Below are positions 1 through 64,000 of a stretch of DNA of 64,000 nucleotides, piece by piece (the stretch's first letter is position 1; each line of letters opens with the position of its first letter). This DNA comes from Selaginella moellendorffii (Eukaryota > Plantae > Lycopodiophyta), in NCBI RefSeq assembly GCF_000143415.4, contig NW_003314282.1, positions 1,259,374-1,323,373 on the forward strand, in the 5' to 3' direction. Below the pieces are notes generated by a model. It did no database searches. It saw only the letters and a list, made by a program, of their open reading frames with translations, and was not told the origin of the DNA. The translations under genes were made by a program, and so were the position numbers.

Positions 1-2364
1 TTTGGTGATTGTCTTGAGGTAGCTCAAGACCTATGCATGATATTTTGTTGTTTTTTTGTCTTCCACTGGCTATATTGGCTTGTCGACTAGCTACTTGCCT
101 CCTCCCTTGATATGTTAAGTGAGCTCCTCCATAAAGCTTTAGGCTGCTAGCTTGCTAGACTGACTCACAGACTTATGCATAAAGGTGTGGCTACCCTTGA
201 CCTTGTAGTGCTACTGCAGCATCTACTACTACTATGGCTGCCTCATCTTGTTAGACTTGTCAGTCGAGGGTGTGTTGCTGTTGGATGCGTAGGTGGACTA
301 GAGAAAACTTAGCTCGTACTCTTCCAGTTCACCTAGACCCTTTTTTGTAACCTTGTCCCATTGAGTTTCTTGGCCATGATCTTCTTGGCCTAAACTCACT
401 TCATTAGCTATATCTACAGCTAATGGTTTTGCAACATCTATAAGCACATCATATGTTGGACTTTATGGCCTAAGTTTTGGAATTTCTTCCACAACTTTGG
501 CATCCATTGTTTGCCTAATATTGTATGTTTGTATACTCATCACTTCTCTGATGCTTGGAGAGATTTGTGTCGGCATCAGAGTTGTTTCTATAGACATAGA
601 TGAGTCACAACTTTATTCCTAATCCGGGCATAATGTTTTATCATTGTACTTGTTGCATCTAACTTTTCTGTGGCATACTCGGCCATTGGATTTCTACAAA
701 ACGAACTTTGGAGGTCTTGTAGCTTGATTTTTGGATCTAGGTGGAGTTTCTTTTTTAGGGGAGAATTTTCCTTGCTTGAATCCATGTTATCGGAATTTTT
801 CTCCACATCCACATCGAAGGAGATACTGGAGGTGGTGGCTCAATGGTAAGATGAGGTGTGGAAATCTCCTAAGTAGTGTAATACTCGTAGATGCACCACA
901 AAAAGATAAAAACTCCTGTCTTCACTTGCCTTCCCTTGCCCATTTGTAAAACAACATTTTTCATTTTAGCCACAAATCTATTATAGGCAAAATGAGCTAT
1001 GTTTATTTACCGTCTAGTCTCAATAACTTCCAATAGGTAAACTATCTTAATGCTAGCATTTTGTACAATTGTCCTCCCATCAATTATGGCACACAACACT
1101 TTAAGCCTAACATGATAGTCAAGCTTCAAGTAGGTGAGCCTCCTCATCCAAATGTGTATTTTGGGAGGACGTATTGATCGGGCATGTGATCCTTTTTGCT
1201 CATCTTGATTATTTCACCTTTGTTGTCTAAATGAAAAATTTAAACAAACTAAGTGAGTCTAAAGGGATGAACTCAATTGCAGAAAAGAAAAACATGCTCC
1301 ATTGGGTCCCACTTTTGCATGAGCTCGATCCCTTGCTCGATCAATATTTCTCCTTTAAGCAGCTCTGCATAGGCAAGTAACCCAAAAACATTAAGCCAAA
1401 ACTTATTATAAGGAGAAAGTATAAGCTTTTTAGACAATTTTACTTGGCCATAATCAAGCTCCTCATCGTTGGATGAGATTTCCTCCACATGCTCGTCTTG
1501 CTTAGGCATTTTTGTTGTTTGTGAAGATTTGTAGACAAAACACTTGGGATTAGGCAACTAAGAGATATAGTGCGGTGCCAATGGAGGTGCCCAAAGAAGA
1601 TTTTACGTCTATAGTGCTCCAAGAGTGAAGTTGACGGCTTCTGGCAATGGCGTAAGGACAAGATCACTTTGCTCAATTGAGGATGTGTTTGATCTAGTAG
1701 GCGGTGGTGATGGCGTTTGCTCTTGCACGGCTCTAGGTGGCATTTAAGCTAAGTTTAGAGTGTTAGCACATTTTAGCAGAGGTGTAAGTGTTGAGTGAGT
1801 GAGAGGGAAAGAATGAGAGAAAAAAAGAAGCATTTTAATTGCCTCTAAATTACCTAAGTCACTCTACCTTACTACGTTAGCCCTAAGCTTTGTCCTTTTG
1901 CCTAGTTTGCTTTTGTATGCAAAATATTGTGGAATTGTTTTCCTTGTTAGCCTAATAATCTCTGCTTATTAATCCTCATAGTATTGATAGAGTTTATAAA
2001 ATGGAGCAAAAAAGATGTAGACATTACTCTTAGAGTATCCGTCTCTTCTTTTCTTTTCCTCTAAGTTTTACATTGCCTAGAGAAAATTTTTATATGCCAT
2101 ACTAGCAAGATTTTGAGGGAAAGTCTGCTCTAGAGAAAGAAATTTTTATCTAATGTATCTTTTGATTTCTTTCCTTAAAACTTCCCCATCCAAGAAAGCA
2201 CTTAGATATATGTAGCATAAAGACAAATCTTTCCTAGGGGACATGCATTTTCCCTCTGTTCTGAATGAATAAATCCCTATTTGAGCTTATCAGGAAAGAT
2301 TACTCCTTCTATTCAATTCCACTTATCTACCTTTTCTATTCAATTCCACTGATTTACCTCTATG

Positions 2365-2980
2365 GAGACTAACTTCTGATACTAAGGGAGGCTTGGGGTG
2401 AAAGCCCAAAGCATGTGTTCCTCAAGCTATGAGGAGTTCCAAATATATAGTAGAGATAGTGGGTAGGTTGGGCATTGTTGACCAATTTGAGGTATAATTT
2501 AGCTCTTACTTGCATGTTTGTCCTTGTTCTGCGTCCGACTTGGGTTTAAGCCCAAGTTCCACATCATGCTAGCTGATGGAGTACCCATATCCTTGCGTTA
2601 TGCCACCGTTATATTGAAATAGCACTAGACTCTATTTAGCTTTATTTTGTGTGTTAGTTTTGGCATTGGGATGTTGGTTGCTCTAGGACTGATCCAAATT
2701 GTTCTGTGCTCCTATCCCTTCACTTCTTGGGCTATATGCTCAAAAGTCATTCCATGCTCCAATGCCATTGCTCCTTAGCTCCATGTTTGGGAGTTTAGCA
2801 CCATTCCTTCATTCAACGGCCCAAGGCCCTGAAACTTGGGTTCCACTCCGTTATCCTTTGGACACGTGGCATGTGGCACATGGCATATAACACATGGCAC
2901 ATAAAGGGTTTAGGCACCACTTCATAGTTATCCTATAGTAAATCACCATAGGATAAAGGGTAAAAACCATATGCGCTACA
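2365..2980 (+). mobile_element. 3' part of a degenerate LTR, same family as the LTRs at 29539-30671 and ~35276-36459
   Basis: Direct similarity (gagactaac..gatactaagggaggct..gtgaaagcccaaagc ... ggataaaggg..aaaacca..tgcgctaca), ending in the same TGCGCTACA terminus; no PBS follows, so it is probably a 3' or solo LTR. Confidence 0.8.
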
Positions 2981-3300
2981 ATTGGGGATATTGCTTACAC
3001 TTTAGACTTGCCAACTAGTTAAAAGATTCATCCAACATTCCATGTGAGTAAGCTTAAAGTATATTTGCACTTTAGTGATGTCATGGATTAGTCATCATCC
3101 AAGTTCTAGATATTGATGCTAAGAAGGCTGGTCTAGCCAATATTCTTGCTCAAAGATTGGTGAAAACACGCCTCAGGAGTTGTTAATTCAGTGGAATGAT
3201 TATTCTATAGACGAAGCTATATGGGAAATTAAGGAAGATGTGAAGAGAGTGTTTCCAAGTTTTGGTTATAATTTGGATGACATTCTTAAAGAACAAGAGC
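2981..3300 (+). mobile_element. Degenerate chromovirus (Ty3/Gypsy) integrase C-terminus plus chromodomain
   Basis: Translates with stops/frameshifts as IGDIAYTLDLPTS*KIHPTFHVSKLK ... LLIQWNDYSIDEAIWEIKEDVKRVFPSF; a purine-rich stretch then TGT at 3301 may mark a PPT and 3' LTR start. Confidence 0.75.
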
Positions 3301-3639
3301 TGTATTATTATATAATTTGAGTTGTTTGTTCTATTCCCATTCTCTTGTTTTCATTACTATATTTTCATGTGAAAAAGTTGTATTGCTTTCTTTCTTTCAT
3401 AGTTGTATGTCATGATGTTGGTATTGTTGTTTGCACATCTTTTCTCTATGGCCATATTGCCTTGGACTCCCTTCATGTGAGGCTTGTTTAACTTCTAGAA
3501 TCTGCCGTCCATGATTGGTTATGAGGGAGGGGAGAATAACATAAACCATAGGAATATTTTAAAAATATTCTATGGTCTATGGGATTTAAGGCCATAATGC
3601 CTTAAGGGTTCATAGGTTAGCCTAAGGTTTGCTCCTTGT

Positions 3640-3735
3640 TTTGAGGCAAGCTCAAGATTGAGACAAAAAATTGACTAATGAGCATCATCATTATCAAGAA
3701 TACAAAGTTGGTGACAAAGTTTTTCTTAAGCTGTC
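3640..3735 (+). mobile_element. Gypsy integrase C-terminal fragment
   Basis: QAQD*DKKLTNEHHHYQEYKVGDKVFLKL matches the typical post-core integrase segment (..YKVGDxVxL). Confidence 0.55.
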
Positions 3736-3781
3736 AAATACACAATAGTCTTTGAAAGAAGGTGGCAATACTAAATATGTA

Positions 3782-3805
3782 ATATATATATATATATATA
3801 TATAT
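3782..3805. repeat. (TA)n microsatellite
   Basis: Run of about 12 AT units visible directly. Confidence 0.9.
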
Positions 3806-3919
3806 CTGTATATATTCTTTGAGAATGTCAAAGCAAGATGTGGTCATTTAGAACTAGTTTATGCTGTATTTTCTTGAATGAAGAAAAATTATTTAGTTTT
3901 GGTGGTAACCTCCACATTA

Positions 3920-4450
3920 CTGAGGCAAAGATCAAATGAAACTCCACTCTTGAGTAACTTGCAACATCATGGTATATATTAAATGGTTGCCTCTATTAAA
4001 CATAGATTGATGGTGCCAAGGATATGTTTGATGGCCCTAGATGGCATTCCAGATTGCTAACTTGCTAAATCCACCTTCAATGCAATGTCCAAGAAGGATT
4101 TGATAAGTTGGAATGTAATGTTAGATAGTTACTTGGTGAATGGTTTTAGATAACAAGCCATAGATCATTTCACTCCAGTAGTGATCCCAAACAAGATCTT
4201 GTTCATGGCTGTTTTTTTTTAATCACATGTAGTAATATTAGTAAGCTTCATCAAGCTTTGGTTGAGACAATATCCTTTATAGCCTTGTGGTTGAGACAGC
4301 TGCTCAAAATAAAGGAATTGATAGGGATTATGTCATTCTTTCTGGAAATAGTGATTTAGAATTGCTTGTGCTTGAAAGCTGTATCAAGATATGGTTTCAA
4401 GAAGAGTGGCTGTCAAGAATCTTATTGATCAAAACTTTATGACTCTCTGT
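3920..4450 (+). pseudogene. PLS-class PPR pseudogene fragment
   Basis: AKSTFNAMSKKDLISWNVMLDSYLVNGFR*QAIDHF..VIPNKILFMAV..CS, i.e. PPR S/P/L motifs with stops and frameshifts. Confidence 0.65.
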
Positions 4451-4589
4451 TTTTATAATGAGATATAGTATTCATAATAGATCTCAGTTAGACACAATTG
4501 ATGTTGGATTATTTTTCTATGATAATTGATAAATGATATTTAATACATTATAACTAATTTTTATTAATTTTTATCTGATAAATTCAAAG

Positions 4590-4765
4590 TGTGAGTGCTT
4601 GGAATATGGAAAGGGAATACAAAAAATGTGCATATCAATTAGCCCAAAAACCCTAGCTTATATACAGGAGCGAGTGGTCCGGATTGAAACCAATCCGATA
4701 GCTACCAAAATCCCACTACGCTAATATTAGTATACGGCATCGTAGCCGTACACCTGGCCCTCACA
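4590..4765 (-). repeat. 3' LTR (176 bp)
   Basis: Direct repeat of 9417-9593 with about 8 substitutions and 1 indel; TG...CA ends. Confidence 0.95.
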
Positions 4766-4797
4766 TCATCCCCTCCTCTCGGAATAATGGAAGACCA

Positions 4798-7700
4798 TCA
4801 GGGTTCTCGTGTAGATGGGCCGGGATCTGGAGGAACATCAGGAAGAGGCATTGGTGGATCTATAGGTGGTATTAACTCCTCATGATCCCTTTGTATGAAG
4901 CGTTTTAGCTGCTGCATATGCACAATCTCTGGAGGATCGGCCTGCTGAACATCATGCTGAACCTCATAAACTTGTGGTCCAACTTGCCGCAACACCTGAT
5001 ACGGTCCTTTCCACTGCGCAAGAAGTCCCTTAGATAAACCACGTACCGTAAAATGGGGAAAACAGACTAACACCAAATCATCCACTTTGTACTCCGTAGG
5101 TGGACGATGATGAGAGTTGTAGTGCCATTGTTGTCCTACTTGTACGTGGCCTAAGTGTTCGGCAAACTCTGCTCGGACAAGTGGAAGAATGCTCGTCAAA
5201 TACTGATCCCACGACCTAGCATCGGCAGCTCGCGGCAATCGCGAAGGTAAACCCAGCTCCGTTGGCAATATTGGATCATGACCATATAGGAGTTTATATG
5301 GTGAAGCACCAACAGAACTTGCACCCCTGTGATATATGCATACCGAAGAGACGGCAAATAACCATCCCAATCCGAATGCTGAAAGTTTACATACTTCGCA
5401 ATCATCCCTTTGAATGTCTAAACAAGCCGCTCCACCAGACCGTCTGATTGTGGATGATAAGCACTCGTGAAAGTGTGGCGTATCCCCAATCGAGACGTCA
5501 AAACATGAAATACCTCATCTATAAATGCGGGACCATTATCCGAAAGAATCCGCTCTGGACAAGAATGTTGGAATACCACTCGATTGAGGAGGAAGTAGCC
5601 AACAGCAGTTGCAGAGGTGCTAGCAAGAGCACCAACTTCCACCCAACGAGTGAAGTAGTCAGAAGCAATAATAACATACTCATTGCTAGCAGTTGACCGT
5701 GGAAAAGGTCCCATAAGATCAAACACCACCAACTCAAACGGACGGGAAACTGCAATTGACTTCAACCGTCCTTCCGCAGCACGAGGGGGAGTATTATGAG
5801 CTTGGCACCAAACGCAGCTACGCACATACCGGATAACATCACGTCACATCTCCGGCCAATAAAAAGACCTGCGTAGCTTCTCAGTTACACGACGGTGTCC
5901 CATATGCCCACCTAGAATAGGAGAATCATGGTAGGCATGGAGAAACCGCGGAATAAAGACAAAAGCCACCACCAGCCGTAAATGATCCTCAGGATCCGTC
6001 CCCACAAAATAAAGAAGGCCACCTTTAAGGCGATATTGAGAATGTAAATGCCGGAAAGGCAAGTCATCAGCAAGTGATGCAGGATTCTCAAACCCATCTT
6101 AAAGCCTTTGAATCCACGGTTCAATCTTTTGAGCTTCACGAACATCATCAAGAGAAGGTAGATCTTGCTCTGTGCCTTGTGGACACTGAACGTCAAAGAC
6201 AGTAACCGCCGACGGCACAGAATCCTCGTCTAGAAAATCCACAGATGCTGGAACAACAGGCTCGTCAAAAACATGAGAAGTGAGTGAAGAAGGAAGAGGA
6301 GCTCGAGAAAGGGCATCAACATCAGCCATAGAACTCCCTGGGCGATGAACAACCTCAAAATCATATATCTAAAGCTTCAAAGCCCATTGAGCAGTACGAC
6401 CAACTAGGTTCTTCCACTTCAATAATGAAGTAACAGCAGCATGGTCACCTTCAAGTAACGTTCGAGAACCATGTAGATATGCATGAAGTTTCTCAAAACA
6501 CCAAACTGCTGCTAAACACTCCTTCTCCGTCGTGGAGTAGTTCATCTTCACTGGTTGTAATGTACGGCTTATATACGCAATAGGATGGCGCTGATCAGGC
6601 ACACTCGAGCTCTCTTACATCAACACACCTCTAAGACCAATGTCATAAGCATCCACACGCAATATAAAAGGTCGAGTGTAGTCAGGATATGCCAAAACCG
6701 GAGGAGTCGTCAATAGCTCTTTGAGATCCCCGAACGCCCGCTCACAATCCGGAGACCAGATGAAAGATGATGTTGATGACTTCAGCAACGCTCGCAATGG
6801 TGCAGTGCGATCAGAAAGATGATCCACAAAACGACCGAGATACTGCACCTTGCCCAAGAAGCGTTGCACATCATTCACACATTTCGGAGTAGGGAACTTT
6901 AGAACAGCCGCAAGTTTGTCAGGATCAACTTGCAAACCCTCACGAGAAATATGGTACCCAAGATAAGTTGTATCCTTGGACCCAAACACGCATTTCGACG
7001 GCTTCAACTTTAAACCAACATCGCGTAGCCGATCCAACACTTTACAAACATCACGAACGTGCTCCTCCCACGTCCCCTCCGAGTGAATCAAGACATCATT
7101 AATGAAGTCGGTAGTCACCTCTGGCATATCACAAAGAACCTCGTCCATCATCCGCTGGAAAGTTGCTGGAGCGTTGTTCAAACCAAACGGCATCACCAAG
7201 AACTCGTACAAACCAAATGTTGTACGAAAAGCAGTCTTAGGAATATCTTCTGCGGCCATCGGTACTTGCCAGTACCCAGAAGCAAAATCTAGCTTGGTGA
7301 ACCAATGACTTCGCCTTAGACAATCCAAGAGATCAGCAGTGTGAGGAAGAGGGTACACATCCGGGATCGTCACTTCATTTAACGGACGATAGTCGATGCA
7401 GAAACGAATACTACTATCAGGCTTCGTCACAAGATGAGGTTCACATGCCCAAGGACTCCGCGACTTCCAAATAACACCCTTCTCCAACATCTCCTTGACG
7501 TTTGCATGTAAAATCTTGATCTCCTTGGGTGACCGACGATGAACAGGAACCTTGATTGGACGAGCATCCCCAGTTGGAATTAGATGGCATGTGGCAATCT
7601 TGGCCCCAGACGATAGGTCAAAATCAAAGAGATCAGAATACTCCTTCATGAGCCGGTCAACAGCTGCAACACAAAGATCATCAGAGGGATCGGAAAAGAG

Positions 7701-8234
7701 AAGAGTAGAACAAGATGGAACCATAGGAGGAAATAGTGGGGGAACAAAAGTAATGGAAGCAGAGGTAGAAGTAGAGAAACAAAGAGGTACGGAAGTGAAA
7801 GGAATGGATGAAACATAAAGAAGTATGAGACAAGGGGGAAAAGCCTCAAAGTCACACTTGGCATGATTGTGCTGTAACCAATCCATACCAAGAATGAGGT
7901 CAAAAGCTTGACTTGGCACCACCCGCAACGACTGCAACTCAAGCTCGAAATCGCCCACACGCACAACCAGGTCCGCCTCATCTCGTGCACATGCATGTGT
8001 ACGGCCGTTGCCATAAAGAATGAAAACTGGATCCGCCACACGACGCAAGTGTAGACGACAACGTGTGGCAACAAGTCGAGCAATAGAAGATAAACTCGAA
8101 CCTGTATCAACCAACACGGAGAGAATAATAGGAGACCTCTTGTTATAAAAACGAGCTTGGAAAGTAAACACTGGATGAACTGGTGCCGAGTGAACCCCTT
8201 GATGATACTCCCGAAAGAAAGATGGAGGGGTCAC
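4798..8234 (-). pseudogene. pol: Pol (protease, RT, RNase H, integrase) with several stops/frameshifts
   Basis: LVDTGS protease; RFCIDYRPLN, LDFASGYWQ, MPFGLNNAPATFQ, FIND (decayed YxDD); RNase H NYSTTEKECLA; integrase H..H..CVWC, DLMGP, SDNGPAF, YHPQSDG, GPY motif. Confidence 0.93.
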
Positions 8235-8281
8235 TTATTCGCGCAAGGTCCCTCCATTACTCACGCGACTCTTCGTTTCCC
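8222..8281 (-). promoter_or_regulatory. -1 programmed ribosomal frameshift signal (GGGAAAC, 6-nt spacer, H-type pseudoknot)
   Basis: G GGA AAC in the gag frame at 8281-8275; stem 1 UCGCGUGAG/CUUGCGCGA and stem 2 AUGGAGGG/CCCUCCAU; the -1 frame is the pol frame. Confidence 0.8.
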
Positions 8282-9145
8282 GGATGCACCTCGGTGTCCA
8301 AACCTTCCACCGCAGCAGCACCAACGGGACGTTGCTGACGCCAAGGTCTCCACCCAGGAAATGTAGGTCGCCAATCCGGAAAGCGCCGACAATGCCGATA
8401 AGTATGACCAACTTCATCACACGCCCAGCAACGAACATCACGGCCACGACCACGTCCTCGCCCTTGTCCTTGGACTCGAGTAGCAGTAGCATCAACCTCC
8501 ATTGGAACAGGACCATTACTCATAGGAAGTGGAGCAGAAGGACGTGCAGCGAGAAGTGGAAGAGGCGACGTTTCATAACGTTGCCAAGCGAAGAGCATCG
8601 TCAAGAGTGGCAGGAGCAAGTGCATGCACAAGGCCGACAAAATCTTGACGAAGTGTTGGCCACAACATTCCTAGCTTGATCCGCTTCGACATATTGGGCT
8701 CCGCACGAAGCAAAAGACTTCGGAAACAAACGCCAAATTGCATCACTGACTCAGATGGCCCTTGGCGAAGACGATGCAATTGTTGGAAGGCATCATCACA
8801 ATCGTCAGCATGTCCGAAGGCGTGTTTGAAAACGTCTGGAAGAAGACTCCAATCCCCACGAGTGGCCGTACTCAATCCATTGTACCACTGCAACGCCGTC
8901 CCTTGGAGACACGTGGGAAACTCATGCAAACGTCGAGCATCATCCCAAGAATAATATATGGCAATCACCGTGAAGTGATCGAACCAATGGTACACATCAT
9001 CCCCAGGATTCCCACGAAAGAACTCCGGCCGAACGCGAGGATTGGCACCAAGAGCAGGAGGAGTTGGACCACGTGCCATGAATGCTGCCATCAATTGAGT
9101 TTGGTTGTTCAATTGCAAGCGCATAGCATCAAGCAATTGGACCAA
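8257..9145 (-). pseudogene. gag: Gag (retrotransposon gag domain plus CCHC zinc knuckle), split by one frameshift
   Basis: ORF 8573-9145 (PEFFRGNPGDDVYHWF..LQGTALQWY..LRQGPSESV) and ORF 8257-8640 (PVPMEVD, CWACDEVGHTYRHC). Confidence 0.9.
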
Positions 9146-9416
9146 CTGCTACTCTAGAATCAAAGGAGGAGATTGTTAATCTGCCATGAAAATGGACGAA
9201 GAAAGAGCAAAAGAAGAGAAACGACAAAAAATGAGAAGGAAATGGGAGATCTAGACAATGCAAAAAGCTAGATCTAAACCAAAATCCTGAGAGGGAAGAA
9301 AAAGAAAGGAAATGGAAAAAACTAGATCTAGACGATGCAAAAGCTAGATCTAAACCAAAAATCCTAAATTCAAGCACTCCTCAGGGACAATCAAAGGTGC
9401 CCCTCTCCTCCACCAA

Positions 9417-9593
9417 TGTGAGTGCTTGGAATATGGAAAGGGGATACAGAAAATATGCATATCAATTAGCCCAAAAACCCTAGCTTATATATAAGAGCGA
9501 GTGGTCCGGATTGAAAACCAATCCGATGGCTACCAAAATCCCACTATGCTAATATTAGTATACGGCATCGTAGCTGTACACCTGGCCCTCACA
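9417..9593 (-). repeat. 5' LTR (177 bp)
   Basis: Direct repeat of 4590-4765; PBS immediately downstream on the minus strand. Confidence 0.95.
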
Positions 9594-12300
9594 AAAGGAA
9601 AACATCTCTAAGAAATTTTATAATATACAATCACTATAAAATTATGGATTGATCCAGGGTTCACCCAGATAATCTGGAAATCCATTCTGGAAATCCAAGT
9701 AGAAGGACAAGGGACAGCAAAAGCTCTAGTTTATGACTTTGTAAGCAATATACTCTCTAAGCTCAGGTACACCAGGAAATTTTGATTCCATTGCTCAATA
9801 AACACAAAACACAGTTTCCACATAATCTACCTGCTATATTGCAACAGCCAAATCAACTTTGCAAGCATTCCTTCTGGCTTCTTGAGTCTTTTTCCTACAA
9901 TATCTAATTAGCATTTGTTATGCAGTGCAATTGCTTATTAATCTTTTGCTGCAACTTCACTTGGTAATCTTTTCTTTTGAATTCATTGCCCAAAAATCTG
10001 ATTGGTTCTTTGGTTCTATATTAAGTACTCAGTGACAGCTTTGTCAAGTGGGAACAAGAAAATGTGAAGGTACAGTCAAATTCTTCCTCTTCCATTGCTT
10101 AATAATAAAGCTTAGAGAAACTCAACCTACTTTAGATAAAGTAGGTAGAAACCCTATAGAACTTAAAGGCTGTTCATCCAAATTTCTTTTTGGTTTGCTT
10201 ATGCAAACCTGTAGAGGGACTGGGATGGTAGTAAATGTACTTAAAATATTCTTAGATAACCATCTAACGGTTGTTATTCATTTAGATTAATTTTGTATTT
10301 ATAATTTATAAACATGTTTATAATTTATAAACTTTCTTAAACACTTTCTAGTATATTCATTTTTATTCTACCATTTATGCAATAAGATTAATCTTGTGTG
10401 TTGTTCTTGCTGATGATTTATTTAGGCTAAGTGATATGCTGCGAGGTTTGGAGCTGACAGTGTTGTCAAGACATGATACAGCTGCAGACTTAGTTGTTAT
10501 GAATAGTGCATGTTGGTGGGCATGTGTTGCATGACTCAGGCTTGACTGTAACTGTAAGAAATATTTTCTACGCATTGCATGTAACAACGCTGTAACGGTT
10601 TGCTTATATTCTTACTTATTAATCCAAAATAAAATTTTATAATTATAAACATGTTTATAATTTATAAACAAGAAGGAGAAAATGTAACATACGAATGACT
10701 CCCGGAGACGTCCCCCGTCATCTGGCATATGCTCTTGAACCTACTGCTTCAATTTCCACCAGGATGTGCAGCATTATACAGCTATGCCTCATTCACAATC
10801 AAATTCTCTGCATCCCACAGCCACAAAACAAGTTCCTTCTAATTGAGCTTTTTCAAAAGAGGTAGTGCTCCATGTACCTCACCTAAAACTGGCAAAAGAA
10901 AACATCATCAAACAAAAACAAAAAAGTGCCTTGTCAAATGTGATGGCAGTGTTTTGCAGCCTTTGATTGTACACCCTCAGCCTATAGACAATACAGGTGG
11001 GTATCAGGAAGCCCTCAAACAGCTTTATCAACATTGGCAACGGTCATGTGAACCCCTAGAAAGTAAATTAGCCAAGAACTTAAATGTTTTTAAGAACTCA
11101 AGAGCTTACCTCTCTGATCACGGTTTTTCCTCTGCTGACTCCACAAACGGTTTGTCCTCTTACTTTGCAACCTGTTTGGAAAATTGTTTTTTTTTTCTTC
11201 TGAAAAGAGAAGTAGACTTGCCTTTGATCAAACTCTGAAATACACTTGAGAGGCTGCCCTCGGTGCATAGAAGTCTATTCAGTCCTTTGATCTGGTGTAA
11301 CTTCTTTTTGACAATGTTCTTGCCTTCCTTGCAAATCGTTTTCCTTGAATATTCTTGATAATTTCAAAGCACTGGAATTAAGCAAGCACTCGATCTTGGC
11401 ACTCCAAAAAGAATGCCTCACATCCAACTTAGAAGAAATCAACTTCAGGTAATGAGCCTCAATTTGCTTCTCAGGCCCAAAAAATACATGAAACCTAATG
11501 AAATGCAACACATATTACTATCCCAGCCGAAGACCTCTCTCCTAGTCTCTTGGAAACCTACAAAATACCCATTGAAATGTTGCTATATGATACTATAGCT
11601 TGAGTCCCAGTTGTAGAGGCATAAATGTTTGAGTCCCACATTTGATGGACTCACCACCATCAATCGAAACTGATTTGCAAAAGGTGATATAGAAAGAAAT
11701 GTTCTTTGTAAGTTCCAGGTCCCTGTCTTGAAAGCAATGGCGATTCATATGCTCGGGCCACTATTGAATCGGATTTAGAGTCCTGGGAGATGGTTTCTCA
11801 GCTCAAGTACTTGAGGACAATGCTGGCTCTACACAACTACGAGAAGGCCTTTGCATGGGTGTTTCTCATCGGTGCGTCAACTTGCCTCTCAAGTCATGAA
11901 ACCCATCATGGAACCGCTGCAGCTATTGTGGTGTTTCTTCCCCGTTCTTGGCAACTTTTGCAATCTCTAAAATCACTTAGAATCCTAGAGTGATATCTAA
12001 GGCTTGTTGCAACTAAATTTCATTTTGAAACCCAGAAACGAAAGAAGGGAGAAGTTCTGGCATCTCTATTGTAACTTTAATGAATCCATCAGTAAGGAGA
12101 ATTACCTGAGTGAGTGCCAAGAGCGAGAAATACCAAATCTTGGCTTGCAACACAAATCTCAAGCCTTGATATAAGCATACAAGATTGGGATTTTGCATAA
12201 ATAATAATAATAATAATATATACTTCATAAGTTTTTAAACTATAAGAATGTCTATAATTTAAACACATGATTAGATAGAGAATATCTTAATCTTAATTCT

Positions 12301-12699
12301 CTAACGCCCTGGCACAATCCTTGACGATTCCAGGGGCCAGATGGCGTAGAATCCAATGCACAATCCCACAGTGATTGCAATGAAGATCCCTACGTTGAAC
12401 GACATAGCCATCATCATTAGCACGTAGCTCGTGGTCACATAGGCGCCATGCATCCCCACCGCAATCAGTATCGCCCCGTCATGGTGCTTGGGGTAGTCTG
12501 TCTGCGGATTCTTGCACATGACTGGTCGTGGCGTGGAATAGGCAGTGAGGATCATCCAGTGCTTGTGGGCAATCCATTCGTGGAGAGCTCCAAGCCCCGC
12601 AGTCAACATGAGCATGAACGCGTAGTGGACTGGACTATCGGGCACCCAGCTTGGGAAGAGAAGTGTGAACTTGATCCGCCAGAAGAAACTCATATCCAT
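12301..12699 (-). CDS. COPT: COPT/Ctr-family copper transporter, intronless, 132 aa from MDMSFFW
   Basis: MxMxFFW start, LLFPSW, three hydrophobic segments, MxxxM (LMMMAMSFN) and GxxxG (GLCIG) Ctr signature motifs. Confidence 0.88.
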   Translation of the reverse strand: MDMSFFWRIKFTLLFPSWVPDSPVHYAFMLMLTAGLGALHEWIAHKHWMILTAYSTPRPVMCKNPQTDYPKHHDGAILIAVGMHGAYVTTSYVLMMMAMSFNVGIFIAITVGLCIGFYAIWPLESSRIVPGR

Positions 12700-13729
12700 G
12701 CTTTTCCTTTCTGATGTAAACCCTAAACCAAAATTCATAACCTTTTTTATAAGGATGGGAAATCTGACATGCTCGTCGCAATTCCAACCTTACGAAGTTT
12801 CACAAGGCTGTGATTTTTCGAAACTATTTATGTTTCGAATGGTGACTCCAGGACGATCTAACAGATGAAATAGTGGCATTGGCTTGACACATGAAGAGTT
12901 CATAGCGCTACTCATGAATTCATTGATAAGCATTCGTACTTCTCTTTATCGCAATTTTATTTCTCATTCAGATAGGCTACAATCTAGCGGGAATGGACTC
13001 TTAGAAGTCTCAACTTTGCGTTTTTAGATCCCCTTTACCCGACGTGCTGAACGGGAGGAAAAGGAAACTTTAAGTACTCAACGTTTCAGCCGCGCCAAAT
13101 GATGGTAGAATTTTAAAGATTTTTGGTTATCTTCGGATTCATCACAACAAGTTTGGTCAGATCTCTCTCAGGATAAAGCGTCACTCAGTACATCTAGAAG
13201 CTTAGACGGTTTATCTCTGACATCAACGATGCTGCAGTGATTCTCTGCAAGGATTCACTTTCTCTCCGGAGCAAAGAAGAATACTTGTGCAGTTTTCAAT
13301 AGGTGCGAAGAAGCTCGTAAGCTGCTTGCTCTTAGCCAGATAAGACAGTGTAAGACTTCGTTTCAGTCTGGTGTCATTTTGCATGGTATGTTTCTTATGG
13401 AGTTGTTTTACAGGTACAGGAGCAAGAGGGCTTGATGAGAGCTTCTTTTCTCCACAGCCGCATAAGCATTTTGCTGTGGAGGCTCTTCATAAGTTTTGAA
13501 ATCCGTGTGGATCTGTAGCCACCGGTGCATGAGTACGATCTGCTTGAAAGCTCACAACTGACAAATTTGCATCAGTCTCCTTCAGCTGTGAAAGGCTTCT
13601 CACAAGAAGTGAAGAATCAATGAAATGGATTAGAAGGTGCATTTTTCTTTTTGTCATAACAGTACGGATCACTCTTGAGCTCATGAGTTGAATAATTGAC
13701 TTCATGAGTTAAGCTCAATTTTTAATTGT

Positions 13730-15355
13730 AATTTAGTACAAATATTACAAACTTTAAAATATTAAGGTTATGGAAAATTTAATAATTTCACAACTCTCTA
13801 CACATTATTGTTCTAAAGGACACTTCTTGTTCTAACAATTTAAATATTTACTACATGCTATAATAGAGATGTTTATTAAAAATATAAATTAAAATGTTTG
13901 CAAGAAAAGTATCCTTGTCACTTCCTTAAATTTGTACTTTGTGCTTTCTGGCTAGTAAATGTCAAGTTTTTTATAATTTCAAAATTATTAAATTTAAAAT
14001 AATATTTTATTTAAGGCTATATAACCATTTGAAAGGAAAAAAAATACAACTATTGACATAAGCTTATTGCATATAAAAGAGAGACTTAGTTCTTCTCTAA
14101 AATACATTCTTGGGGGGTTTGTCATAATATAATGTCTAGAATTTATAAATCTTCACTCGTACTCTTATTCAAAAAGAGGGAAATACACATAAATGTTTAT
14201 GTGTTCTAATGTTAGTAATTTTAACTTTTGTAATCTTTCTTTTTGAAGTAGTAATTCAAGGGCTAAAAGCTATAATAATCATTCCATTGCACAACATAAC
14301 TAAACTATACAAAAAAAAGAAAAAGAGAATAATGAATATAGTGATTATAAGTTGGAGATAAATGTAATGATAAAGGGTGTAATAAATTGGGTGAAAAAGA
14401 ATTCTCTTCTATTTGTTTCAGAAAACTATAATTCCATGACTTTTAAGAAATATCTTATATTTTTTCTAACTTCTGATGGAAATAATAACAATGATCAGTA
14501 TAATAGTATATATGCTTTTGCGACACACTATAACATCACGTATCTAAAAGACTACTATGAAATATTTTTTGAGATGGTAAAGACAGAAATGGAAATATAT
14601 AAATGCTATGAGAAATATTGCAAAAAGAGCATTTACAAGTATATAAAATGAAAAGTAAAATGAAAAATATTTTTTAATAATTTTATAAAGTATAATAAGT
14701 TTATATTATTAATAGAGAATAAACATCGATAATCTTAAAAAATCTAATTAATTCCAAAAGTCTTCTACAATTTAACAATAGCAAAGTTTTTTTCATGTAT
14801 ATAAATATCCACTTTAGGATCTTGGTGCATATAGTATATATGCTTGTAAGGAGTATATGCCTTCCTATGTTTCTCGTGTTTCATAAAGTCTGTACTGTAC
14901 TTTATGGAGATAATCTCACACTCAAGCATTTGAATTAAACTTATTTTACCCTACTTTTGCTTGGAGACAGTACCAATAAATTTAATTGGGATTAAATCAT
15001 AATAGTTGTATGTTTTTAATTTTTTCTTGATTTTCTTGTACATCCACATGTGCACACTTTCCAAACCTGCTCTTAGGCATTTCAGACAATGCTCAAGAAA
15101 ATTTACCAAACCCATGTAACCATTTGTCTTGTTTAAATAAAAAGTAACACATAGAACACTGGAGATAATATAAGCACTCTTGCTATATCTGAAACAATAT
15201 CTTGAAGAAAATATTAACATCACTTTTGGAACATTAAAGTCAATCTAATTCTTTTAGAGACATCATAAGAAGAGGACTCATGTTTAATTGCACTCAAGGT
15301 CGCAAATGAAAAAGCCTCACAACACCCCCTCAAAATGAAAAAGATAATTGTTGTC
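13730..15355. other. AT-rich block with two decayed, convergent, intronless ORFs; the plus-strand one is BTB/POZ-like (second copy at ~25360-27300)
   Basis: Plus strand KKYPCH..LASKCQV ... IYAFATHYNITYLKDY resembles BTB start and end motifs; the minus-strand ORF relic is unassigned. Confidence 0.35.
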
Positions 15356-15399
15356 CTCAAGCTGGATTTGCTTCTTGAGGCGCAAGCGCTTGGTGGACT

Positions 15400-16700
15400 C
15401 ACAGTTGGATTGCATCTGCTTCTCCTTTCACAGCTTCATCAGATTCTCTTCCTCATCGTCTTCGTTGCCAGCTTGGTCTTGGATCAGGAAGTCTGGTAAG
15501 GAAACAGAGTCTCTGTGAAGTTATGGCTTTGCATTTCGAGGTACTTACGTTGCTCCAAAGCTCCAGGAACTTTGGAAGGTTTGAGGAGAACTTACCTTCG
15601 ACTTCTAGGTGAACTTCTGGCATGGTGACTCCTGATAGATCATCGACCTGAGGTACAAAGACAAAACTTCGAATCTCATCTTTGAAATCACAGGCGATTC
15701 CTCCGGACAAGTCACTCAAGAACTTGAACATGGCGAGAAAGCTCTCTGCAAGAAGAAACCTCTGTTGAGATCTTCTCATTCGCTCGAGGAAATAGAAAAA
15801 AGAATGGAACCTGTAGTATCATTCATCCAGGAGAAATCTCTATGAGCACATTTTCTCTCGTGTCCCTCTTTGTGCTCTTATACAACTAGCTTTTCTCCAA
15901 GATTCACGGCCAAGATCAATTGGACCAAAGATTTATTTTTTTCCTGTCTAGTTGCAGTGAATTTGATTTGGTCGGGCCCCATTTGTCAATAGATATCAAA
16001 AATAATTCGGCCCCACCGATAAGGCAAAACTTTGAGCGCGGTTTTTTCAAACGAAAAGCATATTCCCCATACACTCGGACATAGATCACTCGGATTCCAT
16101 GTCTCGAGTTTCCTGGCACGAAGATTATACTAAACAAAAACTTGAAAGCAGCAACGCTCTTGGTTCCTCTTCAACAAAACCCCGTGATGCGGGATCCAAC
16201 CTCATCACCACCAGTTCGTCGATCTTTCAAACTCATAGATCGCCTCCAGAAAACGAGAGTAGAACGTCAGTGCATGAACACTCGAAACTGAGACGTCTTT
16301 CTCGAGTTTCCTGGCGCAGGCATCTGTCGAATATGATCCTAAGCACTAGCTCGCGTAGAACACGCACCTCCTCTTAGCGATATGAAGCTCCGACGACGTT
16401 CTTGGACCGCCCCGAGGCACTGGTTTCGGTCAGCTTGTCGTCCATAAACTTGATATCAATACTAGCGGCGATCCATTCTTGAAGTTCACGGATAAACGTT
16501 ACGTGTTTGCCCATTACCATCTCATCCTGCTGCCAGAAAGAGAACTCGTGAGATTCCAAAACTAGACAAATAATTCTCCAACCTTGAAGCTCGGCCCCGG
16601 TGGAGGAATCCCTGCTGTTGGAAGAAGTCCCAAACGTGAGATCAGTAAACAAAGAAATGAAGCAGAACTAAAGGAAACCTCTCACCTTTGAGCTCAGCCA
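15400..16700 (-). other. Possible lineage-specific multi-exon gene or pseudogene
   Basis: ORF pieces 15453-15779 and 16374-16652 with splice-like boundaries; no recognisable domain. Confidence 0.25.
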
Positions 16701-17370
16701 AAGCTCTGTGAAGTGTATATTAGAGAACGTAGTACTCCGCATCTAGAAAAACTGGTGGAGGAACGAAGAATTCTAGCAGCCGGGGCAAAACCCAGAAAAA
16801 GCGCGAGCTCCTTCTCGGGAACGACGATCGCCTGCCAGTAAATCGGATCACTTTCCCATGTCCAAAAAAGTTTAAACAACACACAAAGAGAAGTTCCACG
16901 AAAAAATCACACACAAACTTCCATGGTGAAAAGAATCACACACAGACAGGAAAAACCAAGTTCCAGCTCAGAACTAGACACGAAAAGAATCACACACAAC
17001 CAAGAAAATCCAAGTGCTAAACGAACTAGACAAGTTCCATGGCACTGCTAAAAACTCTTACTCGTTCTTCTTCTGCTAAGAACTAGACACGAACACAAAC
17101 AGGAAAAGCCGACGTTCCATGGAACTCGAGACGAGAAAAATCTTACCGGAGGCCGAGGTCTCTCTAGGCGCCCGTTGTTTCCAGCCCTCTTGCATCGCTC
17201 GATTAACCTACATTGCCTCTATAGTTGCAAATTCGCCAAGGCCTTTGATTTGAAATGCCGTGGCAGCCGCGTTTTCTTGATGCTTCGAGTGGCAAATTCG
17301 CGGCCAAAGCCCAGGCCTTTCCTCGATCGGAGCCGCGTTTTCTTGAGCCCTAGCTCCGGAGGAGAGGAGA

Positions 17371-18285
17371 ATGAAGTCGATTCTCGTTCTCTTCCTTCTC
17401 GTGTCTTGTGTCTCCATTCTGCGGCTATGGCTCGAGAGATCTCCTCGCTCGCCTCCTCGGCAGCGCGGATCGATCTTCGAGCAGAATCTCTCGGCGGCAA
17501 GCGCGGGATCGGCATCGGCATCGGCATCGCCAACCCCATCGGCATCGCCATCGGCATCGCCATCGGCATCGCCATCGGCAAGCGGGTTTTGGATCGGCAC
17601 CGGCTCTAGTGTCGCGTCTTTCCTCGCGAGCGTCCCGGTTGTCATGATCGCTTACGACTACCCTCCTCCACCGCCAGCTCCAGCGGGCCAAGCTCCAGGA
17701 TTCATCGCGATACTGTGCTCGGCGTCATTGGGCTTTCTCAACTTCCTGGCGACCACTGAAAAGTGGATCTTCACCACGGCGGAGTGGTCGGCTTTCTGTC
17801 GCTGGAGCGCGACCTTCACAGCTCTCGCCTACGGCATCTCTGCCGCTCAGCTCGTCATCACCAGGAAGTCGCTACCGAAATTCGTGAGGGGGATTGCCAC
17901 ACCCATTCTTTACATCATCGCGTGTGTTGTTCCATCGATCTTTGGACGAGCTTTCCGTCATGACTCCCACGGCTGGGCTTACGATGCTTTGGCCGTCACG
18001 TATGGCATCTTCTGGGGTCTCCCGTTTCTCATCAGGTTGTTTGCTTCCTGGGCACGCTTGTATGTCGGCGTGTGGGCGGAAGGGGCAGAGTTGGGCTTCA
18101 CCACGGAGCCAAGGTTCATGGTTTCATCGATGCTCAGCACCATAGCTGCTCTTCTTTGGGTGTTCTACAGTGACACTGTCGAGCACCATGATGGACATTT
18201 TGTGATTTCCATTGTGGCGTCAATTGGTGGAGCATGTGTTTTTCTTGGGCAGCTCGTCGTTCTACTGAGAGGGAAAGAACGTTGA
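17371..18285 (+). CDS. Orphan multi-pass membrane protein (signal-like N-terminus, Ser/Ala/Pro linker, about 7 hydrophobic helices), 304 aa
   Basis: Long intact GC-rich ORF within AT-rich flanks; regularly spaced ~20-aa hydrophobic segments. Confidence 0.6.
   Translation: MKSILVLFLLVSCVSILRLWLERSPRSPPRQRGSIFEQNLSAASAGSASASASPTPSASPSASPSASPSASGFWIGTGSSVASFLASVPVVMIAYDYPPPPPAPAGQAPGFIAILCSASLGFLNFLATTEKWIFTTAEWSAFCRWSATFTALAYGISAAQLVITRKSLPKFVRGIATPILYIIACVVPSIFGRAFRHDSHGWAYDALAVTYGIFWGLPFLIRLFASWARLYVGVWAEGAELGFTTEPRFMVSSMLSTIAALLWVFYSDTVEHHDGHFVISIVASIGGACVFLGQLVVLLRGKER
17508..17580 (+). repeat. 6/12-bp tandem repeat (atcggc/atcgcc) encoding SAS(P) repeats
   Basis: Visible directly. Confidence 0.9.
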
Positions 18286-18779
18286 GAGGTCCGCCTTGTG
18301 AGTGTGTAAGGAGCCCTGGCTCTTGCATTAATCTTCTGCTGCACACTAATAAATGTCTCGTTTAAATAGTCTTTTGTTGCAAAGAGCATGTTTAGGGACT
18401 CACCAAGGGGAAAGAATTAAAGCCCCGGGCTCTCGTGATCCCGGCAGGGTTTTCCAGGAGCTTCTCGGTTTTTCTTCGTTGCGTTAAGTTTCCCAGTCAA
18501 AGACGAGCAATGAGGGAATGAGAATGGTGCGCAGGCTGGATGAGAAACGCTACAGGAACTGGTGGGATGCTTGGGTGGAACTCTAGCGCAGTGGGGAGCC
18601 TTTCAACTCCGAGTACTGATGCTTTGGGCAATCCGTGGTCCCTGAAGGTATAAATAGAAAGAAAGCTAGCTAAAGGCTAAGTGCTTGGCCATAACAAGAT
18701 AGTGTGGTAAAGTTAATTGTTATAACATAATAATTTCTTTTTTTTATAGTGGATATGCCTAAAATATGCTTGAATATTA

Positions 18780-18980
18780 TTTAAGATATTTTATTATCTA
18801 ATGGTTGTTATTCATTTAGATTAATCTTGTACTTATAAATTATAAATATGTTTATAATTTATAAACTTTTCTAAACATTTTTAGTATATTCTAGTTTATT
18901 CTACCATTTAATGGTTGATATTCAATAAAATTAATCTTGTGTTTATAAATTATAAACATGTTTCTAACTATAAACTTCCA
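18780..18980. repeat. AT-rich MITE-like repeat, also present at ~10240-10395
   Basis: Shared atcta.ggttgttattcatttagattaat..ttataaa.atgtttataatttataaactttt segment. Confidence 0.6.
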
Positions 18981-20441
18981 TTGATTAATTAGATTAATAA
19001 ATATGAATAAGACTACTATTAATCAGACTAAGCGTTGCTAGTAAATTATTTCTATAAAAGATCTCATTTCAACTTTGAAAAACATTAAATTACCATTGGA
19101 TGTTTAGGCTTTCTTAAGATATATGTTTAAAATATTTTTAAACACACATAAATTGGTTTCATATCTATATAACATTGGTTGAGCACATTTATCATAAATA
19201 TTTTATATTTTTTAAGTAGATTAAGTATGGCAAACAATTTATGATAGTAGTTTTGGGGGGGAGGTACACCTCCCAAGAGAGGAGGTGTATCTGGGATGGG
19301 TGGCTTGGCAAGAAATTATATAAGCCTACAAATATAAAAAAAAAAATATGTGTGCTTAAATTGTTATGACTTACAAAATAATATTTTGAGCATAATATTT
19401 TTTAATGTCTACTACATATGTATAGAAAAATCCATATCAATGTTATATATACAATTTTTGTGTTGCATAAATTTGAACTTTACATCAGATCTTTTTACAC
19501 ATTTGCAAGGTTTAGATTGAGTGTGAATTGTATTTTGAACATCTATTAGATATTATAAGCTAAGCTCTCCATCACTGCATATTTAAAGCACTTTCTTTGA
19601 TGAAGGTAACAAAAAGTGCTGTCCATATTAAGTCCAAGTGCAATAAATTATTGTAATGCCAAAAATATATTAGTGCGCACTGCAATCAAAATATACCTCA
19701 AAACTACGAGAAATGAGGTATAGCCATGCAAAATGAGAGGCAAATAAAAAATATGTAAAGGAGGAGAGAGATGATCACAATAAAAAGATCACAAATTTAC
19801 ACTCACTAATACAAAAAAAAAAGACCCTCACTAAATTTGCAATGACATCATATTATATGAGATGACATGGTATTAGTCTTGCATAGTAGTTTGAGGTGTC
19901 ATACCTCATGTATATATGGGATATCATATCACAAAAATATTATACACACAATCACATTTATTGTTTATATAGCAAATAAAAAGTGTTTGTGTGCATAATA
20001 TTTTTGCATGTAAAGAAATAAATCCACACTTATGTAATTATAATGCTCCCATGTGCAATCACATTTTTGCTTCTATAATTAAGGACACAATATTTTATTG
20101 TGTGTTGTTGTGAATTTAAATAATTGAAGAATATTTGAAATTAAAATATGTCAAAATTAAAAACATAGAACATGATTCATATTTTGTAATACTTCAATAT
20201 AAAGGCTTATATTTTATTAACAAAATTAAACCATTTGGGGTGAAAAATTGGCTCAATTACATGCTTCTCCATTCTCTCAAAGATCTACTTCCGCTAAATT
20301 GCTGGCATTGGGATCAGCATTGCACTAGTGCTGCTCAGCTTAATTCATGTGATGATTGAGTTGGGATAAACACCCTAAACACCCAAAATAGCAGATTTGA
20401 AATGGTGAAGAAATGCATGAAAACTTCACATTTTCAACTTT

Positions 20442-20508
20442 GCAATGTAGCTCAGATGGTTAGATGGTAAAGTGCTTTCTTGGCACTGAGATTGATGCTG
20501 GCATCTTT
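20442..20508 (+). pseudogene. Degenerate tRNA-Ala-derived fragment
   Basis: ATGTAGCTCAGATGGT..AAAGTGCT..TTGGCA..GAG..GAT..GCATCT resembles plant tRNA-Ala; cloverleaf broken, with an internal duplication. Confidence 0.45.
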
Positions 20509-20633
20509 AAATATTTAAATGCATTTTGACCGGTGTTGACTATGGTTGACCATCAAGGTGATAGAAGCGCAGGGCATCAATTCAAACAGGCTGAGTTTCA
20601 TTGGCACACAACTCCAAACACTCATCTCATGGT

Positions 20634-20705
20634 CTACACCAGGAGCTTTTCTTCCTTGGCATAATAGACCTTAACCACGTTGGGGTGCCTTGCTACTTTA
20701 GACCA
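20634..20705 (-). pseudogene. Receptor-like kinase fragment (subdomains IV-V, LRR-III type)
   Basis: [18 protein letters not shown] resembles [24 protein letters not shown]. Confidence 0.55.
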
Positions 20706-21235
20706 GGACGATGAATAAACTAGAAGTCTCCACAAATTGAGAGACATTGATGACAGCTTGGACTTCACGAACTTGAAGTATGAGTACCATCTGTAGAGTG
20801 GATCATTATGGGAAACAACCAAAGCAATGACTGGCCCAACAGATTCATCCATCCTTCTTCTCAACTTTCAATATGTGTGCCTGGTCAGCCTGTAAATCCC
20901 ATTGAGGTAAAATAAAAGTGAAAGATATCTACAACAAAAATGCCTTGAGCGCTCTTCCTCCAGGGATTCATGGGCAGTGACCACAGCGGGAAAAGACTTC
21001 GATGTCCTGCCCAGAACTCGTCCTAAAGACATCAAGAGTGTCCAGCAAGTGAGTTAGATGGATGCAAGAGGTAGGAGAGCTATATACATGATTTTGAACT
21101 GAGATTTCCAAATCAAATATGGACCAGCATGCCTTTACTTTGGCTAAACAAAACTTAAAGTAATATGGGCCTATTAATATTATATCCATCCACCGTGAGA
21201 AGTCTTTTAAAGTATAGCATGCAACCACCATTCCT

Positions 21236-21622
21236 CTAGGAATCCTGGAACGATTTGACAAATCCAGGGGCCTGAAGGCATAAAATCCAATGCACAATCC
21301 CACCATGATCGCGATGAAGACCCCCATGTTGAACGCAATTGCCATCATCAGCGTGTAGCTCGTGGTCACATAAGCACCGTGCATCCCCACTGCCATCGGG
21401 ATCGCCAGCGAGCGTGCTTGGGGTAGTCTCTCTTCAAATCCTTGCCGGTGGTGGGTCCTGGCGTGGAATAGGCAGCGAGGATGTGGGCAATCCATTCGTG
21501 GATAACTCCGAACCCCGCAATGAACATGAGTGTAAACACATAGTTCATTGGATCATTGGGCACACAGCCCGGGAAGAGGAGCGAGAAATTTATCTGCCAG
21601 AAGACATGCCCTGAACGTCCAT
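21236..21622 (-). pseudogene. COPT: COPT pseudogene
   Basis: MDVQGMS/FWQINFSLLFPGCVPNDP..HEWIAH../AVGMHGAYVTTSYTLMMAIAFN..GLCIG; two frameshifts, and MxxxM is lost. Confidence 0.82.
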
Positions 21623-21649
21623 GGTCTCTCTCCTATGTTATAGCTAACC

Positions 21650-24600
21650 TGCTCAATAAACACAAAACACAGTTTCCACATAATCGACCTGCTATATTGC
21701 AACAGCCAAATCAACTTTGCAAGCATTCCTTCTGGCTTCTTGAGTCTTTTTCCTACAATATGCATCTAATTATCATTTGTTATCCAGTGCAATTGCTTAT
21801 TAATCTTTTGCTGCAACTTCACTCGGTAATCTTTTCTTTTGAATTCATTGCCCAAAAATCTGATTGGTTCTTTGGTTCTTTATTGAGTACTCAGTGACAG
21901 CATTGTCAAGTGGGAACAAGAAAATGTGAAGGTACAGTCTGAAGTTTCCTAAATTCTTCCTCTTCCATTGCTTAATAATAAAGCTTAGAGAAACTCAACC
22001 CACTTTAGATAAAGTAGGCACCAGGAACTCAATGGAACTTAAAGGCTGTTCATCCAAATCTCTTTTTTCTTACAGTTACTGTCGAGTCTGAGTCATGCAA
22101 CACATGCCCACCAACATGCACTGTTCATAACAACCAGGTCTACAGCTGCATCATGTCTTGACAACACTGTCAGCTCCAAACCTCGCAGCATATCACTTAC
22201 CCTAAATAAATCGTCAGCAAGAACAACACAAGAAGGAGAAAATGTACCATAAGAATGACTCCCGGAGACTTCCCCCATCATCTGGCGTATGCTCTTCAAC
22301 CTACTGCTTCAATTTCCGCCAGGATGTGCAGCATTATACAGCTATGCCTCATTCACAATCAAATTCTCTGCATTCCACAGCCACAAAACAAGTTCCTTCT
22401 AATTGAGCTTTTTCAAAAGAGGTGGTGCCTCCATGTACCTCACCTAAAACTGGCAAAAGAAAACATCATCAATAACAAAAACACTAAGAACAAAAAAGTA
22501 GCTTGTCAAATGTGTTTTGCAGGCTTTGATTGTAGACACCCTCAGCCTATAGGCAATAAAGGTGGGTATCAGGAAGCCCTCACACAGCTTTATCAACATT
22601 GGCAACCCTAGAAAGTAAATTAGCCAAATGTTTTTAAGAACTCAAGAGCTTACCTCTCTGATCACGGTTTTTCCTCTACTGCTCTCTGTCAAAAACACTC
22701 CACAAGCGGTTTGTCCTCTCACTTTGCAACCTGTTTGAAAAATTGTTTTTTTATTCCTTCTGAAGACCTGCCTTTGATCAAACTCTGAAATTCAAAGGCT
22801 TGAGAGGCTGCCCTCGGTGCATAGAAGTCTATTCAGTCCTTTGATCTGGTCTAACTTCTTTTTGACAATGTTCTTGCCTTCTTTGCAAATCGTTTTCCTT
22901 CTTGATAATTTCAAAGCACTTGAATTAAGCAAGCACTCAATTACCTAACATCTTGGCATGCCTCACATCCAACTTGATGACTAAAACCTCACTCCTACAA
23001 TATTTCTTTTCCATAAAAATCTAGGGAGTCCACGTAACTTCAGATAATGAGCCTCAATTTGCTTCTCAAGCCCAAAAAATACATGAAACCTAATGAAATG
23101 CAACACATATTACTGAACCATCCTTATTAGATTCAAATTTAGATTGGATTATAAGGCCTTTGCTATTTTAAATATATAAAAATGATATCAAAATACTTAT
23201 ATTTCTAAGACCTCTCTCCCAGTCTCTTGGAAACCTAAGAAATACCCATTGAAATGTTGCTATATGATACTATAGCTTGAGTCCCAGTTGTAGAGGCATA
23301 AATGTTTGAGTCCCACATTTGATGGACTCACCACCATCAATCGAAACTGATTTGCAAAAGGTGATATAGAAAGAAATGAAGTAGTTCTTTGTAAGTTCCA
23401 GGTCCCTATGGAGATTCATATGCTAGGGCCACTATTGAATCGGATTTAGAGTCCTGGGAGATGGTTTCTCAGCTCAAGTACTTGAGGACAATGCTGGCTC
23501 TACACAACTACGAGAAGGCCTTCATGGGTGTTTCTCATCATCAAGTCGGTGCGTCAACTTGCCTCTCAAGTCATGAAAGCCATCATGGAACCGCTGCAGC
23601 TATTGTGGTGTTTCTTCCCCGTTCTTGGCAACTTTTGTTCAAGGGACGCAATCTCTAAAATCCCTTAGAATCCTAGAGTGATATCTAAGGCTTGTTGCAA
23701 CTAAATTTCATTTTGAAACCCAGAAACGAAAGAAGGGAGAAGTTCTGGCATCTCTATTGTAAGTTTAATGAATCCATCAGTAAGGAGAATTATCTGAGTG
23801 AGTGCCAAGAGCGAGAAATCTCAAGCCTTGATATAAAGCATACATTTTGTTATATACATAATAATAATAATAATATATTAAGTTTTTAAACTATAAGAAT
23901 GTTTATAATTTAAGCCCATGTTTAGATAGAGAATATCTTAATCTTAATTCTCTAGCAAGATGCTGGCCCTGGCACAATCCTGGCACGATTTGACGATTCC
24001 AGGGGCCAGATGGCGTAGAATCCAATGCACAATCCCACAGTGATTGCAATGAAGATCCCTGCGTTGAACGACATAGCCATCATCATTAGCAAGTAGCTCG
24101 TGGTCACATAGGCGGCATGCATCAACACCGCAATCAGTATCGCGTCCTCATGTTGCTTGGGGTAGTCTCTCTGCGGATCCTTGACCATGATGGGTCCTGG
24201 CGTGGAATAGGCAGTGAGAATCATCCAGTGCTTGTGGGCAATCCATTCGTGGAGAGCTCCGAGCCCCGCAGTCAACATGAGCATGAACGCGTAGTGGACT
24301 GGACTATCGGGCACCCAGCTTGGGAAGAGAAGTGTGAACTTGATCCGCCAGAAGAAACTCATATCCATGCTTTTCCTTTCTGATGTAAACCCTAAACCAT
24401 ATGAAGGAATTCTCCCTTTTTATAGGGATATAACCTTTTTTTATAAGATGGGACCAAATCTGACGTGCCGTCCTATTTATGTTTCAAATGGCGACTCCAA
24501 CGATCTAACAGATGAAATAGTGGCATTGGCTCGACACATGAAGAGTCAACATTACTCATAGCGCTACTCATGAATTCATTGATAAGCATTCGTACTTCTC

Positions 24601-27073
24601 TTTATCGCAATTTTATTTCTCATTCAGATAGGCTACAATCTAGCGGGAATGGACTCTTAGAAGTCTCAACTTTGCGCTTTAGATCCCCTTTACCCGGCAT
24701 GCTGAACGGGAGGAAAAGGAAACTTTAAGTACTCAACGTTTCAGCCGCGCCAAATGATGGTAGTATTTTAAAGATTTTTGGTTATCTTCGGATTCATCAC
24801 AACAAGTTTGGTCAGATCTCTCTCAGGATAAAGCATCGTGCAGTACATCTAGAAGCTTAGACAGTTTATCTCTTGACTTTAATAGCTTTTAAGATCTTAT
24901 TGTGACATCAACGATGCTGCAGCGATTCTAAGAATGCTTGTGCAGTCTTCAATAGGTGCGAAGAAGCTCGTAAGCTGCTTGCTCTTAGCCAGATAAGACA
25001 GTGTAAGACTTCGTTTCAGTCTGCCGTCATTTTGCATGGTATGTTTCTTATGGAGTTGTTTTACAGGGACAGGAGCAAGAGGGCTTGACGAGAGCTTCTT
25101 TTCTCCACAGCCGCATAAGCATTTTGCCGTGGAGGCTCTTCATAAGTTTTGAAATCCGTGTGGATCTGTAGCCATTGGTGCATGAATACGATCTACTTGA
25201 AAGCTCACAACTGACAAATCTGCACCGTCTCCTTCAGCTGTGAAAGGCTTCTCACAAGAAGTGAAAAATGGGCCTTCATAATGAAATGGATTAGAAAGTG
25301 CATTTTTCTCTAACATCTTATCAGCTCATGAGCTAAAGAGTTGACCTCATGAGTTAAGTTCAATTTTTAATTGTAATTTAGTATAAATATTATAAACTTT
25401 AAAATATTAAGGTTATAGCAAACCTAATAATTTCACAACTCTCTACACACTATTGTTCTAAAGGACACTTCTAATTTAAATATTTATTACATGCTATAAT
25501 AAGAACATAAACTAAATTTTTTGCAAAAAAAGTATCCTTGTCACTTCTTTAAATTTGTACTCTATGCTTTTTGGCTAGTAAATGTCAAGTTTATCAGAAT
25601 TTAAAAATTATTAAATTTGAAATAAGATTTTATATAAGGCTATATAACCATTTGAAAGGAAAAATAAAAGCTATTGATATAAACTTGTTGCATATAAAAG
25701 AGAGACTTGGTTTTTCTCTAAAATATATTCTTGAGGGGTTTATCATAGTGTCTAGAATTTATAGATCTTTATTCGCACTTTTATTCAAAAATAAGGAAAT
25801 ACACACAAACGTTTGTGAGTTCTAATGTTGGTAATTTTAACTTTTATAATCTTTATTTCCAAAGTAGTAATTCAAGATCTAGAAGCTACAATAATTGTTC
25901 TATTGCACAGCATAACCAAACTATATAAAAGAAAGTAAGAGAGGATAATGATCACAAGTTGGAAATAAATGTAATGATAGAAGGTGCAACAAATTGGGTG
26001 AAAAAGAATTCTTTTTTATTTATTTTAGAAAATTGCAATTCTATGACTTTTAACAAATGCTTTATAAATTTTCTAGCTTTTGGTGGAAACAATGGCGATG
26101 ATCAGTATGATGGTATATATACTTTTGCGACACACTATAACATCACGTACCTAAAAAACTACAATGAAATATTTTTTGAGGTGGTAAAGACAGACATGGA
26201 AACATTTGAATACTATGAGCAGTATTGTGAAAAGAGCACTTGCAAGTATATAAAATGAAATGTGAAATGAAAAAATGTTTTTTTATTAATTTTATAAAGT
26301 ATAATAAATTTATATTATTGATAGAGAATAAAAATTATTAATGGTCTTAAAAAATCTAGTTAATTCCAAAAGTCTTTTGCAATTTAGCAATAGTAAAGTT
26401 TGCTTGATGTATATGAATATCCATTTTAAAATTCTAATGCAAGATATTGTTTAAGATATAGTATATATATTTGTAAAGAGTATATGCCTTCTCATGCTTT
26501 TTGTGTTTCATAAAGTCTAGATATATGTAAAAAGGAAGGTCTTGAATGACAATTATATATTCTCCATCTTTTGTTTTAATTATGTACTCCTTTACAAGCA
26601 TAGTGATATACTTTGTGGAGAGAATCACACACTCAAGCATTTGAGCCAAATTTATTTACCCTACTTTTGCTTACAGATGGTATCAATAAATTTAATTGGG
26701 ATCAAATCATAATAACTGTGTGTCTTTAATTCTTTTTTGATTTTCTTGTACATCCACATATGCACACTTTCCAAACCCACTCTTAAGCATTTAAGACAAT
26801 GCTCAAGAAAATTTACCAAACCCATGCAACCATCTGTCTTGTTCAAATAAAAGTAGCATATAAGATACTAAAGATAATACATATTTACATCAGGCACTCC
26901 TACCATATCTAGAGCAAAATCTTGAAGAAAATATTAATATCACTCTTGGAGCATTGAAGGCAATCCAACTCTTTTAAAAACATTATAAAAAGGAAATTCA
27001 TGTTCAATTGCACTTGAGGTCACAAATGAAAAAGTTTCACAACACCTCTCAAAATGAAAAAGATGATTGTTGT
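21650..27073. repeat. Local segmental duplication, copy 2
   Basis: Collinear with 9792-15355. Confidence 0.92.
23952..24368 (-). CDS. COPT: COPT/Ctr-family copper transporter, paralogue, 138 aa
   Basis: Same motifs; nearly identical to 12301-12699; C-terminus ends PGPASC. Confidence 0.9.
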   Translation of the reverse strand: MDMSFFWRIKFTLLFPSWVPDSPVHYAFMLMLTAGLGALHEWIAHKHWMILTAYSTPGPIMVKDPQRDYPKQHEDAILIAVLMHAAYVTTSYLLMMMAMSFNAGIFIAITVGLCIGFYAIWPLESSNRARIVPGPASC

Positions 27074-27422
27074 GTAGAGGTGAAGATGGATTTTTTGTTG
27101 AGCTTGGAAATGGTGGAGATTTATATAGGAAGCTTTTGGGACCAAAAGTAAACTTCTTTCGAACCATTAAAACAGATAAGAAGAAATAAACTCTCCAACA
27201 ATAAAAATTCTTTGATTAATATATTACATTTCAATATCGGGAATGACGTTTTATTATGATATGGCAATATATTGAATCATAATTGTCAATCTCGGTAATT
27301 ACAACTTACTATTAGACACAACTAGCTATAAAGTTTCAAAAGCTAAAAACTAGTACATAATTAATACGTAGCCTTATTTTATATAGCTGGCTTGCCATAT
27401 ATAATAATGGCAAACACACACA

Positions 27423-27750
27423 TGTTAGGCACTAGGTTAGGATAATAGGATAAAGAAAAGGGCCTTACAATCAAATGATCACCCCTTGGCTTAGGGTGTA
27501 AGGGATAAGATCCTAACATTGGTATCGGAAACCAGTTCGATTCTCGTGGCTAACGAGTGGGGTAAGAATATTCAACATGGTGGATCTAGAGGGAGAACCA
27601 AGGTTTGGTAGACCCTAAGAGAAGGACCATGGTGACTGGAGGGTGGCCTAAGTATGATCGCGGACGATTATTCCCTGACGAGGGGAGGATTGTTAAGCAC
27701 CAGGTTAGGATAATAGAATAAAGAAGGGCTCTGCAATCAAGTGATCAAGT
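27423..27750 (+). mobile_element. TRIM unit 1 (LTR, PBS, ~170-bp internal, PPT, truncated LTR)
   Basis: LTR 27423-27518; PBS TGGTATC (tRNA-iMet type); PPT GAGGGGAGGAT; second LTR starts at 27691. Confidence 0.88.
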
Positions 27751-29538
27751 TGACGCTCGGGGACTATATTGAGAAGCATACTTGCTTGATTAATTGTGTT
27801 TCAACAAAGGATCCAGATCAAAACAAGTCCTACAAAGAGTTTGGAGGAGCTCTTTGATGCGGTTCATTGACTTAAAAATGACAAGCACAAGTCTCGCAAT
27901 CAAGTGATCACCCCTTTAGCTAGTTAACGCTCGAGGACTATATTGAGAAACGTACTCATTTGATTAGTCGTGTTCCAACAAAGGATCTAGATCAGAACAA
28001 GTCCAACAAAGAGTTTGGAGGAGCTCTTTGATGCGGCTCATCGACTTGATAATGACAAGCACAAGTCTTGCAAGTGTTCACAAAGTCCTTCTATTGAGAA
28101 TTGTTGTGATGATCATCGTGGACACAAGGATGGGAACAAGCATCACAAGTTGAAGTCGGTGGTGACTACTTTGGATGCAAAGGGGTCCAAGAAGCAAAAG
28201 TTCTTTAAGAAGAATTATAGATATTGTCATCATTGTGGCAAACTTGGACACAAGAAGGCTGATTTTCCACAGTTGAAGAACAAGCAATAGGACAAAAAGA
28301 ATGGCTAATCTTTTACTCACGGTAAGTCAGATATTAAAAAGTTGCAAACTTTGCAACGTGAGGATGACGAGAATGACCATTCCGGTTGGAGGAAGCGACT
28401 TTCAATCATTGCTCGTTAGCTCAACTATATATGGAACAAGATGGCGCTTAAGGATACTCGTGAATTAGCTTTAATGCTAGAGGGTGTGTTCCGTAGCAAT
28501 CCAGTGCAGATTTTATTGGATAGTGGGAGTGATGGCAACTTTGTTTCGGCAATGTTTGTTGCGGAGCATGGCCTGGTCACACGAGGAGTTCTTCCATACA
28601 CGGTGGAAGGTGCAGCTACCTCTGCTCAGCATTTCGATGCTTGTGTCGAGGGGCTGAAAGTGTTGGTTGGCAACACCACACTTGTGGAGACTTTTTATCT
28701 CACAAATATCCATCATGTGGATCTTATTCTTGGGATGCCATGGTTGGTGAAGGTGGATCCAGAGATAAAGTGGAGTATTAAGCATGTCTTGTTGGAGTAT
28801 GGTGGCGTTAAAGATGTGTGGTTTGGCGAGGGCATTCAACCACCAGTTGTTATACTCTTTACTACATCTTTAAAGTGGGCTTGTCGTAATAGAAAAGCAG
28901 TTTCGAGTTACTTGCTTTTTGTTTGTGACTTGGGGGACTAAGGCACGTGTGGGGGAGAAGCAGTAGTACGGGATGTACTTGATGAGTTTTCTGATGTTTT
29001 TCCATCTGAACTTCCTCATGGGTTGCCTCCATTACAAGGTGTGGAGCATGGGATTACATTGGAGTTGGGGATGCAGCCAATTTATCGGCATCCATTTCAG
29101 TTAAGTTATGTGGAGGAGCATAAGGTGCATTTGTGCAAGGTTCCTTTATTACTCCGAAACAGCAAACTTTATGCGAAGAAGAGCAAATGTGAGTTTGCAA
29201 AGTCGGAGGTGGAATATCTAGGCCATATTGTGACATCTAAGGGTGTCAAGACGAATCCAAAGAAGGTGGCTGTGGTGGAAAATTAGCCTACACTGACTAC
29301 AATGGCTGAGTTGCGCAGTTTTCTTGGTATAGCTAGTTACAACCGATGTTTCCAGCATAAGTTTGCAAAGGTGGCTATTCCTTTGATACGGTTATTACGC
29401 AAGAATGTGCCATTCGAGTGGAAGAAGCCACAAGAGGAGAGTTTTGTGGCGCTGAAATGATTGTTGAGCAAGACTCTAGTGCTTCGCATTGCTAATCCAT
29501 CAAAACCTTACGAGGTGATATGCGATGCGAGTGGTTAT
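27750..29538 (+). pseudogene. Degenerate Gypsy gag end, protease and internally deleted RT
   Basis: CHHCGKLGHKKAD knuckle; LLDSGSDGNF protease; DLILGMPWL; KSKCEF..VEYLGHIV; RNase H start VICDASGY, interrupted by the nested element. Confidence 0.85.
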
Positions 29539-32500
29539 TGTCGCGCATGTGACTTTGGGTATCGAAAGTTACCTGTTGACCAGTCCTTACGGACACTCTT
29601 ACCTTACTGCCACGATGGCAGGAGGTCGGTATTGCTGGACCCTTTATTAGTCCCTCTTGATCAAGTGTTAGTAAACTGGACTTTGCATCTGTACTTGGTC
29701 GGATGAGCATAAGGAAGGAATTCCTAAGTGTCTATTTAGCTGAGCATACTCGGCCCGGCTTGTTAGTTCTCTTTTGCTCTGTCTTGCACTGGCTTGACAA
29801 AAACCCTCGCGTATTGAGATTGGTCCCTCAATATCGCTACATGATAGCTTACCGTGTCTGCCAAACACCCTCGCTATCATGCCCTTTGTGTTAGTCTCAT
29901 TTCGGTCCCAAATGCTATTTATGGAAAGTGTCCAGATTTGCTCATTTGGCATATCTACGGAATGTAGAGATCGTCCTGAATATAATGGTGTTCGTCCCGT
30001 GTCCAAATTTGCAATCTAGGGACATTCCATATTTAGTAAGTTTCGAGCTTGTCCCAGAGACTAACTCCTGATACTAAGGGAGGCTTAGGGTGAAAGCCCA
30101 AAGCGTGTGTTCCTCAAGGGGGGGGGGGCTATGGGGGGTTCCAAATGTATAGTAGGGATAGTGGGTAGGTCGGGCATGGCCGACCAACCTGAGGCATAGT
30201 TTAGCTCCCGCTTGCGTGCCTGTCCTTGTTCTGCATCCGGCTTGGGTCTAAGCCCAAGCTCCACACCATACTAGCTGGTGGAGTACCCATGTCCTTGCAT
30301 TAGGCCACCGGTATGCCGAAATTGCACCAGACTCCGTTTGGCTCCATTTTGCGTGCTGGTCCTGGCATTGGGATGCTGGCTACTCTAGGACTGTTCCAAG
30401 TCGCTCCGGGCCCCTGTTCCTTCGCTCCTTGGGCTTTATGCTCGGGAGTTGCTCTGTGGTTCGGTTCCATCACTCCTTGGCTCTATGTTTGGGAGTTTGG
30501 CACCATTCCTTCGTTTAGTGGCCCAAGGCCCTGAACCTCGGGTTCCTATGGACACGTGGTATGGACACGTGGCATCTGTCACGTGGCACAAAGAGGGTTT
30601 AGGTTCCGCTTCATGGTGTTATCCTATGGTAAATCACCATAGGATAAAGGGTCAAAACCACATGCGCTACATTTGGTATCAGAGAATGAGTCTCAGCGAG
30701 TACTATACAATGAGATTGGGCAACTAGTCTCGTTGCAGATCCGAGTGGGTACACGTTTGGTGCAAAGGGTTTACATTCGTTCCTTGGGTATGGCTTTGGT
30801 TACCTTTTGTACCTAATAATGTGAGCTTGCTCTTGGGCTCATATGATGGAATTGAGTTGTTCCGTTAGCACGAGTTTGAGTTTGGACTCGTGTGTGAGGC
30901 ACATTAGCAACTCGAGGTTACACTTTGAGTTGGCAGGATTAATGTTAGCCTATCGGTGGTTCCATGAGTTGTTCCTTGTACCGTGGGTAAAAGCAAACTT
31001 TTCCTGGGTTTGCTATGAGTGGTAAATAGGCTGGTCCGTAGCTAATTAGCACGGCACTAGTGGATCCTTCTTAGGCATGATTACAAATGGATCAATCAAG
31101 ACTGTAGGGATAAGTCTATTGATTTCAAGTAATTGTTGCTGTGCTCTCTCATAAACTTTTCTTGGATTGGACTGAAGGTTGTGCGAAAGCGAGCTTGAGG
31201 TTTAGTCAAAGATGAGACCAAAAAGAGAGTCATCGGGGACGAAGGATCAAATACGTAAATCATTTTCTCTTCTTGGAGAGATGATTTGCAACGAGGTGTT
31301 GACTCATTGCTCATGTTCATATTATGCAATCAAGATTCCCTACCTTGATGCATCTTGGAGATGATGGTCTTACAAATGGTGAGTTATGGGATGGATAGTG
31401 GTGAAACACTATACCATTTTGTCTAGGCTTGCTATTGGAAGACTTGGGTTGCAATGTTCAATTCTTTTCCGGAGAACCTTGCTATTGCTCTTTGAATAGC
31501 TTGGTGTTGGATTAGTTTTGGGTTTGGTCAAAAAGAGAGTAGCATGAGCTTGTCCGTGTTGTGAACAAAAGTTAGTGGTGTTAAATGTTGTAAATCTTTA
31601 TTGATGGAGTGTGATATTTATGTTACATTTTGTCAAATCGAGTTGACACTTGATGCTCACATAAACCTTTGAAGTAATGACATTGGCATTGCTCGTGGTG
31701 TTGCTTGATTGATGATCAAGACATTGTGATTTCCATATCATATTCATGTGATAATGAGCAATGTGTTTACGAAGTTGCTTGGTTAAACGATGATCAACCC
31801 CAAAGTGGTTGATGGAGAAGCTAGTCTACTTGCACGAAGTAGCATTGTAGTAGCTTTGACTAGATTCTCAATAGTGGTCCATTATGCTAAGCTTAAGTTG
31901 GTACCTTGTTTTCTTGAGGGTTTACCCATAAGGTGTTGGAAAGGGTTGTAACATTCATTTGCTATAGCTTAGTAGTTAATCCATTAACACTTGGAGTAGA
32001 TTGTTGGATGGAGAAAGTGTGTAGTTGAAGCATTGACATTGCTAACACTTGTGTTAGTGGAAGTGGCATTGTTGTTTCAAGTGACGAGGATTTTCCTTAG
32101 AGCTTGATTTTCCATGTCATTTTTCTTGTTAGTGTTTTGGCTTCACATTGTATCTTGAAGGTGATTGAAAAAGAGTGTAGTGCAATGTTGATATCCGAAG
32201 ATGTGGTCTTCGTGGTCAAGCTTTAGATGTTCACTTTGCATTTTTGCGGATATTGGTGTTGGATATCGGAAGAATGGGCAAAAAGATGTTCGAGGCTTAA
32301 GCATACTATGGGTCATGAGAATTGGTGTCAAGGTGAACTTATGTGAAGTTGTTAGTAGGAGGAAGTTGGTTGAGTCTTGAAAGTTTGTATTCCTAGACTG
32401 AGAGTCATTCTTTCTCTAGGATGGAAAATTTTCCACAAATTTTTTTAGGCTTTTCCAATGGCTGATCTGTTGATCACTTTGTCCGAAAACCTTTCCGTTT

Positions 32501-35500
32501 CGTAAGCTAGTACAAACTAGTGAAGGGGTTGGAGTTGACTTAGGTTAGCTTAGACCTTGTAGGTAGTTTGTATGATGCGACCCGAAAGGGATGCTAGCTT
32601 TTGGGGCTAAGGCAATTGAGTTGGATAGAGTCTGGAGTTGGTATAGAAAAGTGGCTATTGCGCTTTTCTAAGAAGGGTGACCCTTGTGCCTTTCTTTTGT
32701 AGCATTATGCTTGGTGGCAGGTTGCACCCTACATTTCGTTAGACTCTATGAGAGTAGTGAGCTCTCACTGATCTTGACTTGGTCTTGGTAGCCTTGCGCC
32801 TCGGCTGAGGATAGTGATGTCCAACTTAGTTATTTGCGGTGAGATGTTGGTACCCATATTATAGCTTTGTCTAAGTGGAGGTTGTGTACCGACATAAGTC
32901 CATCTCATGGTCTTCACTTGAGTTTCGACTTAGTGTTGATCATGTATAGCTAGCCTTTTCAATGTATGCTCAGAGCTATTGACTAGATGTGTTGGTGAGC
33001 TTATTGCGGTTGAGTTGGATTCGAGTGGTCATTTAGTTTGTGCTTGTCTATGAACCTTTATCTCGTTCATGAGGTATTACGTTCATGTTGGACAAGTATA
33101 TGACTCGATGGCATGAGTTTAGTGTTTGGGTCTTGTGAAGGCAAGTTGAAAGAGTGATTGTTAGTTGCTTTGTGACTAGTGATTGCTTGTAGATTTTGTT
33201 GAAGACTGTTACACTTGCTTCACTTGATGATGATTCAGTAGTGATGGGCTTGTTTTATCGGATGGTGTTGCGGAGGATCGTGTCATTAGACTTATATGGT
33301 TTTCCATATTGGTATGTTGACTCTACCTCTGTTTATATCATTTGGTTGCATTTAGTTCATAGTATTGGATTTCATGGAGTCTTGGATGTGGTGATTCACT
33401 CCTTGAGGAAATGTTATCTGTAACTGAGTATTGTTGAAGGATTAGTCTCGGATACTAAATAAAGTATCTTCGACTTTGATTAGCTTGGTTGCTAAAGAGT
33501 TTTGAGTGGTGATTCACTCGTGCTTTCTTTTAGCTTTGTTATGATGTTGATGACATTGAAGTGGTGCCTTGTCGTTGACAATATTGATATTGAGATTCAA
33601 GTGAAATGAGATGTCTCTCTCTCGATTGATATTGAGTTTCATTAGTCTTGATAGAGATAGTGTTGATGATTTGGTTATAGCTTTGTGTTATTAGCATTCG
33701 CGCATTTGCTAGTTAGCAACTAGGTTGACGTTCAAATGAACTGAGTGGCAAGTTTGAGTTAGTTGTGTTCTAGACGAGATTATTTAGTAGGGGTTGAGCT
33801 TTGGCTTTTCCTTGAAAAGTGATTCAGTCGTGAACTATGCTAACTCTACAAGTGGAAGAGTTAGTGATCAATATTGAAGTGATCAAATCCTTATTGGATT
33901 TGAGTTGAGATATATTAATCATTAATGATTCTTCTTGTGCTTGTTATGAAGTGAATTACGTTTTGCTATAGATGGATTCATGGAGGATCATTTGGTGATC
34001 ACTTATTGAGCGTAGCTTCGTTATGCTTAGCTTTTGGATTGATGCAAACATACTCTTCATTAGCTTTGGCATTATGAAGTTTAGCTTATGGATGTGTTGA
34101 GGAGGATATTGTGGGTTGTACCATGATTTCTTCTTTAGCATTGAAGTTGGTTCATACGAAACTTGTGATCATTGTTAGACCAAACTTCGCTATAGGCTTC
34201 TTCAAGCTTTTGGTTCCTTGAGTTTTCATGCTCATTGTTCCATTTGTTAGAAGTTGTTGGGGAAGGCATTTTGACTCATTAGCTTCAATATTGAAGTTAG
34301 TATTTGCATATGGCAATCATTGGTGATGATTGACTATCATCTAGGATAGTTGATTATCTTTATCAAAAAGTTTTGTTTGATTATTGTTGATATAGAATGA
34401 TTCACTGTTCTTCAAGATAGTAGATTCTTTCTTCAATGATGATTCAGCATCTCTTTATTGATGGGATGATTGATGTTCTTTCATGATGGTTCGTTGTTCT
34501 CTTTGATGGCTTTTGGCTTTTTGCAATACCACATGTTCTTTGTGGTTTGTTCTGGATTGGTCTCTTGGGTTTGAGACGTCGGTAGGATGTTACTGACACT
34601 TGCTTGAGCAACTTTAGTTCCTTGGTATTATTGACCGGGATCTATAAAGATTAGCTAGTGCAATAGTTGGTATGAACGAGTGTTTGTTGGCCATGCAACA
34701 TTCATTCTATTCTGTTGATTGTTGCTCGAGTTAGTTCTGATAGATTGGGATGTTATTTCCTTCGGGTGATACATTCGCGAGCATTTTGCTTGCCAGTCGA
34801 TGATACTTTGTGTTCTTTTAGTTATCTTTTGTAAGTTGTTTAGCCCTCTATCTGCAATCTTCAATGGTTAAGTTTCATCATTGAGTTTCATTGATGATAT
34901 ACTTGCTATTGAATTTTGTTGGATGGTGATTCCTATGTTTCCCAAAAAGATGGTCTTGGTGGTTCCTATCCTATAATACTAGTTTATCGGATGATAACTT
35001 ATTTGGAATACTTTTGTGTTTTAATCTAAGATATATTCACTGATAATTAAGACTCTAAGATATCATTGTTTCTGACTTTGATATTGTCCATCTATTGATC
35101 TTTAAGTTTGGGCCAGTATAGGCAGACTGGTTTCGGCACTTCGTGTGCATGGTGAAATCTCTAGTCATGGGGTAGCTACTGTAGACTGGTCACATAACCC
35201 GCTTCTCTGTCGATGTTCCTTATTCCGTTAAAAGGGCGTGACCGTGTAAACAACTCTAACTGGAAGGTATTGCTGGACTTTGGGTATCGAAAGTTACCTG
35301 TCGACCAGTCCTTACGGACACTCTTACCTTACTGCCACGATGGCAGGAGGTCGGTATTGCTGGACCCTTTATTAGTCCCTCTTGATCAAGTGTTAGTAAA
35401 CTGGACTTTGCATCTGTACTTGGCCGGATGAGCATAAGGAAGGAATTCCTAAGTGTCTATTTAGCTGAGCATACTCGGCCCGGCTTGTTAGTTCTCTTTT

Positions 35501-36459
35501 GCTCTGTCTTGCACTAGCTTGACAAGAACCCTCGCGTATTGAGATTGGTCCCTCAATATCGCTACATGATAGCTTACCGTGTCTGCCAAACACCCTCGCT
35601 ATCATGCCCTTTATGTTAGTCTCATTTCGGTCCCAAATGCTATTTATGGAAAGTGTCCAGATTTGCTCATTTGGCATATCTACGGAATGTAGAGATCGTC
35701 CTGAATATAATGGNNNNNNNNNNNNNNNNNNNNNNNNNNNNNNNNNNNNNNNNNNNNNNNNNNNNNNNNNNNNNNNNNNNNNNNNNNNNNNNNNNNNNNN
35801 NNNNNNNNNNNNNCCATATTTAGTAAGTTTCGAGCTTGTCCCAGAGACTAACTCCTGATACTAAGGGAGGCTTAGGGTGAAAGCCCAAAGCGTGTGTTCC
35901 TCAAGGGGGGGGGGCTATGGGGGGGTTCCAAATGTATAGTAGGGATAGTGGGTAGGTCGGGCATGGCCGACCAACCTGAGGCATAGTCTAGCTCCCGCTT
36001 GCGTGCCTGTCTTTGTTCTGCGTCCGGCTTGGGTCTAATCCCAAGCTCCACACCATGCTAGCTGGTGGAGTACCCACGTCCTTGCATTAGGCCACCGGTA
36101 TGCCGAAATTGCGCCAGACTCCGTTTGGCTCCGTTTTGCGTGCTGGTCCTGGCATTGGGATGCTGGCTACTCTAGGACTGTTCCAAGTTGCTTCGGGCCC
36201 CTGTTCCTTTGCTCCTTGGGCTTTATGCTCAGGAGTTGCTCCGTGGTTCGGTTCCATCACTCCTTGGCTCCATGCTTGGGAGTTTGGCACCATTCCTTCG
36301 TTCAGTGGCCCAAGGCCCTGAACCTCGGGTTCCTATGGACACGTGGCATGTGACACGTGGCATCTGTCACGTGGCACAAAGAGGGTTTAGGTTCCGCTTC
36401 GTGGTGTTATCCTATAGTAAATCACCATAGGATAAAGGGTCAAAACCACGTGCGCTACA
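29539..36459 (+). mobile_element. Nested non-autonomous LTR element (LARD-like) with ~1.1-kb LTRs and a ~4.6-kb non-coding interior
   Basis: 5' LTR 29539-30671; PBS TGGTATCAGAG; 3' LTR ~35245/35276-36459; TSD GTTAT at 29534-29538 and 36460-36464; splits host RNase H DASGY|APGGVLMQ. Confidence 0.9.
35714..35813. other. Assembly gap (100 N) inside the 3' LTR
   Basis: Run of N. Confidence 1.
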
Positions 36460-36464
36460 GTTAT

Positions 36465-37381
36465 GCCCCAGGAGGAGTTCTCATGCAAGAGGGACAGCCT
36501 ATTATATATGAGAGTCAAACTTTGAATTCCACAGAGCAATGCTATTTCACATATGAGCAAGAGTTACTCTCTATTGTTCATGCTTTGCGGACATGGTGGC
36601 ACTATCTTTATGGTGCAATGTTCGTGGTGTTGACAGATCACAAACCACTTGTGTATCTTTTCACATAGAAGGAGTTGAACACTAGGCAAGCTCATTGGAT
36701 GATTAAACTCATAGAGTTTGGGGAGTTTTCTATTGAGCATCATTCGGGAAAATCAAATGTGGTGGCAGATGTTTTATCTTGTGTTTGTCATGTGACAATG
36801 TTACAAACACGATTTTGTCATCATTTGGGTAATGTGGTCAATGAGTTTAGGTAGTTGGTTGAGCATGCTCAGGCTTAGGATGCTGAGGTGGCCTCTTTGA
36901 GTGACTAGATGGAAGCCCCTTTCTCATTGGTGGATAGGATTCTTTATTACAATGACTGATCTTAGATCAGGATAGAGCAGAGAAGTTTGCCAATGAGCAT
37001 CGCCAATTTTGGGAATATAAGGTGGGTGATCTCGTCTTTGTGCGAGTGATCTTTCTGTCAAATGAGTGGCAGAACACCTTAGTGCCTTTACAGACAGGGA
37101 AGAGTGATAAATTTTCCCATTGATATGCTGGTCCATATGAAGTGCTGGAGCGCATTGGTAAAGTGGCTTATAGGGTGCGGCTGCCAGCTGGGGTGAAAAT
37201 TCATCCGGTATTTTATATCAGCTAGTTGAAAAGTGTATTATCTCGGAGTGATGGGCCCAATGCCTCCTTAATGTATACGGCTGTGGAAGATGGACCAGGA
37301 GCTTGAGCAAGGTCCCCTAGAAAGGGATGATCACTCGTATAACTTGTCCTTGGGACAAGGACTTTGTTGGGGGGGAAGAAT
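36465..37381 (+). pseudogene. Remainder of Gypsy pol (RNase H, largely deleted integrase) and PPT
   Basis: YEQELLSIVHALRTWWHYLYG..TDHKPL; [28 protein letters not shown]; PPT GGGGGGGAAGAA. Confidence 0.85.
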
Positions 37382-37615
37382 TGTTAGGCGCCAGCTTTGA
37401 TTACATAGTCAACATTAGTCAAAGGGAGGCTCAAGGGTATATTAAGGTATGTTAAGGTAAAGGACAAAACCCAACCCTAGGGCTCACAGTGGAGCGGCGG
37501 CGCAGTGGAGCTTTTGAGGTAGCTCGGGGGTGGTTGGGTGGTGAGGAACTTCAAGAGGTGGCATAGCATAGTCTAGGGTGACTAAATTTCTATCTTTTTG
37601 CACCGGATTATAACA
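37382..37615 (+). repeat. LTR of the Gypsy partner (234 bp), followed by a PBS
   Basis: TGTTAGG...TAACA after the PPT; homologous to 38456-38654. Confidence 0.8.
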
Positions 37616-37903
37616 TGGGTATCAGAGACCAATTCGATTCTCATGGCTGATGAGTGGGGCAAGAATATTCTAAAGGAATATTCAACATGGTGGATCTAGA
37701 GGGAGAACCAAAGTTTGGTAGACCCTAAAAGAAGGACCATGGTGACTAGAGCGTGGCCTAAGTATGATCATGGATGATCATTCTCTGATGAAGGGAGGAT
37801 TGTTAGGCACCAGGTTAGGATAATAGAATAAAGAAGAGGGCTTTGCACAAGTGATCACCCCTTTAGCCAATTGGCTTAGGGTATAAGGGATAAAATCCTA
37901 ACA
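37616..37903 (+). mobile_element. TRIM unit 2 (PBS, internal, PPT, LTR)
   Basis: Internal region homologous to 27519-27690; LTR 37801-37903. Confidence 0.88.
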
Positions 37904-38455
37904 ACACAAGCATGCCTTTTTACAAGATTATCTTTCAGTCTTGAAATATGGTAGTGAAACAAAATTAACATTCTCACATTTTTGTATGCTATTACTACTC
38001 ATAAATTTTTTATCTTCCTTGCTTCCCATCTCTATGAAACCCTAAAGAATGAATAAGTGAATTAGTGTTTTAAATTATTTATGTACAATAAAATTTTTAG
38101 GTTCGTGCAAACTTCAATATTCCTATTTTTATTTAAGATAAAAAGGCCCAAAACCTTTTATGGTTTCACACAAACTTTTAATTCTGAAAACTACTCAATG
38201 AATATTTTATTATATAGGTCACATTAGAAATTACAAGTTTTCTCTATGATTTCAAGTTCACCAAAGAATAACATTTTTCTGACATGACATTTCCTCATAA
38301 GACTTATGATTGATTATGTTAATTAGCATTGACTTGACTCAACTCAAGTTTGGACCACCCCCTTATTAGACAGTAAATCCTCACAAAGATGGAAAAAGTG
38401 CATTATATGGGATATGGCTACAAATCTCCCACTCAAGAAACTCCTACTTGAGATT

Positions 38456-38666
38456 GGTCAACGTCGGTCAAAGGGAGGCTCAAGGGTATATTAAGGCATG
38501 TTAGGGTAAGGGAATTAACCTACCCTAGGGCTTACAGTGTGCAGTGGAGCTTTTGAGGTAGCTCGGGGGTGGTTGGGTGGTGAGGAACCTCAAGAGGTGG
38601 CGTAGTATAGTCTAGGGTGACTAGATCTCTGTCTTTTTGCGCCGAATCATAACATTGGTATCAGAG
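38456..38666 (+). mobile_element. Truncated LTR plus PBS of the same Gypsy family
   Basis: Homologous to 37405-37615; followed by TTGGTATCAGAG. Confidence 0.8.
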
Positions 38667-40260
38667 GACGCCAAGACAATGGAAAAGTCTCTAGGTTATT
38701 GTTTGAAACATATATAGTAGTTGTTAGCTGGAAAGTACCTGATAGAGCTTTGCTGCCATGCCACAACATGATCTCATATTTCTTGTTCGGTATTGACGTA
38801 TTGCACTTTCCCATAGGTGAAACAATACCTACAGCATCAGTGGGAAAAGATTTTCAGTGTAATCCAGGATTTCATGTTCCAAGCTCAGTACTTACAGCAC
38901 AAAGTCATCAGTGCTGCCTCCAGCGGCCATCGTTGTGTAAAAGCCATGGCTGTGGATCCTGCCATACTAGAGAGAACGCAGTGGTGGATCATGGCAAGTG
39001 GACATGGTGGGCTTGCAGAGAGTTGGTCTTTAATGGAAAGATGTCCTCAGCTTCCTGCTGCTAATATGGTGATGACAGAGGAGGTAACAAATTTTAATGG
39101 TTTATAATACTCAGGTGACAATGGATATAGTATCCTTGGATATTCTTGTTTGATGTTTTAGTATTAACAAAAACAGGAGCTTTACTTCAATCTGAAACTT
39201 TGACTCTTACAGAAGGAGGGATCTTTTCGTTCCTTGTCTCTTATGAGTGTTCAAGGTGCATTAGTTAGTTTTGTAAGACATTAGCTTTATAGCCTATAAT
39301 TTTAGGCTCTCTCTAGCTCCAAGTTCCTCCAAGTGAACCTCCCTAATTAGATATTTCCACCATGCTATGGAGATTCCTCAAATGGCACACATGGAGTGTT
39401 TTGACAGTTATTTCAACTATAACTGGATTGAGAACTTTGGAGTGGCTCATGATCAATTTCTTTTGTTTCAGCATAGGATTAGGCTGAATCACTGTTACTA
39501 TTTGAGAAGGTTTCAATTGATGTATTGGTGGACAATTTTCAGCAAAAGAGGTTTGGTAGATTACCAACTCCACTCCAAGCTTTTTGCATTCTGACAACAT
39601 CATCAATAATCTGTAGTAGATTGCTTGGCCAAGAGTATTGCCACATACAAGAAGCTTATCACCACAACTTTCATCCAAAGGTCGTAAGGTCGTAATTTCC
39701 CAACAAAGAATTTTCTTCACTATTTCACTGAGGGGGCACTGTCTTGTCTCTGGATAAAAAAAAGAGAATCAAAATCAAAAGAGAACTTTCGTAAATGTCT
39801 GGAAAACTTCCCTTTGTTGTGGAGCAACATCTGTGACGACAAAGAGGAGACTTCACTACATACCCACCGTATTCAAGGTCTTCTTTCAGCCTTGCAAGTT
39901 GATCCATGATACCGGCTATTTGCCTTGAGACATTTGCCGGATGTGGAGGATGATCCAAGTTCCAGCCAAGCTGCTTCTCCTCAGATCGTGGAGCTCAGCC
40001 TGGCACTTTGAGATCTTCCAGCCGGTTCTCATGCGCAAGAAAGAGAATCTACAAAGCAGTCGGCAGAGAAAATCTTCTTTCCATAGGATTGCTTCAAAGC
40101 ATGACCAACTTCAGCATAGGTGTACATTATATGGTGTTTCGTATTCAACTGAATATTCGGAAGCTTTTTGGATCACGCACATTTGGTCAAACAAATTTGC
40201 TTGGAGGCGGCTTGACGCATCCAAGCCAGAAAAATACCCATGAAACATTTAGAAAGTTCG

Positions 40261-40291
<31 letters not shown>

Positions 40292-40340
40292 GAGGATTGG
40301 AGCCTAAATCCAACGCTTTAGACCACTCGGCCAAGCTGTC
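40261..40340 (-). tRNA. trnL-UAG: tRNA-Leu (anticodon TAG)
   Basis: GACAGCTTGGCCGAGTGGTCTAAAGCGTTGGATTTAGGCTCCAATCCTCAAGGGCGTGGGTTCAAATCCCACAGCTGTCA folds as a type II cloverleaf with A and B boxes. Confidence 0.93.
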
Positions 40341-41805
40341 ATTTATTTGGCAAATCATTCTATTCAACGTAATGGAATTAACAATGCTTCAACGGGAAGA
40401 GCTCACATCTTATAATCACCAAAGTCATTTCCCTGGTTTTTGCTCTAGTTGCTTCGTTTTCTTTCCTGGCCTGGTCTAGACTGACGAGCTATCAGCCTCA
40501 TCCTCTTCCTCCAGGTGAGCAGGAAAGAAATATCTTCTTTCAATCTACAGATGGATTCTTCAGAACGCGGATCTTCGGTCTTGATCGGGCGATGTCACTG
40601 CACCATGTCCAAGCTCCCACCATAAACTCCACGATCTGATGGAGTTTCTGAAGGGAGAGGTCTGTTTCCTCTTTCCAGACAACTGGAAAACTAATAAGCA
40701 CCAGAAAGACAGCTCCAACATATGCTGGCTTAGAGAAAACTCGTATATGCAGAGGTATGCGTGCGCTAGAGAGGTGAGACGCTCAGCTTTAAAACTAGTG
40801 GCTTTTTAAGTTCCTGAGCGATTTCGATTTTCTTGTTTCTTGACAGATAAAGGACGCGAGGAAAGTTGGAAGAGACGTTCTAAAACACACTAAAGAATCC
40901 AGAAGCTTTTGCATAGGTTTGGATTTCCTCAATCTCATGGTTTTGTGCCAGCAGGCAGCAAATTAGCATTCTTGGCCTATTTCGAAGGGTGTGAACATGG
41001 AACTTGTGAATTAATATTAATATCTATATTTAGTTTAAAATTTCAATATATAAAGATTTTGGGAAAAGGCATCATATTAGGTTATTAACAATGTATGGAT
41101 TCTTTGGGAGATGGAGTCACAAAAGGAAGCTCGCAAGCTTAGGGAATCAGCACAAAGGTCGAAAAAAAAAACAGGATGGCTTCTCCGAGCGTTGCTGTCA
41201 TTGTCGCAGAGGATGAGAAATGGATCATCAAAATAATCAATTGTGGCTAGATTTTTTAAAGGGCTTACTAATAAGGGTGCCAGACTGAATTGAGCGATGG
41301 TTTTTTTTTATGTCTGTCTATAATGGTAGTGATGTTAGCAGCTGCTGGATCGTCATCAAAGAGGCGTCACCACCAGATCCATGCCCGCGGGCCCGCAAAC
41401 CCTAGTAACCAAGTATAGCCACGGTAGCTCCAGGGAGGATCTTACAGAAGGCGTGATTCGTCATTCCTCCTCCATAGCCGACGCGGCACACCGACGGGAG
41501 AACTTGCTGGAGTCGAGAGAGTCGAGAGTAGAAAAAATGAAGTTTCCCTGGTTTCCATTGGCTATATGATTAAAAATTTAGATTAATGAATCAACTATGA
41601 GAGATTCTTTAAAGGGATCATCGCCATCCTTGATTGAACCATGGATACTTAGCCTATACTGCACAGTCTCTAGCTCCGACTGAGGAATTCTATCATCACA
41701 CATCCATATTCCATCTTTCTGGATTTTTAAATTGTTTATAATCAATATTTCAAACTCTTCTTTTTCATGATTTTCAGATTATGCACCGAAAAATAACTAA
41801 TATTT

Positions 41806-41884
41806 GCCACGCGGCACGTTTCTAGCCGTCAATTTTAACGGTTGCGTGTCGGATGCCGTTTTGATGCCCGTCAAATCTGACGTG
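41806..41884 (+). promoter_or_regulatory. ACGT elements (T/G-box CACGTT at 41815-41820; TGACGTG at 41878-41884) upstream of the HY5-like gene
   Basis: Motifs seen directly; function inferred. Confidence 0.35.
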
Positions 41885-42187
41885 TTTGTGACGCGCCGGA
41901 CGGGCTGGCGTCAGGAACCCTAGAGTGGAGGAGTTTTCTTGGTGCTGGTGTTTCTCGCTTCCACAGCTCGGCATTGCCCCAATCGCGACGAGAGGACGCA
42001 TCCATAGCAATCGACGCGATGATTCTGAGGTACGCGACGAGCGAAACGGGAGATGTCGAGCCTCATTTCGCTTGGTGTTTTTTTTTCTTGGTTTTCTTGG
42101 ACGGGCGGGCGGGCGGGCAGGAACGATTGCTAGAAGTTCCTCTCTCTCTCTCTCTGCCTCTCCAGCCAGCTCCAGATTTGTTCCAGG

Positions 42188-42876
42188 ATGCAAGCAGCGG
42201 CATCAGCGTCGCCGACAATGCACAAGCAATTCAGCGATTTGATGGCTCTTCCCAACGCCGAGATGAAAGTGGACGGTAAGTTCTTTTGTTTTTCTTTCTT
42301 CCTTTTGTTTCTCTTCTTTCGCTCTTCGTTTTAGCTCTTGCATTGAGTAGAGGATTGGGCAGGAAATGAGAGTGACTCGGAAGTAAGAAAGGTCCCCGAC
42401 TTACCTGGAGGTAAAATCGTGACTGCGTTGCCAGAGCAAGACACGGCAGCATCCAATTCTCGCAAGAGGGGTGCTGTTCCTGCTGACAAAGAACACAAGC
42501 GATTGAAAAGGTACTCCCATCTTTCACTCGCAGTTCTAAGCTCGACTTCTTTGACAGTTTGTTTCTTTTCTCTAACTTGAAACAAGGCTTTCTTTGTGCA
42601 GACTTTTACGCAATCGAGTCTCGGCACAACAAGCCAGGGAGAGAAAAAAGGCTTACGTTGTTGAGCTCGAAGCAAAAGCCCGGGATTTGGAGCTCAGGAA
42701 TGCGGAGCTAGAGGAACGGGTAAACACGTTACAAAAGGAAACATTCATGCTGCGACAGGTGAAAAAAGCGAAAGTTTTTTTTTTCCTACATTGAATCAAA
42801 GCTTCCAAATTAATCGCAGATTTTGAAGAACATAAAGAACAATGGCTCCACTGCTGGACTAGAACAAGCACAGTAA
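42188..42876 (+). CDS. HY5: HY5/HYH-like bZIP transcription factor (exons 42187-42275, 42351-42510, 42602-42758, 42820-42876; possible in-frame upstream exon 42019-42029)
   Basis: [12 protein letters not shown] (VP motif); [32 protein letters not shown] plus leucine zipper; GT-AG introns keep the frame. Confidence 0.92.
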
Positions 42877-43126
42877 AAAACCAAAAACTTTACTTGAGGG
42901 GGCCAACGTAGCAACGAAAGTCGGCCACCACTGTAAGATTGTTTCTCCACAATCAGTTTTGGTAACCATCTTCTCGGCAGCCGCACTGTAAATTTGCTTC
43001 CTGTTTCATCACAGGAATTCTCTCTGCCCTCAACAGGGAAAAAAAAAAGAAGAAAGAGAAAGAGCTGTAAGTCTTCCCTTTATTGTATTGTAAGTTCGAC
43101 GAGCTCGCTATGTATCCGAAGTTACC

Positions 43127-44116
43127 TCATTGCAAAATGCCTTTCACATAAACCATGCCTTTCTCCATGAATCCCAGCTCCTTACGAAGCTGCTCGATTT
43201 GCTCGTCATCGCCTTGGACCAATACATCTGTGGAAGACTCATCGTCGGCCACCACGAGCTTTACTTGGATTTCCTCTTTTCGAGATGCATTCGTCCAATA
43301 GTAAGCGCCACTGCATCAGTTTCATGAGTGACCTCTAACGAGAAACTTAAGAAATCTGTGACAAACTTACGCGAGGGGACTGAAAGCCGTGAGCCAATAC
43401 CACTTGTCTCCTACCACTGGAACTGTGATCGTGAGTACCAAAGCTGCGCTAGCTAAGCTCAAAAACGTGCAAAAGATGATGAAAGCAGCTTGGCCCCGGC
43501 TTGGAACCATCAGTCCTTCGAATCTAGAACACGGAAACAAAATGACGGGGATTGCTGGAAAGCAGAAGCAAACGTTTACCTGACTACTTCACCGCTGTCG
43601 ACAATGGTGAAGTTGTTTCTGGTGAAAAACGATGAGATTTCACCAGCAATTTGTTTTGGTGCTTTGCCACTCTCTTGAGATGGGCCAGGAACTACGTAAG
43701 TCTTCCGGACTATCTGAAAGGTGAAAAGAGATTATTTAGTTTTCAGATACTCAAAACAGTACCTTAGATTTTGCCGAGCGTTTGATGAGCGACCAGAGAC
43801 CCGGCAATGCGAGCACGAACAATCCCAGCGAAGTGTAATAACTCGCGGCCGAGTAGCCAGGACCTGCTTCTTCCGCTGCCATGGCTATGTCCGATTGAAA
43901 AAGTAGCAAAGGAGCATGTAGCCCGAGGAGTGTGGCGCACAGCCCGGCCTTCTCATCTTCTAGGCGTCTGGCTCGAATCCTCGAAGACTCTGATGTTTCT
44001 TCCAGCAGAGACGAACAAATAGTTACCTTGTGTGACCGGCATAAGGGAGTCCTTCTCGGCTGAATCTTTGGAACTAGTGACAAAGATGGCAATTGCAATG
44101 CCCATGACTTTGCCAT
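43127..44116 (-). CDS. CCB1: Cofactor assembly of complex C subunit B, CCB1, chloroplastic (multi-exon)
   Basis: Transit-peptide-like start; YSAASYYTSLGLFVLALPGLWSLIKRSAKSK|IVRKT..FEGLMVPSRGQAAF..YYWTNASRKEEI..EKGMVYVKGIL. Confidence 0.9.
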
Positions 44117-44270
44117 TGTCAAGACCTTTGTGTGCGTCCCATAGATCTCAGTTATTTCCTTACCTCGTTAGAAATATCCATGGAAGAAGAAATGCCTTTG
44201 CATTAACCGGTACTTAATGCTAACAGTGGTGGATAAACTCAATCGCAAGGAAAACAAAATCTCCACGAGC

Positions 44271-45132
<862 letters not shown>

Positions 45133-45803
45133 CTAGCTTCGTAAGATCCATCCACGGCCGCGCTCGCTGATCCAATCGATCAATCGATCGATCAAGGATC
45201 GATCGCCCGACGATCTCCACGAAAGAAGATTTTTACCTCACTGCCTTGGCGCTTTGCGTTCTTTCTTCCACGCTTGACCGGACAAGACAGGAGCCCTAGC
45301 TAGGACAACCGCCAATTGGCACATCCAACCGTTGGCATAGTGCCCATCGTCACCATCCACGTGGCGGTTTGTTCTTTTTGGCCAATGGCGGGGCTAGAGG
45401 CCTGTGGTGCTGCCAAATGGCGGCATTCCGGAAGAATCCTTTTTTAACTCTTTTAGCGGCCATATGGCACATATTTGAAAATCGCTATGGACGGCAAGGC
45501 GCGAGGAGGTAGTATTGTCGCATTCCTCGGCTATCACATTCTTCTATCTAGCGCTAGGGTTTTAGGGCTCTCTAGACTCTCGGACAAGATTCTTCACGGC
45601 GAGTTCTCTCGGTGCCAGATTCTCTCCGCAGTCCCAATCAAGCACGGCGTTGAGAATCTTCCAGTGATCGAGCACGGCACGCAGAGAATCGGGGTTTTCT
45701 TGTGATATTTCGTTGTGATCTAGTAGGTTCTTGGCAGAAATCTTCCACTAGGCGCGAGAAATTTCGCGAATCGATCGGATTCCAGGATTCGTTTGGCTCG
45801 AGG

Positions 45804-47858
45804 ATGGCGGATTTCTGGTACTTTAGCAAGCGCAGGAGGATCATGAAGCTCAAGAGGCCGTTTGCGCTGCTCCATGCCGCGAACCATCATCAGACGTATC
45901 CAAGCCATCCGGGAATGCTGCTAGTGAGGGACTTGATCGAATTGGCACACCAGGTTTCGGTTCACGAAAGACCACAGGCGTGCTACCGGCACTGCGTTTC
46001 GGGGATTGTCCGGCGGGTGAAGCTCTTGGGTCCATTTTTCGAGGAGATCAGGGATGCAAATCCACCGCTGCCTCCGTCAGCAGTTTTGGCTTTTAGGAGT
46101 ATGCACGAGTTCCTCGCCAAGTGTAATCTCCTCGTGGATTCGTGTAGCCAGAGCAGTAGCAGAACGTGGGCGATGGTGAGCTCCACAGAGACGATCCAAA
46201 AGTTTGAGGTGGCCAACGAGGAGATGGCCGCGGCTTTGGAGGTAATTCCGCTAAGTTTGCTGGAGATTTCGGACGAGATAAAGGAGCACGTCCTGCTCTT
46301 GAAGTTGCAAAGCGCTAGAGGCTGGTGCAAGGCTTTAGATCCCGGGCAGGAGCTCCTCAAAGCCGAGCTATGCGATCTTATGGAAAGAGGTGACGGACCA
46401 TCATCAGACGTTTCCCTCGAGAGACTCCAGAAGCTCTTTGCTGGCCTCGGCTTGAAAAATTGGAGCGACTGTAAGCTGGAACTTACGGGACTGCTGGAAG
46501 AATTGAGAGAGAAGGTCGCGTCCAGAGACAAGGTGGCATACTCGACATTGCGAGGTTTGATACGTCTCGTCCGGTCCACAGCAAGGCTCTTGTATGGAGC
46601 TGGGGAAGAGGCCTTCGAGGAGACTATGGCCGAGCTTGATGGTTTCAAGGAGAGAGTCGGAGTTCTTCCAGACGAGTTCCGGTGCCCGATCTCCTTGGAA
46701 CTTATGAGGAACCCGGTGACCATTGCGACCGGTCAAACATACGACAAGGAACACATCCAGAAATGGATTGCTGCCGGTCACTTTACGTGCCCCACAAGCG
46801 GCCAGAAGCTGATACACCTCGGCCTCATTCCAAACTACGCTTTACGAAGCCTCATCTTCCATTGGTGTGACGACAACAACGTCAGCCTCGAGTTATTCGA
46901 CGCTGGCTTTCCCGACGACGACATTTCCAACTCGAGAGAGGCTCTCGAGATCGCAAAGACCACCTCGGCATTTCTCGTCGGCAAGCTGGCCACAGGCTCG
47001 ATCGATGTCCAGAGACAAGTGGCTTACGAGCTTAGACTACTCGCGAAGAACGGGACGGGGAACAGGATCTGCATTGCGGAAGCTGGCGCTATCCCTTTCC
47101 TGGTCCCGCTGCTCGCGTGTAATGACTCCAAGACCCAAGAGAATGCTGTCACTGCGCTGCTCAACCTTTCGATCTACGACAACAACAAGAAGCTGATCAT
47201 GGCCGCGAATGCTTTGGACCCGATACTCTCGGTGGTGGAACAGGGACTTAGCATGGAGGCTCGGCAAAACGCTGCGGCGGCGATCTTTAGTCTGTCCTCC
47301 ACGGACGAGCACCGGATCCGGATCGGCAGCAGGGCAGTGGCGATCCCGGCGCTGGTGACGTTGCTGCTGGAAGGATCGCTCCAGGCGAAGAAGGACGCGA
47401 CGAGCGCGCTGTTTAATCTGCTGCTCTATCCGGGGAACAGGGCCAGGGTGGTGAACGCGGGAGCTATCGAAGTTTTGGTGGCGATGCTCTCGAAAGATGG
47501 CGATGTCCAGGACGATGCGTTGGCGGTGCTAGCTCTGCTAGGAGAGAGCAACGAAGGATTGAAAGCTCTCAGCGACGATCTACTGGCGATTCCGCTGCTG
47601 GTGAATCTGCTGCGCACTGGGAGCGTCAAAGGGAAGGAGAACTCGCTGTCGGTGCTTCTGGCGCTGTGCAAGCACGGTGGCGACATGATCCGGGACTGCC
47701 TCATGGTGGAGCAGCAGACGCAGCAGGAATCGCGAGACATGAGCTCCGGATCGTCCAGTGCGCTGCTTCTGGAGAGCTTGCAGGAGCTGATCGCGTCTGG
47801 ATCGCCTCGCGCGAGGAGGAAGGCAAGGTCTCTCCTCAAGTTCTTGTCCGTACGTTAG
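45804..47858 (+). CDS. PUB: Plant U-box E3 ligase with UND, U-box and ARM repeats; intronless; start codon uncertain (45804 or 45844)
   Basis: PDEFRCPISLELMRNPV..GQTYD..CPTSGQKL..LIPNYALRSLI; ARM repeats (QENAVTALLNLS, AKKDATSALFNL). Confidence 0.93.
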   Translation: MADFWYFSKRRRIMKLKRPFALLHAANHHQTYPSHPGMLLVRDLIELAHQVSVHERPQACYRHCVSGIVRRVKLLGPFFEEIRDANPPLPPSAVLAFRSMHEFLAKCNLLVDSCSQSSSRTWAMVSSTETIQKFEVANEEMAAALEVIPLSLLEISDEIKEHVLLLKLQSARGWCKALDPGQELLKAELCDLMERGDGPSSDVSLERLQKLFAGLGLKNWSDCKLELTGLLEELREKVASRDKVAYSTLRGLIRLVRSTARLLYGAGEEAFEETMAELDGFKERVGVLPDEFRCPISLELMRNPVTIATGQTYDKEHIQKWIAAGHFTCPTSGQKLIHLGLIPNYALRSLIFHWCDDNNVSLELFDAGFPDDDISNSREALEIAKTTSAFLVGKLATGSIDVQRQVAYELRLLAKNGTGNRICIAEAGAIPFLVPLLACNDSKTQENAVTALLNLSIYDNNKKLIMAANALDPILSVVEQGLSMEARQNAAAAIFSLSSTDEHRIRIGSRAVAIPALVTLLLEGSLQAKKDATSALFNLLLYPGNRARVVNAGAIEVLVAMLSKDGDVQDDALAVLALLGESNEGLKALSDDLLAIPLLVNLLRTGSVKGKENSLSVLLALCKHGGDMIRDCLMVEQQTQQESRDMSSGSSSALLLESLQELIASGSPRARRKARSLLKFLSVR

Positions 47859-47968
47859 TGTGAAATTTATAAACTTCCCCTGTTCAGCCTTGGGAATTCT
47901 TCTTTCTGGCTCTTGCTCGGTCTCTAAATTCCTTGGTTAATAGAAGAGAGCACAAACAAAAGAACTTA

Positions 47969-48040
47969 CGGATTGTCTAAATGGTCCACGATCCAAGCAC
48001 GAATGGCGTCCCCTGGAGCTGTTGGGAGATGTCCTCTTGT
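47969..48040 (-). pseudogene. Half TALE-class homeobox exon (helix 1 and loop)
   Basis: RGHLPTAPGDAIRAWIVDHLDNP ends at a GTAAG donor where TALE genes have P|YP; no intact helix 3 downstream. Confidence 0.5.
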
Positions 48041-49732
48041 TCCAGACAGCTCCCCGTTGCGAAGATTGTGCTTTAATGTGTTTCTCTTACAGCCCATCCT
48101 GTGGTTGTAGGTTTGCTCCATAGGGCTGTTCTCTGGACTGGAAGCGATGCGTGTTTTCTTCACGACCTCTAGCTCAGTGTAAGAACTTCACTTCGAAAGA
48201 GGCCAAGAATGAGAGTCCGCTGCCTGGTGAAAACGCCTTGCATCAACTGGGGGAGATTCAAACCTGACTGCAGGAATCCGAGAGAGGATTAGCATTCTGG
48301 ATTCTCTCGTGTGTTTCCTCCTAGTGGATGAACATCTCTTACCTCTGCAAGAAAAGAGCTTTCTTCTCAAGCCGGTGAGACCAATTACAGTCCTCAACAT
48401 ACTTACCGAGCAAACACATAAACGCATAAACTTAGATTATATGTTTAATGCTATGAACTCCAGCATGGCAACAGATGCCATCAGGAAAGTGAAACAAGGC
48501 TATGATCCCTCACTTGACTTTGTTTTTTAACAACTGCTTTCTAGCTTTGCATTTTATAAGGTTGCCAAGGATTTGCTTCCCTTAAGAAGGATTAGAAATC
48601 AGGTATTGCTAAGCTTATGTGTTGTAGGTTTGTGATTTTAGTGCTAAACTTTTATAGCCTCAAGGTTTGAAGTCACTTGAAGAGGTGCAGCACTTCAAAG
48701 ACTTCAAAGAGGATGATATTAAAGAAATATGTGGAAGCTACGATGGACACGGATGACTCTATGCAAATATACATAATCAAAAGACGCACCTCTAGCCTAG
48801 CAGTCATTCCAGTTTTTTTATATCCACAGCCAATCTAGAGTGGACTTTCTCTCGCTGGAGCAACTCCAGCGACTCGCGAGCTACAGTGTTGCTGCATTTA
48901 CGCAAGCACGATGCCATGCACGTGATTCTGCAGCTCATAGAAACTCTTTTCTAAACAATCACAGTGGCTCTTCATCCAAGCCAGTCTACGCCACAGTTAC
49001 TTTAGCAGCTCCCACGTTTTGCTCATGTCCGTGCTCGCAGATTCCGCGTTCTCACCAAAAGTTGGAATTGTTTCACTTGGTAAGAACGATTCTGATCACT
49101 GCCATATAGCAATTTGCTGTCCTCCTCTGTCCAGCAGATACAGCCCAGCCCACGAAAAACTCGCGTAGAAGCACCCAGCTTTGTAGCCTGCTTCCTGAAT
49201 TCACATCCAAAGTGAGCTATATGAAACTACTTGTTTGTAACAATGAACCTGTTTGGATAGTTCTTGCTTTTTATGAAATACGAACTCACTCCAGGAAATC
49301 ACACTGCCGGGTTTCCAAAGAAAGGCCAGCCGTAGTCGGGACCGGGTCGGAGTCTCGTTTATACCGGTGCCCGCACGCTGAAAGTCTTAAATTGCATCCT
49401 CCTAGTGAAATCTGCTTTCCCAAGTCGAAAAAGGGGCTCCCATGATCAAAGCGATTTCCACCATATTCTCTCGAGTCTTGCTGAAAGCTAATGAATCCCA
49501 GATCTTGAAAGAAGAACTCTGGAAAAATATATAGGAGAGAGATCTTTCAATGAAAGACCACTCGGTTTTTATTTAAACTTGGGAAATGTGGTGAAAAAAT
49601 GCGACAAGATAGAGGATGACATTAAGCTCAAGACTCTGAAAAGAAAATCGGAGAGTGAGCCACTCAGTTTTTATTGGAACTGGCTGCCATAGATCTATAG
49701 CGGCACGCATACACATCCACATCCACACCATT

Positions 49733-50242
49733 TTACAGGTTGCCAGAAGTGAGTGTAGACTTGGGGCACATCTTGGTGCAGCCATAGCCATTCTTCTCAC
49801 AGCAGTAGTGCTCCACACCATTCTCGCACATCCACATGCAGCCATATCCATTCTTGAGGCAGCATGAGTAGTTTTTGGATGAGTCACAATTTTGCATGCA
49901 CCCATAGCCGTTCTTGAGGCAACAGTAAGTGTCACCCACGACGCTTGTTAGCACTGCAAAAACAAACACATGGAAACAATGAGCTTAGCTCCTGGCCATG
50001 GGTGAATATAATGCTGAGCTACCTTTGTTTTCCACCATAGTAGCCATATATCTTGAATCGTGCATCGCATCCACCCCTTCAGCAAGGATCGTTACTGTGG
50101 AACAAGAACACACATTTTATGGTAGATGTATGCAAATAGGACTTTGCTAAAATGTACCTCCATCATAGACACGAGCAGCATTGGTAATTGCTAGAAACAG
50201 CAATGGCAGCACAAGAACGGAAGAAACTCGAGGATAGGCCAT
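49733..50242 (-). CDS. Secreted Cys-rich peptide precursor, ~125 aa, three CC-x-KNGYG-C-x3-C repeats (exons 50158-50242, 50023-50094, 49733-49953)
   Basis: Signal peptide MAYPRVSSVLVLPLLFLAITNA; two phase-1 GT-AG introns keep the frame; TATA box (CTATAAAT) about 70 bp upstream. Confidence 0.8.
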
Positions 50243-50562
50243 AACTATCTGAAGCAAGCTAACAAGAAACAAACAAAGAAGGATGCGATAGAAAGAGGCT
50301 TGGATGTGCTCAATTTATAGAAGGATTAGATTCTAGAATTCGGGAGAATATTCTTTTCAAAAAATTGTATTTAACATTAGCTTTTATTTTATCATACGTC
50401 TTAAGACTTTTTTCTATTGTATTCTACATAACTAGGGACAGTGACAGCTAATACTATGTATCAATACAATTACATTGACTTGTCCCTGCAAAACTTATTG
50501 TCTTGGGTTCGATCTTATCTTCAATGAACACTATACTATTGCATGCGGCCAAGAACGAGCTC

Positions 50563-51808
50563 TCATTGTAATTTCAAGTAGCTCCCTTTCGATGTGAATC
50601 CAGGAAGCAGCCACAAAGCTGGATGCTTCTTCCCAAACAATCGCCTCAGGTTGTGCCACCCGGGCCGCAAAAGCTCGCCATCGCCTGCTTGGATCGACTC
50701 CAGATACGTCTGCCCTGCGTACAAGAGCTGTATCTGCTGGCGGAGGAGTAGAGCAAGCCCGATCAGAATCGCCATGGCGGTGATGACGAGATAGATGAGT
50801 GCCAGAGACCTCGCCGATACACTCGGCAGCCCCTTGTCTTCGTCCTCCTCAAACTCTTCAAACGCCTCGAGAAAGCTCGCTGCTAGAATTGTTCCCACCG
50901 AGTGAAACAATCCCCACTCGCCAGAGCCTTGGTATCTTTGCAGCAGTGGTGGCCAGATCGCTAAGCCCGCGAGCACGGACATGAGCAAAACGTAGCAGCT
51001 GCTTATCGTCGCGTAGACCAGGAACAGGATGAAATGCGGGTGATTGTGAGCTCCAACACAGTTCCCGATCTAGAGTATACAAAAAAAGGAGAGAGTTTCA
51101 GTTCAGGTGAAAATCGAAACCACAAAAAGAAGACAACGTACGAAAGGGCAGTGGTGATCCATGTCCATGACGCAAGTTCCACAAGTTCTACAGTGATGGG
51201 CTTGCGGAGGCTTGGGACATTCGCAGTAAGCGCAGTACGTGTAGCCATCTAGAGCTGATTTGCCAATGGGCTGGAGTGATCCCCACGGCACCTTCGCTAG
51301 AGCTCCTGCTGGAGTGAATGCTGCTAGACTGTAACTCGCAAGCGTTGCTCCAGCCAGAGACAGCGCGATGAAAATGTGGAAGCATCCACTCCAAGTTGGC
51401 TGTGGATATAAAACCGGGTACACAGTCCATATTCCTCCACCTGGAAAGCAAAGGTCTCAGAGGGTGATTGCAAAATCCTATCTTTGATCGTTTTAGAAGG
51501 AAAGCAAAGTACCTTGAGAACTTACCAGTGACAAGAGCGATGATCATGAGAACCACTGCCACCAAACTCCAGTCTCGGATGGTAGCACACCTGCGCCATC
51601 GCTGGCTGCTTCTCTGCCTGGGCTTGCTCAGTGTGACCGCTCCACACCATCCACACTTGAATGCCTCGGAGAAGAAAGGGAGGATGAGATACGAGGAGCA
51701 CCCCCAGCACTGGCTCTCCCATTCGCGACTCCCATCGTCGGCGGAAGTAACAAGAAGGGAGGGATGGATAGCATCCCCCGGATCAGCGGGAGGAGCTTCT
51801 ACATCCAT
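50563..51808 (-). CDS. PAT11: DHHC protein S-acyltransferase, PAT11-like (3 exons)
   Basis: [13 protein letters not shown]-terminal motif; [31 protein letters not shown]|IGNCVG; four TM segments. Confidence 0.88.
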
Positions 51809-52212
51809 CCCCGCGAAGAACCCTAGAACAAAAGCATCGCTGATTAAATTTTAAAAATTTGAACTTTAGCATCTGTCCTTGCGAGAAGCTCTCGTGCCCG
51901 CGCCCTCATCATAAACCTGGAGAAAATCGAAAGGAAGATCAAGACAACGGGAATTGGCATTGGATAGTGAATTACCCGACGACCACTTGCCTTGATGGAA
52001 CCATGGATCGAGAAAGCGCTTGTTTTTCCTGCTTGATCAAACTTATCGATTTGGATCACCACCAGCGGCCTGGAAAATTAGGTGGTGATATCAAATGCTT
52101 CACGTCGATCCCACACGTCCTAGAGCCTGCATGCAAAGAAGATGTCATGGGTAGAACCAATCGATCGAGCCATAAAAACCGAGTTTTTACCTCTACACTG
52201 TTGCCAAAGGAG

Positions 52213-53674
52213 ATGGAGCTTGCTCGAGCCAGTTTGATCCTAGCAGTCCTCCTCCAAGCGTGCCTGCTTGTTTCTAGCAGGGAGGTTCGCCATGACCACC
52301 AGAGAAACTCGCACGTAGCGCTCACGGGTACTGTCGTTTGCCGTGACTGCTCTCACTCCCAGCAAGGACTCAAAGGTATACTTCGAGCTTCTCTCTTCTA
52401 GTCTCGCTGCCTCTTCTCTTTTCCTTGCAGGAGTCTATCTCAACCTGATCTGTGCCGATACCAATCGATCCAGGATCATCCACACCCGGTCCAGTGGCGA
52501 GTTCGTGGCTCATCTCAGAAACCCGAGTGCCAAATGCAGCCTGAGCGTGATAACGAGCTCACTTCCACGGTCTTGCGACAATGCTGTTCCTCAAGATGGT
52601 CGAGAGGTGGATATAGATTTCGCGCAAACCAGAGGCAGCCGGCACGTCGCGGCTTTTGTCTTCCAACCGGAACAATGTCCCAGTGCTTCTGCATCGCCGC
52701 CTCAAGTCTCCCATCCCAAAAAGTCCCACCACCACAATCGCCACCACGGCCATAAACGCTCCCACCATCACCAGTCACGGCACAAAAGCCCGGACCACGG
52801 GCACCATTCTGAGCATAAAAGTTCTCGTCACCAAGACACTGCTCTTGCTCCATCTCCATCGGCGACCGTAACAGCTCCAGCAGCATCCATCGCTAAACCT
52901 GTTGTCAAGGAAGCCAGTCCTCCAGCCGAAAGCCCAGACTTGTCACCGGCATTCTCTCCGCTGCAAAGTCTACCATCTTCTCGAGAATTCCCAGTCGCAC
53001 CTTCGCAGTCTCTTACTCCACTGTCACAGCCACCGGAGGAACCATCCCCATCTGATCTATTTCTTCGTCCTCGGCCCGGACAAGATGGCACTTCAAGCCC
53101 ATCACCTTCTTTGACAGAAGCTCCAGCGGTACCACCACCTCTTGTAGAAACCCCGGAAGAAACCCCACAACTTTCTCCTTCCGACTCGCAAAGCCAAGCT
53201 CCCACCGAAGCATCTCTCCCGCAAAGTCCCGATCAAGAAGTCCCAGTGTCACCACCAAGCTCATCATCTTCTCCATCGTTGTCGCCAACTGGTGTAGAAG
53301 ACACAACTCCAGCTCCTCCACCACTTGATCGAGCATACGAGGACACGAATCCATCACCAGCGCCCTCTACAAATCCTTCTCCTCCATCGGCAGCAACACC
53401 AAACTACGTGGTTTTGGTCCTTCCTCCATCAGTGTCTCAAAGATCCCATTCCCCACCGGCACCTCCTCAAGAACAACCCGAAATCTTCGCTCCAGATCTC
53501 TCTCCATCCTCCCCACCTCGATCGTCTCAAGAACCAGACCCGGATGTCTTGCCACCGGCATCGCCTCAAGAACCAGACCCAAATTTCACGATCTCACCGC
53601 CTCCGCAGATCCTATCCCCATTCCCAATCCCATCACCCTGGGCGTATTCTCCATCGCAATGCCAGTGCCCGTGA
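52213..53674 (+). CDS. Pollen Ole e 1/PAC-domain extensin/AGP-like secreted protein (exons 52213-52375, 52431-53674)
   Basis: Signal peptide; LTGTVVCRDC..GL|KGVYLNLIC..T..GEF..C..C..FVF Ole e 1 pattern; His-rich block; long Pro/Ser-rich tail. Confidence 0.82.
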
Positions 53675-53783
53675 GAATGCCCTGGAGTGATCGATCGCCT
53701 AGTGGAATACCTGGAAGAGAGCGCTTCTATGGCGCTCCAATGTAGCTCCTTTGAATGAAAGAAAATTTAGGGCTCTTGGGATT

Positions 53784-56153
53784 ATGGATACCTCCATCGG
53801 GGCCGGGGAGACGATCGTCTCCTTCGGCAGGCATGCCGGCAAGCCGCTCCGATCGCTGTCCGGCAGCTACCTCTCCTGGATCGCCGGGTTCAAGCGTCTC
53901 CAGGTAGAGAATCTCCTCGTGTGGGCAAAACTTGCGGAGGAGGTTCTCGACGAGCGCAAGAGGAGCGTCGGCCTCATGGATTTCTCGGCGCTGATACGGA
54001 AATGCGGGATCTCCAGGGACCTGGAGGCGAGCAAGCGGATCCACGCGAGGGTCCTAGGCAGCGATCACAGCGGCAGCACGCTCATCGGCAATCTCCTTGT
54101 CCAGATGTATGGGAAATGCGGCGCTCCGGATCTTGCCAGGGAGGCTTTCGAGGCGATCGATGCCAAGAACAGCTTCTCGTGGACGATGATGATCATGGCT
54201 TACACCCAGAACGGGCAAATGCGCGAGGCGCTGAATTTCTACCGAGCGATGGACACCGCCAAGGTAAGACCGACTAGTTTCTTCTTCTCGGGGGTCCTCG
54301 CGGCTTGTTTGGAGCCGGGGGATCTCCCTACCGGGATGAGAATCCATTCTCACATCGTGGATTGTGGCTGTGGATCAGATATCGTGGTGGCAACTGCGCT
54401 GATTGGAATGTACTCGAGGTGTGGCAGCGTGGATCGAGCAAGAGAAGTTTTCGACAGGATGAGCTACAGGGATACAGTGGCTTGGACTGCCATGATCGCA
54501 GCGTATGCCCACACTGGGCATCCCCGGCAAGCGATCGAGCTTTTCAAGGCCATGGACGTAGCGCCAAACGCTTTCACGGTGTCGTGTGTTCTTGGAGCTT
54601 GCTCGGACCTGGGAGCTGTGGAGGAGGGGAGATTGTTCTACAAGAGGGTGGTGTCCGAGGGGCTGGAAGCCACGACTCCAGTGCTTAACTCGCTGCTCGA
54701 CATGCTTTCCAAGTGTGGGAGATTGGACGAGGCCAGGGAGGTGTTTAGCAGCATGGGAGTGAGGAGAGACGTGATCTCTTGGAGCTCCATGATAGCAGCG
54801 CTCGTCCGGCACGAGAGCTTCAAGGAGGCGCTGGAGTTTTACAGGCGGATGGATCTGGAAGGAGTGAGGCCGGACTTGTTCGTGTTTGCCAGCGTCTTGG
54901 ACGCTTGCTCGAGGCTCGGGGGCTTGGAGCAGGGAAAGGCTGTGCACGAGAGGCTGAGAGCTGGAGGCAGTGAGCTCGACGTGGTTGTGAGCAGCGCCCT
55001 CGTCAACATGTACGCCAAGTGCAAGAGCCTCAGGGAAGCGAAGCAAGTCTTTGACAGGATCTCCAACAAGGACGTGGTTGCCTGGACTACGATGATCGTG
55101 GCCTTCTCCCAAGATGGTCATTCGTCCGAGGCTCTGGAGCTCTACGAACAGATGGTTGCTAGAGTGGAGAAGCCGGACGCGTACGTATATGCGAGCGTTC
55201 TCCGCGCATGCTCGAGCGTGGGATCTCTCTCGAAGGGCCGGGAGATTCACGCTCGGATTCTATCCGAGAAGATGGAGCTGGACTTTGTGATTAAAAACTC
55301 TCTGCTCAACATGTACCTCAAGTGTGCCAATCTGGAGGAAGTGAGGCGGATGTTCGACTTGACACCTCAAAAGGACACGATCCTAGTGACAATGATGATC
55401 TCGGCGTATGCTCAAGGTGGCCATCCGCAGAAGGCGCTCGACCTTTATCACGAGATGGAGACTTCGGACGTGAGACCGGATGGCTTTACGTACGCTAGCG
55501 TGATAAACGCATGCACAGGCATGGGAGCCCTGGCAGACGGAATGGTGGTTCACAGGGAAATCGTCCGAGATGGTTTTGACGGAGACCCGGTCGTCCAGAA
55601 CTCGCTGGTAGACATGTACAGCAAGTGTGGAAGCCTTGGAGAAGCTAGAGCGGTGTTTGACGAGATGGTGAAGAGAGACGTGGCTACATGGACTGCACTC
55701 TTCTCCGGCTATGCAAAGCATGGCTTCAACAACGAGGCACTGGAGACGTTCTGGTGCATGGCACTCGAGAGCATGGCGCTGGACGAGATTATATTCACGA
55801 CAGTGCTACAAGCGTGCAGCCACCTGGGCTTGGTGGACGAAGGCCGAGACTACTTCGTGTCGATGAGGAGAGACTTCGGATTGGCACCAGGTGTGGAGCA
55901 CTACGTTGGAATGGTTGATGTTCTGGGAAGAGCTGGAAGGCTGAAAGAGGCCGAGGAGCTACTGGGTGGAATGCCGTATGAGCCAACTCCAGTGGCATGG
56001 ACGACGATCCTGGGTGCCTGTAAAATCCATTCGGACACCGAGCGGGCGAAGAGGATGAAAGCGGACACTGGAGAGGAGGAGGAAACGGCGTGCATGCTTA
56101 TGTCGAACATATACGCTGCTTCAGCCTCCAAGAACGAACTGTCACGCAGGTAA
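53784..56153 (+). CDS. PLS-class PPR protein with truncated E domain and an extra N-terminal module (possible terminal micro-exon to ~56214)
   Basis: Repeated P-L-S motifs (LVQMYGKCG, WTAMIAAYA, FASVLDACS), ACSHLGLV, HYVGMVDVLGRAG, W..ILGACKIH; no DYW domain. Confidence 0.93.
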   Translation: MDTSIGAGETIVSFGRHAGKPLRSLSGSYLSWIAGFKRLQVENLLVWAKLAEEVLDERKRSVGLMDFSALIRKCGISRDLEASKRIHARVLGSDHSGSTLIGNLLVQMYGKCGAPDLAREAFEAIDAKNSFSWTMMIMAYTQNGQMREALNFYRAMDTAKVRPTSFFFSGVLAACLEPGDLPTGMRIHSHIVDCGCGSDIVVATALIGMYSRCGSVDRAREVFDRMSYRDTVAWTAMIAAYAHTGHPRQAIELFKAMDVAPNAFTVSCVLGACSDLGAVEEGRLFYKRVVSEGLEATTPVLNSLLDMLSKCGRLDEAREVFSSMGVRRDVISWSSMIAALVRHESFKEALEFYRRMDLEGVRPDLFVFASVLDACSRLGGLEQGKAVHERLRAGGSELDVVVSSALVNMYAKCKSLREAKQVFDRISNKDVVAWTTMIVAFSQDGHSSEALELYEQMVARVEKPDAYVYASVLRACSSVGSLSKGREIHARILSEKMELDFVIKNSLLNMYLKCANLEEVRRMFDLTPQKDTILVTMMISAYAQGGHPQKALDLYHEMETSDVRPDGFTYASVINACTGMGALADGMVVHREIVRDGFDGDPVVQNSLVDMYSKCGSLGEARAVFDEMVKRDVATWTALFSGYAKHGFNNEALETFWCMALESMALDEIIFTTVLQACSHLGLVDEGRDYFVSMRRDFGLAPGVEHYVGMVDVLGRAGRLKEAEELLGGMPYEPTPVAWTTILGACKIHSDTERAKRMKADTGEEEETACMLMSNIYAASASKNELSRR

Positions 56154-56231
56154 GTCATCTCTCTTTGTTTTCTCGTAGCTAACTCGCCCGTTTTGCAGAG
56201 AAGTTTTGAACTAGGTTTTGGGTTTTAGGCG

Positions 56232-58649
56232 ATGGAAGTCACGATTTTGAATGCTAGTGGCGATGGAGTCGGTCCTTCATTGCTGCTGTCGCACGGCGGA
56301 GGAGCAGGCCAGTACCTGGTGAATGCTCCAGAGGGCTTTAGTCGACTTGTTCTGGAGCACAAGATTCGGCCTTGTGCAAAGCTGTCTTGCCTTGTGCTTA
56401 CTTCGATTCGTCCAGTTGCAGCTGTAAGTTTTTGGACTTGCCATCACCTATGACTTGATTCTGTTTTTGGCACAGGGTGGCATCGGTGGTCTCATTCTAA
56501 GGCTCGCTCAAGATGGTCACGAAAAACTAGAAGTAACTGGACCACGGGGTTCTTCTGCGTTTGTTCACGCACTTCGTCACATCTTTCGCTGGCGGCATCC
56601 AAAAGTGAGTTTCAAGTTTGCATTTTAAGTGGCTACTGCAATGATCCCAGCTTCTTACAGGTTTTTGTCAGTGAATGGACAGAGGGAAACGTACCTGTTT
56701 TTGAAGACGAGTATGTCGTTATCTCCCCCATTCTGGCGTCGGGAAACTGCTGCCAGTCTTGTGTTTACCAGCAAAACGCATCTTTCTCTCGGCATCATGA
56801 GGAAGATCTCTTGCCTGAGCTCGATGAAGACTCCAATCCTGTTTTCGTCAGAGATACCAGAGGCAACCACAGCATTGCGGATTGTACAGCTCCAGGTTCT
56901 TCTCCTGTCACCACTGTCCTCGGGTATACTTTTTACTTGAAGAAACTTAATTCTTCTTTGCTCATACTGGATATCCCAGACTGTTCGACGTTGTCTGGTA
57001 TGGAAGCCGATGCTATCTTGCACTGCGAGCAGCACCCGCAAGGAATAGCAGCAGTGATTCATTTGAGCCCGGGACCAGTGGTGACATCTGAAGAGTACAG
57101 CAGATGGATCGACAATTATCAGTCGTTCCATGTCCTGGTTAATGCAAGCTCGCCGCAGTATGGACTCCAGGCTTCCTTACGAACCACAGCAATGCTCAAC
57201 ATGGTGAGCAAGAAGTTCTTTCCCATCCCAGCTAACTGCAATGAGTGCGAGCCTTCAGCAGCGAAACGTTCAAGCCTTACAAGTGGTCACCTTCTTTCGC
57301 GGATGGTTTTGGAACGGGGAAGCTGCGGTGACATTGTCGTGCGCATGGATCACTCGAAATGTATCGACAACTTCAACTTCACGAACTATCAAGAGGACCT
57401 CTTAAAACTGCAGCCTTGGCTCAGAGACAAACTTCTCAACATGGAGAGCCAGCGTTGCAGTTCCAACCAGCTCGTGGCAAGAGCCATGAAACGAAGTATG
57501 CTACGCCAGAGTTGTGGACAAAGCCACACAGCAGTGTGCTCGAGCGATGACTTTGAGGTGCAGTTTTTCGGCACGGGCTCGGCAGAGCCGAGTAAGTACC
57601 GGGGAAGCAGTGGTGTTTTACTTCGTCTCCGAGGCTCCGCTGCAATGCTGCTCGATGCTGGTGAAGGCGTGCTCGGACAGATTTTCAGGAGTTACGGCGA
57701 GGCCAAAGCTTTGGAAGCCGTCAACTCTATCGAGTGTCTGTGGTTATCCCACAAACATGCCGACCATGTCCTGGGAGCTGTGGCCATTGTTTGCTCGCAA
57801 GCACGGGCGAGAACAAAGCCCCTACTGGTTATTGGATCCACTGCCGTCGTAAAGTGGCTTACTGAGGTACAGGTTCCTTCTTTTCTTGCTTCATGACAAG
57901 ATCATTTTTCCTTATCAGGTTGGTAATGCTCACGCACAGTCGGGTTTTCCATTACCAGCTTTCGTAGTGATGCACTTTGCAGAATTTGAAGGCTCGCACC
58001 ACCTTGGACGTGTCCTAGAGACTCTACAGCTGAAGAGCATTGCCAGTGTTCCCGTTAATCACTGCTACGAGGCCTATGGTCTGGTGCTACACGGACAAAC
58101 TGGATGGCACTTGGTTTACTCGGGTGACACTCGACCTTCGGACCGGCTCATTCAAGCTGGAGCCGGCTGCACGCTGCTCATTCACGAGGCCACGTTTGAG
58201 GATTGCTTGGAAAGTCACGCTCGGAAGAAACGGCACAGCACCGTGAGCGAGGCTCTGCAAGTTGGAAGTCGAATGCAAGCGGAGCAAGTCATCTTGACGC
58301 ACTTTAGCCAGAGGTATCCCAAGGTATGGATGGATTCACCTTCGGATAAGCCAAGTTTTAATGTTGTTTTTCTTTCGTTCTACAGGTTGTGGAGATTGAT
58401 GTGACCAGCTATCCAAATGCGTGTGTGGCGTTTGACGGCATGGTGGTGACAAGCTCGAGCATGAGGGGCTTGAGAGAATTGCAAGGGGTGGTGCGTATGG
58501 TTTTGGCAGCACAGGATCCATGGATTGCCAAGGCTCCTCCTAGCCCTGAAGGCTGGCAAAATGATACACGCAAACGACATCTGGAAGAAAGTCTCGACGC
58601 TCCAAAGCCGCCCTCCATTCCAAAGCACATCAGATGGGAATCAGACTAA
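56232..58649 (+). CDS. TRZ: Long-form tRNase Z (ELAC2/TRZ-L type metallo-beta-lactamase), multi-exon
   Basis: GTGSAEPSKYR, LLDAGEG, SHKHADH (HxHxDH), YSGDTRP, HEAT, HST and LTHFSQRYPK motifs. Confidence 0.9.
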
Positions 58650-58789
58650 ACAGTCATGTCGAGACTTCCCGAAAATCTATACGCCGGAAAAGCAGTGTCA
58701 CTACAAGCTTGAGGAGAAGCTACGACAGCTTTTAAAACTACTCCTTTCACCTCCCCAACAGAGCCTGAGCTGCTATTCCACAAGCTACA

Positions 58790-58890
58790 TGCGCTCCAGC
58801 AAACAAAGCCACGAACTTCTGGGTGGTTTTTAGGAAGGATTTTGGAATCGAGAATGCCACGAACCTCATACTCCGGTTCATTAGGCAATA
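58790..58890 (-). mobile_element. Possible chromodomain fragment of retroelement origin
   Basis: NEPEYEVRGILDSK resembles the EYEVExILDxR chromodomain start. Confidence 0.35.
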
Positions 58891-59599
58891 CAGTCCAGTT
58901 CTTATAGGATGTTTGAGGAGTTTGTAGGAAGGTGGAGCTTACGAACTTGAATGGCTCAATTCTTTCGTTTGACAAAGAATTGGGATTGCATCAGCATTTC
59001 TTCCCAGCAGATTGTTGCTGCAGCCAGCATCAGGCCACAAGAGTTGAAACTCTCCCAATTGTCGTAGCTTCGCATTGCACACGCATGGCTTACAGCTAGC
59101 TACAGGCGCATATCACAACATGTCCTTTCAATGGTTTAGTTTAGGACATTTAGAAAACTTTGCGAAGCTTTTCACAATGTAATGCAATTTCGTTTCTCCT
59201 CTATGCAATTGTTTGCAAATTGGCAGCATTCTATTGAAACTGCTTAACTTCACTAAATGACTATTAATATACTTGAGTCTCAATAAAATTTGAGCGAAAT
59301 ATAGCATTACGAGATGCTCAAAGTTCGCAATTCTGCTGCATCGTCTTGAGGGACGCGATCGCCCCTTGCCAACAATGGGAATCACGATTCACCAATGGCA
59401 CATCTAAAAGGAGCTATGAAAATGTGTTTTATTTATACATGATTGAATCTATTCACCTTTGGTCTTTTGTAGAAACTCCTGCTTTGGAACTGGACACAAT
59501 CACAAGATCATTTTGATTGAAAAGAAAACTTCACGGGGTATCTCGAAAGAAGGATGGATATTAAGCTCGAGACTCAGAAAAGAAAATCGGAGTTTTTAT

Positions 59600-60025
59600 T
59601 TAAAGCTGGCCGCCATAGATCTATAGCAGCACGCATACACACATGATCCATTTTACAGGTTATTACCCTATTGATCTCTTCACATGCAGCCCTATCCATT
59701 CTTGTGGCAGCATGAATAGTTCTTAGATGGCTCACACAGCGTTGTGGGTGGAACTTAGACTGCGAGGAAGGCAAAGAGTACCAGTGCTCCCAACCCAACG
59801 GATATGGGCGAATGCAAAGTCCTGAACATAAAATAAAAACATGACTCAGCATGGGTGAATATCTTTTCCAGGATAGTAGCCAAATATCATCCATCCCTTC
59901 AGAAACCACCGTTGCTGTGGAACAAGGCAAAGAAAACTTTGCTTTACCTTTTTCAGCAGCATTGACAATTGCGAGCAACACCAATGGCAGTAGTAGCATG
60001 CAAGAAATTCAAACAAGAGCTATGA
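59600..60025 (-). pseudogene. Pseudogene paralogue of the Cys-rich repeat peptide at 49733-50242
   Basis: Homologous exons and 3' UTR; ATG changed to ATA; early TGA; repeat reads CEPSKNYSCCHKNG*GCM*. Confidence 0.75.
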
Positions 60026-60319
60026 CTACTCTGAAGAAAACAGAAACAGTAGAGGCAAGTGCTGATACAATTGCCCTTCAATGTGGCTAACTTGTAGGAG
60101 ACGTTGTCTCAGTAATAATTGATTGAATTATCAATCATAAAATTAAGATTAGATTGAGTTCCTAAAGACCAAAAGAAAATACAAACCTGTATTATTTTGT
60201 GAGATGTAGAGCCAAATACTGCAGAAATGAATGAAAAAAATGAGATAAATGGAACCAGGAAAGAAAATTGCAATATTAATGAACAGGAAAAAAACAAAGA
60301 ATTATCTCTAGCAAATAGC

Positions 60320-61700
60320 TTGGAGTTCCATGGAAAAAAAGAACTTCTTTTTTTCTTTTTTCAAAAAAATATTTTAAATTTTATGTGAAAGAAGTAGAAA
60401 AGAAAGAGGAGGTAAATATAGGGAAGAAAAATTTCATAAAATTTGTGGTTATATTTGGGTTTTTGAAGTTTTGGTTTTCAGGAAAAACTAAATTATTATT
60501 TTAAATTTAACACTTATTTTTATATGAAAATTTGAATTTATTTCTTCCTTAATTGTAATAAACATTAACTAAAAAGAATAGACTTTTGTGAAGGTAGCTT
60601 TTTTACCCTATAAAACTTAAAATATGTTATTTTTAGTTAAAAAATTTTGAGCATTATATAGAAGCCTTTATTTCAGTTTTAGATTCTACTTGATAAAATA
60701 CATATTTAAAGTTTTATTCTAAGTATAATATTTCTATTTAAAAAAATAAAAGAGTTTTATTTTATCTTTTTTTTATAAAGATTTCAAGTTTCATATGGAA
60801 GAAGTAAAGAAGAAAAAAAAGTCAAGTGTTTGCATTAATTTTATTCAATAAGCATTGTTTCATTGTCTCATTAGTTTTTTTATTAGCTTTTTGTTGGTTT
60901 AATGAGAGCTCTACACTAATAAATTTAATATAGAGAATAAAATGAAAATATATTTTATATATTTTCAAATTTACAATCTCTTTTTTTATCTTACAGGGTT
61001 GGAATATAATTTTACTTGAGGTCTTTATACTCATAGTTTTATATGAAAGAAAGTAAAATTAAATTATTATTTTAAAACTAATATTTATTCTTTATAAAAA
61101 AATTTAAATTTATTTATTCTTTGATCACAATGAACCTTAACTAGGATGGCCTTTTCATAAAACTTAACAAATAATTTAAGGAATCATTTATAGTAAAGAT
61201 TGTTTTTTTATTCTATAAAACAATTAAATTATGTTTTTTCTTTGTTTTTAATTAAAACAGATAGTGGCCTTTTCTTTAGTTTTAGATCCTAATTAAGAGT
61301 TATAGATTAAAAATATAGCAAGAAAATTTCAAGGTATAGTTTTCCTATTTAAAATAAAAAATGAACTTTTTATTCTTTTTTTTGGAAGATATGGAATTCA
61401 AGTTTCATATGGAAAAAATAAAAAAGAAAAAGGCAAAAGTAGGGAAGAAGAAGAAAATTATAAAGAGTGTGGTTGTGCTTAATATTTTTGGATTTATAAC
61501 ATTCATATGAAAGAAACTAAATTATTATTTTTTAAATTTAATATTTACTCTTTATAGAGACTGATAAAATTTTCTGAAATTCACTTAGATTTATATTACC
61601 AAAAACTACCTAAATAATTTGTTTAAAGTCTTATTAACATATATGTAAGAAGGTAAAATAAAATTGTTATTTTAAAAGTAATGTTTATTTCTTACAAGGA
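60320..61700. repeat. Very AT-rich, degenerate internally repeated block (probable non-autonomous TE)
   Basis: Recurrent atatgaaagaaa..aaattattattttaaa and ttcaagtttcatatggaa motifs. Confidence 0.5.
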
Positions 61701-62529
61701 TTAATACATTGCAACCCCAAAACTTCTCACTCTTACTACCATGATGTGGGCAGTCACAATGTTAGTGTTGTTTACACTACATATGAACTCTTTTATCACC
61801 TCATAATGTTTCCTCTGTACAGTTGCTCCACTCTTGCCAGCACCACACAAGAAGGATAGAACTGAAGAATCAGTGACACCAGGAGCACAGCATATAAGAT
61901 TAAGAAACTCCAAACTACAAAACACAAGGCTATCACATGGGACAGCATTAACTCATGGAGGAGATAGGACGTCACACCAAGCAAAAAATCCCACGAGAAC
62001 TGCAATCTGCCCCAGGTGGTCCAACATATTTGTGGGGCGTGAGGTTGTTATATCCTGGGAAGTCAAATTGTTAATATATGTTGACTGTGGTAATGTAGCT
62101 GGTGTAAGGGACGTTATATACCATATTAGCTTGGCACCATGCCTGGAGAACTTGCCACGTCCAATATTCAAGGTGCTCTGTGCGCAAGGAATCCAAGTCC
62201 AGCCCAAAGGAGGAAGTCCAGCTTTGAAAGTCATGCCACCATCCTTTTTGACGTGAGTTCGCCATCTCCTGTGATTCCTGGATGGCAGCATCCGCTATTT
62301 TCTGACGGTGCAGGAAGTACCCACTACAGACGTATGTGAGGCAGCGTCTCCATGCAAGGATCTCCAGTGGAAGAAACCCAGATCATCCGGTAGCAATTGC
62401 CTGGGACAAAGAAAGTTCTTAAATATTAGAGAGCAGCCAAAAGGAAATACAAACCTGTAGTGACACTGCTGATGGATCTGAAAAGCTTCTCAAAGGAACG
62501 GGCTTGTTTGTGAAACGGACACAAGAGAC

Positions 62530-64000
62530 TTAGCCAATTCTCACAGAAACTGCAGAAATCAATGAAAACGATGTCAATTCTCCAAAGGGAGAAAGAAAGT
62601 CACAGTACCAGAGCCAGGATTAACAACCATAGCTTCAAAAATCTCCTTAAGGCTTTTGACATCGACAGTGGAAGAAAGAGGAGAAGTATCACCACCACCA
62701 GGAGGAGAAGAAGCAATCGCTTCCAATACTTCCTCTAGAGTTTTGGCGACTTGAGTCATGGATGGCCTCTGCTTGCCTTTGAGCCTTGTACACTCAAGCG
62801 CCAGCTTTAGCACCCGGAACAGTGGCTCGGGTTGCAAAGGCACTGCCAACCTTGGATCCAACACCGAGCTCCACTCGTCACGTCCCACCAGATCGATCAC
62901 CCAAGCTACCAGGTTCTGGATCTGTCTCGATAGATCAACCGGCTTACGGCCGGATAGCAACTCGAGAAGAACCACTCCAAAGCTATAGACGTCGCTCTTG
63001 AGCGTGAGCTGCGAAGAGGTCCCATACTCGGGATCCAAGTAGCCGGGAGTTCCAACTATTGTCATGTTGCTCAGGTGCGTTGCATTGTCTTGAGGCCCGC
63101 ACAGCGAGATCCCAAAGTCGGAGATGTGTGCGTTCCAGTCAAAGTCGATGAGAATATTGGCCGACTTTATGTCCCTGTGGATGATGCTGGGCGATGCATA
63201 CTTGTGGAGATACTCGAGGCCCCGGGCAGCCTGTGCCGCAATTCTTATCCGGCTCACCCATTCCAGAGGGCCGGATCTAGAAGTTGGCGATTGGAATATG
63301 TTGTCATGGACAGTTCCTCGAGACATGAACTCGAAGACGAGGACATTCTCTTCTTTGCAGTATCCAAACAAGTTTACCAGGCAAGAGTGGTGAGTTCTAG
63401 CGAGAAGTTCCAGCTCCTTGTCAAACATGGCATCACACCTGTATAAGTTTCCAGTTAGAGCAAGCTTTCGCTATATAAGCTCGAGGATTCAAGTACTTAC
63501 CTCTCGCAAGCCTTGCCTCGCTTGATCGCGACTTGGTAGCCATTCTCAAGCACTCCCTTGTACACCGTCCCGAAAGCACCTCTCCCCAGGATCATCTCCT
63601 CGCTGTAGTTCTTTGTCGCCAACTTGAGTTCTTCTGCGGAGATAGAAACAACTCCATTGCCAAAATGCTCGTTGTTCCTGGTGGACAAGACCCGGAGCTT
63701 GCCCTTCCTTCTCCTGATCCGGCAGAGGTAGCTCCACACAGCTCCCATGAAGATGAGAGCAAGCGAGAGCGTCGCCGAGACATACAAGACCACGACGAAG
63801 ACACTCTTGCCACCCTGCCTCTTGGCGTCGCGGCCACTGCCAATCTTGACGCTGCCACACTGTCGATCGGAGTTCACACCGCACGGAGAAGTCTCTACGT
63901 TGCCCCCGACGCAGATGGAACAATCCAAGCACACCTTGTCGGACAGAGACGGGCACTGCGACGAGGTCTTGTTCATCTGGAACTGGTTCTTGCCGCACTC
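62530..64000 (-). CDS. Receptor-like kinase with a TNFR-like Cys-rich ectodomain (CRINKLY4-like), 5' end beyond the window, 3' end uncertain
   Basis: C..C..DKVCLDCSIC..ETSPC..NSDRQC; TM helix; GRGAFG, VAIK, HRDIKSAN, DFG, GTPGYLDPEY; intron 63439-63500. Confidence 0.85.

What the first reader, a model, noticed from the sequence alone, without database searches (positions are those of the whole stretch)
49733..50242. Secreted precursor with three tandem 4-Cys mini-domains (CC-x-KNGYG-C-x3-C): candidate undescribed defence/signal peptide family
Seen: a spliced ORF missed by the ORF track gives signal peptide, a short prodomain exon, then three exact 20-aa-period repeats CCLKNGYGCMQNC / CCLKNGYGCMWMC / CCEKNGYGCTKMC, with a TATA box upstream. 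Established: the CC-x6-C-x3-C spacing does not fit defensin, thionin, LTP, RALF, EPF or snakin patterns. It is closest in layout to the Ib-AMP multi-peptide precursors (CC-x8-C-x3-C) and loosely echoes the hevein CCSxxGxC core. Inference: the repeats fold as two-disulfide hairpins, either released by proteolysis or acting as a multivalent (possibly glycan-binding) module, with an invariant KNGYG loop and a variable x3.
Basis: partly seen in the sequence, partly recalled or inferred. Interest (0 to 1): 0.78.

Follow-up and report, generated by a model that had tools for sequence, protein, structure and literature searches.

The report
Spikemoss secreted cysteine hairpin-repeat protein
This is a real three-exon gene of the spikemoss Selaginella moellendorffii for a small secreted protein built from three 20-residue, four-cysteine units; it belongs to an unstudied family found only in this species, and its function is untested.

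Summary
On the minus strand, 50242..49733, three exons joined by two short GT-AG introns encode a signal peptide, a variable pro-region and three CC-x6-C-x3-C units at an exact 20-residue period. The model is not new. It equals the public 125-aa model SELMODRAFT_442072 / LOC9637950, named "hypothetical/uncharacterized". UniProt auto-labels it "Granulins domain-containing".

That label failed every test I could run: Pfam, the published 12-Cys granulin motif, a profile search of PDB sequences, and two fold searches. Ib-AMP, hevein and GASA membership failed too.

About 25 gene models in S. moellendorffii share the design: 3 or 4 units and always a 7-residue linker. Searches of 1.8 and 5.8 billion proteins found no other species.

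Three results favour one folded beta-hairpin-repeat domain over a precursor cut into mini-peptides:
- The cysteine domain, linkers included, is 54/55 identical to that of the paralogue SELMODRAFT_442049 (P0003), against 20/38 in the pro-region.
- Synonymous sites between units are saturated.
- AlphaFold gives three hairpins (pLDDT 75).

The domain is near neutral (net +1), unlike basic antimicrobial peptides. KNGYG is invariant only in the closest subfamily.

A decayed copy lies 9.8 kb away. RNA evidence could not be obtained. The scan has noted this family before on other DNA of this genome.

The parts
50313..50319 (-). TATA-like box (TATAAAT), 71 nt upstream of the ATG
   Evidence: Read directly. 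Its function is inferred, not tested.
50158..50242 (-). Exon 1: start codon and signal peptide. It has an n-region with Arg, a 14-residue hydrophobic core and T-N-A before the likely cut after residue 22.
   Evidence: One search gives the translation. One search gives a Kyte-Doolittle 12-residue maximum of 2.85 at residue 9. The cleavage site follows the -3/-1 rule and is an inference.
50095..50157 (-). Intron 1, 63 nt, GT..AG, phase 1. It contains an in-frame stop, so read-through is impossible.
50023..50094 (-). Exon 2: most of the variable, mildly acidic pro-region
   Evidence: One search gives the translation. The region is variable or absent in relatives.
49954..50022 (-). Intron 2, 69 nt, GT..AG, phase 1
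49733..49953 (-). Exon 3: end of the pro-region, the three-unit cysteine domain, a 10-residue tail and the TAA stop
   Evidence: It is 100% identical to P0001.
49886..49924 (-). Unit 1 core, CC-x6-C-x3-C
49826..49864 (-). Unit 2 core, CC-x6-C-x3-C
49766..49804 (-). Unit 3 core, CC-x6-C-x3-C, followed by the family-wide P-K
49670..49675 (-). AATAAA polyadenylation-signal-like hexamer, 58 nt after the stop
   Evidence: The pseudogene copy keeps a similar A-rich stretch containing AATAAA at nearly the same place.
49708..49727 (.). Short (CATCCA)3.3 microsatellite in the 3' untranslated region
59611..60023 (-). Decayed paralogue (pseudogene) of the same family. ATG is changed to ATA, exons 1 and 2 carry deletions, and one unit has TAG in place of the Tyr codon. 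Another unit fragment is inverted (plus strand 59740-59838), the last unit is deleted, and the 3' UTR is still alignable. The intron-1 donor and acceptor are kept, so it arose by genomic duplication.

Best explanation
The locus is a working-looking nuclear gene of Selaginella moellendorffii (SELMODRAFT_442072). Its product enters the secretory pathway through a cleavable N-terminal signal peptide.

The remaining ~103-residue protein has two parts. The first is a poorly conserved ~38-residue pro-region. The second is a ~55-residue domain of three tandem 20-residue units, each a beta-hairpin (Y-CC-x-K-N-G-Y-G-C-x3-C), with 12 cysteines presumably forming six disulfides.

I read the three units as folding together into one rigid, disulfide-braced hairpin-repeat domain that acts outside the cell as a whole. 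A binding or inhibitory role in defence or surface recognition is most probable. I do not read it as a polyprotein cut into three mini-peptides.

The gene belongs to a family of about 25 gene models (3 or 4 units) seen only in this species. The family evolves by local duplication, unit loss and gene decay.

Shown: gene structure, repeat architecture, family membership, constraint on the domain, absence from known families.

Inferred: secretion, the hairpin fold (moderate-confidence model), action as an intact domain, and a defence or binding role.
For: Gene model:
- Splice sites are canonical, and an in-frame stop in intron 1 makes splicing obligatory.
- The exon translations equal the public 125-aa model, which carries both a GenBank and a RefSeq accession.
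- The N-terminus is signal-peptide-like.

Constraint on the domain:
- Against paralogue P0003, the cysteine domain with both linkers is 54/55 identical. The signal peptide is 14/22 and the pro-region 20/38.
- Between units of the same gene, DNA is only 57-62% identical and synonymous sites are saturated.
- The unit cores still keep dN of 0.14-0.25, and the one pair that can be computed has a ratio of 0.22.

Evidence for one domain:
- In all 25 models the linker is exactly 7 residues and the period is 20 or 21, tracking the loop length.
- Units have position-specific identities. The last unit is always followed by P-K, and units 2 and 3 of this gene match units 3 and 4 of the four-unit P0017.
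- AlphaFold with 16 relatives gives three regular hairpins whose strands run into the linkers (pLDDT 74.9, pTM 0.54).
- The linkers hold no dibasic site.
- The domain has net charge +1 and pI 7.6, unlike basic antimicrobial peptides.

Family dynamics: there are many paralogues on eight scaffolds, nine clusters on one 4.46-Mb scaffold, and a decayed copy 9.8 kb away.
Against: - I obtained no RNA or protein evidence for this copy.
- The structural model is only moderately confident. With 3 sequences the model was poor (pLDDT 45.7).
- Asn and Asp occur in both linkers, so cleavage by an asparaginyl endopeptidase cannot be excluded.
- No neighbouring gene hints at a function. The neighbours are a U-box/ARM gene, a PPR gene, a metallo-beta-lactamase-fold gene and a kinase.
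- A defence role rests only on analogy with other fast-duplicating plant cysteine-rich families.
Confidence: 0.6

Rival explanations
1. Ib-AMP-like polyprotein. The precursor is cut in the linkers, and three separate two-disulfide peptides of 13-20 residues are released as antimicrobial or signalling peptides. This was one of the first reader's two options.
For: - It has the same general plan as Ib-AMP: a signal peptide, several CC...C-x3-C cores in one transcript and 20-residue units. Ib-AMP facts are from PMC4695807 and PMC10136942.
- Asn and Asp in each linker could serve an asparaginyl endopeptidase.
Against: - Ib-AMP cores are separated by acidic propeptides of 16-35 residues. Here the linker is always 7 residues and as conserved as the cores.
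- Units are not interchangeable copies. They are old, diverged and position-specific.
- Each unit carries only about +1 charge, whereas Ib-AMPs are basic.
- In the model the strands run into the linkers.
- The loop is x6/x7, not x8.
Confidence: 0.15
2. Diverged granulin domain, as UniProt's automatic name says. The 12 cysteines would form a granulin-type hairpin stack with a laddered disulfide pattern, perhaps acting on papain-like proteases as plant granulin domains are thought to.
For: - UniRef names this protein and about half of its relatives 'Granulins domain-containing'.
- It has 12 cysteines in about 55 residues, CC doublets and predicted beta-hairpins. All are general traits of granulin (motif in PMC1310530; fold described in PMC11035057).
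Against: - No Pfam granulin hit at E<=10 for any of five members tested.
- No member fits the published motif C-x5-6-C-x5-CC-x8-CC-x6-CC-x5-CC-x4-C-x5-6-C, nor even a relaxed ladder of three CC doublets 4-10 apart.
- A family profile finds no granulin or any other chain among PDB sequences at E<=10.
- Foldseek and VIA-align find no granulin. The best hits are E 2.4 and Z 2.5.
- The label is applied inconsistently within the family, as expected of a borderline automatic hit.
Confidence: 0.1
3. The gene is an unexpressed or decaying annotation with no present function. The open frame would survive only because the duplication is recent.
For: - No transcript evidence was obtainable here.
- A sister copy 9.8 kb away is clearly dead.
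- The other-haplotype allele of paralogue P0003 has lost six residues including one cysteine.
Against: - The frame, both splice sites, the TATA box and the AATAAA are intact.
- The cysteine domain is far better conserved than the signal and pro regions between paralogues.
- The internal repeats are old (dS saturated) yet all 12 cysteines and the motif are kept.
- Earlier scan notes report transcription of sister copies. I did not check this.
Confidence: 0.07

Closest known systems
Unnamed S. moellendorffii family of secreted cysteine hairpin-repeat proteins (e.g. SELMODRAFT_442049, 443224, 440532, 404277, 422294)
   Same: Signal peptide, variable pro-region, 3 or 4 units of CC-x6/7-C-x3-C, 7-residue linkers, and a last unit followed by P-K. 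Cysteine-domain identity to this gene runs from 56% (31/55) to 98% (54/55).
   Different: This gene has three units where its nearest four-unit relative (P0017) has four. It carries the NGYG loop variant. None of the family has been studied experimentally.
Ib-AMP precursor of Impatiens balsamina
   Same: One secreted precursor with several four-cysteine cores sharing CC and C-x3-C, and units of about 20 residues.
   Different: The loop is x8, not x6/x7. The peptides are basic, acidic spacers of 16-35 residues lie between cores, and the cores are near-identical copies that are proteolytically released. No sequence similarity was detectable.
Granulin / epithelin module (Pfam PF00396)
   Same: About 55 residues, 12 cysteines, CC doublets, and built of short beta-hairpins. 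UniProt's automatic name points here.
   Different: The cysteine framework differs: C,C,CC,CC,CC,CC,C,C against CC,C,C repeated three times. There is no HMM, PDB-profile or fold match.
Hevein / chitin-binding type 1 domain (PF00187)
   Same: A local echo, CC-x-x-G-aromatic-x-C, with exposed aromatic residues near a glycine turn.
   Different: No Pfam hit. The hevein-type pattern fails in all members. The domain has eight cysteines and is not a 20-residue repeat.
Snakin / GASA domain (PF02704)
   Same: A plant secreted protein with a 12-cysteine C-terminal domain after a signal peptide and a variable region.
   Different: No Pfam hit. The different framework and lack of internal periodicity in GASA rest on my own knowledge of that motif.

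Membership tests
Granulin (PF00396 / IPR000118) | 12-cysteine motif C-x5-6-C-x5-CC-x8-CC-x6-CC-x5-CC-x4-C-x5-6-C (PMC1310530) | tested here: not met
The spacing here is 0,6,3,7 repeated.
Granulin (PF00396 / IPR000118) | Match to the family HMM | tested here: not met
   No Pfam family at E<=10 for the three exons or for P0001-P0003, P0006 and P0007. The SMART model that probably gave UniProt's name could not be run.
Granulin (PF00396 / IPR000118) | Stacked-hairpin fold similar to solved granulins | tested here: inconclusive
   The model has three hairpins, but no granulin chain appears in Foldseek (best E 2.4) or VIA-align (best Z 2.5). Small disulfide-rich folds score poorly, and disulfide pairing is unknown.
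Ib-AMP | CC-x8-C-x3-C core in basic 20-residue peptides | tested here: not met
   The loop is x6 or x7 in every unit of every member. The domain has net charge +1, about +1 per unit.
Ib-AMP | Cores separated by acidic propeptides of 16-35 residues and released by proteolysis | tested here: not met
   Linkers are always 7 residues. Proteolytic release itself cannot be tested with these tools.
Hevein / chitin-binding type 1 (PF00187) | HMM match and the C-x4-5-CCS-x2-G-x-CG-x4-aromatic-C signature | tested here: not met
   No Pfam hit. The pattern, recalled from memory, is absent from all members.
Snakin / GASA (PF02704) | HMM match to the 12-cysteine GASA domain | tested here: not met
   No Pfam hit at E<=10.
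Selaginella cysteine hairpin-repeat family (unnamed) | Significant sequence similarity to the other members | tested here: met
   E-values run from 1e-28 to 1e-65 within the family, with nothing else down to E=1.
Selaginella cysteine hairpin-repeat family (unnamed) | Signal peptide, 3-4 units of CC-x6/7-C-x3-C, 7-residue linkers, terminal C-P-K | tested here: met
   This gene has 3 units, period 20, linkers of 7 residues and a tail starting P-K.
Selaginella cysteine hairpin-repeat family (unnamed) | Transcribed and spliced as modelled | not testable with these tools
No transcript-derived source is listed for any member.

The most novel reading that the evidence does not exclude
The 20-residue CC-x6/7-C-x3-C unit defines a new disulfide-rich fold class: a chain of beta-hairpins with its own inter- or intra-unit disulfide topology, unrelated to granulin. 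It would have arisen and expanded within the Selaginella lineage as an extracellular binding or defence scaffold whose unit number is tuned by in-register gain and loss.
Probability: 0.3. Interest if true: 0.6.

Novelty: new variant of a known kind. Interest (0 to 1): 0.4.

Why it matters
Plant secreted cysteine-rich proteins are major players in defence, symbiosis and cell-to-cell signalling. Nearly all known classes were defined in seed plants. This family shows that a lycophyte built its own class with a cysteine framework and repeat logic that fit none of the catalogued ones.

The automatic "granulin" label it carries in UniProt is probably wrong and could mislead comparative studies of plant granulins.

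If the fold and disulfide pattern prove new, the strictly periodic, length-tunable hairpin chain would also interest peptide engineers. Against this, the family is restricted to one species in current databases and nothing is known of its function, so the immediate impact is modest.

Tried and rejected
- Pfam scans of the three exons and of five family members returned nothing at E<=10.
- phmmer of exon 3 and hmmsearch of the family profile against PDB sequences returned nothing at E<=10.
- ESM Atlas searches with two members gave no usable hit.
- AlphaFold on the 3-sequence alignment was too poor to use (pLDDT 45.7).
- Foldseek against PDB gave only noise: TMEM55B at E 2.4.
- VIA-align wide gave only GyrA C-terminal domain at Z 2.5.
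- Two non-plant hits of the exhaustive HMMER search were rejected. P0009 is a Littorina protein with no CC doublets at all. P0010 is an ankyrin-repeat protein.
- Tandem Repeats Finder did not see the 60-nt period because the units are only about 60% identical in DNA.
- Literature searches for the motif, the locus tags, and Selaginella small secreted cysteine-rich proteins found nothing specific.
I therefore have no paralogue DNA, no transcript contigs and no paralogue dN/dS.
Searches were run exon by exon by reference, or with the database's own protein id P0001.

Full report
**What is there**

The feature lies on the minus strand.
- An ATG at 50242 opens an 85-nt exon ending at a GAG|GTACAT donor.
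- Reading on into the intron meets a TAG after five codons, so the frame continues only by splicing.
- A 63-nt intron ends at CCACAG|. Exon 2 (50094..50023) ends at AAG|GTAGCT.
- A 69-nt intron ends at TTGCAG|. Exon 3 runs from 49953 to the TAA at 49735-49733.
- Both introns are phase 1.
- Translated exon by exon, the pieces give a 28-residue signal-peptide-like start, a 23-residue middle piece, and a 72-residue piece holding three CC-x6-C-x3-C units.
- The units start at residues 10, 30 and 50 of that piece, an exact 20-residue period. The 12 cysteines have spacings 0,6,3,7 repeated.
- TATAAAT sits 71 nt upstream of the ATG and AATAAA sits 58 nt after the stop.
- The degenerate DNA pattern for K-N-G-Y-G-C occurs three times in the gene, against about 0.5 expected in the whole window.

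**How I handled the spliced model**

All searches used single exons by reference. Where a whole protein was needed, I used the database's own entry P0001, which a search returned.

**Identity**

- The word-index search with the exon-3 ORF returned a 100% match to a 125-aa protein of Selaginella moellendorffii: SELMODRAFT_442072 (EFJ25774.1 / XP_002973400.1, LOC9637950).
- Its sequence equals the exon translations plus the two split Val codons.
- The window is plant nuclear DNA. The neighbours are a U-box/ARM gene, a PPR gene, a metallo-beta-lactamase-fold gene and a kinase, plus one tRNA. None suggests a function for this gene.

**The family**

- Exhaustive HMMER of exon 3 against 1.84 billion representatives gave six hits.
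  - Four are S. moellendorffii proteins. One of these is a chimeric gene model.
  - The other two are false. One is a Littorina protein with no CC doublet. The other is an ankyrin-repeat protein.
- Two profile searches of the 5.8-billion-protein index (alignments A2 and A3) gave 16 and 15 clusters. All are S. moellendorffii, with nothing between E=1e-33 and E=1.
- Cluster look-ups bring the count to about 25 distinct gene models on eight scaffolds. Nine clusters lie on one 4.46-Mb scaffold.
- P0002 (93% identical) lies on another scaffold beside the counterpart of P0003. I infer that it is the other-haplotype allele of this gene.
- All members share the following:
  - a signal peptide;
  - a pro-region that is variable, and absent in P0007 and P0013;
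  - 3 or 4 units with a loop of 6 or 7 residues;
  - a linker of exactly 7 residues;
  - P-K after the last cysteine.
- KNGYG is constant only in the closest subfamily. Elsewhere the loop reads NGFG, NFQG, NKFG, NKIAG, DGLGS and so on. Family-wide, only Y-CC, an Asn/Asp, a Gly before the third cysteine, C-x3-C and a following acidic residue are kept.

**Selection**

- Against paralogue P0003, identity is 14/22 in the signal peptide, 20/38 in the pro-region and 54/55 in the cysteine domain, including both linkers.
- Within the gene, the three 60-nt units are only 57-62% identical in DNA.
- Synonymous divergence is saturated for two unit pairs and 0.9-1.2 for the third.
- Core dN is 0.14-0.25.
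- The internal triplication is therefore old, and the protein motif has been held by purifying selection. A chance or decaying ORF would not look like this.

**One domain or three peptides?**

Several results favour one folded domain.
- The linker length never varies across about 90 units.
- Linkers are as conserved as cores.
- Units have positional identities. Units 2 and 3 of this gene match units 3 and 4 of the four-unit P0017. The gene therefore looks like a four-unit form that lost one unit in register.
- The linkers hold no dibasic site.
- AlphaFold with 16 relatives predicts six 7-residue strands forming three hairpins. The strands extend into the linkers, leaving loops of only four residues between hairpins (pLDDT 74.9, pTM 0.54).

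By contrast, Ib-AMP cores are basic, near-identical copies separated by acidic spacers of 16-35 residues. The domain here has net charge +1 and pI 7.6, which also argues against a classical cationic membrane-active peptide.

Two cautions apply. Asn and Asp in the linkers leave asparaginyl-endopeptidase cleavage possible.

**The granulin label**

UniRef names this protein and about half its relatives "Granulins domain-containing" and the rest "Uncharacterized". That inconsistency is what a borderline automatic hit would produce. The tests:
- No Pfam match at E<=10 in any member.
- No fit to the published 12-cysteine motif, or even to a relaxed CC ladder (motif from PMC1310530; test).
- No PDB chain matched by sequence or profile at E<=10.
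- No granulin in Foldseek or VIA-align results.

I conclude that membership is not supported. A loose architectural likeness to granulin remains: short hairpins, CC doublets and 12 cysteines in about 55 residues. The SMART model could not be run.

**The nearby dead copy**

At 59611-60023 on the same strand lies a decayed paralogue.
- Its start codon reads ATA.
- Exons 1 and 2 carry deletions.
- One unit has TAG in place of the loop Tyr codon.
- A unit fragment is inverted.
- The last unit is gone.
- The intron-1 boundaries and the 3' UTR still align.

It arose by local genomic duplication. Together with the defective allele of P0003, it shows birth-and-death turnover.

**What could not be done**

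- No cluster member has a transcript-derived source.
- Expression of this copy is therefore untested.
- Earlier notes of this scan describe the same family on other DNA of this genome and report transcription of sister genes. I treated these as leads. I confirmed family size, species restriction and absence of known-family matches independently. I confirmed the single-domain reading only in part, and transcription not at all.

**Verdict**

- This is a real, constrained gene for a secreted three-unit cysteine hairpin-repeat protein.
- It belongs to an uncharacterised family restricted to S. moellendorffii.
- It is not a granulin, Ib-AMP, hevein or GASA member.
- It most likely works as one disulfide-braced extracellular domain.
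- Its function is unknown, with defence or surface binding the best guess.
- It is moderately interesting as a new variant among plant cysteine-rich secreted proteins.

Noticed in passing
window 59611-60023 (minus strand; inverted fragment on plus strand 59740-59838): A decayed paralogue of the same gene lies 9.8 kb away. It has ATG changed to ATA, deletions, an in-frame TAG in a unit, an inverted unit fragment and a lost last unit, but it keeps the intron-1 boundaries and the 3' UTR.
   Followed up: yes
P0004 / P0005 (SELMODRAFT_416604 / LOC9649156, on the 1.85-Mb scaffold): The other-haplotype counterpart of paralogue P0003 lacks six residues of unit 2, including one cysteine. That leaves an odd number of cysteines (11) in the cysteine domain, so it may be a defective allele. 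The older JGI model of it (200 aa) also reads on past the stop region.
   Followed up: partly
P0008 (SELMODRAFT_438189, 610 aa): This public gene model fuses a signal peptide and two hairpin units to unrelated sequence ending in a kinase-like part. UniRef names it a protein kinase. It looks like a mis-joined annotation.
   Followed up: no
UniRef names of the family: About half the family carries the automatic name 'Granulins domain-containing protein' and the other half 'Uncharacterized protein', although all share one architecture. The label failed every test run here.
   Followed up: yes
window 49708-49727: A (CATCCA)3.3 microsatellite starts six bases after the stop codon, in the 3' UTR. 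The pseudogene copy lacks most of it.
   Followed up: no
window 45702-47858 (+), 53751-56153 (+), 56811-57896 (+), 62574-63428 (-), 40261-40340 (-): The neighbouring features are ordinary plant genes: a U-box/ARM E3 ligase, a PPR protein, a metallo-beta-lactamase-fold ORF, a protein-kinase domain and one tRNA. None is functionally linked to the finding.
   Followed up: partly
window 50563-50988 and 51188-51808 (minus strand): Two ORFs of 141 and 206 aa lie just upstream of the gene and have no Pfam match. The first looks membrane-embedded, with hydrophobic stretches. They may be exons of one unidentified gene.
   Followed up: no
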